This document shows, piece by piece, positions 1 to 64,000 of a DNA stretch of 64,000 nucleotides (positions are counted from its first letter, which is position 1; every line of letters starts with the position of its first letter). The DNA is from Paragordius varius. Its lineage: Eukaryota > Animalia > Nematomorpha. Under the pieces are notes generated by a model, which saw nothing but the letters and a program-made list of their open reading frames with translations, was not told the origin of the DNA and made no database searches. The position numbers and the translations under genes were made by a program. Where the stretch lies: the NCBI GenBank assembly GCA_964247055.1, contig OZ176050.1, forward strand, positions 868,001 to 932,000, read 5' to 3'.

Positions 1-3000
1 GGGTAGCCCTATGGTAGTTCCATCATCATCCCAAATATTTTCGAGATCGGAGTATAAATGTAATTTTTATATATTTTTTAAATATTTAAAAAATTTATTT
101 TATACGATTTTAAAAATAAAAATGGCTACCTAAAATCCAAATTTGATCAGGTGATGTCACCATATTTTTTTTTGGGTAGCCCTATGGTAGTTCCATCATC
201 ACCCCAAATATTTTCGAGATCGGAGTATAAATGTAATTTTTATGAATTTTTAAATATTTAAAAAATTTATTTTATAGGATTTTAAAAATAAAAATGGCTA
301 CCTAAAATCCAAATTTGATCAGGTGATGTCGCCATAATTTTTTTTGCGTAGCCCTATGGTAGTTCCATCATCACCCCAAATATTTTCGAGATCGGAGTAT
401 AAGTGTAATTTTTTTGAATTTTTTAAATATTTAAAAAATTTATTTTATACGATTTTAAAAATAAAAATGGCTACCTAAAATCCAAATTTGATCAGGTGAT
501 GTCACTATAATTTTTTTGGGTAGCCCTATGGTAGTTCCATCATCACCCCAAATATTTTCGAGATCGGAGTATAAATGTAATTTTTATGAATTTTTTAAAT
601 ATTTAAAAAATTTATTTTATACGATTTTAAAAATAAAAATGGCTACCTGAAATCCAAATTTGATCAGGTGATGTCGCTATAATTTTTTTTGGGTAGCCCT
701 ATGGTAGTTCCATCATGACCCCAAATATTTTGGGGATCGGACTATAAATGTAATTTTTATGAAATTTTTAAATATTTAAAAAATTTATTTTATACGATTT
801 TAAAAATAAAAATGGCTACCTAAAATCCAAATTTGATCAGGTGATGTCACCATAATTTTTTTTGGGTAGCCCTATGGTAGTTCCATCATCACCCCAAATA
901 TTTTCGAGATCGGAGTATAAATATAATTTTTATGAATTTTTTAAATATTTAAAAAATTTATTTTATACGATTTTAAAAATAAAAATGGCTACCTAAAATC
1001 CAAATTTGATCAGGTGATGTCACCATAATTTTTTTGGGTAGCCCTATGGTAGTTCCATCATCACCCCAAATATTTTCGAGATCGGAGTATAAATGTAATT
1101 TTTATGAATTTTTTAAATATTTAAAAAATTTATTTTATACGATTTTAAAAATAAAAATGGCTACCTAAAATCCAAATTTGATCAGGTGATGTCGCCATAA
1201 TTTTTTTTGGGTAGCCCTATGGTAGTTCCATCATCACCCCAAATATTGTCGAGATCGGAGTATAAATGTGATTTTTATGAATTTTTTAAATATTTAAAAA
1301 ATTTATTTTATACGATTTTAAAATAAAAATGGCTACCAAAAATCCAAATTTGATCAGGTGATGTCGCCATAATTTTTTGTGGGTAGCCCTATGGTAGTTC
1401 CATCATCACCCCAAATATTTTCGAGATCGGAGTATAAATGTAATTTTTATGAATTTTTTAAATATTTAAAAAATTTATTTTCGATTTTAAAAATAAAAAT
1501 GGCTACCTAAAATCCAAATTTGATCAGGTGATGTCACCATAATTTTTTTTGGGTAGCCTTATGGTAGTTCCATCATCACCCCAAATATTTTCGAGATCGG
1601 AGTATAAATGTAATTTTTATGAATTTTTTAAATATTTAAAAAATTTATTTTATACGATTTTAAAAATAAAAATGGCCTACCTAAAATCCAAATTTGATCA
1701 GGTGATGTCACCATAATTTTTTTTGGGTAGCCCTATGGTAGTTCCATCATCACCCCAAATATTTTCGAGATCGGAGTATAAATGTAATTTTTATGAATTT
1801 TTAAATATTTAAAAAATTTATTTTATAGGATTTTAAAAATAAAAATGGCTACCTAAAATCCAAATTTGATCAGGTGATGTCGCCATAATTTTTTTTGCGT
1901 AGCCCTATGGTAGTTCCATCATCACCCCAAATATTTTCGAGATCGGAGTATAAGTGTAATTTTTTTGAATTTTTTAAATATTTAAAAAATTTATTTTATA
2001 CGATTTTAAAAATAAAAATGGCTACCTAAAATCCAAATTTGATCAGGTGATGTCACTATAATTTTTTTGGGTAGCCCTATGGTAGTTCCATCATCACCCC
2101 AAATATTTTCGAGATCGGAGTATAAATGTAATTTTTATGAATTTTTTAAATATTTAAAAAATTTATTTTATACGATTTTAAAAATAAAAATGGCTACCTG
2201 AAATCCAAATTTGATCAGGTGATGTCGCTATAATTTTTTTTGGGTAGCCCTATGGTAGTTCCATCATGACCCCAAATATTTTGGGGATCGGACTATAAAT
2301 GTAATTTTTATGAAATTTTTAAATATTTAAAAAATTTATTTTATACGATTTTAAAAATAAAAATGGCTACCTAAAATCCAAATTTGATCAGGTGATGTCA
2401 CCATAATTTTTTTTGGGTAGCCCTATGGTAGTTCCATCATCACCCCAAATATTTTCGAGATCGGAGTATAAATATAATTTTTATGAATTTTTTAAATATT
2501 TAAAAAATTTATTTTATACGATTTTAAAAATAAAAATGGCTACCTAAAATCCAAATTTGATCAGGTGATGTCACCATAATTTTTTTGGGTAGCCCTATGG
2601 TAGTTCCATCATCACCCCAAATATTTTCGAGATCGGAGTATAAATGTAATTTTTATGAATTTTTTAAATATTTAAAAAATTTATTTTATACGATTTTAAA
2701 AATAAAAATGGCTACCTAAAATCCAAATTTGATCAGGTGATGTCGCCATAATTTTTTTTGGGTAGCCCTATGGTAGTTCCATCATCACCCCAAATATTGT
2801 CGAGATCGGAGTATAAATGTAGTTTTTTTGAATTTTTTAAATATTTAAAAAATTTATTTTATACGATTTTAAAAATAAAAATGGCTACCTAAAATCCGAA
2901 TTTGATCAGGTGATGTCACCATAATTTTTTTTGGGTAGCCCTATGGTAGTTCCATCATCACCCCAAATATTTTCGAGATCGGAGTATAAATGTAATTTTT

Positions 3001-4099
3001 ATGAATTTTTTAAATATTTAAAAAATTTATTTTATACGATTTTAAAAATAAAAATGGCTACCTAAAATCCAAATTTGATCAGGTGATGTCACCATATTTT
3101 TTTTTGGGTAGCCCTATGGTAGTTCCATCATCACCCCAAATATTGTCGAGATCGGAGTATAAATGTAATTTTTTTGAATTTTTTAAATATTTAAAAAATT
3201 TATTTTATACGATTTTAAAAATAAAAATGGCTACCTAAAATCCAAATTTGATCAGGTGATGTCACCATAATTTTTTTTGGGTAGCCCTATGGTAGTTCCA
3301 TCATAACCCCAAATATTTTTGAGATCCGACTTTAAATGTAATTTTTTTGAATTTTTTAAATATTTAAAAAATTTATTTTATACGATTTTAAAAATAAAAA
3401 TGGCTACCTAAAATCCAAATTTGATCAGGTGATGTCGCCATAATTTTTTTTGGGTAGCCCTATGGTAGTTCCATCATAACCCCAACTATTTTTGAGATCG
3501 GACTTTAAATGTAATTTTTTTGAATTTTTTAAATATTTAAAAAATTTATTTTATACGATTTTAAAAATAAAAATGGCTAATCCAAATTTGATCAGGTGAT
3601 GTCACCATAATTTTTTTTGGGTAGCCCTATGGTAGTTCCATCATCACCCCAAATATTTTCGAGATCGGAGTATAAATGTAATTTTTATGAATTTTTTAAA
3701 TATTTAAAAAATTTATTTTATACGATTTTAAAAATAAAAATGGCTACCTAAAATCCAAATTTGATCAGGTGATGTCACTATAATTTTTTTGGGTAGCCCT
3801 ATGGTAGTTCCATCATCACCCCAAATATTTTGGGGATCGGACTATAAATGTAATTTTTATGAATTTTTTAAATATTTAAAAAATTTATTTTATACGATTT
3901 TAAAAATAAAAATGGCTACCTAAAATCCAAATTTGATCAGGTGATGTCACCATAATTTTTTTTGGGTAGCCCTATGGTAGTTCCATCATCACCCCAAATA
4001 TTTTGGGGATCGGACTATAAATGTAATTTTTATGAATTTTTTAAATATTTAAAAAATTTATTTTATACGATTTTAAAAATAAAAATGGCTACCTAAAAT

Positions 4100-7000
4100 C
4101 CAAATTTGATCAGGTGATGTCGCCATAATTTTTTTTGCGTAGCCCTATGGTAGTTCCATCATCACCCCAAATATTTTCGAGATCGGAGTATAAGTGTAAT
4201 TTTTTTGAATTTTTTAAATATTTAAAAAATTTATTTTATACGATTTTAAAAATAAAAATGGCTAAATAAAATCCAAATTTGATCAGGTGATGTCACTATA
4301 ATTTTTTTGGGTAGCCCTATGGTAGTTCCATCATCACCCCAAATATTTTCGAGATCGGAGTATAAATGTAATTTTTATGAATTTTTTAAATATTTAAAAA
4401 ATTTATTTTATACGATTTTAAAAATAAAAATGGCTACCTGAAATCCAAATTTGATCAGGTGATGTCGCTATAATTTTTTTTGGGTAGCCCTATGGTAGTT
4501 CCATCATGACCCCAAATATTTTGGGGATCGGACTATAAATGTAATTTTTATGAAATTTTTAAATATTTAAAAAATTTATTTTATACGATTTTAAAAATAA
4601 AAATGGCTACCTAAAATCCAAATTTGATCAGGTGATGTCACCATAATTTTTTTTGGGTAGCCCTATGGTAGTTCCATCATCACCCCAAATATTTTCGAGA
4701 TCGGAGTATAAATGTAATTTTTATGAATTTTTTAAATATTTAAAAAATTTATTTTAAACGATTTTAAAAATAAAAATGGCTACCTAAAATCCGAATTTGA
4801 TCAGGTGATGTCACCATAATTTTTTTTGGGTAGCCCTATGGTAGTTCCATCATCACCCCAAATATTTTCGAGATCGGAGTATAAATGTAATTTTTATGAA
4901 TTTTTTAAATATTTAAAAAATTTATTTTATACGATTTTAAAAATAAAAATGGCTACCTAAAATCCAAATTTGATCAGGTGATGTCACCATATTTTTTTTT
5001 GGGTAGCCCTATGGTAGTTCCATCATCACCCCAAATATTGTCGAGATCGGAGTATAAATGTAATTTTTTTGAATTTTTTAAATATTTAAAAAATTTATTT
5101 TATACGATTTTAAAAATAAAAATGGCTACCTAAAATCCAAATTTGATCAGGTGATGTCGCCATAATTTTTTTTGGGTAGCCCTATGGTAGTTCCATCATA
5201 ACCCCAAATATTTTTGAGATCCGACTTTAAATGTAATTTTTTTGAATTTTTTAAATATTTAAAAAATTTATTTTATACGATTTTAAAAATAAAAATGGCT
5301 ACCTAAAATCCAAATTTGATCAGGTGATGTCGCCATAATTTTTTTTGGGTAGCCCTATGGTAGTTCCATCATAACCCCAACTATTTTTGAGATCGGACTT
5401 TAAATGTAATTTTTTTGAATTTTTTAAATATTTAAAAAATTTATTTTATACGATTTTAAAAATAAAAATGGCTACCTAAAATCCAAATTTGATCAGGTGA
5501 TGTCGCCATAATTTTTTTTGGGTAGCCCTATGGTAGTTCCATCATCACCCCAAATATTTTCGAGATCGGAGTATAAATGTAATTTTTATGAATTTTTTAA
5601 ATATTTAAAAAATTTATTTTATACGATTTTAAAAATAAAAATGGCTACCTAAAATCCAAATTTGATCAGGTGATGTCACCATAATTTTTTGGGTAGCCCT
5701 ATGGTAGTTCCATCATCACCCCAAATATTTTCGAGATCGGAGTATAAATGTAATTTTTATGAATTTTTTAAATATTTAAAAAATTTATTTTATACGATTT
5801 TAAAAATAAAAATGGCTACCTAAAATCCAAATTTGATCAGGTAATGTCGCCATAATTTTTTTTGGGTAGCCCTATAGTAGTTCCATCATCACCCCAAATA
5901 TTTTGGAGGATCGGACTATAAATGTAATTTTTATGAATTTTGTAAATATTTAAAAAATTTATTTTATACGATTTTAAAAATAAAAATGGCTACCTAAAAT
6001 CCAAATTTGATCAGGTGATGTCACCATAATTTTTTTTGGGTAGCCCTATGGTAGTTCCATCATCACCCCAAATATTTTCGAGATCGGAGTCTAAATGTAA
6101 TTTTTATGAATTTTTTAAATATTTAAAAAATTTATTTTATACGATATTAAAAATAAAAATGGCTACCTAAAATCCAAATTTGATCAGGTGATGTCACCAT
6201 AATTTTTTTTGGGTAGCCCTATGGTAATTCCATCATCACCCCAAATATTTTCGAGATCGGAGTATAAATGTAATTTTTATGAATTTTTTAAATATTTAAA
6301 AAATTTATTTTATACGATTTTAAAAATAAAAATGGCTACCTATCCAAATTTGATCAGGTGATGTCACCATAATTGTTTTTAGGTTACCCTATGATAATTC
6401 CATCATCACCCCAAATATTGTCGAGATCGGAGTATAAATGTAATTTTTTTGAATTTTTTAAATATTTAAAAAATTTATTTTATACCATTTTAAAAATAAA
6501 AATGGCTACCTAAAATCAAAATTTGATCAGGTGATGTCGCCATAATTTTGTTTGGGTAGCCCTATGGTAGTTCCATCATCACCCCAAATATTTTGGGGAT
6601 TGGACTATAAATGTAATTTTTATGAATTTTTTAAATATTTAAAAAATTTATTTTATACGATTTTAAAAATAAAAATGGCTACCAAAAATCCAAATTTGAT
6701 CAGGTGATGTCACCATAATTTTTTTAAAATTTATTTTATACGATTTTAAAAATAAAAATGGCTATCTAAAATCCAAATTTGATCAGGTGATGTCACCATA
6801 ATTTTTTTTGGGTAGCCCTATGGTAGTTCCATCATCACCCCAAATATTTTCGAGATCGGAGTATAAATGTAATTTTTATGAATTTTTTAAATATTTAAAA
6901 AATTTATTTTATACGATTTTAAAAATAAATGGCTACCTAAAATCCAAATTTGATCAGGTGATGTCACCATAATTTTTTTTGGGTAGCCCTATGGTAGTTC

Positions 7001-10000
7001 CATCATCACCCCAAATATTTTCGAGATCGGAGTATAAATGTAATTTTTATGAATTTTTTAAATATTTAAAAAATTTATTTTATACGATTTTAAAAATAAA
7101 AATGGCTACCTATCCAAATTTGATCAGGTGATGTCACCATAATTGTTTTTGGGTAGCCCTATGATAATTCCATCATCACCCCAAATATTGTCGAGATCGG
7201 AGTATAAATGTAATTTTTTTGAATTTTTTAAATATTTAAAAAATTTATTTTATACGATTTTAAAAATAAAAATGGCTACCTAAAATCAAAATTTGATCAG
7301 GTGATGTCGCCATAATTTTTTTTGGGTAGCCCTATGGTAGTTCCATCATCACCCCAAATATTTTGGGGATCGGACTATAAATGTAATTTTTATGAATTTT
7401 TTAAATATTTAAAAAATTTATTTTATACGATTTTAAAAATAAAAATGGCTACCTAAAATCCAAATTTGATCAGGTGATGTCTCCATAATTTTTTTGGGTA
7501 GCCCTATGGTAGTTCCATCATCACCCCAAATATTTTGGGGTTCGGACTATAAATGTAATTTTTATGAATTTTTTAAATATTTAAAAAATTTATTTTATAC
7601 GATTTTAAAAATCAAAATGGCTACCTAAAATCCAAATTGGATCAGGTGATGTCACTATAATTTTTTTGGGTAGCCCTATGGTAGTTCCATCATCACCCCA
7701 AATATTTTGGGGATCGGAGTATAAATGTAATTTTTATGAATTTTTTAAATATTTAAAAAATTTATTTTATACGATTAAAATAAAAATGGCTACCTAAAAT
7801 CCAAATTTGATCAGGTGATGTCACCATAATTTTTTTTGGGTAGCCCTATGGTAGTTCCATCATCACCCCAAATATTTTCGAGATCGGAGTACAAATGTAT
7901 TTTTTATGAATTTTTTAAATATTTAAAAAATTTATTTTATACGATTTTAAAAATAAAAATGGCTACCTAAAATCCAAATTTGATCAGGTGATGTCACCAT
8001 AATTTTTTTTGGGTAGCCCTATGGTAGTTCCATCATCACCCCAAATATTTTCGAGATCGGAGTCTAAATGTAATTTTTATGAATTTTTTAAATATTTAAA
8101 AAATTTATTTTATACGATATTAAAAATAAAAATGTCTACCTAAAATCCAAATTTGATCAGGTGATGTCACCATAATTTTTTTTGGGTAGCCCTATGGTAA
8201 TTCCATCATCACCCCAAATATTGTCGAGATCGGAGTATAAATGTAATTTTTTTGAATTTTTTAAATATTTAAAAAATTTATTTTATACGATTTTAAAAAT
8301 AAAAATGGCTACCTAAAATCCAAATTTGATCAGGTGATGTCACCATAATTTTTTTGGGTAGCCCTATGGTTGTTCCATCATCACCTCAAATATTTTCGAG
8401 ATCGGAGTATAAATGTAATTTTTATGAATTTTTTAAATATTTAAAAAATTTATTTTATACGATTTTAAAAATAAAAATGGCTACCTTAAATCCAAATGTG
8501 ATCAGGTGATATCACCATAATTTTTTTGGGTAGCCCTATGGTAGTTCCATCATCACCCCAAATATTTTCGAGATCGGAGTATAAATGTAATTTTTATGAA
8601 TTTTTTAAATATTTAAAAAATTTATTTTATACGATTTTAAAAATAAATGGCTACCTAAAATCCAAATTTGATCAGGTGATGTCACCATAATTTTTTTTGG
8701 GTAGCCCTATGGTAGTTCCATCATCACCCCAAATATTTTCGAGATCGGAGTATAAATGTAATTTTTATGAATTTTTTAAATATTTAAAAAATTTATTTTA
8801 TACGATTTTAAAAATAAAAATGGCTACCTATCCAAATTTGATCAGGTGATGTCACCATAATTGTTTTTGGGTTACCCTATGATAATTCCATCATCACCCC
8901 AAATATTGTCGAGATCGGAGTATAAATATAATTTTTTTGAATTTTTTAAATATTTAAAAAATTTATTTTATACGATTTTAAAAATAAAAATGGCTACCTA
9001 AAATCAAAATTTGATCAGGTGATGTCGCCATAATTTTGCTTGGGTAGCCCTATGGTAGTTCCATCATCACCCCAAATATTTTGGGGATCGGACTATAAAT
9101 GTAATTTTTATGAATTTTTTAAATATTTAAAAAATTTATTTTATACGATTTTAAAAATAAAAATGGCTACCAAAAATCCAAATTTGATCAGGTGATGTCA
9201 CCATAATTTTTTTAAAATTTATTTTATACGATTTTAAAAATAAAAATGGCTACCTAAAATCCAAATTTGATCAGGTGATGTCACCATAATTTTTTTTGGG
9301 TAGCCCTATGGTAGTTCCATCATCACCCCAAATATTTTCGAGATCGGAGTATAAATGTAATTTTTATGAATTTTTTAAATATTTAAAAAATTTATTTTAT
9401 ACGATTTTAAAAATAAATGGCTACCTAAAATCCAAATTTGATCAGGTGATGTCACCATAATTTTTTTTGGGTAGCCCTATGGTAGTTCCATCATCACCCC
9501 AAATATTTTCGAGATCGGAGTATAAATGTAATTTTTATGAATTTTTTAAATATTTAAAAAATTTATTTTATACGATTTTAAAAATAAAAATGGCTACCTA
9601 TCCAAATTTGATCAGGTGATGTCACCATAATTGTTTTTGGGTAGCCCTATGATAATTCCATCATCACCCCAAATATTGTCGAGATCGGAGTATAAATGTA
9701 ATTTTTTTGAATTTTTTAAATATTTAAAAAATTTATTTTATACGATTTTAAAAATAAAAATGGCTACCTAAAATCAAAATTTGATCAGGTGATGTCGCCA
9801 TAATTTTGCTTGGGTAGCCCTATGGTAGTTCCATCATCACCCCAAATATTTTGGGGATCGGACTATAAATGTAATTTTTATGAATTTTTTAAATATTTAA
9901 AAAATTTATTTTATACGATTTTAAAAATAAAAATGGCTACCAAAAATCCAAATTTGATCAGGTGATGTCACCATAATTTTTTTAAAATTTATTTTATACG

Positions 10001-13000
10001 ATTTTAAAAATAAAAATGGCTACCTAAAATCCAAATTTGATCAGGTGATGTCACCATAATTTTTTTTGGGTAGCCCTATGGTAGTTCCATCATCACCCCA
10101 AATATTTTCGAGATCGGAGTATAAATGTAATTTTTATGAATTTTTTAAATATTTAAAAAATTTATTTTATACGATTTTAAAAATAAAAATGGCTACCTAA
10201 AATCCAAATTTGATCAGGTGATGTCGCCATAATTTTTTTTGCGTAGCCCTATGGTAGTTCCATCATCACCCCAAATATTTTCGAGATCGGAGTATAAGTG
10301 TAATTTTTTTGAATTTTTTAAATATTTTAAAAATTTATTTTATACGATTTTAAAAATAAAAATGGCTACCTAAAATCCAAATTTGATCAGGTGATGTCAC
10401 TATAATTTTTTTGGGTAGCCCTATGGTAGTTCCATCATCAACTCAAATATTTTCGAGATCGGAGTATAAATGTAATTTTTATGAATTTTTTAAATATTTA
10501 AAAAATTTATTTTATACGATTTTAAAAATAAAAATGGCTACCTGAAATCCAAATTTGATCAGGTGATGTCGCTATAATTTTTTTTGGGTAGCCCTATGGT
10601 AGTTCCATCATGACCCCAAATATTTTGGGGATCGGACTATAAATGTAATTTTTATGAAATTTTTAAATATTTAAAAAATTTATTTTATACGATTTTAAAA
10701 ATAAAAATGGCTACCTAAAATCCAAATTTGATCAGGTGATGTCACCATAATTTTTTTTGGGTAGCCCTATGGTAGTTCCATCATCACCCCAAATATTTTC
10801 GAGATCGGAGTATAAATGTAATTTTTATGAATTTTTTAAATATTTAAAAAATTTATTTTATACGATTTTAAAAATAAAAATGGCTACCTAAAATCCGAAT
10901 TTGATCAGGTGATGTCACCATAATTTTTTTTGGGTAGCCCTATGGTAGTTCCATCATCACCCCAAATATTTTCGAGATCGGAGTATAAATGTAATTTTTA
11001 TGAATTTTTTAAATATTTAAAAAATTTATTTTATACGATTTTAAAAATAAAAATGGCTACCTAAAATCCAAATTTGATCAGGTGATGTCACCATATTTTT
11101 TTTTGGGTAGCCCTATGGTAGTTCCATCATCACCCCAAATATTGTCGAGATCGGAGTATAAATGTAATTTTTTTGAATTTTTTAAATATTTAAAAAATTT
11201 ATTTTATACGATTTTAAAAATAAAAATGGCTACCTAAAATCCAAATTTGATCAGGTGATGTCGCCATAATTTTTTTTGGGTAGCCCTATGGTAGTTCCAT
11301 CATAACCCCAAATATTTTTGAGATCCGACTTTAAATGTAATTTTTTTGAATTTTTTAAATATTTAAAAAATTTATTTTATACGATTTTAAAAATAAAAAT
11401 GGCTACCTAAAATCCAAATTTGATCAGGTGATGTCGCCATAATTTTTTTTGGGTAGCCCTATGGTAGTTCCATCATAACCCCAACTATTTTTGAGATCGG
11501 ACTTTAAATGTAATTTTTTTGAATTTTTTAAATATTTAAAAAATTTATTTTATACGATTTTAAAAATAAAAATGGCTACCTAAAATCCAAATTTGATCAG
11601 GTGATGTCGCCATAATTTTTTTTGGGTAGCCCTATGGTAGTTCCATCATCACCCCAAATATTTTCGAGATCGGAGTATAAATGTAATTTTTATGAATTTT
11701 TTAAATATTTAAAAAATTTATTTTATACGATTTTAAAAATAAAAATGGCTACCTAAAATCCAAATTTGATCAGGTGATGTCACCATAATTTTTTGGGTAG
11801 CCCTATGGTAGTTCCATCATCACCCCAAATATTTTCGAGATCGGAGTATAAATGTAATTTTTATGAATTTTTTAAATATTTAAAAAATTTATTTTATACG
11901 ATTTTAAAAATAAAAATGGCTACCTAAAATCCAAATTTGATCAGGTGATGTCGCCATAATTTTTTTTGGGTAGCCCTATGGTAGTTCCATCATAACCCCA
12001 ACTATTTTTGAGATCGGACTTTAAATGTAATTTTTTTGAATTTTTTAAATATTTAAAAAATTTATTTTATACGATTTTAAAAATAAAAATGGCTACCTAA
12101 AATCCAAATTTGATCAGGTGATGTCGCCATAATTTTTTTTGGGTAGCCCTATGGTAGTTCCATCATCACCCCAAATATTTTCGAGATCGGAGTATAAATG
12201 TAATTTTTATGAATTTTTTAAATATTTAAAAAATTTATTTTATACGATTTTAAAAATAAAAATGGCTACCTAAAATCCAAATTTGATCAGGTGATGTCAC
12301 CATAATTTTTTGGGTAGCCCTATGGTAGTTCCATCATCACCCCAAATATTTTCGAGATCGGAGTATAAATGTAATTTTTATGAATTTTTTAAATATTTAA
12401 AAAATTTATTTTATACGATTTTAAAAATAAAAATGACTACCTAAAATCCAAATTTGATCAGGTAATGTCGCCATAATTTTTTTTGGGTAGCCCTATAGTA
12501 GTTCCATCATCACCCCAAATATTTTGGAGGATCGGACTATAAATGTAATTTTTATGAATTTTGTAAATATTTAAAAAATTTATTTTATACGATTTTAAAA
12601 ATAAAAATGGCTACCTAAAATCCAAATTTGATCAGGTGATGTCACCATAATTTTTTTTGGGTAGCCCTATGGTAGTTCCATCATCACCCCAAATATTTTC
12701 GAGATCGGAGTCTAAATGTAATTTTTATGAATTTTTTAAATATTTAAAAAATTTATTTTATACGATATTAAAAATAAAAATGGCTACCTAAAATCCAAAT
12801 TTGATCAGGTGATGTCACCATAATTTTTTTTGGGTAGCCCTATGGTAATTCCATCATCACCCCAAATATTTTCGAGATCGGAGTATAAATGTAATTTTTA
12901 TGAATTTTTTAAATATTTAAAAAATTTATTTTATACGATTTTAAAAATAAAAATGGCTACCTATCCAAATTTGATCAGGTGATGTCACCATAATTGTTTT

Positions 13001-16000
13001 TAGGTTACCCTATGATAATTCCATCATCACCCCAAATATTGTCGAGATCGGAGTATAAATGTAATTTTTTTGAATTTTTTAAATATTTAAAAAATTTATT
13101 TTATACCATTTTAAAAATAAAAATGGCTACCTAAAATCAAAATTTGATCAGGTGATGTCGCCATAATTTTGTTTGGGTAGCCCTATGGTAGTTCCATCAT
13201 CACCCCAAATATTTTGGGGATTGGACTATAAATGTAATTTTTATGAATTTTTTAAATATTTAAAAAATTTATTTTATACGATTTTAAAAATAAAAATGGC
13301 TACCAAAAATCCAAATTTGATCAGGTGATGTCACCATAATTTTTTTAAAATTTATTTTATACGATTTTAAAAATAAAAATGGCTACCTAAAATCCAAATT
13401 TGATCAGGTGATGTCACCATAATTTTTTTTGGGTAGCCCTATGGTAGTTCCATCATCACCCCAAATATTTTCGAGATCGGAGTATAAATGTAATTTTTAT
13501 GAATTTTTTAAATATTTAAAAAATTTATTTTATACGATTTTAAAAATAAATGGCTACCTAAAATCCAAATTTGATCAGGTGATGTCACCATAATTTTTTT
13601 TGGGTAGCCCTATGGTAGTTCCATCATCACCCCAAATATTTTCGAGATCGGAGTATAAATGTAATTTTTATGAATTTTTTAAATATTTAAAAAATTTATT
13701 TTATACGATTTTAAAAATAAAAATGGCTACCTATCCAAATTTGATCAGGTGATGTCACCATAATTGTTTTTGGGTAGCCCTATGATAATTCCATCATCAC
13801 CCCAAATATTGTCGAGATCGGAGTATAAATGTAATTTTTTTGAATTTTTTAAATATTTAAAAAATTTATTTTATACGATTTTAAAAATAAAAATGGCTAC
13901 CTAAAATCAAAATTTGATCAGGTGATGTCGCCATAATTTTTTTTGGGTAGCCCTATGGTAGTTCCATCATCACCCCAAATATTTTGGGGATCGGACTATA
14001 AATGTAATTTTTATGAATTTTTTAAATATTTAAAAAATTTATTTTATACGATTTTAAAAATAAAAATGGCTACCTAAAATCCAAATTTGATCAGGTGATG
14101 TCTCCATAATTTTTTTGGGTAGCCCTATGGTAGTTCCATCATCACCCCAAATATTTTGGGGTTCGGACTATAAATGTAATTTTTATGAATTTTTTAAATA
14201 TTTAAAAAATTTATTTTATACGATTTTAAAAATCAAAATGGCTACCTAAAATCCAAATTGGATCAGGTGATGTCACTATAATTTTTTTGGGTAGCCCTAT
14301 GGTAGTTCCATCATCACCCCAAATATTTTGGGGATCGGAGTATAAATGTAATTTTTATGAATTTTTTAAATATTTAAAAAATTTATTTTATACGATTAAA
14401 ATAAAAATGGCTACCTAAAATCCAAATTTGATCAGGTGATGTCACCATAATTTTTTTTGGGTAGCCCTATGGTAGTTCCATCATCACCCCAAATATTTTC
14501 GAGATCGGAGTACAAATGTAATTTTTATGAATTTTTTAAATATTTAAAAAATTTATTTTATACGATTTTAAAAATAAAAATGGCTACCTAAAATCCAAAT
14601 TTGATCAGGTGATGTCACCATAATTTTTTTTGGGTAGCCCTATGGTAGTTCCATCATCACCCCAAATATTTTCGAGATCGGAGTCTAAATGTAATTTTTA
14701 TGAATTTTTTAAATATTTAAAAAATTTATTTTATACGATATTAAAAATAAAAATGTCTACCTAAAATCCAAATTTGATCAGGTGATGTCACCATAATTTT
14801 TTTTGGGTAGCCCTATGGTAATTCCATCATCACCCCAAATATTGTCGAGATCGGAGTATAAATGTAATTTTTTTGAATTTTTTAAATATTTAAAAAATTT
14901 ATTTTATACGATTTTAAAAATAAAAATGGCTACCTAAAATCCAAATTTGATCAGGTGATGTCACCATAATTTTTTTGGGTAGCCCTATGGTTGTTCCATC
15001 ATCACCTCAAATATTTTCGAGATCGGAGTATAAATGTAATTTTTATGAATTTTTTAAATATTTAAAAAATTTATTTTATACGATTTTAAAAATAAAAATG
15101 GCTACCTTAAATCCAAATGTGATCAGGTGATATCACCATAATTTTTTTGGGTAGCCCTATGGTAGTTCCATCATCACCCCAAATATTTTCGAGATCGGAG
15201 TATAAATGTAATTTTTATGAATTTTTTAAATATTTAAAAAATTTATTTTATACGATTTTAAAAATAAATGGCTACCTAAAATCCAAATTTGATCAGGTGA
15301 TGTCACCATAATTTTTTTTGGGTAGCCCTATGGTAGTTCCATCATCACCCCAAATATTTTCGAGATCGGAGTATAAATGTAATTTTTATGAATTTTTTAA
15401 ATATTTAAAAAATTTATTTTATACGATTTTAAAAATAAAAATGGCTACCTATCCAAATTTGATCAGGTGATGTCACCATAATTGTTTTTGGGTTACCCTA
15501 TGATAATTCCATCATCACCCCAAATATTGTCGAGATCGGAGTATAAATATAATTTTTTTGAATTTTTTAAATATTTAAAAAATTTATTTTATACGATTTT
15601 AAAAATAAAAATGGCTACCTAAAATCAAAATTTGATCAGGTGATGTCGCCATAATTTTGCTTGGGTAGCCCTATGGTAGTTCCATCATCACCCCAAATAT
15701 TTTGGGGATCGGACTATAAATGTAATTTTTATGAATTTTTTAAATATTTAAAAAATTTATTTTATACGATTTTAAAAATAAAAATGGCTACCAAAAATCC
15801 AAATTTGATCAGGTGATGTCACCATAATTTTTTTAAAATTTATTTTATACGATTTTAAAAATAAAAATGGCTACCTAAAATCCAAATTTGATCAGGTGAT
15901 GTCACCATAATTTTTTTTGGGTAGCCCTATGGTAGTTCCATCATCACCCCAAATATTTTCGAGATCGGAGTATAAATGTAATTTTTATGAATTTTTTAAA

Positions 16001-16400
16001 TATTTAAAAAATTTATTTTATACGATTTTAAAAATAAATGGCTACCTAAAATCCAAATTTGATCAGGTGATGTCACCATAATTTTTTTTGGGTAGCCCTA
16101 TGGTAGTTCCATCATCACCCCAAATATTTTCGAGATCGGAGTATAAATGTAATTTTTATGAATTTTTTAAATATTTAAAAAATTTATTTTATACGATTTT
16201 AAAAATAAAAATGGCTACCTATCCAAATTTGATCAGGTGATGTCACCATAATTGTTTTTGGGTAGCCCTATGATAATTCCATCATCACCCCAAATATTGT
16301 CGAGATCGGAGTATAAATGTAATTTTTTTGAATTTTTTAAATATTTAAAAAATTTATTTTATACGATTTTAAAAATAAAAATGGCTACCTAAAATCAAAA
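4100..16400 (+). repeat. Large tandem higher-order duplication (~6.1-kb unit; second copy has 3 extra monomers)
   Basis: Rare variants recur in order at offset 6104 (GCGT 4137/10241; CCTG 4440/10544). The offset then becomes 6621 (GTAATG 5841/12462; truncated monomers 6725/13346 and 9213/15834). Boundaries are approximate. Confidence 0.85.
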
Positions 16401-19400
16401 TTTGATCAGGTGATGTCGCCATAATTTTTTTTGGGTAGCCCTATGGTAGTTCCATCATCACCCCAAATATTTTGGGGATCGGACTATAAATGTAATTTTT
16501 ATGAATTTTTTAAATATTTAAAAAATTTATTTTATACGATTTTAAAAATCAAAATGGCTACCTAAAATCCAAATTTGATCAGGTGATGTCACTATAATTT
16601 TTTTGGGTAGCCCTATGGTAGTTCCATCATCACCTCAAATATTTTGGGGATCGGACTATAAATGTAATTTTTATGAATTTTTTAAATATTTAAAAAATTT
16701 ATTTTATAGGATTTTAAAAATAAAAATGGCTACCAAAAATCCAAATTTGATCAGGTGATGTCACCATAATTTTTTTAAAATTTATTTTATACGATTTTAA
16801 AAATAAAAATGGCTACCTAAAATCCAAATTTGATCAGATGATGTCACCATAATTTTTTTTGGGTAGCCCTATGGTAGTTCCATCATCACCCCAAATATTT
16901 TCGAGATCGGAGTATAAATCTAATTTTTATGAATTTTTTAAATATTTAAAAAATTTATTTTATACGATATTAAAAATAAAAATGGCTACCTAAAATCCAA
17001 ATTTGATCAGGTGATGTCACCTTAATTTTTTTTGGGTAGCCCTATGGTAATTCCATCATCACCCCAAATATTTTGGGGATCGGACTATAAATGTAATTTT
17101 TATGAATTTTTTAAATATTTAAAAAATTTATTTTATACGATTTTAAAAATAAAAATGGCTACCTAAAATCCAAATTTGATCAGGTGATGTCACTATAATT
17201 TTTTTTGGGTAGCCCTATGGTAGTTCCATCATCACCCCAAATATTTTCGAGATCGGAGTATAAATGTAATTTTTATGAATTTTTTAAATATTTAAAAAAT
17301 TTATTTTATACGATTTTAAAATAAAAATGGCTACCTAAAATCCAAATTTGATCAGGTGATGTCACCATAATTTTTTTTGGGTAGCCCTATGGTAGTTCCA
17401 TCATCACCCCAAATATTGTCGAGATCGGAGTATAAATGTAATTTTTTTGAATTTTTTAAATATTTAAAAAATTTATTTTATACGATTTTAAAAATAAAAA
17501 TGGCTACCTAAAATCCAAATTTGATCAGGTGATGTCGCCATAATTTTTTTTGCGTAGCCCTATGTAGTTTCATCATCACCCCAAATATTTTGGGGATCGG
17601 ACTATAAATGTAATTTTTATGAATTTTTAAATATTTAAAAAATTTATTTTATACGATTTTAAAAATAAAAATGGCTACCTAAAATCCAAATTTGATCAGG
17701 TGATGTCACCATAATTTTTTTTGGGTAGCCCTATGGTAGTTCCATCATCACCCCAAATATTTTCGAGATCGGAGTATAAATGTAATTTTTATGAATTTTT
17801 TAAATATTTAAAAAATTGATTTTATACGATTTTAAAAATAAAAATGGCTACCTAAAATCAAAATTTGATCAGGTGATGTCACCATATTTTTTTTGGTAGC
17901 CCTATGGTAGTTCCATCATCACCCCAAATATTTTGGGGATCGGACTATAAATGTAATTTTTATGAATTTTTTAAATATTTAAAAAATTTATTTTATACGA
18001 TTTTAAAAATAAAAATGGCTACCTAAAATCCAAATTTGATCAGGTGATGTCACTATAATTTTTTTGGGTAGCCCTATGGTAGTTGTATCATCACCTCAAA
18101 TATTTTGGGGATCGGACTATAAATGTAATTTTTATGAATTTTTTAAATATTTAAAAAATTTATTTTATACGATTTTAAAAATAAAAATGGCTACCTAAAA
18201 TCCAAATTTGATCAGGTGATGTCACCATAATTTTTTTGGGTAGCCCTATGGTAGTTCCATCATCACCCCAAATATTTTCGAGATCGGAGTATAAATGTAA
18301 TTTTTATGAATTTTTAAAATATTTAAAAAATTTATTTTATACGATTTTAAAAATAAAAATGGCTACCTAAAATCAAAATTTGATCAGGTGATGTCACCAT
18401 AATTTTTTTTGGTAGCCCTATGGTAGTTCCATCATCACCCCAAATATTTTGGGGATCGGACTATAAATGTAATTTTTATGAATTTTTTAAATATTTAAAA
18501 AATTTATTTTATACGATTTTAAAAATAAAAATGGCTACCTAAAATCCAAATTTGATCAGGTGATGTCACTATAATTTTTTTGGGTAGCCCTATGGTAGTT
18601 CCATCATCACCTCAAATATTTTGGGGATCGGACTATAAATGTAATTTTTATGAATTTTTTAAATATTTAAAAAATTTATTTTATACGATTTTAAAAATAA
18701 AAATGGCTACCTAAAATCCAAATTTGATCAGGTGATGTCACCATAATTTTTTTGGGTAGCCCTATGGTAGTTCCATCATCACCCCAAATATTTTCGAGAT
18801 CGGAGTATAAATGTAATTTTTATGAATTTTTAAAATATTTAAAAAATTTATTTTATACGATTTTAAAAATAAAAATGGCTACCTAAAATCAAAATTTGAT
18901 CAGGTGATGTCACCATAATTTTTTTTGGGTAGCCCTATGGTAGTTCCATCATCACCCCAAATATTGTCGAGATCGGAGTATAAATGTAATTTTTTTGAAT
19001 TTTTTAAATATTTAAAAAATTTATTTTATACGATTTTAAAAATAAAAATGGCTACCTACAATCCAAATTTGATCAGGTGATGTCGCCATAATTTTTTTTG
19101 CGTAGCCCTATGTAGTTTCATCATCACCCCAAATATTTTGGGGATCGGACTATAAATGTAATTTTTATGAATTTTTTAAATATTTAAAAAATTTATTTTA
19201 TACGATTTTAAAAATAAAAATGGCTACCTAAAATCCAAATTTGATCAGGTGATGTCACCATAATTTTTTTTGGGTAGCCCTATGGTAGTTCCATCATCAC
19301 CCCAAATATTTTCGAGATCGGAGTATAAATGTAATTTTTATGAATTTTTTAAATATTTAAAAAATTGATTTTATACGATTTTAAAAATAAAAATGGCTAC

Positions 19401-22339
19401 CTAAAATCAAAATTTGATCAGGTGATGTCACCATATTTTTTTGGGTAGCCCTATGGTAGTTCCATCATCACCCCAAAAAATGTCGAGATCGGAGTATAAA
19501 TGTAATTTTTTTGAATTTTTTAAATATTTAAAAAATTTATTTTATACGATTTTAAAAATAAAAATGGCTACCTAAAATCTAAATTTGATCAGGTGATGTC
19601 GCCATAATTTTTTTTGGGTAGCCCTATGGTAGTTCCATCATCACCCCAAATATTTTGGGGATCGGACTATAAATGTAATTTTTATGAATTTTTTAAATAT
19701 TTAAAAAATTTATTTTATACGATTTTAAAAATAAAAATGGCTACCTAAAATCCAAATTTGATCAGGTGATGTCTCCATAATTTTTTTTGGGTAGCCCTAT
19801 GGTAGTTCCATCATCACCCCAAATATTTTGGGGATCGGACTATAAATGTAATTTTTATGAATTTTTTAAATATTTAAAAAATTTATTTTATACGATTTTA
19901 AAAATAAAACTGGCTACCTAAAATCCAAATTTGATCAGGTGATGTCACTATAATTTTTTTGGGTAGCCCTATGGTAGTTCCATCATCACCTCAAATATTT
20001 TGGGAATCGGACTATAAATGTAATTTTTATGAATTTTTTAAATATTTAAAAAACATTATTTTATACGATTTTAAAAATAAAAATGGCTACCTAAAATCCA
20101 AATTTGATCAGGTGATGTCACCATAATTTTTTTGGGTAGCCCTATGGTAGTTCCATCATCAACCCAAATATTTTCGAGATCGGAGTATAAATGTAATTTT
20201 TATGAATTTTTAAAATATTTAAAAAATTTATTTTATACGATTTTAAAAATAAAAATGGCTACCTAAAATCCAAATTTGATCAGGTGATGCCACCATAATT
20301 TTTTTTGGGTAGCCCTATGGTAGTTCCATCATCACCCCAAATATTGTCGAGATCGGAGTATAAATGTAATTTTTTTGAATTTTTTAAATATTTAAAAAAT
20401 TTATTTTATACGATTTTAAAAATAAAAATGGCTACCTAAAATCCAAATTTGATCAGGTGATGTCACCATAATTTTTTTTGGGTAGCCCTATGGTAGTTCC
20501 ATCATCACCCCAAATATTTTCAAGATCGGAGTATAAATGTAATTTTTATGAATTTTTTAAATATTTAAAAAATTGATTTTATACGATTTTAAAAATAAAA
20601 ATGGCTACCTAAAATCAAAATTTGATCAGGTGATGTCACCATATTTTTTTGGGTAGCCTTATGGTAGTTCCATCATCACCCCAAATATTGTCGAGATCGG
20701 AGTATAAATGTAATTTTTTTGAATTTTTTAAATATTTAAAAAATTTATTTTATACGATTTTAAAAATAAAAATGGCTACCTAAAATCTAAATTTGATCAG
20801 GTGATGTTGCCATAATTTTTTTTGGGTAGCCCTATGGTAGTTCCATCATCACCCCAAATATTTTGGGGATCGGACTATAAATGTAATTTTTATGAATTTT
20901 TTAAATATTTAAAAAATTTATTTTATACGATTTTAAAAATAAAAATGGCTACCTAAAATCTAAATTTGATCAGGTGATGTCGCCATAATTTTTTTTGGGT
21001 AGCCCTATGGTAGTTCCATCATCACCCCAAATATTTTGGGGATCGGACTATAAATGTAATTTTTATGAATTTTTTAAATATTTAAAAAATTTATTTTATA
21101 CGATTTTAAAAATAAAAATGGCTACCTAAAATCCAAATTTGATCAGGTGATGTCACTATATTTTTTTTGGGTAGCCCTATGGTAGTTCCATCATCACCTC
21201 AAATATTTTGGGGATCGGACTATAAATGTAATTTTTATGAATTTTTTAAATATTTAAAAAATTTATTTTATACGATTTTAAAAATAAAAATGGCTACCTA
21301 AAATCCAAATTTGATCAGGTGATGTCACCATAATTTTTTTGGGTAGCCCTATGGTAGTTCCATCATCACCCCAAATATTTTCGAGATCGGAGTATAAATG
21401 TAATTTTTATGAATTTTTAAAATATTTAAAAAATTTATTTTATACGATTTTAAAAATAAAAATGGCTACCTAAAATCCAAATTTGATCAGGTGATGTCAC
21501 CATATTTTTTTTTGGGTAGCCCTATGGTAGTTCCATCATCACCCCAAATATTGTCGAGATCGGAGTATAAATGTAATTTTTTTGAATTTTTTAAATATTT
21601 AAAAAATTTATTTTATACGATTTTAATAATAAAAATGGCTACCTAAAATCCAAATTTGATCAGGTGATGTCACCATAATTTTTTTTGGGTAGCCCTATGG
21701 TAGTTCCATCATCACCCCAAATATTTTCAAGATCGGAGTATAAATGTAATTTTTATGAATTTTTTAAATATTTAAAAAATTGATTTTATACGATTTTAAA
21801 AATAAAAATGGCTACCTAAAATCAAAATTTGATCAGGTGATGTCACCATATTTTTTTGGGTAGCCCTATGGTAGTTCCATCATCACCCCAAATATTGTCG
21901 AGATCGGAGTATAAATGTAATTTTTATGAATTTTTAAAATATTTAAAAAATTTATTTTATACGATTTTAAAAATAAAAATGGCTACCTAAAATCCAAATT
22001 TGATCAGGTGATGTCACTATAATTTTTTTGGGTAGCCCTATGGTAGTTCCATCATCACCTCAAATATTTTGGGGATCGGACTATAAATGTAATTTTTATG
22101 AATTTTTTAAATATTTAAAAAATTTATTTTATACGATTTTAAAAATAAAAATGGCTACCTAAAATCAAAATTTGATCAGGTGATATCGCCATAATTTTTT
22201 TTGGGTAGCCCTATGGTAGTTCCATCATCACCCCAAATATTTTGGGGATCGGACTATAAATGTAATTTTTATGAATTTTTTAAATATTTAAAAAATTTAT
22301 TTTATACGATTTTAAAAATAAAAATGGCTACCTAAAATC

Positions 22340-25300
22340 CAAATTTGATCAGGTGATGTCTCCATAATTTTTTTTGGGTAGCCCTATGGTAGTTCCATCA
22401 TCACCCCAAATATTTTCGAGATCGGAGTATAAATGTAATTTTTATGAATTTTTTAAATATTTAAAAAATTTATTTTATACGATTTTAAAAATAAAAATGG
22501 CTACCTAAAATCCAAATTTGATCAGGTGATGTCGCCATAATTTTTTTTGGGTAGCCCTAGAGTAGTTCCATCATCACCCCAAATATTTTTGAGATCGGAG
22601 TATAAATGTAATTTTTATGAATTTTTTAAATATTTAAAAAATTTATTTTATACGATTTTAAAAATAAAAATGGCTACCTAAAATCCAAATTTGATCAGGT
22701 GATGTCACCATAATTTTTTTTGGGTAGCCCTATGGTAGTTCCATCATCACCCCAAATATTGTCGAGATCGGAGTATAAATGTAATTTTTATGAATTTTTT
22801 AAATATTTAAAAAATTTATTTTATACGATTCTAAAAATAAAAATGGCTACCTAAATCCAAATTTGATCAGGTGATGTCACCATAATTTTTTTTGGGTAGC
22901 CCTATGGTAGTTCCATCATCACCCCAAATATTTTCGAGATCGGAGTATAAATGTAATTTTTATGAATTTTTTAAATATTTAAAAAATTGATTTTATACGA
23001 TTTTAAAAATAAAAATGGCTACCTAAAATCCAAATTTGATCAGGTGATGTCACCATATTTTTTTTTGGGTAGCCCTATGGTAGTTCCATCATGACCCCAA
23101 ATATTGTCGAGATCGGAGTATAAATGTAATTTTTTTGAATTTTTTAAATATTTAAAAAATTTATTTTATACGATTTTAAAAATAAAAATGGCTACCTAAA
23201 ATCCAAATTTGATCAGGTGATGTCACCATAATTTTTTTTGGGTAGCCCTATGGTAGTTCCATCATCACCCCAAATATTTTCGAGATCGGAGTATAAATGT
23301 AATTTTTATGAATTTTTTAAAAATTTAAAAAATTGATTTTATACGATTTTAAAAATAAAAATGGCTACCTAAAATCCAAATTTGATCAGGTGATGTCACC
23401 ATATTTTTTTTTGGGTAGCCCTATGGTAGTTCCATCATCACCCCAAATATTGTCGAGATCGGAGTATAAATGTAATTTTTATGAATTTTTTAAATATTTA
23501 AAAAATTTATTTTATACGATTTTAAAAATAAAAATGGCTACTTAAAATCCAAATTTGATCAGGTGATGTCACTATAATTTTATTTGGGTAGCCCTATGGT
23601 AGTTCCATCATCACCCCAAATATTTTCGAGATCGGAGTATAAATGTAATTTTTATGAATTTTTTAAATATTTAAAAAATTTATTTTATACGATTTTAAAA
23701 TAAAAATGGCTACCTAAAATCCAAATTTGATCAGGTGATGTCACCATAATTTTTTTTGGGTAGCCCTATGGTAGTTCCATCATCACCCCAAATATTGTCG
23801 AGATCGGAGTATAAATGTAATTTTTTTGAATTTTTTAAATATTTAAAAAATTTATTTTATACGATTTTAAAAATAAAAATGGCTACCTAAAATCCAAATT
23901 TGATCAGGTGATGTCACCATAATTTTTTTTGGGTAGCCCTATGGTAGTTCCATCATCACCCCAAATATTTTCGAGATCGGAGTATAAATGTAATTTTTAT
24001 GAATTTTTTAAATATTTAAAAAATTTATTTTATACGATTTTAAAAATAAAAATGGCTACCTAAAATCCAAATTTGATCAGGTGATGTCTCCATAATTTTT
24101 TTTGGGTAGCCCTATGGTAGTTCCATCATCACCCCAAATATTTTCGAGATCGGAGTATAAATGTAATTTTTATGAATTTTTTAAATATTTAAAAAATTTA
24201 TTTTATACGATTTTAAAAATAAAAATGGCTACCTAAAATCCAAATTTGATCAGGTGATGTCGCCATAATTTTTTTTGGGTAGCCCTAGAGTAGTTCCATC
24301 ATCACCCCAAATATTTTTGAGATCGGAGTATAAATGTAATTTTTATGAATTTTTTAAATATTTAAAAAATTTATTTTATACGATTTTAAAAATAAAAATG
24401 GCTACCTAAAATCCAAATTTGATCAGGTGATGTCACCATAATTTTTTTTGGGTAGCCCTATGGTAGTTCCATCATCACCCCAAATATTGTCGAGATCGGA
24501 GTATAAATGTAATTTTTATGAATTTTTTAAATATTTAAAAAATTTATTTTATACGATTCTAAAAATAAAAATGGCTACCTAAATCCAAATTTGATCAGGT
24601 GATGTCACCATAATTTTTTTTGGGTAGCCCTATGGTAGTTCCATCATCACCCCAAATATTTTCGAGATCGGAGTATAAATGTAATTTTTATGAATTTTTT
24701 AAATATTTAAAAAATTGATTTTATACGATTTTAAAAATAAAAATGGCTACCTAAAATCCAAATTTGATCAGGTGATGTCACCATATTTTTTTTTGGGTAG
24801 CCCTATGGTAGTTCCATCATGACCCCAAATATTGTCGAGATCGGAGTATAAATGTAATTTTTTGAATTTTTTAAATATTTAAAAAATTTATTTTATACGA
24901 TTTTAAAAATAAAAATGGCTACCTAAAATCCAAATTTGATCAGGTGATGTCACCATAATTTTTTTTGGGTAGCCCTATGGTAGTTCCATCATCACCCCAA
25001 ATATTTTCGAGATCGGAGTATAAATGTAATTTTTATGAATTTTTTAAAAATTTAAAAAATTGATTTTATACGATTTTAAAAATAAAAATGGCTACCTAAA
25101 ATCCAAATTTGATCAGGTGATGTCACCATATTTTTTTTTGGGTAGCCCTATGGTAGTTCCATCATCACCCCAAATATTGTCGAGATCGGAGTATAAATGT
25201 AATTTTTATGAATTTTTTAAATATTTAAAAAATTTATTTTATACGATTTTAAAAATAAAAATGGCTACTTAAAATCCAAATTTGATCAGGTGATGTCTCC
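22340..25300 (+). repeat. 10-monomer-offset duplication (1727-1728 bp)
   Basis: CCCTAGAG at 22555/24283, GTCTCC at ~22359/24087 and CTACTT at ~23538/25265. Identical spurious 70-aa ORFs sit at 23333 and 25060. Confidence 0.85.
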
Positions 25301-28300
25301 ATAATTTTTTTTGGGTAGCCCTATGGTAGTTCCATCATCACCCCAAATATTTTCGAGATCGGAGTATAAATGTAATTTTTATGAATTTTTTAAATATTTA
25401 AAAAATTTATTTTATACGATTTTAAAAATAAAAATGGCTACCTAAAATCCAAATTTAATCAGGTGATGTCACCATAATTTTTTTTGGGTAGCCCTATGGT
25501 AATTCCATCATCACCCCAAATATTGTCGAGATCGGAGTATAAATGTAATTTTTATGAATTTTTTAAATATTTAAAAAATTTATTTTATACGATTTTAAAA
25601 ATAAAAATGGCTACCTAAAATCCAAATTTGATCAGGTGATGTCACTATAATTTTTATGGGTAGCCCTATGTTAGTTCCATCATCACCCCAAATATTTTGG
25701 GGATCGGAGTATAAATGTAATTTTTATGAATTTTTTAAATATTTAAAAAATTTATTTTATACGATTTTAAAAATAAAAATGGCTACCTAAAATCCAAATT
25801 TGATCAGGTGATGTCGCCTTAATTTTTTTTGGGTAGCCCTATTCCATCATCACCCCAAATATTTTGGGGATCGGACTATAAATGTAATTTTTATGAATTT
25901 TTTAAATATTTAAAAAATTTATTTTATACGATTTTAAAAATAAAAATGGCTACCTAAAATCCAAATTTGATCAGGTGATGTCACTATAATTTTTATGGGT
26001 AGCCCTATGTTAGTTCCATCATCACCCCAAATATTTTGGGGATCGGAGTATAAATGTAATTTTATGAATTTTTTAAATATTTAAAAAATTTATTTTATAC
26101 GATTTTAAAAATAAAAATGGCTACCTAAAATCCAAATTTGATCAGGTGATGTCACCATGATTTTTTTTGGGTAGCCCTATGGTAGTTCCATCATCACCCC
26201 AAATATTTTCGAGATCGGAATATAAATGTAATTTTTATGAAGTTTTTAAATATTTAAAAAATTTATTTTATACGATTTTAAAAATAAAAATGGCTACCTA
26301 AAATCCAAATTTGATCAGGTGATGTCACCATAATTTTTTTTGGGTAGCCCTATGGTAGTTCCATCATCAGCCCAAATATTGTCGAGATCGGAGTATAAAT
26401 GTAATTTTTTTGAATTTTTTAAATATTTAAAAAATTTATTTATACGATTTTAAAAATAAAAATGGCTACCTAAAATCCAAATTTGATCAGGTGATGTCGC
26501 CATAATTTTTTTTGCGTAGTCCTATGGTAGTTCCATCATCACCCCAAATATTTTGGGGATCGGACTATAAATGTAATTTTTATGAATATTTGAAAAATTT
26601 ATTTTATACGATTTTAAAAATAAAAATGGCTACCTAAAATCCAAATTTGATCAGGTGATGTCACCATAATTTTTTTTGGGTAGCCCAATGGTAGTTCCAT
26701 CATCACCCCAAATATTGTCGAGATCGGAGTATAAATGTAAGTTTTTTGAATTTTTTAAATATTTAAAAAATTTATTTTATACGATTTTAAAAATAAAAAT
26801 GGCTACCTAAAATCCAAATTTGATCAGGTGATGTCACCATAATTTTTTTTGCGTAGCCCTATGGTAGTTCCATCATCACCCCAAATATTTTGGGGATCGG
26901 ACTATAAATGTAATTTTTATGAATTTTTTAAATATTTAAAAAATTTATTTTATACGATTTTAAAAATAAAAATGGCTACCTAAAATCCAAATTTGATCAG
27001 GTGATGTCACCATAATTTTTTTTGGGTAGCCCTATGGTAGTTCCATCATCACCCCAAATATTTTCGAGATCGGAATATAAATGTAATTTTTATGAAGTTT
27101 TTAAATATTTAAAAAATTTATTTTATACGATTTTAAAAATAAAAATGGCTACCTAAAATCCAAATTTGATCAGGTGATGTCGCCATAATTTTTTTTGGGT
27201 AGCCCTATGGTAGTTCCATCCTCACCCCAAATATTTTCGAGATCGGAGTATAAATGTAATTTTTTTGAATTTTTTAAATATTTAAAAAATTTATTTTATA
27301 CGATTTTAAAAATGAAAATGGCTACCTAAAATCCAAATTTGATCAGGTGTCACCATAATTTTTTTTGCGTAGCCCTATGGTAGTTCCATCATCACCCCAA
27401 ATATTTTGGGGATCGGACTATAAATGTAATTTTATGAATTTTTTAAATATATAAAAAATTTATTTTATACGATTTTAAAAATAAAAATGGCTACCTAAAA
27501 TCCAAATTTGATCAGGTGATGTCACCATAATTTTTTTTGGGTAGCCCTATGGTAGTTCCATCATCACCCCAAATATTTTCGAGATCGGAATATAAATGTA
27601 ATTTTTATGAGGTTTTTAAATATTTAAAAAATTTATTCTATACGATTTTAAAAATAAAAATGGCTACCTAAAATCCAAATTTGATCAGGTGTCACCATAA
27701 TTTTTTTTGCGTAGCCCTATGGTAGTTCCATCATCACCCCAAATATTGTCGAGATCGGAGTATAAATGTAAGTTTTTTGAATTTTTTAAATATTTAAAAA
27801 ATTTATTTTATACGATTTTAAAAATAAAAATGGCTACCTAAAATCCAAATTTGATCAGGTGATGTCACCATAATTTTTTTTGCGTAGCCCTATGGTAGTT
27901 CCATCATCACCCCAAATATTTTGGGGATCGGACTATAAATGTAATTTTTATGAATTTTTTAAATATTTAAAAAATTTATTTTATACGATTTTAAAAATAA
28001 AAATGGCTACCTAAAATCCAAATTTGATCAGGTGATGTCACCATAATTTTTTTTGGGTAGCCCTATGGTAGTTCCATCATCACCCCAAATATTGTCGAGA
28101 TCGGAGTATAAATGTAATTTTTTTGAATTTTTTAAATATTTAAAAAATTTATTTATACGATTTTAAAAATAAAAATGGCTACCTAAAATCCAAATTTGAT
28201 CAGGTGATGTCGCCATAATTTTTTTTGCGTAGTCCTATGGTAGTTCCATCATCACCCCAAATATTTTGGGGATCGGACTATAAATGTAATTTTTATGAAT

Positions 28301-29810
28301 ATTTAAAAAATTTATTTTATACGATTTTAAAAATAAAAATGGCTACCTAAAATCCAAATTTGATCAGGTGTCACCATAATTTTTTTTGCGTAGCCCTATG
28401 GTAGTTCCATCATCACCCCAAATATTGTCGAGATCGGAGTATAAATGTAAGTTTTTTGAATTTTTTAAATATTTAAAAAATTTATTTTATACGATTTTAA
28501 AAATAAAAATGGCTACCTAAAATCCAAATTTGATCAGGTGATGTCACCATAATTTTTTTTGCGTAGCCCTATGGTAGTTCCATCATCACCCCAAATATTT
28601 TGGGGATCGGACTATAAATGTAATTTTTATGAATTTTTTAAATATTTAAAAAATTTATTTTATACGATTTTAAAAATAAAAATGGCTACCTAAAATCCAA
28701 ATTTGATCAGGTGATGTCACCATAATTTTTTTTGGGTAGCCCTATGGTAGTTCCATCATCACCCCAAATATTGTCGAGATCGGAGTATAAATGTAATTTT
28801 TTTGAATTTTTTAAATATTTAAAAAATTTATTTATACGATTTTAAAAATAAAAATGGCTACCTAAAATCCAAATTTGATCAGGTGATGTCGCCATAATTT
28901 TTTTTGCGTAGTCCTATGGTAGTTCCATCATCACCCCAAATATTTTGGGGATCGGACTATAAATGTAATTTTTATGAATATTTAAAAAATTTATTTTATA
29001 CGATTTTAAAAATAAAAATGGCTACCTAAAATCCAAATTTGATCAGGTGATGTCACCATAATTTTTTTTGGGTAGCCCAATGGTAGTTCCATCATCACCC
29101 CAAATATTGTCGAGATCGGAGTATAAATGTAAGTTTTTTGAATTTTTTAAATATTTAAAAAAATTATTTTATACGATTTTAAAAATAAAAATGGCTACCT
29201 AAAATCCAAATTTGATCAGGTGTCACCATAATTTTTTTTGCGTAGCCCTATGGTAGTTCCATCATCACCCCAAATATTTTGGGGATCGGACTATAAATGT
29301 AATTTTATGAATTTTTTAAATATTTAAAAAATTTATTTTATACGATTTTAAAAATAAAAATGGCTACCTAAAATCCAAATTTGATCAGGTGATGTCACCA
29401 TAATTTTTTTTGGGTAGCCCTATGGTAGTTCCATCATCACCCCAAATATTTTCGAGTTCGGAATATAAATGTAATTTTTATGAAGTTTTTAAATATTTAA
29501 AAAATTTATTTTATACGATTTTAAAAATAAAAATGGCTACCTAAAATCCAAATTTGATCAGGTGATGTCACCATAATTTTTTTTGGGTAGCCCTATGGTA
29601 GTTCCATCATCACCCCAAATATTGTCGAGATCGGAGTATAAATGTAATTTTTTTGAATTTTTTAAATATTTAAAAAATTTATTTATACGATTTTAAAAAT
29701 AAAAATGGCTACCTAAAATCCAAATTTGATCAGGTGATGTCGCCATAATTTTTTTTGCGTAGTCCTATGGTAGTTCCATCATCACCCCAAATATTTTGGG
29801 GATCGGACTA

Positions 29811-29813
29811 TAA
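29811..29813 (+). other. Target-site duplication TAA (left copy)
   Basis: Uninterrupted monomers read GGACTA-TAA-ATGTAA. Here the sequence reads GGACTA-TAA-[element]-TAA-ATGTAA. Confidence 0.92.
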
Positions 29814-30549
29814 CACTGTGCAACAAAATATGGGGTCAATTTTCTGGACTCGATTTTCTAAATATTTTCTAATTCCTTATAGTATTTTGATCAGATTTGC
29901 GTAAAAAATTTTTTTACTTACCCAGCTCGTTTTCGAGATATGGGACTTTTTCCATATTTGGACATATCCAAAATTTTCTTGTTTGTAAATATTTTTCGCT
30001 ATGTAAACAAATAATATGTGGCTTACATAAGTGTTTTTACAAGAAATTACCAATTTATCTTTAAAATAAAAAAAAAATTTACTCAAAATATCCAATACAT
30101 TTTGTTTTAGGGGGCAAAAACCCTCAAAAATTGGGTAACTTAACATTTTTTTACACAAATATTTTTTATCAATTTATTAAATCAAAACAAACTTTATTAT
30201 ATGTTCTTGGATGTTAATAATGTTTGTTTAAGTATAAATATCACTTTGTAATAGCTTTGTGGACTTTAATTTTTAAAAATAAATTTAATTTTTACAGCTT
30301 TTTAGCTGTTTTTTTTATGTAAAAAATAATTTATTTTACTCAGCTGTAAATACTAATTTCATTTTTTCATCTGAAATTTTTAAATATTTACCATATATGA
30401 TGTGTTCAACAATACTATTATGCCTTAAAATATAATCCTAACCAAGTAATTGTTTATTTTAAAATTTAGGATGACTGATGGGTTGTTATGTTTAAATTGA
30501 CCTTATATTAGTTAGCTTATGAAAATATAATATTCTTCTCTCTTACCTT
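29814..30549 (+). repeat. Left inverted arm of the transposon (terminal heptamer, asymmetric spacer, long arm)
   Basis: 29840-30397 is the reverse complement of 32419-32976 with about 7 substitutions counted by eye (~99%). 30398-30549 continues to align to 32230-32369 at clearly lower identity, with indels. Confidence 0.95.
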
Positions 30550-30555
30550 TGGCCG

Positions 30556-30809
30556 ATGACAGATTTAATTGAGAAAAAACTAATGAACATAGAAAAGCGG
30601 ATGCAAAATTTATTCCACCCCAATAAGTTACACTACATCTCGAAGGTAACAATAACAGGGGTAGACCAACATCTAACTGGAAAAAAACAATAAATATTGA
30701 TATAAATGTTGCCAACATTGATGATAACGCCTGGCAGGATCGCAAATATTACAGACAGCTTCTATACGGATACAATGGCTAGCCATTACACAAAGACGAT
30801 ACGATACGA
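30556..30809 (+). pseudogene. Decayed 3' end of an RTE-like non-LTR retrotransposon ORF plus short tandem tail
   Basis: 30627-30782 translates as VTLHLEGNNNRGRPTSNWKKTINIDINVANIDDNAWQDRKYYRQLLYGYNG*. This matches the recalled C-terminal pattern G..RGRP..W...I.............W.DR..WR of RTE-clade reverse transcriptases. An upstream frame gives TDLIEKKL..KRM, similar to the preceding IEKK.L.W.GH..RM block. (ACGAT)~3 follows at 30796-30809. Motif recognition only; no search was run. Confidence 0.45.
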
Positions 30810-31138
30810 AAAGCATTTTTTGCATATTCACCGTCTCTATGAGTGCTTCCTACTCGAACGGCCCAAAAACGCCCCCCTCTAAATAGTTACATAGATTTTT
30901 GCTGTGAGATACAATATTTTTACCCGTGTAATAAGCGAAAAAAAGAATTTATTATAGCATAAAAAATTATATATATCGTGTATAAAATATATTGCATTAT
31001 ATATAGTTTTAAAGCAATGTTGCATTAAGTATGGCCATGTAAATGAGCCAATTTTCAACCTCATTCACCTGGATTATGAGGAAACATATGTTTGAGGGAG
31101 GTGATTGAGTTTTTGAGGTGGGAGTTTTGAAAATTTTT

Positions 31139-31387
31139 ATCAGTATGATGGATAACAGGTCTACACGCGATTTAGGTTATTTTGTTCAAATAATTTATAG
31201 CATCCATCTTTACGAATACCGTAAATAATTTTAGCAATGGCGAAGGCTTGTTTTGTATTTTAATCAATATGATGAAAACAGTTACACGCGATTTATATGC
31301 GGGTCTTATTAAAAAGTTTTGTTTAAATAATTTCTAGATATATGTGCCTCTTTATGGATCCGTAAATTTAGCAATAACGAAAAGCTT
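31139..31387 (+). repeat. Two diverged direct repeats (~111 and ~125 bp, offset 124 bp)
   Basis: 31139-31249 and 31263-31387 share ordered blocks ATCA(G/A)TATGATG, TACACGCGATTTA, TTTTGTT(C/T)AAATAATTT(A/C)TAG, CCGTAAAT, TTAGCAAT and CGAA..GCTT. Confidence 0.8.
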
Positions 31388-31429
31388 AAGGTCTGGGAGG
31401 CTTTAGCCGAAGAAATGATCAATATTTAA
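31331..31429 (+). pseudogene. MADF/Myb-SANT-like DNA-binding domain remnant
   Basis: The frame between two stops reads FLDICASLWIRKFSNNEKLKVWEALAEEMINI*. It resembles the MADF pattern LW.....Y.N...K..AW..IA..L with a shortened spacer. The match is short, with no start codon or full domain. Confidence 0.35.
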
Positions 31430-32229
31430 ATATTTATAAAATATATTCATTTATTGTGTAAAAATAAATTATTAAAAATTATGTCAAATTAAATCGTTTC
31501 TCTGATCTACTCCTGTCTGATGGCTATTCAATATAGGTGTTGTCTGATCTTCTGATATAAAGTTTGCTAACTCATTTTCGTCAATGTTACCTATCATGGA
31601 AATATGTATTACCGAATAATCCGATCATTAGTAAGTAGCAGAGTTTCATGTCTAAAATAAACCAAATTTAAAAATACTCGATAGTATTCCTGATGATTTT
31701 ACCATTTAAAATGGTTTCAAGTGAGGAACAAATTATATGATGACATATTCTAAATTCTTGAAAAAAGATATCAGTAGTTATACAATGATTTTCTAAATAT
31801 TCTGTTAAACTTGCTTATAAACTTCAACTAACTACGATTTCTTGCCTAAATATAAAAAAATAAAGCACTAAAACATTATAACCTTTAGTAAGCATCTGCC
31901 CGAAAAATATTTTTTGATAAATGTCCAAATTTTCCATAACCTACCATATACATATATTAAATTTACTTTATTTAGGCTAATAGAGTTTTCAGATTCCAAA
32001 AATTCTTCCGAGTTCTCGAGATATCGACTTTTGTGATAACCTTAACCCTGAACCAGGATTAAAAATTCTTCCATCTCAACAGGATGAGGAAGGCTCATTC
32101 ACTCGGATTATTAAAAGTGGTAAATGAGCCGGCTTAACTGGCTTATTCACATGGCCCTTAGATGAAAGCATTCACAACCAAGATAATATACATTTTTAGC
32201 GTAACAAGGACAAAGGTGTATTATGCACT

Positions 32230-32991
32230 AAGATAAGAGAGAAGGATAATATTATATTTTCATAAGCTAACAAATTAAGGTAAATTATTAAACATAACAA
32301 CCCGACTATCATCCTACTTGGTTAGGATTATATTTTAAGGCATAAAATTTAGTATTCTTGAACACATCATCCAGGTATCCAGAAAAGGGTGTGAGAGGCT
32401 TGCTCCTTACCGTCACTGTATATGGTAAATATTTAAAAATTTCAGATGAAAAAATGAAATTAGTATTTACAGCTGAGTAAAATAAATCATTTTTTACATA
32501 AAAAAAACAGCAAAAAAGCTGTAAAAATTAAATTTATTTTTAAAAATTAAAGTCCACAAAGCTATTACAAAGTGATATTTATACTTAAACAAACATTATT
32601 AACATCCAAGAACATATAATAAAGTTTGTTTTGATTTAATAAATTGATAAAAAATATTTGTGTATAAAAATGTTAAGTTACCCAATTTTTGAGGGTTTTT
32701 GCCCCCTAAAACAAAATGTATTGGATATTTTGAGTAAATTTTTTTTTTATTTTAAAGATAAATTGGTAATTTCTTGTAAAAACACTTATGTAAGCCACAT
32801 ATTATTTGTTTACATAGCGAAAAATATTTACAAACAAGAAAATTTTGGATATGTCCAAATATGGAAAAAGTCCCATATCTCGAAAACGAGCTGGGTAAGT
32901 AAAAAAAATTTTTACGCAAATCTCATCACAATACTATAAGGAATCAGAAAATATTTAGAAAATCGAGTCCAGAAAAAGTTGTGTCACAGTG
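32230..32991 (-). repeat. Right inverted arm of the transposon
   Basis: Reverse complement of the left arm. It carries an extra 49 nt (32370-32418) that the left arm lacks, and it lacks ~19 nt present in the left arm. The mirror-image 93-aa ORFs in the ORF track independently show the symmetry. Confidence 0.95.
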
Positions 32992-32994
32992 TAA
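32992..32994 (+). other. Target-site duplication TAA (right copy)
   Basis: TAA directly follows the terminal CACAGTG and precedes ATGTAATTTTTATG of the resumed monomer. Confidence 0.92.
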
Positions 32995-34899
32995 ATGTAA
33001 TTTTTATGAATATTTAAAAAATTTATTTTATACGATTTTAAAAATAAAAATGGCTACCTAAAATCCAAATTTGATCAGGTGATGTCACCATAATTTTTTT
33101 TGGGTAGCCCAATGGTAGTTCCATCATCACCCCAAATATTGTCGAGATCGGAGTATAAATGTAAGTTTTTTGAATTTTTTAAATATTTAAAAAATTTATT
33201 TTATACGATTTTAAAAATAAAAATGGCTACCTAAAATCCAAATTTGATCAGGTGATGTCACCATAATTTTTTTTGCGTAGCCCTATGGTAGTTCCATCAT
33301 CACCCCAAATATTTTGGGGATCGGACTATAAATGTAATTTTTATGAATTTTTTAAATATTTAAAAAATTTATTTTATACGATTTTAAAAATAAAAATGGC
33401 TACCTAAAATCCAAATTTGATCAGGTGATGTCACCATAATTTTTTTTGGGTAGCCCTATGGTAGTTCCATCATCACCCCAAATATTTTCGAGATCGGAAT
33501 ATAAATGTAATTTTTATGAAGTTTTTAAATATTTAAAAAATTTATTTTATACGATTTTAAAAATAAAAATGGCTACCTAAAATCCAAATTTGATCAGGTG
33601 ATGTCGCCATAATTTTTTTTGGGTAGCCCTATGGTAGTTCCATCCTCACCCCAAATATTTTCGAGATCGGAGTATAAAAGTAATTTTTTTGAATTTTTTA
33701 AATATTTAAAAAATTTATTTTATACGATTTTAAAAATGAAAATGGCTACCTAAAATCCAAATTTGATCAGGTGTCACCATAATTTTTTTTGCGTAGCCCT
33801 ATGGTAGTTCCATCATCACCCCAAATATTTTGGGGATCGGACTATAAATGTAATTTTATGAATTTTTTAAATATATAAAAAATTTATTTTATACGATTTT
33901 AAAAATAAAAATGGCTACCTAAAATCCAAATTTGATCAGGTGATGTCACCATAATTTTTTTTGGGTAGCCCTATGGTAGTTCCATCATCACCCCAAATAT
34001 TTTCGAGATCGGAATATAAATGTAATTTTTATGAAGTTTTTAAATATTTAAAAAATTTATTCTATACGATTTTAAAAATAAAAATGGCTACCTAAAATCC
34101 AAATTTGATGAGGTGTCACCATAATTTTTTTTGCGTAGCCCTATGGTAGTTCCATCATCACCCCAAATATTGTCGAGATCGGAGTATAAATGTAAGTTTT
34201 TTGAATTTTTTAAATATTTAAAAAATTTATTTTATACGATTTTAAAAATAAAAATGGCTACCTAAAATCCAAATTTGATCAGGTGATGTCACCATAATTT
34301 TTTTTGCGTAGCCCTATGGTAGTTCCATCATCACCCCAAATATTTTGGGGATCGGACTATAAATGTAATTTTTATGAATTTTTTAAATATTTAAAAAATT
34401 TATTTTATACGATTTTAAAAATAAAAATGGCTACCTAAAATCCAAATTTGATCAGGTGATGTCACCATAATTTTTTTTGGGTAGCCCAATGGTAGTTCCA
34501 TCATCACCCCAAATATTGTCGAGATCGGAGTATAAATGTAAGTTTTTTGAATTTTTTAAATATTTAAAAAATTTATTTTATACGATTTTAAAAATAAAAA
34601 TGGCTACCTAAAATCCAAATTTGATCAGGTGATGTCACCATAATTTTTTTTGCGTAGCCCTATGGTAGTTCCATCATCACCCCAAATATTTTCGAGATCG
34701 GAATATAAATGTAATTTTTATGAAGTTTTTAAATATTTAAAAAATTTATTTTATACGATTTTAAAAATAAAAATGGCTACCTAAAATCCAAATTTGATCA
34801 GGTGATGTCGCCATAATTTTTTTTGGGTAGCCCTATGGTAGTTCCATCCTCACCCCAAATATTTTCGAGATCGGAGTATAAATGTAATTTTTTTGAATT

Positions 34900-37800
34900 T
34901 TTTAAATATTTAAAAAATTTATTTTATACGATTTTAAAAATGAAAATGGCTACCTAAAATCCAAATTTGATCAGGTGTCACCATAATTTTTTTTGCGTAG
35001 CCCTATGGTAGTTCCATCATCACCCCAAATATTTTGGGGATCGGACTATAAATGTAATTTTATGAATTTTTTAAATATATAAAAAATTTATTTTATACGA
35101 TTTTAAAAATAAAAATGGCTACCTAAAATCCAAATTTGATCAGGTGATGTCACCATAATTTTTTTTGGGTAACCCTATGGTAGTTCCATCATCACCCCCA
35201 AATATTTTCGAGATCGGAATATAAATGTAATTTTTATGAAGTTTTTAAATATTTAAAAAATTTATTCTATACGATTTTAAAAATAAAAATGGCTACCTAA
35301 AATCCAAATTTGATCAGGTGTCACCATAATTTTTTTTGCGTAGCCCTATTCCATCATCACCCCAAATATTTTGGGGATCGGACTATAAATGTAATTTTTA
35401 TGAATTTTTTAAATATTTAAAAAATTTATTTTATACGATTTTAAAAATAAAAATGGCTACCTAAAATCCAAATTTGATCAGGTGATGTCACCATAATTTT
35501 TTTTGGGTAGCCCTATGGTAGTTCCATCATCACCCCAAATATTTTCGAGATCGGAATATAAATGTAATTTTTATGAAGTTTTTAAATATTTAAAAAATTT
35601 ATTTTATACGATTTTAAAAATAAAAATGGCTACCTAAAATCCAAATTTGATCAGGTGATGTCCCCATAATTTTTTTTGGGTAGCCCTATGGTAGTTCCAT
35701 CATCACCCCAAATATTTTCGAGATCGGAGTATAAATGTAATTTTTATGAATTTTTTAAATATTTAAAAAATTTATTTTATACGATTTTAAAAATAAAAAT
35801 GGCTACCTAAAATCCAAATTTGATCAGGTGATGTCACCATAATTTTTTTTGGGTAACCCTATGGTAGTTCCATCATCACCCCAAATATTTTCGAGATCGG
35901 AGTATAAATGTAATTTTTATGAATTTTTTAAATATTTAAAAAATTTATTTTATACGATTTTAAAAATAAAAATGGCTACCTAAAATCCAAATTTGATCAG
36001 GTGATGTCACCATAATTTTTTTTGGGTAACCCTATGGTAGTTCCATCATCACCCCCAAATATTTTCGATGAAGTTTTTAAATATTTAAAAAATTTATTCT
36101 ATACGATTTTAAAAATAAAAATGGCTACCTAAAATCCAAATTTGATCAGGTGTCACCATAATTTTTTTTGGGTAGCCCTATTCCATCATCACCCCAAATA
36201 TTTTGGGGATCGGACTATAAATGTAATTTTTATGAATTTTTTAAATATTTAAAAAATTTATTTTATACGATTTTAAAAATAAAAATGGCTACCTAAAATC
36301 CAAATTTGATCAGGTGATGTCACCATAATTTTTTTTGGGTAGCCCTATGGTAGTTCCATCATCACCCCAAATATTTTCGAGATCGGAATATAAATGTAAT
36401 TTTTATGAAGTTTTTAAATATTTAAAAAATTTATTTTATACGATTTTAAAAATAAAAATGGCTACCTAAAATCCAAATTTGATCAGGTGATGTCCCCATA
36501 ATTTTTTTTGGGTAGCCCTATGGTAGTTCCATCATCACCCCAAATATTTTCGAGATCGGAGTATAAATGTAATTTTTATGAATTTTTTAAATATTTAAAA
36601 AATTTATTTTATACGATTTTAAAAATAAAAATGGCTACCTAAAATCCAAATTTGATCAGGTGATGTCACCATAATTTTTTTTGCGTAGCCCTATGGTAGT
36701 TCCATCATCACCCCAAATATTTTGGGGATCGGACTATAAATGTAATTTTTATGAATTTTTTAAATATTTAAAAAATTTATTTTATACGATTTTAAAAATA
36801 AAAATGGCTACCTAAAATCCAAATTTGATCAGGTGATGTCACCATAATTTTTTTTGGGTAGCCCTATGGTAGTTCCATCATCACCCCAAATATTTTGGGG
36901 ATCGGACTATAAATGTAATTTTTATGAATATTTAAAAAATTTATTTTATACGATTTTAAAAATAAAAATGGCTACCTAAAATCCAAATTTGATCAGGTGA
37001 TGTCACCATAATTTTTTTTGGGTAGCCCAATGGTAGTTCCATCATCACCCCAAATATTGTCGAGATCGGAGTATAAATGTAAGTTTTTTGAATTTTTTAA
37101 ATATTTAAAAAATTTGTTTTATACGATTTTAAAAATAAAAATGGCTACCTAAAATCCAAATTTGATCAGGTGATGTCACCATAATTTTTTTTGCGTAGCC
37201 CTATGGTAGTTCCATCATCACGCCAAATATTTTGGGGATCGGACTATAAATGTAATTTTTATGAATTTTTTAAATATTTAAAAAATTTATTTTATACGAT
37301 TTTAAAAATAAAAATGGCTACCTAAAATCCAAATTTGATCAGGTGATGTCACCATAATTTTTTTTGGGTAGCCCTATGGTAGTTCCATCATCACCCCAAA
37401 TATTTTCGAGATCGGAGTATAAATGTAATTTTTTTGAATTTTTTAAATATTTAAAAAATTTATTTTATACGATTTTAAAAATGAAAATGGCTACCTAAAA
37501 TCCAAATTTGATCAGGTGTCACCATAATTTTTTTTGCGTAGCCCTATGGTAGTTCCATCATCACCCCAAATATTTTGGGGATCGGACTATAAATGTAATT
37601 TTATGAATTTTTTAAATATATAAAAAATTTATTTTATACGATTTTAAAAATAAAAATGGCTACCTAAAATCCAAATTTGATCAGGTGATGTCACCATAAT
37701 TTTTTTTGGGTAACCCTATGGTAGTTCCATCATCACCCCCAAATATTTTCGAGATCGGAATATAAATGTAATTTTTATGAAGTTTTTAAATATTTAAAAA

Positions 37801-39950
37801 ATTTATTCTATACGATTTTAAAAATAAAAATGGCTACCTAAAATCCAAATTTGATCAGGTGTCACCATAATTTTTTTTGCGTAGCCCTATTCCATCATCA
37901 CCCCAAATATTTTGGGGATCGGACTATAAATGTAATTTTTATGAATTTTTTAAATATTTAAAAAATTTATTTTATACGATTTTAAAAATAAAAATGGCTA
38001 CCTAAAATCCAAATTTGATCAGGTGATGTCACCATAATTTTTTTTGGGTAGCCCTATGGTAGTTCCATCATCACCCCAAATATTTTCGAGATCGGAATAT
38101 AAATGTAATTTTTATGAAGTTTTTAAATATTTAAAAAATTTATTTTATACGATTTTAAAAATAAAAATGGCTACCTAAAATCCAAATTTGATCAGGTGAT
38201 GTCCCCATAATTTTTTTTGGGTAGCCCTATGGTAGTTCCATCATCACCCCAAATATTTTCGAGATCGGAGTATAAATGTAATTTTTATGAATTTTTTAAA
38301 TATTTAAAAAATTTATTTTATACGATTTTAAAAATAAAAATGGCTACCTAAAATCCAAATTTGATCAGGTGATGTCACCATAATTTTTTTTGGGTAACCC
38401 TATGGTAGTTCCATCATCACCCCAAATATTTTCGAGATCGGAGTATAAATGTAATTTTTATGAATTTTTTAAATATTTAAAAAATTTATTTTATACGATT
38501 TTAAAAATAAAAATGGCTACCTAAAATCCAAATTTGATCAGGTGATGTCACCATAATTTTTTTTGGGTAACCCTATGGTAGTTCCATCATCACCCCCAAA
38601 TATTTTCGATGAAGTTTTTAAATATTTAAAAAATTTATTCTATACGATTTTAAAAATAAAAATGGCTACCTAAAATCCAAATTTGATCAGGTGTCACCAT
38701 AATTTTTTTTGGGTAGCCCTATTCCATCATCACCCCAAATATTTTGGGGATCGGACTATAAATGTAATTTTTATGAATTTTTTAAATATTTAAAAAATTT
38801 ATTTTATACGATTTTAAAAATAAAAATGGCTACCTAAAATCCAAATTTGATCAGGTGATGTCACCATAATTTTTTTTGGGTAGCCCTATGGTAGTTCCAT
38901 CATCACCCCAAATATTTTCGAGATCGGAATATAAATGTAATTTTTATGAAGTTTTTAAATATTTAAAAAATTTATTTTATACGATTTTAAAAATAAAAAT
39001 GGCTACCTAAAATCCAAATTTGATCAGGTGATGTCCCCATAATTTTTTTTGGGTAGCCCTATGGTAGTTCCATCATCACCCCAAATATTTTCGAGATCGG
39101 AGTATAAATGTAATTTTTATGAATTTTTTAAATATTTAAAAAATTTATTTTATACGATTTTAAAAATAAAAATGGCTACCTAAAATCCAAATTTGATCAG
39201 GTGATGTCACCATAATTTTTTTTGCGTAGCCCTATGGTAGTTCCATCATCACCCCAAATATTTTGGGGATCGGACTATAAATGTAATTTTTATGAATTTT
39301 TTAAATATTTAAAAAATTTATTTTATACGATTTTAAAAATAAAAATGGCTACCTAAAATCCAAATTTGATCAGGTGATGTCACCATAATTTTTTTTGGGT
39401 AGCCCTATGGTAGTTCCATCATCACCCCAAATATTTTGGGGATCGGACTATAAATGTAATTTTTATGAATATTTAAAAAATTTATTTTATACGATTTTAA
39501 AAATAAAAATGGCTACCTAAAATCCAAATTTGATCAGGTGATGTCACCATAATTTTTTTTGGGTAGCCCAATGGTAGTTCCATCATCACCCCAAATATTG
39601 TCGAGATCGGAGTATAAATGTAAGTTTTTTGAATTTTTTAAATATTTAAAAAATTTGTTTTATACGATTTTAAAAATAAAAATGGCTACCTAAAATCCAA
39701 ATTTGATCAGGTGATGTCACCATAATTTTTTTTGCGTAGCCCTATGGTAGTTCCATCATCACGCCAAATATTTTGGGGATCGGACTATAAATGTAATTTT
39801 TATGAATTTTTTAAATATTTAAAAAATTTATTTTATACGATTTTAAAAATAAAAATGGCTACCTAAAATCCAAATTTGATCAGGTGATGTCACCATAATT
39901 TTTTTTGGGTAGCCCTATGGTAGTTCCATCATCACCCCAAATATTTTCGA
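34900..39950 (+). repeat. 15-monomer tandem duplication (period 2541 bp)
   Basis: TAGCCCTATTCC deletion at 35341/37882, 25-bp deletion TTTTCGATGAAG at 36061/38602 and CACGCC at 37221/39762 are all offset by 2541. Confidence 0.88.
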
Positions 39951-42900
39951 GATCGGAATATAAATGTAATTTTTATGAAGTTTTTAAATATTTAAAAAAT
40001 TTATTTTATACGATTTTAAAAATAAAAATGGCTACCTAAAATCCAAATTTGATCAGGTGATGTCACCATAATTTTTTTTGGGTAGCCCTATGGTAGTTCC
40101 ATCATCACCCCAAATATTTTCGAGATCGGAATATAAATGTAATTTTTATGAAGTTTTTAAATATTTAAAAAATTTATTTTATACGATTTTAAAAATAAAA
40201 ATGGCTACCTAAAATCCAAATTTGATCAGGTGATGTCCCCATAATTTTTTTTGGGTAGCCCTATGGTAGTTCCATCATCACCCCAAATATTTTCGAGATC
40301 GGAGTATAAATGTAATTTTTATGAATTTTTTAAATATTTAAAAAATTTATTTTATACGATTTTAAAAATAAAAATGGCTACCTAAAATCCAAATTTGATC
40401 AGGTGATGTCACCATAATTTTTTTTGCGTAGCCCTATGGTAGTTCCATCATCACCCCAAATATTTTGGGGATCGGACTATAAATGTAATTTTTATGAATT
40501 TTTTAAATATTTAAAAAATTTATTTTATACGATTTTAAAAATAAAAATGGCTACCTAAAATCCAAATTTGATCAGGTGATGTCACCATAATTTTTTTTGG
40601 GTAGCCCTATGGTAGTTCCATCATCACCCCAAATATTTTGGGGATCGGACTATAAATGTAATTTTTATGAATATTTAAAAAATTTATTTTATACGATTTT
40701 AAAAATAAAAATGGCTACCTAAAATCCAAATTTGATCAGGTGATGTCACCATAATTTTTTTTGGGTAGCCCAATGGTAGTTCCATCATCACCCCAAATAT
40801 TGTCGAGATCGGAGTATAAATGTAAGTTTTTTGAATTTTTTAAATATTTAAAAAATTTGTTTTATACGATTTTAAAAATAAAAATGGCTACCTAAAATCC
40901 AAATTTGATCAGGTGATGTCACCATAATTTTTTTTGCGTAGCCCTATGGTAGTTCCATCATCACGCCAAATATTTTGGGGATCGGACTATAAATGTAATT
41001 TTTATGAATTTTTTAAATATTTAAAAAATTTATTTTATACGATTTTAAAAATAAAAATGGCTACCTAAAATCCAAATTTGATCAGGTGATGTCACCATAA
41101 TTTTTTTTGGGTAGCCCTATGGTAGTTCCATCATCACCCCAAATATTTTCGAGATCGGAATATAAATGTAATTTTTATGAAGTTTTTAAATATTTAAAAA
41201 ATTTATTTTATACGATTTTAAAAATAAAAATGGCTACCTAAAATCCAAATTTGATCAGGTGATGTCACCATAATTTTTTTTGGGTAGCCCTATGGTAGTT
41301 CCATCATCACCCCAAATATTTTCGAGATCGGAATATAAATGTAATTTTTATGAAGTTTTTAAATATTTAAAAAATTTATTTTATACGATTTTAAAAATAA
41401 AAATGGCTACCTAAAATCCAAATTTGATCAGGTGATGTCGCCATAATTTTTTTTGGGTAGCCCTATGGTAGTTCCATCCTCACCCCAAATATTTTCGAGA
41501 TCGGAGTATAAATGTAATTTTTTTGAATTTTTTAAATATTTAAAAAATTTATTTTATACGATTTTAAAAATGAAAATGGCTACCTAAAATCCAAATTTGA
41601 TCAGGTGTCACCATAATTTTTTTTGCGTAGCCCTATGGTAGTTCCATCATCACCCCAAATATTTTGGGGATCGGACTATAAATGTAATTTTATGAATTTT
41701 TTAAATATATAAAAAATTTATTTTATACGATTTTAAAAATAAAAATGGCTACCTAAAATCCAAATTTGATCAGGTGATGTCACCATAATTTTTTTTGGGT
41801 AGCCCTATGGTAGTTCCATCATCACCCCAAATATTTTCGAGATCGGAATATAAATGTAATTTTTATGAAGTTTTTAAATATTTAAAAAATTTATTCTATA
41901 CGATTTTAAAAATAAAAATGGCTACCTAAAATCCAAATTTGATCAGGTGTCACCATAATTTTTTTTGCGTAGCCCTATGGTAGTTCCATCATCACCCCAA
42001 ATATTGTCGAGATCGGAGTATAAATGTAAGTTTTTTGAATTTTTTAAATATTTAAAAAATTTATTTTATACGATTTTAAAAATAAAAATGGCTACCTAAA
42101 ATCCAAATTTGATCAGGTGATGTCACCATAATTTTTTTTGCGTAGCCCTATGGTAGTTCCATCATCACCCCAAATATTTTGGGGATCGGACTATAAATGT
42201 AATTTTTATGAATTTTTTAAATATTTAAAAAATTTATTTTATACGATTTTAAAAATAAAAATGGCTACCTAAAATCCAAATTTGATCAGGTGATGTCACC
42301 ATAATTTTTTTTGGGTAGCCCTATGGTAGTTCCATCATCACCCCAAATATTGTCGAGATCGGAGTATAAATGTAATTTTTTTGAATTTTTTAAATATTTA
42401 AAAAATTTATTTATACGATTTTAAAAATAAAAATGGCTACCTAAAATCCAAATTTGATCAGGTGATGTCGCCATAATTTTTTTTGCGTAGTCCTATGGTA
42501 GTTCCATCATCACCCCAAATATTTTGGGGATCGGACTATAAATGTAATTTTTATGAATATTTAAAAAATTTATTTTATACGATTTTAAAAATAAAAATGG
42601 CTACCTAAAATCCAAATTTGATCAGGTGATGTCACCATAATTTTTTTTGGGTAGCCCAATGGTAGTTCCATCATCACCCCAAATATTGTAGAGATCGGAG
42701 TATAAATGTAAGTTTTTTGAATTTTTTAAATATTTAAAAAAATTATTTTATACGATTTTAAAAATAAAAATGGCTACCTAAAATCCAAATTTGATCAGGT
42801 GTCACCATAATTTTTTTTGCGTAGCCCTATGGTAGTTCCATCATCACCCCAAATATTTTGGGGATCGGACTATAAATGTAATTTTATGAATTTTTTAAAT

Positions 42901-45900
42901 ATTTAAAAAATTTATTTTATACGATTTTAAAAATAAAAATGGCTACCTAAAATCCAAATTTGATCAGGTGATGTCACCATAATTTTTTTTGGGTAGCCCT
43001 ATGGTAGTTCCATCATCACCCCAAATATTTTCGAGATCGGAATATAAATATAATTTTTATGAAGTTTTTAAATATTTAAAAAATTTATTTTATACGATTT
43101 TAAAAATAAAAATGGCTACCTAAAATCCAAATTTGATCAGGTGATGTCACCATAATTTTTTTTGGGTAGCCCTATGGTAGTTCCATCATCACCCCAAATA
43201 TTGTCGAGATCGGAGTATAAATGTAATTTTTTTGAATTTTTTAAATATTTAAAAAATTTATTTATACGATTTTAAAAATAAAAATGGCTACCTAAAATCC
43301 AAATTTGATCAGGTGATGTCGCCATAATTTTTTTTGCGTAGCCCTATGGTAGTTCCATCATCACCCCAAATATTTTGGGGATCGGACTATAAATGTAATT
43401 TTTATGAATATTTAAAAAATTTATTTTATACGATTTTAAAAATAAAAATGGCTACCTAAAATCCAAATTTGATCAGGTGATGTCACCATAATTTTTTTTG
43501 GGTAGCCCAATGGTAGTTCCATCATCACCCCAAATATTGTCGAGATCGGAGTATAAATGTAAGTTTTTTGAATTTTTTAAATATTTAAAAAATTTATTTT
43601 ATACGATTTTAAAAATAAAAATGGCTACCTAAAATCCAAATTTGATCAGGTGATGTGACCATAATTTTTTTTGCGTAGCCCTATGGTAGTTCCATCATCA
43701 CCCCAAATATTTTGGGGATCGGACTATAAATGTAATTTTTATGAATTTTTTAAATATTTAAAAAATTTATTTTATACGATTTTAAAAATAAAAATGGCTA
43801 CCTAAAATCCAAATTTGATCAGGTGATGTCACCATAATTTTTTTTGGGTAGCCCTATGGTAGTTCCATCATCACCCCAAATATTTTCGAGATCGGAATAT
43901 AAATGTAATTTTTATGAAGTTTTTAAATATTTAAAAAATTTATTTTATACGATTTTAAAAATAAAAATGGCTACCTAAAATCCAAATTTGATCAGGTGAT
44001 GTCGCCATAATTTTTTTTGGGTAGCCCTATGGTAGTTCCATCCTCAGCCCAAATATTTTCGAGATCGGAGTATAAATGTAATTTTTTTGAATTTTTTAAA
44101 TATTTAAAAAATTTATTTTATACGATTTTAAAAATGAAAATGGCTACCTAAAATCCAAATTTGATCAGGTGTCACCATAATTTTATTTGCGTAGCCCTAT
44201 GGTAGTTCCATCATCACCCCAAATATTTTGGGGATCGGACTATAAATGTAATTTTATGAATTTTTTAAATATATAAAAAATTTATTTTATACGATTTTAA
44301 AAATAAAAATGGCTACCTAAAATCCAAATTTGATCAGGTGATGTCACCATAATTTTTTTTGGGTAGCCCTATGGTAGTTCCATCATCACCCCAAATATTT
44401 TCGAGATCGGAATATAAATGTAATTTTTATGAAGTTTTTAAATATTTAAAAAATTTATTCTATACGATTTTAAAAATAAAAATGGCTACCTAAAATCCAA
44501 ATTTGATCAGGTGTCACCATAATTTTTTTTGCGTAGCCCTATGGTAGTTCCATCATCACCCCAAATATTGTCGAGATCGGAGTATAAATGTAAGTTTTTT
44601 GAATTTTTTAAATATTTAAAAAATTTATTTTATACGATTTTAAAAATAAAAATGGCTACCTAAAATCCAAATTTGATCAGGTGATGTCACCATAATTTTT
44701 TTTGCGTAGCCCTATGGTAGTTCCATCATCACCCCAAATATTTTGGGGATCGGACTATAAATGTAATTTTTATGAATTTTTTAAATATTTAAAAAATTTA
44801 TTTTATACGATTTTAAAAATAAAAATGGCTACCTAAAATCCAAATTTAATCAGGTGATGTCACCATATTTTTTTTTGTGTAGCCCTATGGTAGTTCCATC
44901 ATCACCCCAAATATTTTGGGGATTGGACTATAAATGTAATTTTTATGAATTTTTTAAATATTTAAAAAATTTATTTTATACGATTTTTAAAATAAAAATG
45001 GCTAGATAAAATCCAAATTTGATCAGGTGATGTCACTATATTTTTTTTGGGAGCCCTATGGTAGTTCCAACATCACCCCAAATATTTTCGAGATCGGAGT
45101 ATAAATGTAATTTTTATGAATTTTTTAAATATTTAAAAAATTTATTTTATACGATTTTAAAAATAAAAATGGCTACCTAAAATCCAAATTTGATCAGGTG
45201 ATGTCACCATAATTTTTTTTGCGTAGCCCTATGGTAGTTCCATCATCACCCCAAATATTTTGGGGATCGGACTATAAATGTAATTTTATGAATTTTTTAA
45301 ATATATAAAAAATTTATTTTATACGATTTTAAAAATAAAAATGGCTACCTAAAATCCAAATTTGATCAGGTGATGTCACCATAATTTTTTTTGGGTAGCC
45401 CTATGGTAGTTCCATCATCACCCCAAATATTTTCGAGATCGGAATATAAATGTAATTTTTATGAAGTTTTTAAATATTTAAAAAATTTATTCTATACGAT
45501 TTTAAAAATAAAAATGGCTACCTAAAATCCAAATTTGATCAGGTGTCACCATAATTTTTTTTGCGTAGCCCTATGGTAGTTCCATCATCATTCCAAATAT
45601 TTTGGGGATCGGACTATAAATGTAATTTTTATGAATTTTTTAAATATTTAAAAAATTTATTTTATACGATTTTAAAAATAAAAATGGCTACCTAAAATCC
45701 AAATTTGATCAGGTGATGTCACCATAATTTTTTTTGGGTATCCCTATGGTAGTTCCATCATCACCCCAAATATTTTCGAGATCGGAATATAAATGTAATT
45801 TTTATGAAGTTTTTAAATATTTAAAAAATTTATTTTATACGATTTTAAAAATAAAAATGGCTACCTAAAATCCAAATTTGATCAGGTGATGCCCCATAAT

Positions 45901-47649
45901 TTTTTTTGGGTAGCCCTATGGTAGTTCCATCATCACCCCAAATATTTTCGAGATCGGAGTATAAATGTAATTTTTATGAATTTTTTAAATATTTAAAAAA
46001 TTTATTTTATACGATTTTAAAAATAAAAATGGCTACCTAAAATCCAAATTTGATCAGGTGATGTCACCATAATTTTTTTTGGGTAGCCCAATGGTAGTTC
46101 CATCATCACCCCAAATATTGTCGAGATCGGAGTATAAATGTAATTTTTTTGAATTTTTTAAATATTTATAAAATTTATTTTATACGATTTTAAAAATAAA
46201 AATGGCTACCTAAAATCCAAATTTGATCAGGTGTCACCATAATTTTTTTTGCGTAGCCCTATGGTAGTTCCATCATCACCCCAAATATTTTGGGGATCGG
46301 ACTATAAATGTAATTTTTATGAATTTTTTAAATATTTAAAAAATTTATTTTATACGATTATAAAAATAAAAATGGCTACCTAAAATCCAAATTTAATCAG
46401 GTGATGTCACCATATTTTTTTTTGTGTAGCCCTATGGTAGTTCCATCATCACCCCAAATATTTTGGGGATCGGACTATAAATGTAATTTTTATGAATTTT
46501 TTAAATATTTAAAAAATTTATTTTATACGATTTTTAAAATAAAAATGGCTAGATAAAATCCAAATTTGATCAGGTGATGTCACTATATTTTTTTTGGGAG
46601 CCCTATGGTAGTTCCATCATCACCCCAAATATTTTCGAGATCGGAGTATAAATGTAATTTTTATGAATTTTTTAAATATTTAAAAAATTTATTTTATACG
46701 ATTTTAAAAATAAAAATGGCTACCTAAAATCCAAATTTGATCAGGTGATGTCACCATAATTTTTTTTGGGTAGCCCTATGGTAGTTCCATCATCACCCCA
46801 AATATTTTCGAGATCGGAGTATAAATGTAATTTTTATGAATTTTTTAAATATTTAAAAAATTTATTTTATACGATTATAAAAATAAAAATGGCTACCTAA
46901 AATCCAAATTTAATCAGGTGATGTCACCATATTTTTTTTTGTGTAGCCCTATGGTAGTTCCATCATCACCCCAAATATTTTGGGGATCGGAATATAAATG
47001 TAATTTTTATGAATTTTTTAAATATTTAAAAAATTTATTTTATACGATTTTAAAAATAAAAATGGCTAGATAAAATCCAAATTTGATCAGGTGATGTCAC
47101 TATATTTTTTTTGGGAGCCCTATGGTAGTTCCATCATCACCCCAAATATTTTCGAGATCGGAGTATAAATGTAATTTTTATGAATTTTTTAATTATTTAA
47201 AAAATTTATTTTATACGATTTTAAAAATAAAAATGGCTACCTAAAATCCAAATTTGATCAGGTGATGTCACCATATTTTTTTTTGGGTAGCCCTATGGTA
47301 GTTCCGTCATCACCCCAAATATTTTCGAGATCAGAGTATAAATGTAATTTTTATGAATTTTTTAAATATTTAAAAAATTTATTTTATACGATTTTAAAAA
47401 TAAAAATGGCTACCTAAAATCCAAATTTGATCAGGTGATGTCACTATAATTTTTTTTGGGTAGCCCTATGGTAGTTCCATCATCACCCCAAATATTTTCG
47501 AGATCGGAGTATAAATGTAATTTTTATGAATTTTTTAAATATTTAAAAAATTTATTTTATACGATTTTAAAAATAAAAATGGCTACCTAAAATCCAAATT
47601 TGATCAGGTGATGTCACCATAATTTTTTTTGGGTAGCCCTATGGTAGTT

Positions 47650-50600
47650 CCATCATCACCCCAAATATTTTCGAGATCGGAGTATAAATGTAATTTTTAT
47701 GAATTTTTTAAATATTTAAAAAATTTATTTTATATGATTTTAAAAATAAAAATGGATACCTAAAATCCAAATTTGATCAGGTGATGTCGCCATAATTTTT
47801 TTTGGGTAGCCCTATGGTAGTTCCATCATAACCCCAAATATTTTTGAGATCGGACTTTAATTGTAATTTTTATGAATTTTTTAAATATTTAAAAAATTTA
47901 TTTTATACGATTTTAAAAATAAAAATGGCTACCTAAAATCCAAATTTGATCAGGTGATGTCGCCATAATTTTTTTTGGGTAGCCCTATAGTAGTTCCATC
48001 ATCACCCCAAATATTTTCGAGATCGGAGTATAAATGTAATTTTTATGAATTTTTTAAATATTTAAAAAATTTATTTTATACGATTTTAAAAATAAAAATG
48101 GCTACCTAAAATCCAAATTTGATCAGGTGATGTCACCATATTTTTTTTTGGGTAGCCCTATGGTAGTTCCATCATCACCCCAAATATTTTCGAGATCGGA
48201 GTATAAATGTAATTTTTATGAATTTTTTAAATATTTAAAAAATTTATTTTATACGATTTTAAAAATAAAAATGGCTACCTAAAATCCAAATTTGATCAGG
48301 TGATGTCGCCATAATTTTTTTTGAGTAGCCCTATGGTAGTTCCATCATAACCCCAAATATTTTCGAGATCGGAGTATAAATGTAATTTTTATGAATTTTT
48401 TAAATATTTAAAAAATTTATTTTATACGATTTTAAAAATAAAAATGGCTACCTAAAATCCAAATTTGATCAGGTGATGTCACCATAATTTTTTTTGGGTA
48501 GCCCTATGGTAGTTCCATCATCACCCCAAATATTTTCGAGATCGGAGTATAAATGTAATTTTTATGAATTTTTTAAATATTTAAAAAATTTATTTTATAT
48601 GATTTTAAAAATAAAAATGGATACCTAAAATCCAAATTTGATCAGGTGATGTCGCCATAATTTTTTTTGGGTAGCCCTATGGTAGTTCCATCATAACCCC
48701 AAATATTTTTGAGATCGGACTTTAATTGTAATTTTTATGAATTTTTTAAATATTTAAAAAATTTATTTTATACGATTTTAAAAATAAAAATGGCTACCTA
48801 AAATCCAAATTTGATCAGGTGATGTCACCATAATTTTTTTTGGGTAGCCCTATGGTAGTTCCATCATCACCCCAAATATTTTCGAGATCGGAGTATAAAT
48901 GTAATTTTTATGAATTTTTTTAAATATTTAAAAAATTTATTTTATACGATTTTAAAAATAAAAATGGCTACCTAAAATCCAAATTTGATCAGGTGATGTC
49001 ACCATAATTTTTTTTGGGTAGCCCTATGGTAGTTCCATCATCACCCCAAATATTTTCGAGATCGGAGTATAAATGTAATTTTTATGAATTTTTTAAATAT
49101 TTAAAAAATTTATTTTATACGATTTAAAAAATAAAAATGGCTACCTAAAATCCAAATTTGATCAGGTGATGTCGCCATAATTTTTTTTGGGTAGCCCTAT
49201 GGTAGTTCCATCATCACCCCAAATATTTTCGAGATCGGAGTATAAATGTAATTTTTTTGAATTTTTTAAATATTTAAAAAATTTATTTTATACGATTTTA
49301 AAAATAAAAATGGCTACCTAAAATCCAAATTTGATCAGGTGATGTCACCATAATTTTTTTTGGGTAGCCCTATGGTAGTTCCATCATCACCCCAAATATT
49401 TTCGAGATCGGAGTATAAATGTAATTTTTATGAATTTTTTTAAATATTTAAAAAATTTATTTTATACGATTTTAAAAATAAAAATGGCTACCTAAAATCC
49501 AAATTTGATCAGGTGATGTCACCATAATTTTTTTTGGGTAGCCCTATGGTAGTTCCATCATCACCCCAAATATTTTCGAGATCGGAGTATAAATGTAATT
49601 TTTATGAATTTTTTAAATATTTAAAAAATTTATTTTATACGATTTAAAAAATAAAAATGGCTACCTAAAATCCAAATTTGATCAGGTGATGTCGCCATAT
49701 TTTTTTTTGGGTAGCCCTATGGTAGTTCCATCATAACCCCAAATATTTTTGAGATCGGACTTTAAATGTAATTTTTTTGAATTTTTTAAATATTTAAAAA
49801 ATTTATTTTATACGATTTTAAAAATAAAAATGGCTACCTAAAATCCAAATTTGATCAGGTGATGTCGCCATAATTTTTTTTGGGTAGCCCTATGGTAGTT
49901 CCATCATCACCCCAAATATTTTCGAGATCGGAGTATAAATGTAATTTTTATGAATTTTTTTAAATATTTAAAAAATTTATTTTATACGATTTTAAAAATA
50001 AAAATGGCTACCTAAAATCCAAATTTGATCAGGTGATGTCACCATAATTTTTTTTGGGTAGCCCTATGGTAGTTCCATCATCACCCCAAATATTTTCGAG
50101 ATCGGAGTATAAATGTAATTTTTATGAATTTTTTAAATATTTAAAAAATTTATTTTATACGATTTAAAAAATAAAAATGGCTACCTAAAATCCAAATTTG
50201 ATCAGGTGATGTCGCCATAATTTTTTTTGGGTAGCCCTATGGTAGTTCCATCATAACCCCAAATATTTTTGAGATCGGACTTTAAATGTAATTTTTATGA
50301 ATTTTTTAAATATTTAAAAAATTTATTTTAGACGATTTTAAAAATAAAAATGGCTACCTAAAATCCAAATTTGATCAGGTGATGTCACCATATTTTTTTT
50401 TGGGTAGCCCTATGGTAGTTCCATCATCACCCCAAATATTTTCGAGATCGGAGTATAAATGTAATTTTTATGAATTTTTTAAATATTTAAAAAATTTATT
50501 TTATACGATTTTAAAAATAAAAATGGCTACCTAAAATCCAAATTTGATCAGGTGATGTCACCATAATTTTTTTTGGGTAGCCCTATGGTAGTTCCATCAT

Positions 50601-53600
50601 CACCCCAAATATTTTCGAGATCGGAGTATAAATGTAATTTTTATGAATTTTTTAAATATTTAAAAAATTTATTTTATACGATTTAAAAAATAAAAATGGC
50701 TACCTAAAATCCAAATTTGATCAGGTGATGTCGCCATAATTTTTTTTGGGTAGCCCTATGGTAGTTCCATCATCACCCCAAATATTTTCGAGATCGGAGT
50801 ATAAATGTAATTTTTTTGAATTTTTTAAATATTTAAAAAATTTATTTTATACGATTTTAAAAATAAAAATGGCTACCTAAAATCCAAATTTGATCAGGTG
50901 ATGTCACCATAATTTTTTTTGGGTAGCCCTATGGTAGTTCCATCATCACCCCAAATATTTTCGAGATCGGAGTATAAATGTAATTTTTATGAATTTTTTT
51001 AAATATTTAAAAAATTTATTTTATACGATTTTAAAAATAAAAATGGCTACCTAAAATCCAAATTTGATCAGGTGATGTCACCATAATTTTTTTTGGGTAG
51101 CCCTATGGTAGTTCCATCATCACCCCAAATATTTTCGAGATCGGAGTATAAATGTAATTTTTATGAATTTTTTAAATATTTAAAAAATTTATTTTATACG
51201 ATTTAAAAAATAAAAATGGCTACCTAAAATCCAAATTTGATCAGGTGATGTCGCCATATTTTTTTTTGGGTAGCCCTATGGTAGTTCCATCATAACCCCA
51301 AATATTTTTGAGATCGGACTTTAAATGTAATTTTTTATAATTTTTTAAATATTTAAAAAATTTATTTTATACGATTTTAAAAATAAAAATGGCTACCTAA
51401 AATCCAAATTTGATCAGGTGATGTCGCCATAATTTTTTTTGGGTAGCCCTATGGTAGTTCCATCATCACCCCAAATATTTTCGAGATCGGAGTATAAATG
51501 TAATTTTTATGAATTTTTTTAAATATTTAAAAAATTTATTTTATACGATTTTAAAAATAAAAATGGCTACCTAAAATCCAAATTTGATCAGGTGATGTCA
51601 CCATAATTTTTTTTGGGTAGCCCTATGGTAGTTCCATCATCACCCCAAATATTTTCGAGATCGGAGTATAAATGTAATTTTTATGAATTTTTTAAATATT
51701 TAAAAAATTTATTTTATACGATTTAAAAAATAAAAATGGCTACCTAAAATCCAAATTTGATCAGGTGATGTCGCCATAATTTTTTTTGGGTAGCCCTATG
51801 GTAGTTCCATCATAACCCCAAATATTTTTGAGATCGGACTTTAAATGTAATTTTTATGAATTTTTTAAATATTTAAAAAATTTATTTTAGACGATTTTAA
51901 AAATAAAAATGGCTACCTAAAATCCAAATTTGATCAGGTGATGTCACCATATTTTTTTTGGGTAGCCCTATGGTAGTTCCATCATCACCCCAAATATTTT
52001 CGAGATCGGAGTATAAATGTAATTTTTATGAATTTTTTAAATATTTAAAAAATTTATTTTATACGATTTTAAAAATAAAAATGGCTACCTAAAATCCAAA
52101 TTTGATCAGGTGATGTCACCATAATTTTTTTTGGGTAGCCCTATGGCAGTTCCATCATCACCCCAAATATTTTCGAGATCGGAGTATAAATGTAATTTTT
52201 ATGAATTTTTTAAATATTTAAAAAATTTATTTTATACGATTTTAAAAATAAAAATGGCTACCTAAAATCCAAATTTGATCAGGTGATGTCACCATAATTT
52301 TTTTTGGGTAGCCCTATGGTAGTTCCATCATCACCCCAAATATTTTCGAGATCGGAGTATAAATGTAATTTTTATGAATTTTTTAAATATTTAAAAAATT
52401 TATTTTATACGATTTTAAAAATAAAAATGGCTACCTAAAATCCAAATTTGATCAGGTGATGTCGCCATAATTTTTTTTGGGTAGCCCTATAGTAGTTCCA
52501 TCATCACCCCAAATATTTTCGAGATCGGAGTATAAATGTAATTTTTATGAATTTTTAAAATATTTAAAAAATTTATTTTATACGATTTCAAAAATAAAAA
52601 TGGCTACCTAAAATCCAAATTTGATCAGGTGATGTCACCATAATTTTTTTGGGGTAGCCCTATGGTAGTTCCATCATCACCCCAAATATTGTCGAGATCG
52701 GAGTATAAATGTAATTTTTTTGAATTTTTTAAATATTTAAAAAATTTATTTTATACGATTTTAAAAATAAAAATGGCTACCTAAAATCCAAATTTAATCA
52801 GGTGATGTCACCATAATTTTTTTTGGGTAGCCCTATGGTAGTTCCATCATCACCCCAAATATTTTCGAGATCGGAGTATAAATGTAATTTTTATGAATTT
52901 TTTAAATATTTAAAAAATTTATTTTATACGATTTTAAAAACAAAAATGGCTACCTAAAATCCAAATTTGATCAGGTGATGTCGCCATAATTTTTTTTGGG
53001 TAGCCCTATAGTCGTTCCATCATCACCCCAAATATTTTCGAGATCGGAGTATAAATGTAATTTTTATGAATTTTTTAAATATTTAAAAAATTTATTTTAT
53101 ACGATTTTAAAAATAAAAATGGCTACCTAAAATCCAAATTTGATCAGGTGATGTCACCATATTTTTTTTTGGGTAGCCCTATGGTAGTTCCATCATCACC
53201 CCAAATATTTTCGAGATCGGAGTATAAATGTAATTTTTTTGAATTTTTTAAATATTTAAAAAATTTATTTTATACGATTTTAAAAATAAAAATGGCTACC
53301 TAAAATCCAAATTTGATCAGGTGATGTCGCCATAATTTTTTTTGGGTAGCCCTATGGTAGTTCCATCATAACCCCAAATATTTTCGAGATCGGAGTATAA
53401 ATGTAATTTTTATGAATTTTTTAAATATTTAAAAAATTTATTTTATACGATTTTAAAAATAAAAATGGCTACCTAAAATCCAAATTTGATCAGGTGATGT
53501 CACCATAATTTTTTTTGGGTCGTATGGTAGTTCCATCATCACCCCAAATATTTTCGAGATCGGAGTATAAATGTAATTTTTATGAATTTTTTAAATATTT

Positions 53601-56600
53601 AAAAAATTTATTTTATATGATTTTAAAAATAAAAATGGATACCTAAAATCCAAATTTGATCAGGTGATGTCGCCATAATTTTTTTTGGGTAGCCCTATGG
53701 TAGTTCCATCATAACCCCAAATATTTTTGAGATCGGACTTTAATTGTAATTTTTATGAATTTTTTAAATATTTAAAAAATTTATTTTATACGATTTTAAA
53801 AATAAAAATGTCTACCTAAAATCCAAATTTGATCAGGTGATGTCGCCATAATTTTTTTTGGGTAGCCCTATAGTAGTTCCATCATCACCCCAAATATTTT
53901 CGAGATCGGAGTATAAATGTAATTTTAATGAATTTTTAAAATATTTAAAAAATTTATTTTATACGATTTCAAAAATAAAAATGGCTACCTAAAATCCAAA
54001 TTTGATCAGGTGATGTCACCATAATTTTTTTGGGGTAGCCCTATGGTAGTTCCATCATCACCCCAAATATTGTCGAGATCGGAGTATAAATGTAATTTTT
54101 TTGAATTTTTTAAATATTTAAAAAATTTATTTTATACGATTTTAAAAATAAAAATGGCTACCTAAAATCCAAATTTGATCAGGTGATGTCACCATAATTT
54201 TTTTTGGGTAGCCCTATGGTAGTTCCATCATCACCCCAAATATTTTCGAGATCGGAGTATAAATGTAATTTTTATGAATTTTTTAAATATTTAAAAAATT
54301 TATTTTATACGATTTTAAAAACAAAAATGGCTACCTAAAATCCAAATTTGATCAGGTGATGTCGCCATAATTTTTTTTGGGTAGCCCTATGGTAGTTCCA
54401 TCATAACCCCAAATATTTTTGAGATCGGACTTTAAATGTAATTTTTATGAATTTTTTAAATATTTAAAAAATTTATTTTAGACGATTTTAAAAATAAAAA
54501 TGGCTACCTAAAATCCAAATTTGATCAGGTGATGTCACCATATTTTTTTTTGGGTAGCCCTATGGTAGTTCCATCATCACCCCAAATATTTTCGAGATCG
54601 GAGTATAAATGTAATTTTTATGAATTTTTTAAATATTTAAAAAATTTATTTTATACGATTTTAAAAATAAAAATGGCTACCTAAAATCCAAATTTGATCA
54701 GGTGATGTCACCATAATTTTTTTTGGGTAGCCCTATGGTAGTTCCATCATCACCCCAAATATTTTCGAGATCGGAGTATAAATGTAATTTTTATGAATTT
54801 TTTAAATATTTAAAAAATTTATTTTATACGATTTTAAAAATAAAAATGGCTACCTAAAATCCAAATTTGATCAGGTGATGTCGCCATAATTTTTTTTGGG
54901 TAGCCCTATAGTAGTTCCATCATCACCCCAAATATTTTCGAGATCGGAGTATAAATGTAATTTTTATGAATTTTTTAAATATTTAAAAAATTTATTTTAT
55001 ACGATTTTAAAAATAAAAATGGCTACCTAAAATCCAAATTTGATCAGGTGATGTCACCATATTTTTTTTTGGCTAGCCCTATGGTAGTTCCATCATCACC
55101 CCAAATATTTTCGAGATCGGAGTATAAATGTAATTTTTATGAATTTATTAAATATTTAAAAAATTTATTTTATACGATTTTAAAAATAAAAATGGCTACC
55201 TAAAATCCAAATTTGATCAGGTGATGTCGCCATAATTTTTTTTGGGTAGCCCTATGGTAGTTCCATCATAACCCCAAATATTTTCGAGATCGGAGTATAA
55301 ATGTAATTTTTATGAATTTTTTAAATATTTAAAAAATTTATTTTATACGATTTTAAAAATAAAAATGGCTACCTAAAATCCAAATTTGATCAGGTGATGT
55401 CACCATAATTTTTTTTGGGTCGTATGGTAGTTCCATCATCACCCCAAATATTTTCGAGATCGGAGTATAAATGTAATTTTTATGAATTTTTTAAATATTT
55501 AAAAAATTTATTTTATATGATTTTAAAAATAAAAATGGATACCTAAAATCCAAATTTGATCAGGTGATGTCGCCATAATTTTTTTTGGGTAGCCCTATGG
55601 TAGTTCCATCATAACCCCAAATATTTTTGAGATCGGACTTTAATTGTAATTTTTATGAATTTTTTAAATATTTAAAAAATTTATTTTATACGATTTTAAA
55701 AATAAAAATGGCTACCTAAAATCCAAATTTGATCAGGTGATGTCGCCATAATTTTTTTTGGGTAGCCCTATAGTAGTTCCATCATCACCCCAAATATTTT
55801 CGAGATCGGAGTATAAATGTAATTTTTATGAATTTTTTAAATATTTAAAAAATTTATTTTATACGATTTTAAAAATAAAAATGGCTACCTAAAATCCAAA
55901 TTTGATCAGGTGATGTCACCATATTTTTTTTTGGGTAGCCCTATGGTAGTTCCATCATCACCCCAAATATTTTCGAGATCGGAGTATAAATGTAATTTTT
56001 ATGAATTTTTTAAATATTTAAAAAATTTATTTTATACGATTTTAAAAATAAAAATGGCTACCTAAAATCCAAATTTGATCAGGTGATGTCGCCATAATTT
56101 TTTTTGAGTAGCCCTATGGTAGTTCCATCATAACCCCAAATATTTTCGAGATCGGAGTATAAATGTAATTTTTATGAATTTTTTAAATATTTAAAAAATT
56201 TATTTTATACGATTTTAAAAATAAAAATGGCTACCTAAAATCCAAATTTGATCAGGTGATGTCACCATAATTTTTTTTGGGTAGCCCTATGGTAGTTCCA
56301 TCATCACCCCAAATATTTTCGAGATCGGAGTATAAATGTAATTTTTATGAATTTTTTAAATATTTAAAAAATTTATTTTATATGATTTTAAAAATAAAAA
56401 TGGATACCTAAAATCCAAATTTGATCAGGTGATGTCGCCATAATTTTTTTTGGGTAGCCCTATGGTAGTTCCATCATAACCCCAAATATTTTTGAGATCG
56501 GACTTTAATTGTAATTTTTATGAATTTTTTAAATATTTAAAAAATTTATTTTATACGATTTTAAAAATAAAAATGGCTACCTAAAATCCAAATTTGATCA

Positions 56601-57930
56601 GGTGATGTCACCATAATTTTTTTTGGGTAGCCCTATGGTAGTTCCATCATCACCCCAAATATTTTCGAGATCGGAGTATAAATGTAATTTTTATGAATTT
56701 TTTTAAATATTTAAAAAATTTATTTTATACGATTTTAAAAATAAAAATGGCTACCTAAAATCCAAATTTGATCAGGTGATGTCACCATAATTTTTTTTGG
56801 GTAGCCCTATGGTAGTTCCATCATCACCCCAAATATTTTCGAGATCGGAGTATAAATGTAATTTTTATGAATTTTTTAAATATTTAAAAAATTTATTTTA
56901 TACGATTTAAAAAATAAAAATGGCTACCTAAAATCCAAATTTGATCAGGTGATGTCGCCATAATTTTTTTTGGGTAGCCCTATGGTAGTTCCATCATCAC
57001 CCCAAATATTTTCGAGATCGGAGTATAAATGTAATTTTTTTGAATTTTTTAAATATTTAAAAAATTTATTTTATACGATTTTAAAAATAAAAATGGCTAC
57101 CTAAAATCCAAATTTGATCAGGTGATGTCACCATAATTTTTTTTGGGTAGCCCTATGGTAGTTCCATCATCACCCCAAATATTTTCGAGATCGGAGTATA
57201 AATGTAATTTTTATGAATTTTTTTAAATATTTAAAAAATTTATTTTATACGATTTTAAAAATAAAAATGGCTACCTAAAATCCAAATTTGATCAGGTGAT
57301 GTCACCATAATTTTTTTTGGGTAGCCCTATGGTAGTTCCATCATCACCCCAAATATTTTCGAGATCGGAGTATAAATGTAATTTTTATGAATTTTTTAAA
57401 TATTTAAAAAATTTATTTTATACGATTTAAAAAATAAAAATGGCTACCTAAAATCCAAATTTGATCAGGTGATGTCGCCATATTTTTTTTTGGGTAGCCC
57501 TATGATAGTTCCATCATAACCCCAAATATTTTTGAGATCGGACTTTAAATGTAATTTTTTTGAATTTTTTAAATATTTAAAAAATTTATTTTATACGATT
57601 TTAAAAATAAAAATGGCTACCTAAAATCCAAATTTGATCAGGTGATGTCGCCATAATTTTTTTTGGGTAGCCCTATGGTAGTTCCATCATCACCCCAAAT
57701 ATTTTCGAGATCGGAGTATAAATGTAATTTTTATGAATTTTTTTAAATATTTAAAAAATTTATTTTATACGATTTTAAAAATAAAAATGGCTACCTAAAA
57801 TCCAAATTTGATCAGGTGATGTCACCATAATTTTTTTTGGGTAGCCCTATGGTAGTTCCATCATCACCCCAAATATTTTCGAGATCGGAGTATAAATGTA
57901 ATTTTTATGAATTTTTTAAATATTTAAAAA
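47650..57930 (+). repeat. Two ~2.5-kb copies of one monomer string, 7783 bp (45 monomers) apart
   Basis: TATATG 47736/55519 and 48601/56384, GAGTAGCC 48323/56106 and CGCCATAT 49693/57476 are all offset by 7783. Confidence 0.8.
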
Positions 57931-60900
57931 ATTTATTTTATACGATTTAAAAAATAAAAATGGCTACCTAAAATCCAAATTTGATCAGGTGATGTCGCCA
58001 TATTTTTTTTTGGGTAGCCCTATGGTAGTTCCATCATAACCCCAAATATTTTTGAGATCGGACTTTAAATGTAATTTTTTTGAATTTTTTAAATATTTAA
58101 AAAATTTATTTTATACGATTTTAAAAATAAAAATGGCTACCTAAAATCCAAATTTGATCAGGTGATGTCGCCATAATTTTTTTTGGGTAGCCCTATGGTA
58201 GTTCCATCATCACCCCAAATATTTTCGAGATCGGAGTATAAATGTAATTTTTATGAATTTTTTAAATATTTAAAAAATTTATTTTATACGATTTAAAAAA
58301 TAAAAATGGCTACCTAAAATCCAAATTTGATCAGGTGATGTCGCCATAATTTTTTTTGGGTAGCCCTATGGTAGTTCCATCATAACCCCAAATATTTTTG
58401 AGATCGGACTTTAAATGTAATTTTTATGAATTTTTTAAATATTTAAAAAATTTATTTTAGACGATTTTAAAAATAAAAATGGCTACCTAAAATCCAAATT
58501 TGATCAGGTGATGTCACCATATTTTTTTTTGGGTAGCCCTATGGTAGTTCCATCATCACCCCAAATATTTTCGAGATCGGAGTATAAATGTAATTTTTAT
58601 GAATTTTTTAAATATTTAAAAAATTTATTTTATACGATTTTAAAAATAAAAATGGCTACCTAAAATCCAAATTTGATCAGGTGATGTCGCCATAATTTTT
58701 TTTGGGTAGCCCTATAGTAGTTCCATCATCACCCCAAATATTTTCGAGATCGGAGTATAAATGTAATTTTTATGAATTTTTAAAAAATTTATTTTATACG
58801 ATTTCAAAAATAAAAATGGCTACCTAAAATCCAAATTTGATCAGGTGATGTCACCATAATTTTTTTGGGGTAGCCCTATGGTAGTTCCATCATCACCCCA
58901 AATATTGTCGAGATCGGAGTATAAATGTAATTTTTTTGAATTTTTTAAATATTTAAAAAATTTATTTTATACGATTTTAAAAATAAAAATGGCTACCTAA
59001 AATCCAAATTTGATCAGGTGATGTCACCATAATTTTTTTTGGGTAGCCCTATGGTAGTTCCATCATCACCCCAAATATTTTCGAGATCGGAGTATAAATG
59101 TAATTTTTATGAATTTTTTAAATATTTAAAAAATTTATTTTATACGATTTTAAAAACAAAAATGGCTACCTAAAATCCAAATTTGATCAGGTGATGTCGC
59201 CATAATTTTTTTTGGGTAGCCCTATAGTAGTTCCATCATCACCCCAAATATTTTCGAGATCGGAGTATAAATGTAATTTTTATGAATTTTTTAAATATTT
59301 AAAAAATTTATTTTATACGATTTTAAAAATAAAAATGGCTACCTAAAATCCAAATTTGATCAGGTGATGTCACCATATTTTTTTTGGGTAGCCCTATGGT
59401 AGTTCCATCATCACCCCAAATATTTTCGAGATCGGAGTATAAATGTAATTTTTTTGAATTTTTTAAATATTTAAAAAATTTATTTTATACGATTTTAAAA
59501 ATAAAAATGGCTACCTAAAAAATTTGATCAGGTGATGTCGCCATAATTTTTTTTGGGTAGCCCTATGGTAGTTCCATCATAACCCCAAATATTTTCGAGA
59601 TCGGAGTATAAATGTAATTTTTATGAATTTTTTAAATATTTAAAAAATTTATTTTATACGATTTTAAAAATAAAAATGGCTACCTAAAATCCAAATTTGA
59701 TCAGGTGATGTCACCATAATTTTTTTTGGGTCGTATGGTAGTTCCATCATCACCCCAAATATTTTCGAGATCGGAGTATAAATGTAATTTTTATGAATTT
59801 TTTAAATATTTAAAAAATTTATTTTATATGATTTTAAAAATAAAAATGGATACCTAAAATCCAAATTTGATCAGGTGATGTCGCCATAATTTTTTTTGGG
59901 TAGCCCTATGGTAGTTCCATCATAACCCCAAATATTTTTGAGATCGGACTTTAATTGTAATTTTTATGAATTTTTTAAATATTTAAAAAATTTATTTTAT
60001 ACGATTTTAAAAATAAAAATGTCTACCTAAAATCCAAATTTGATCAGGTGATGTCACCATAATTTTTTTTGGGTAGCCCTATGGTAGTTCCATCATCACC
60101 CCAAATATTTTCGAGATCGGAGTATAAATGTAATTTTTATGAATTTTTTTAAATATTTAAAAAATTTATTTTATACGATTTTAAAAATAAAAATGGCTAC
60201 CTAAAATCCAAATTTGATCAGGTGATGTCACCATAATTTTTTTTGGGTAGCCCTATGGTAGTTCCATCATCACCCCAAATATTTTCGAGATCGGAGTATA
60301 AATGTAATTTTTATGAATTTTTTAAATATTTAAAAAATTTATTTTATACGATTTAATAAAAAAAAATGGCTACCTAAAATCCAAATTTGATCAGGTGATG
60401 TCGCCATAATTTTTTTTGGGTAGCCCTATGGTAGTTCCATCATAACCCCAAATATTTTTGAGATCGGACTTTAAATGTAATTTTTATGAATTTTTTAAAT
60501 ATTTAAAAAATTTATTTTAGACGATTTTAAAAATAAAAATGGCTACCTAAAATCCAAATTTGATCAGGTGATGTCACCATATTTTTTTTTGGGTAGCCCT
60601 ATGGTAGTTCCATCATCACCCCAAATATTTTCGAGATCGGAGTATAAATGTAATTTTTATGAATTTTTTAAATATTTAAAAAATTTATTTTATACGATTT
60701 TAAAAATAAAAATGGCTACCTAAAATCCAAATTTGATCAGGTGATGTCACCATAATTTTTTTTGGGTAGCCCTATGGCAGTTCCATCATCACCCCAAATA
60801 TTTTCGAGATCGGAGTATAAATGTAATTTTTATGAATTTTTTAAATATTTAAAAAATTTATTTTATACGATTTTAAAAATAAAAATGGCTACCTAAAATC

Positions 60901-63900
60901 CAAATTTGATCAGGTGATGTCACCATAATTTTTTTTGGGTAGCCCTATGGTAGTTCCATCATCACCCCAAATATTTTCGAGATCGGAGTGTAAATGTAAT
61001 TTTTATGAATTTTTTAAATATTTAAAAAATTTATTTTATACGATTTTAAAAATAAAAATGGCTACCTAAAATCCAAATTTGATCAGGTGATGTCGCCATA
61101 ATTTTTTTTGGGTAGCCCTATAGTAGTTCCATCATCACCCTAAATATTTTCGAGATCGGAGTATAAATGTAATTTTTATGAATTTTTTAAATATTTAAAA
61201 AATTTATTTTATACGATTTCAAAAATAAAAATGGCTACCTAAAATCCAAATTTGATCAGGTGATGTCACCATAATTTTTTTGGGGTAGCCCTATGGTAGT
61301 TCCATCATCACCCCAAATATTGTCGAGATCGGAGTATAAATGTAATTTTTTTGAATTTTTTAAATATTTAAAAAATTTATTTTATACGATTTTAAAAATA
61401 AAAATGGCTACCTAAAATCCAAATTTGATCAGGTGATGTCGCCATAATTTTTTTTGGGTAGCCCTATGGTAGTTCCATCATCACCCCAAATATTGTCGAG
61501 ATCGGAGTATAAATGTAATTTTTTTGAATTTTTTAAATATTTAAAAAATTTATTTTATACGATTTTAAAAACAAAAATGGCTACCTAAAATCCAAATTTG
61601 ATCAAGTGATGTCGCCATAATTTTTTTTGGGTAGCCCTATGGTAGTTCCATCATCACCCCAAATATTTTGGGGATCGGACTATAAATGTAATTTTTATGA
61701 ATTTTTTAAATATTTAAAAAATTTATTTTATACGATATTAAAAATAAAAATGGCTACCTAAAATCCAAATTTGATCAGGTGATGTCACCATAATTTTTTT
61801 TGGGTAGCCCTATGGTAATTCCATCATCACCCCAAATATTGTCGAGATCGGAGTATAAATGTAATTTTTATGAATTTCTTAAATATTTAAAAAATTTATT
61901 TTATACGATTTTAAAAATAAAAATGGCTACCTAAAATCCAAATTTGATCAGGTGATGTCGCCATAATTATTTTGCGTAGCCCTATGGTAGTTCTATCATC
62001 ACCCCCAATATTTTGGGGATCGGACTATAAATGTAATTTTTATGAATTTTTTAAATATTTAAAAATTTTTTTTTATACGATTTTAAAAATAAAAATGGCT
62101 ACCTAAAATCCAAATTTGATCAGGTGATGTCACCATAATTTTTTTTGGGTAGCCCTATGGTAGTTCCATCATCACCCCAAATATTTTCGAGATCGGAATA
62201 TAAATGTTATTTTTATGAATTTTTTAAATATTTAAAAAATCTATTTTATACGATTTTAAAAATAAAAATGGCTACCTAAAATCCAAATTTGATCAGGTGA
62301 TGTCACCATAATTTTTTTTGGGTAGCCCTATGGTAGTTCCATCATCACCCCAAATATTGTCGAGATCGGAGTATAAATGTAATTTTTTTGGATTTTTTAA
62401 ATATTTAAAAAATTTATTTTATACGATTTTAAAAATAAAAATGGCTACCTAAAATCCAAATTTGATCAGGTGATGTCGCCATAATTTTTTTTGGGTAGCC
62501 CTATGGTAGTTCCATCATAACCCCAAATATTTTTGAGATCGGACTTTAAATGTAATTTTTATGAATTTTTTAAATATTTAAAAAATTTATTTTATACGAT
62601 TTTAAAAATAAAAATGGCTACCTAAAATCCAAATTTGATCAGGTCATGTCACCATAATTTTTTTTTGGGTAGCCCTATGGTAGTTCCATCATCACCCCAA
62701 ATATTGTCGAGATCGGAGTATAAATGTAATTTTTTTGAATTTTTTAAATATTTAAAAAATTTATTTTATACGATTTTAAAAATAAAAATGGCTACCTAAA
62801 ATCCAAATTTGATCAGATGATGTCACCATAATTTTTTTGGGTAGCCCTATGGTAGTTCCATCATCACCCCAAATATTTTGGGGATCGGACTATAAATGTA
62901 ATTTTTATGAATTTTTTAAATATTTAAAAAATTTATTTTATACGATTTTAAAAATAAAAATGGCTAAAAATCCAAATTTGATCAGGTGATGTCGCCATAA
63001 TTTTTTTTGGGTAGCCCTATGGTAGTTCCATCATCACCCCAAATATTTTGGGGATCGGACTATAAATGTAATTTTTATGAATTTTTTAAATATTTAAAAA
63101 ATTTATTTTATACGATTTTAAAAATAAAAATGGCTACCTAAAATCCAAATTTGATCAGGTGATGTCACTATAATTTTTTTGGGTAGCCCTATGGTAGTTC
63201 CATCATAACCCCAAATATTTTGGGGATCGGACTATAAATGTAATTTTTATGAATTTTTTAAATATTTAAAAAATTTATTTTATACGATTTTAAAAATAAA
63301 AATGGCTACCTAAAATCCAAATTTGATCAGGTGATGTCGCCATAATTTTTTTTTGGTAGCCCTATGGTAGTTCCATCATCACCCCAAATATTTTCGAGAT
63401 CGGAGTATAAATGTAATTTTTATGAATTTTTTAAATATTTAAAAAATTTATTTTATACGATTTTAAAAATAAAAATGGCTACCTAAAATCCAAATTTGAT
63501 CAGGTGATGTCGCCATAATTTTTTTGGGTAGCCCTATGGTAGTTCCATCATCACCCTAAATATTTTCGAGATCGGAATATAAATGTAATTTTTATGAATT
63601 TTTTAAATATTTAAAAAATTTATTTTATACGATTTTAAAAATAAAAATGGCTACCTAAAATCCAAATTTGATCAGGTGATGTCACTATAATTTTTTTGGG
63701 TAGCCCTATGGTAGTCCCATCATCACCCCAAATATTTTGGGGATCGGACTATAAATGTAATTTTTATGAATTTTTTAAATATTTAAAAAATTTATTTTAT
63801 ACGATTTGCAAAATAAAAATGGCGACCTAAAATCCAAATTTGATCAGGTGATGTCACCATAATTTTTTTTTGGGTAGCCCTATGGTAGTTCCATCATCAC

Positions 63901-64000
63901 CCCAAATATTTTGGGGATCGGACTATAAATGTAATTTTTATGAATTTTTTAAATATTTAAAAAATTTATTTTATACGATTTTAAAAATAAAAATGGCTAC

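Follow-up and report, generated by a model that had tools for sequence, protein, structure and literature searches.

The Chapaev3 group of DNA transposons was reportedly set out by Kapitonov and Jurka in 2008. Its members are recognized by a TWA target-site duplication lying between A and T (A-TWA-T), by tips of the form CAC..GTG and by C2C, LH and H4H motifs in the transposase (PMC4079192). The Chapaev3 families Merrow, Garfield and Conan come from Zhang et al. 2014, a paper in which end asymmetry is not mentioned (PMC4079192). Chapaev3 has been placed as the most distant clade of the superfamily that includes Transib and the RAG-like transposons (PMC4411706), and other authors have grouped it with CACTA/Mirage (PMC4079192). 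Asymmetric ends have been described in Transib5 of D. melanogaster, in Transib2/N1-N3 of A. gambiae and in PflRAGL-A, which has a 10-bp asymmetry and a heptamer-TR2-spacer-nonamer-like layout, and the asymmetric ends of a few Transib and RAG-like transposons have been used in debates over the ancestor of the V(D)J signals, or RSSs (PMC8355894, PMC10462144). The origin of the 12/23 rule is still debated, and a literature search found no paper joining Chapaev, asymmetric and RSS.

The window analyzed here, a stretch of 64,000 nucleotides of Paragordius varius DNA with a GC content of 26%, holds a 3178-bp element (29814-32991) that is flanked on both sides by a duplicated TAA and lies within satellite DNA of 173-bp period. 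Its features are as follows:

1-64000, no strand: host satellite array of about 368 units of 173 bp, interrupted by the element (period 173, 84% matches, whole window)
29811-29813, plus strand: left TAA target-site duplication, 3 bp
29814-29826, plus strand: left terminal 13-mer, made up of the heptamer CACTGTG (29814-29820) and the A-rich CAACAA
29821-29843, plus strand: long-end patch, the 23 nt behind the heptamer and the sole left-specific sequence
29844-30397, plus strand: left arm of the long inverted repeat, opening with the shared block CTGGACTCG (29844-29852)
30398-32418, no strand: non-coding interior without transposase, common to at least six other copies of about 3.1 kb
30418-30448/32315-32345 and 30507-30539/32243-32275: short inverted-repeat pieces of the interior
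32419-32972, minus strand: right arm of the long inverted repeat, closing with the shared block CTGGACTCG (32964-32972)
32973-32984, minus strand: short-end patch, the 12 nt behind the heptamer
32985-32991, minus strand: right terminal heptamer, CACAGTG on the plus strand and CACTGTG read inward
32992-32994, plus strand: right TAA target-site duplication

The first-pass annotation of the window had described these ends, the 3-bp duplication and a single asymmetric patch between arms about 99% identical over some 550 bp. Re-reading of the coordinates bears this out: 23 nt stand behind CACTGTG at one end and 12 nt at the other, an 11-bp difference, and the arms (29840-30397 and 32419-32976) are 99% complementary over 558 nt. 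The 3-bp duplication is real, since 74 uninterrupted satellite monomers in the window each hold a single TAA at the insertion point. The element is a transposon, as annotated. The non-coding subfamily to which it belongs has at least seven copies. A comparison of the interior with LINE protein gave no match, and a search within the arms for repeats of the long patch found only a 7-mer.

Placement of the element in Chapaev3 rests on the hallmarks of the group, namely target, tips and motifs, all read from sequence. Among 19 full copies, the target-site duplication is TAA in 10 and TTA in 7, so that 17/19 have 3 bp rather than the 5 bp of Transib and RAG, as the first-pass annotation had cautioned; the duplication is preceded by A in 17/17 and followed by T in 16/17, giving the target A-TWA-T. 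In one copy, L062, a 5-bp repeat stands on either side. The inverted termini start with 5'-CAC and end with GTG-3', as in Chapaev3. While the window copy is non-coding, sister copies with the same tips (L071, L072, L067 and L070) carry transposase pieces with the C2C, LH and H4H motifs. Compared with full-length relatives, these pieces cover residues 6-543, and L071 and L067 include the N-terminal segment. The first-pass annotation had proposed looking to the longest copy for a transposase. Of the longest copies, L061 (7.45 kb) owes its length only to a nested LINE, and L062 and L063 are without a long open reading frame; the pieces lie in sister copies of about 4.1 kb. The Chapaev3 assignment holds.

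In the P. varius genome the transposase reading frame is broken into short pieces, and homology searches were run on single exons or on the intact proteins of relatives. A large search with one clean exon returned 911 homologues, and the relatives identified bear no family names. The C2C, LH and H4H motifs are invariant in 25 relatives, with C-x2-C and H-x4-H conserved, and an N-terminal profile built from six relatives gave a weak match (E 0.015) to a 137-aa RAG1 chain, 21wb_A. A word search with a 154-aa piece found nothing within its length range. As in other Chapaev3 elements, the transposase may have an N-terminal Chapa-like zinc finger, and the family is found in animals, with relatives in arthropods. 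It differs from other Chapaev3 elements in that its inverted repeats are very long (575 to 1259 bp) and its transposase frame is in pieces.

The fold was taken from a model of one relative, P0098 (pLDDT 83). Residues 168-556 of the model align to residues 459-1008 of RAG1 with Z 18.9 (rmsd 3.9 over 377 aa), and the model matches HzTransib with Z 18.3 and BbRAGL with Z 16.6; the next kind of fold, that of the P element, reaches Z 11.4. Residues 133-166 form a disordered linker, and in the alignment to RAG1 no counterpart of the nonamer-binding domain was aligned. As modeled, the transposase fold is RAG1/Transib-like, with a RAG1-type core carrying a C2-H2 zinc site. These data bear on whether the element could belong to another superfamily, either PIF/Harbinger, for which a 3-bp TWA duplication is also a hallmark, or CACTA/EnSpm, which CACTG tips and a 3-bp duplication resemble. 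Such an assignment is highly improbable: nine transposase pieces compared with Pfam matched no family there, neither DDE_Tnp_4 (PIF/Harbinger) nor Transposase_21 (TNP2-like, CACTA/EnSpm) included, the model of the transposase homologues matches RAG1/Transib far above any other fold, and A-TWA-T is the published Chapaev3 signature (PMC4079192).

When tips were tabulated across copies and related genomes, as the first-pass annotation had envisaged, the P. varius genome yielded 41 long tips and 64 short ones, and all 33 paired copies had one long and one short end; a further 24 short tips are unpaired, and there may be short/short palindromic copies (e.g., near C11:1366930 and C3:4509400). The asymmetry is therefore neither chance nor a private indel. 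A genome-wide survey of CACTGTG...TTTCTGGA returned only a 35-nt and a 24-nt class, plus rare variants of 1-3 nt. The left 13-mer is identical in 28 of the 41 long tips and differs by 1-3 changes in the others. Overall, the element is almost certainly a Chapaev3 transposon with family-wide end asymmetry.

One explanation of the asymmetry is a neutral history, in which the transposase needs only the terminal 13-mer, and the extra turn is an old, inherited indel with no role in synapsis. All P. varius copies come from one ancestor, so the uniform long-short pairing is not independent evidence, and descent alone predicts the same. Likewise, the patch sits at the edge of homology, beyond the reach of recombination, so its survival despite homogenization of the arms (no position in about 530 nt is fixed between left and right) is no proof of selection. 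Against neutrality, the tips, patches included, have diverged 3-4 times less than the arms (0.6% for the long-end patch, compared with 1.3-2.7% for the arms), and subfamilies whose transposase DNA is 78-84% identical keep both tips with 0-2 changes.

Relatives in other genomes weigh further against it. Both ends are available for 17 elements, from P. varius and from elsewhere; in 15 of them the ends are offset by 8-13 bp (mode 10) at one and the same position, compared with 19.5% of mismatched control pairs (n = 272) (binomial P ~7e-7); block scores are near the control mean in 3 of the 15. The offset is +11 in the window element and L083, +12 in L081 and +10 in L100; it is -10 in L091, L092, L098, L099, L108, L118 and L119, -8 in L101 and L167, -9 in L166 and -13 in L150. 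In decayed copies the length is only loosely fixed, as offsets from 8 to 13 within the related group L150/L166/L167 show. The offset recurs at the same position in at least 12 families whose spacer and block sequences are unrelated. The terminal 13-mer type of this family is also present in relatives; across families the heptamer is constant only at CAC(T/A)G. Of the remaining two elements, L126, which has a TTA duplication, is symmetric in its 667-bp ends, as a neutral history would allow, and L093 has no clean offset. Seven further candidates were uninformative: L082 and L095 (sand fly) proved to be nested duplications whose flanks are identical, L087 and L088 are without inverted ends, the contigs of L084 and L089 are cut inside the ends, and the ends of L160 are uncertain. 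According to the first-pass annotation, symmetric or variable spacers in other copies would have made this a copy-specific indel; instead, other copies, diverged subfamilies and 14 foreign elements keep the one-turn offset. Taken together, a neutral history is distinctly unlikely. The offset is very probably a lineage-wide, non-random trait, and the data suggest that ends differing by one turn are the norm in Chapaev3.

The asymmetry looks built-in and resembles the 12/23 signals of antibody-gene recombination. Like V(D)J RSSs, the ends have a heptamer starting with CAC where cleavage is expected, a further conserved block opening with an A/T run, and two spacer classes about one helical turn apart (11 bp in this element); the modeled core has the same fold as that of the RAG enzyme. 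The ends of this element are nonetheless not RSSs. Read inward, the heptamer is CACTGTG at both ends rather than CACAGTG, and the ACAAAAACC nonamer is absent, the shared block opening with a T run here and with an A or T run in relatives; both points had been raised in the first-pass annotation. The distance from tip to block is about 14-17 and 25-28 nt, compared with 19 and 30 in RSSs, and the spacers are conserved within this family, which those of RSSs are not. The 12/23 framing itself shifts, as the same annotation warned, with the point at which the block is taken to begin; measured from the conserved terminal 13-mer, the spacers come to about 6 and 17 nt. The duplication of 3 bp also differs from the 5 bp of RAG and Transib. 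The nonamer-binding domain of RAG1 enforces the 12/23 rule; unlike RAG1-RAG2, this system has no RAG2 partner and no aligned counterpart of that domain.

The ends of Transib and RAG-like transposons, too, are transposon ends rather than immune-gene signals. These transposons share with this family a heptamer, an A-rich conserved stretch, a spacer about 10 bp longer on one side, an A/T-rich block and the modeled transposase fold. In contrast to this family, they make 5-bp duplications and belong to the Transib and RAGL clades, and RAGL-A has a GRPR/K nonamer-binding domain.

A mechanism can be proposed on this basis. The window copy is non-autonomous and belongs to a young DNA transposon of the Chapaev3 group; a transposase apparently still encoded in sister copies of about 4.1 kb (L071 type) probably moves it in trans to this day. 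To judge from the modeled relative, the transposase has a RAG1/Transib-like catalytic core and, joined to it by a flexible linker, an apparent 'Chapa'-like zinc finger at the N terminus. Each end is bipartite, comprising the terminal 13-mer (CACTGTG plus an A-rich hexamer), where cleavage is expected, a spacer, and the shared block opening with an A/T run; one end has about one extra helical turn of spacer, a layout that is fixed in the family and recurs in most Chapaev3 relatives. The transposase would touch each end twice, the tip through its core and the shared block through a second module, and the paired-end complex would be arranged to take one long end together with one short end. The proposed logic would be that of the 12/23 rule and of the asymmetric ends in some Transib/RAG-like transposons.

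As a whole, this explanation (Chapaev3, bipartite ends, asymmetric paired-end complex) is regarded as somewhat probable. Within it, asymmetric synapsis in this family is plausible, and a preference of transposition for long-short pairs is possible, if short of probable. It is more doubtful that Chapaev3 transposases, with neither RAG2 nor an aligned nonamer-binding domain, enforce long-short pairing, and that one-turn synapsis either predates the split of Chapaev3 from Transib/RAG or arose repeatedly on the RAG1 fold. Of the branches with the RAG1 fold, Chapaev3 is the most distant, and it has neither RAG2 nor an aligned nonamer-binding domain. Should the asymmetry prove functional, it would offer a simple system outside the vertebrates, with a single protein, in which to test how uneven spacing is read, and the trait would lie deeper in the family tree or have arisen by convergence; if long-short pairing is enforced, it would be a small system for studying the working and origin of a 12/23-type rule. 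If it is not functional, it would be a warning against arguing RSS ancestry from spacer arithmetic alone.

The extra turn could also be an end-specific accessory site, such as a bent A/T tract, a site for a host bending protein or a regulatory element, that helps one end and imposes no pairing rule. In keeping with this, long spacers often consist of an A run followed by a T run (L098, L099, L101, L119 and L081), and in this family the sequence of the spacers is strongly conserved along with their length, a feature that fits a specific binding site better than a segment serving only to set a distance. Between families, on the other hand, spacer sequences are unrelated, the extra segment shares nothing beyond A/T richness, and it measures about one turn. 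In 4 families the long end is 5' of the transposase and in 11 it is 3'; such independence from the gene speaks against a promoter role. An accessory site is rather unlikely, and a paired-end complex built for unequal ends is preferred. Other transposons with unlike ends do operate with accessory sites. In the P element, piggyBac, Tn7 and Mu, as is proposed here, internal binding sites are unequally far from the tips and the ends are not interchangeable, although their transposases are unrelated or distant and their duplication lengths and tips differ. The end spacings of the P element are 21 and 9 bp.

The window is occupied throughout by a 173-bp satellite (~368 units, 26% GC), which is interrupted by a 3178-bp element. 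The first-pass annotation of the element ends (heptamers, 23 versus 12 nt, arms, and TAA flanks) proved right in all details. From CTGGACTCG onward, the arms are 99% complementary over 558 nt. In 74 uninterrupted satellite monomers within the window, a single TAA occupies the insertion position; these monomers are paralogous empty sites and thus support a 3-bp duplication.

Features of the window
29814-32991: Chapaev3 element interrupting the satellite
Both element ends: CACTGTG, read inward, as the first bases
Left end: 23 nt between CACTGTG and the shared block CTGGACTCG
Right end: 12 nt between CACTGTG and the shared block CTGGACTCG
Both flanks: TAA, 3-bp target-site duplication
6643-6808, 9131-9296, 9901-10066, 13264-13429, 15752-15917, 16694-16859: local 83-bp tandem duplications (96-98% identity) at six places inside the satellite

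The 83-bp duplications suggest a higher-order variant of the 173-bp satellite.

A search of the P. varius genome (110 Mb, 44 contigs) identified 41 long tips (23-nt patch) and 64 short tips (12-nt patch). When convergent tips located ≤15 kb apart were paired, 33 elements of 1.1 to 7.5 kb were delineated, every one of which (33/33) combines one long and one short tip. The tips are almost invariant among 60 fetched ends, and a genome-wide spacing survey (CACTGTG, any 4-40 nt, then TTTCTGGA) returned only 35-nt and 24-nt classes, together with a few 1-3-nt variants and four chance hits. Coordinates and tip strings document that both tips are kept with 0-2 changes in subfamilies of 78-84% transposase-DNA identity (e.g., contig positions C1:3954743-3958222 and C4:691257-696932). 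Divergence from the consensus is 0.6% in the patch versus 1.3-2.7% along the arms. When 30 left arms were compared with 30 right arms, no alignment column in the ~530 nt inward of the patch showed a fixed difference, and the largest left/right allele-frequency difference (0.40) lies at the inner edge, in agreement with the earlier reading of the patch as the sole left/right marker. The one-turn end asymmetry is a family trait and not a private indel. The mixed pairs and the persisting patch can also be read without any pairing rule: common descent by itself yields long-plus-short composition, a patch positioned at the homology edge cannot be erased by arm recombination, and conservation of patch sequence within the family suits a specific site. 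These points count against over-reading the pairing.

Four copies (L072, L073, L075, and L065) carry the transposase-bearing core in the opposite orientation, with respect to the tips, from nine others (L068, L071, L061, L069, L067, L070, L064, L063, and L076), as expected from recombination between inverted arms of 575-1259 bp; tip type is thereby uncoupled from gene orientation.

Arms of ~575 bp are the only part common to the copies, whose interiors differ. The non-coding interior of the window copy is common to at least six other ~3.1-kb copies, so this non-autonomous form has moved repeatedly. The Chapaev3 signature comprises an A|TWA|T target, CAC..GTG tips, and three motifs (Zhang et al. 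2014, PMC4079192). The proposed Chapaev3 classification is upheld by all of these: TAA (10/19) and TTA (7/19) targets preceded by A (17/17) and followed by T (16/17), CAC..GTG tips, and transposase pieces with C-x2-C, LH, and H-x4-H motifs in sister copies. Such pieces occur in a 3722-bp copy (L072) and in the ~4.07-kb L071, where they alternate in frame and together correspond to residues 6-543 of full-length relatives. A Pfam search with the transposase pieces found no model for the protein; a clean exon (L070:1852-2184) used as query retrieved 911 relatives, those named being from a pseudoscorpion, a sand fly, and sawflies.

L061 owes its 7.45-kb length to a nested non-LTR retrotransposon (1103-4027, minus strand) with an uninterrupted 974-aa ORF containing endonuclease and reverse-transcriptase domains. 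In L068 (G000:C7:8152966-8157248), the inverted repeats are lengthened to 1259 bp, and the 5′ part of the gene is replaced by an inverted copy of the transposase 3′ flank, leaving a truncated transposase. At the 6.5-kb copy L062 (G000:C4:9764997-9771464), the flanking duplication is not TWA, as is usual, but a 5-bp direct repeat, CCACT. This repeat matches the 5-bp duplication of Transib/RAG in length and could reflect chance (a probability of ~1 in 1000 for each copy) or an atypical insertion.

Relatives from other genomes and metagenomes were included when CAC/GTG tips matched at ≥9/13 positions and were flanked by identical TAA or TTA; all loci encoding relatives with both tips found by these neutral criteria were kept. 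The offset was read from the highest-scoring diagonal that the left and right ends share.

Offset between ends (positive, long end 5′ of the transposase)
+12: L081
+11: window copy, L083
+10: L100
-8: L101, L167
-9: L166
-10: L091, L092, L098, L099, L108, L118, L119
-13: L150
0: L126
No clean offset: L093

An offset of 8-13 is present in 15/17 elements versus 19.5% of 272 mismatched left/right control pairs (binomial P ~7e-7), where L098, L099, and L167, with block scores at or below the control mean, count solely through agreeing diagonals, and L150, L166, and L167 are mutually related. The asymmetry is family-wide and lineage-wide: other P. varius copies and 14/16 elements elsewhere keep the 8-13 offset, which disposes of the copy-specific indel considered in the first-pass annotation. 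In asymmetric elements, the indel always lies directly behind the conserved terminal 13-mer CACTG..C.ACAA, and the shared block after the spacer opens with a run of A or of T. No common sequence unites the extra segments of different families; they frequently consist of an A run and then a T run, as in the right ends of L098, L099, L101, L118, and L119 and the left end of L081. DNA of this A-run/T-run type has intrinsic curvature or rigidity. L126:1154-5703 (metagenome contig Ga0058701_10007025) stands as the sole clear exception to asymmetry: its 667-bp ends are symmetric and 95% alike, it has a TTA duplication, and its tip is nearly identical to the long tip of the P. varius family. This symmetric relative, the spread of offsets from 8 to 13, and the placement of the long end 5′ of the transposase gene in some families and 3′ in others likewise count against over-reading the pairing.

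A structure model of P0098, a 561-aa relative, was built from a 25-sequence alignment (pLDDT 83) and compared to known structures.

Structural matches to the P0098 model
RAG1 residues 459-1008: Z 18.9, rmsd 3.9 over 377 residues
HzTransib: Z 18.3
Amphioxus RAG-like: Z 16.6
P element transposase (next kind): Z 11.4
Hermes: Z 9.4

The RAG1 match starts C-terminal to the RAG1 nonamer-binding domain; in the model, residues 1-130 fold into a distinct zinc-finger domain, attached through a disordered linker (133-166). Searched as a profile, this N-terminal domain matched a RAG1 chain of 137 aa (E 0.015). The match is no more than suggestive; it agrees with the placement of Chapaev3 within the Transib superfamily, as a clade whose Chapa domain is shared with RAG1 (Kapitonov and Koonin 2015, PMC4411706).

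The family ends are not RSSs, from which they differ in the central heptamer base (CAC(T/A)G alone is constant across families), the lack of a nonamer, tip-to-block distances shorter than the 19 and 30 of RSSs, and a 3-bp duplication. The closest described layouts are the PflRAGL-A ends, with heptamer, A-rich TR2, asymmetric spacer (10-bp asymmetry), and A/T-rich block, and the 12/23-like ends of a few Transibs (PMC10462144, PMC8355894). No link between Chapaev ends and asymmetry was found in the literature searched, much subscription literature and Repbase Reports being outside its scope.

The results demonstrate a bipartite end layout, a recurrent one-turn offset, and a RAG1-like core to which an N-terminal domain is tethered. 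In a working model, the 13-mer, where cleavage takes place, would be bound by the transposase core and the shared block by a second DNA-binding module. An extra helical turn would leave this block on the same helix face, such that the architecture of a paired complex could suit one long end plus one short end, and A/T tracts in the long spacer could create, or help to create, the bend that it requires. A 12/23-like pairing rule would be plausible; a real preference for long-plus-short pairs is possible, if somewhat doubtful.

The contig of a further relative, L089, breaks at both ends (1-35 and 3620-3654) within 11-bp-period repeat arrays containing TCAAGGTCA, with its tips missing; these may be subterminal binding-site arrays of another Chapaev3 family. 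In sand fly contigs L082 and L095, the same Chapaev3-like end with identical flanks occurs three times per locus, direct and inverted, so the element lies within a larger unit that is duplicated or palindromic.
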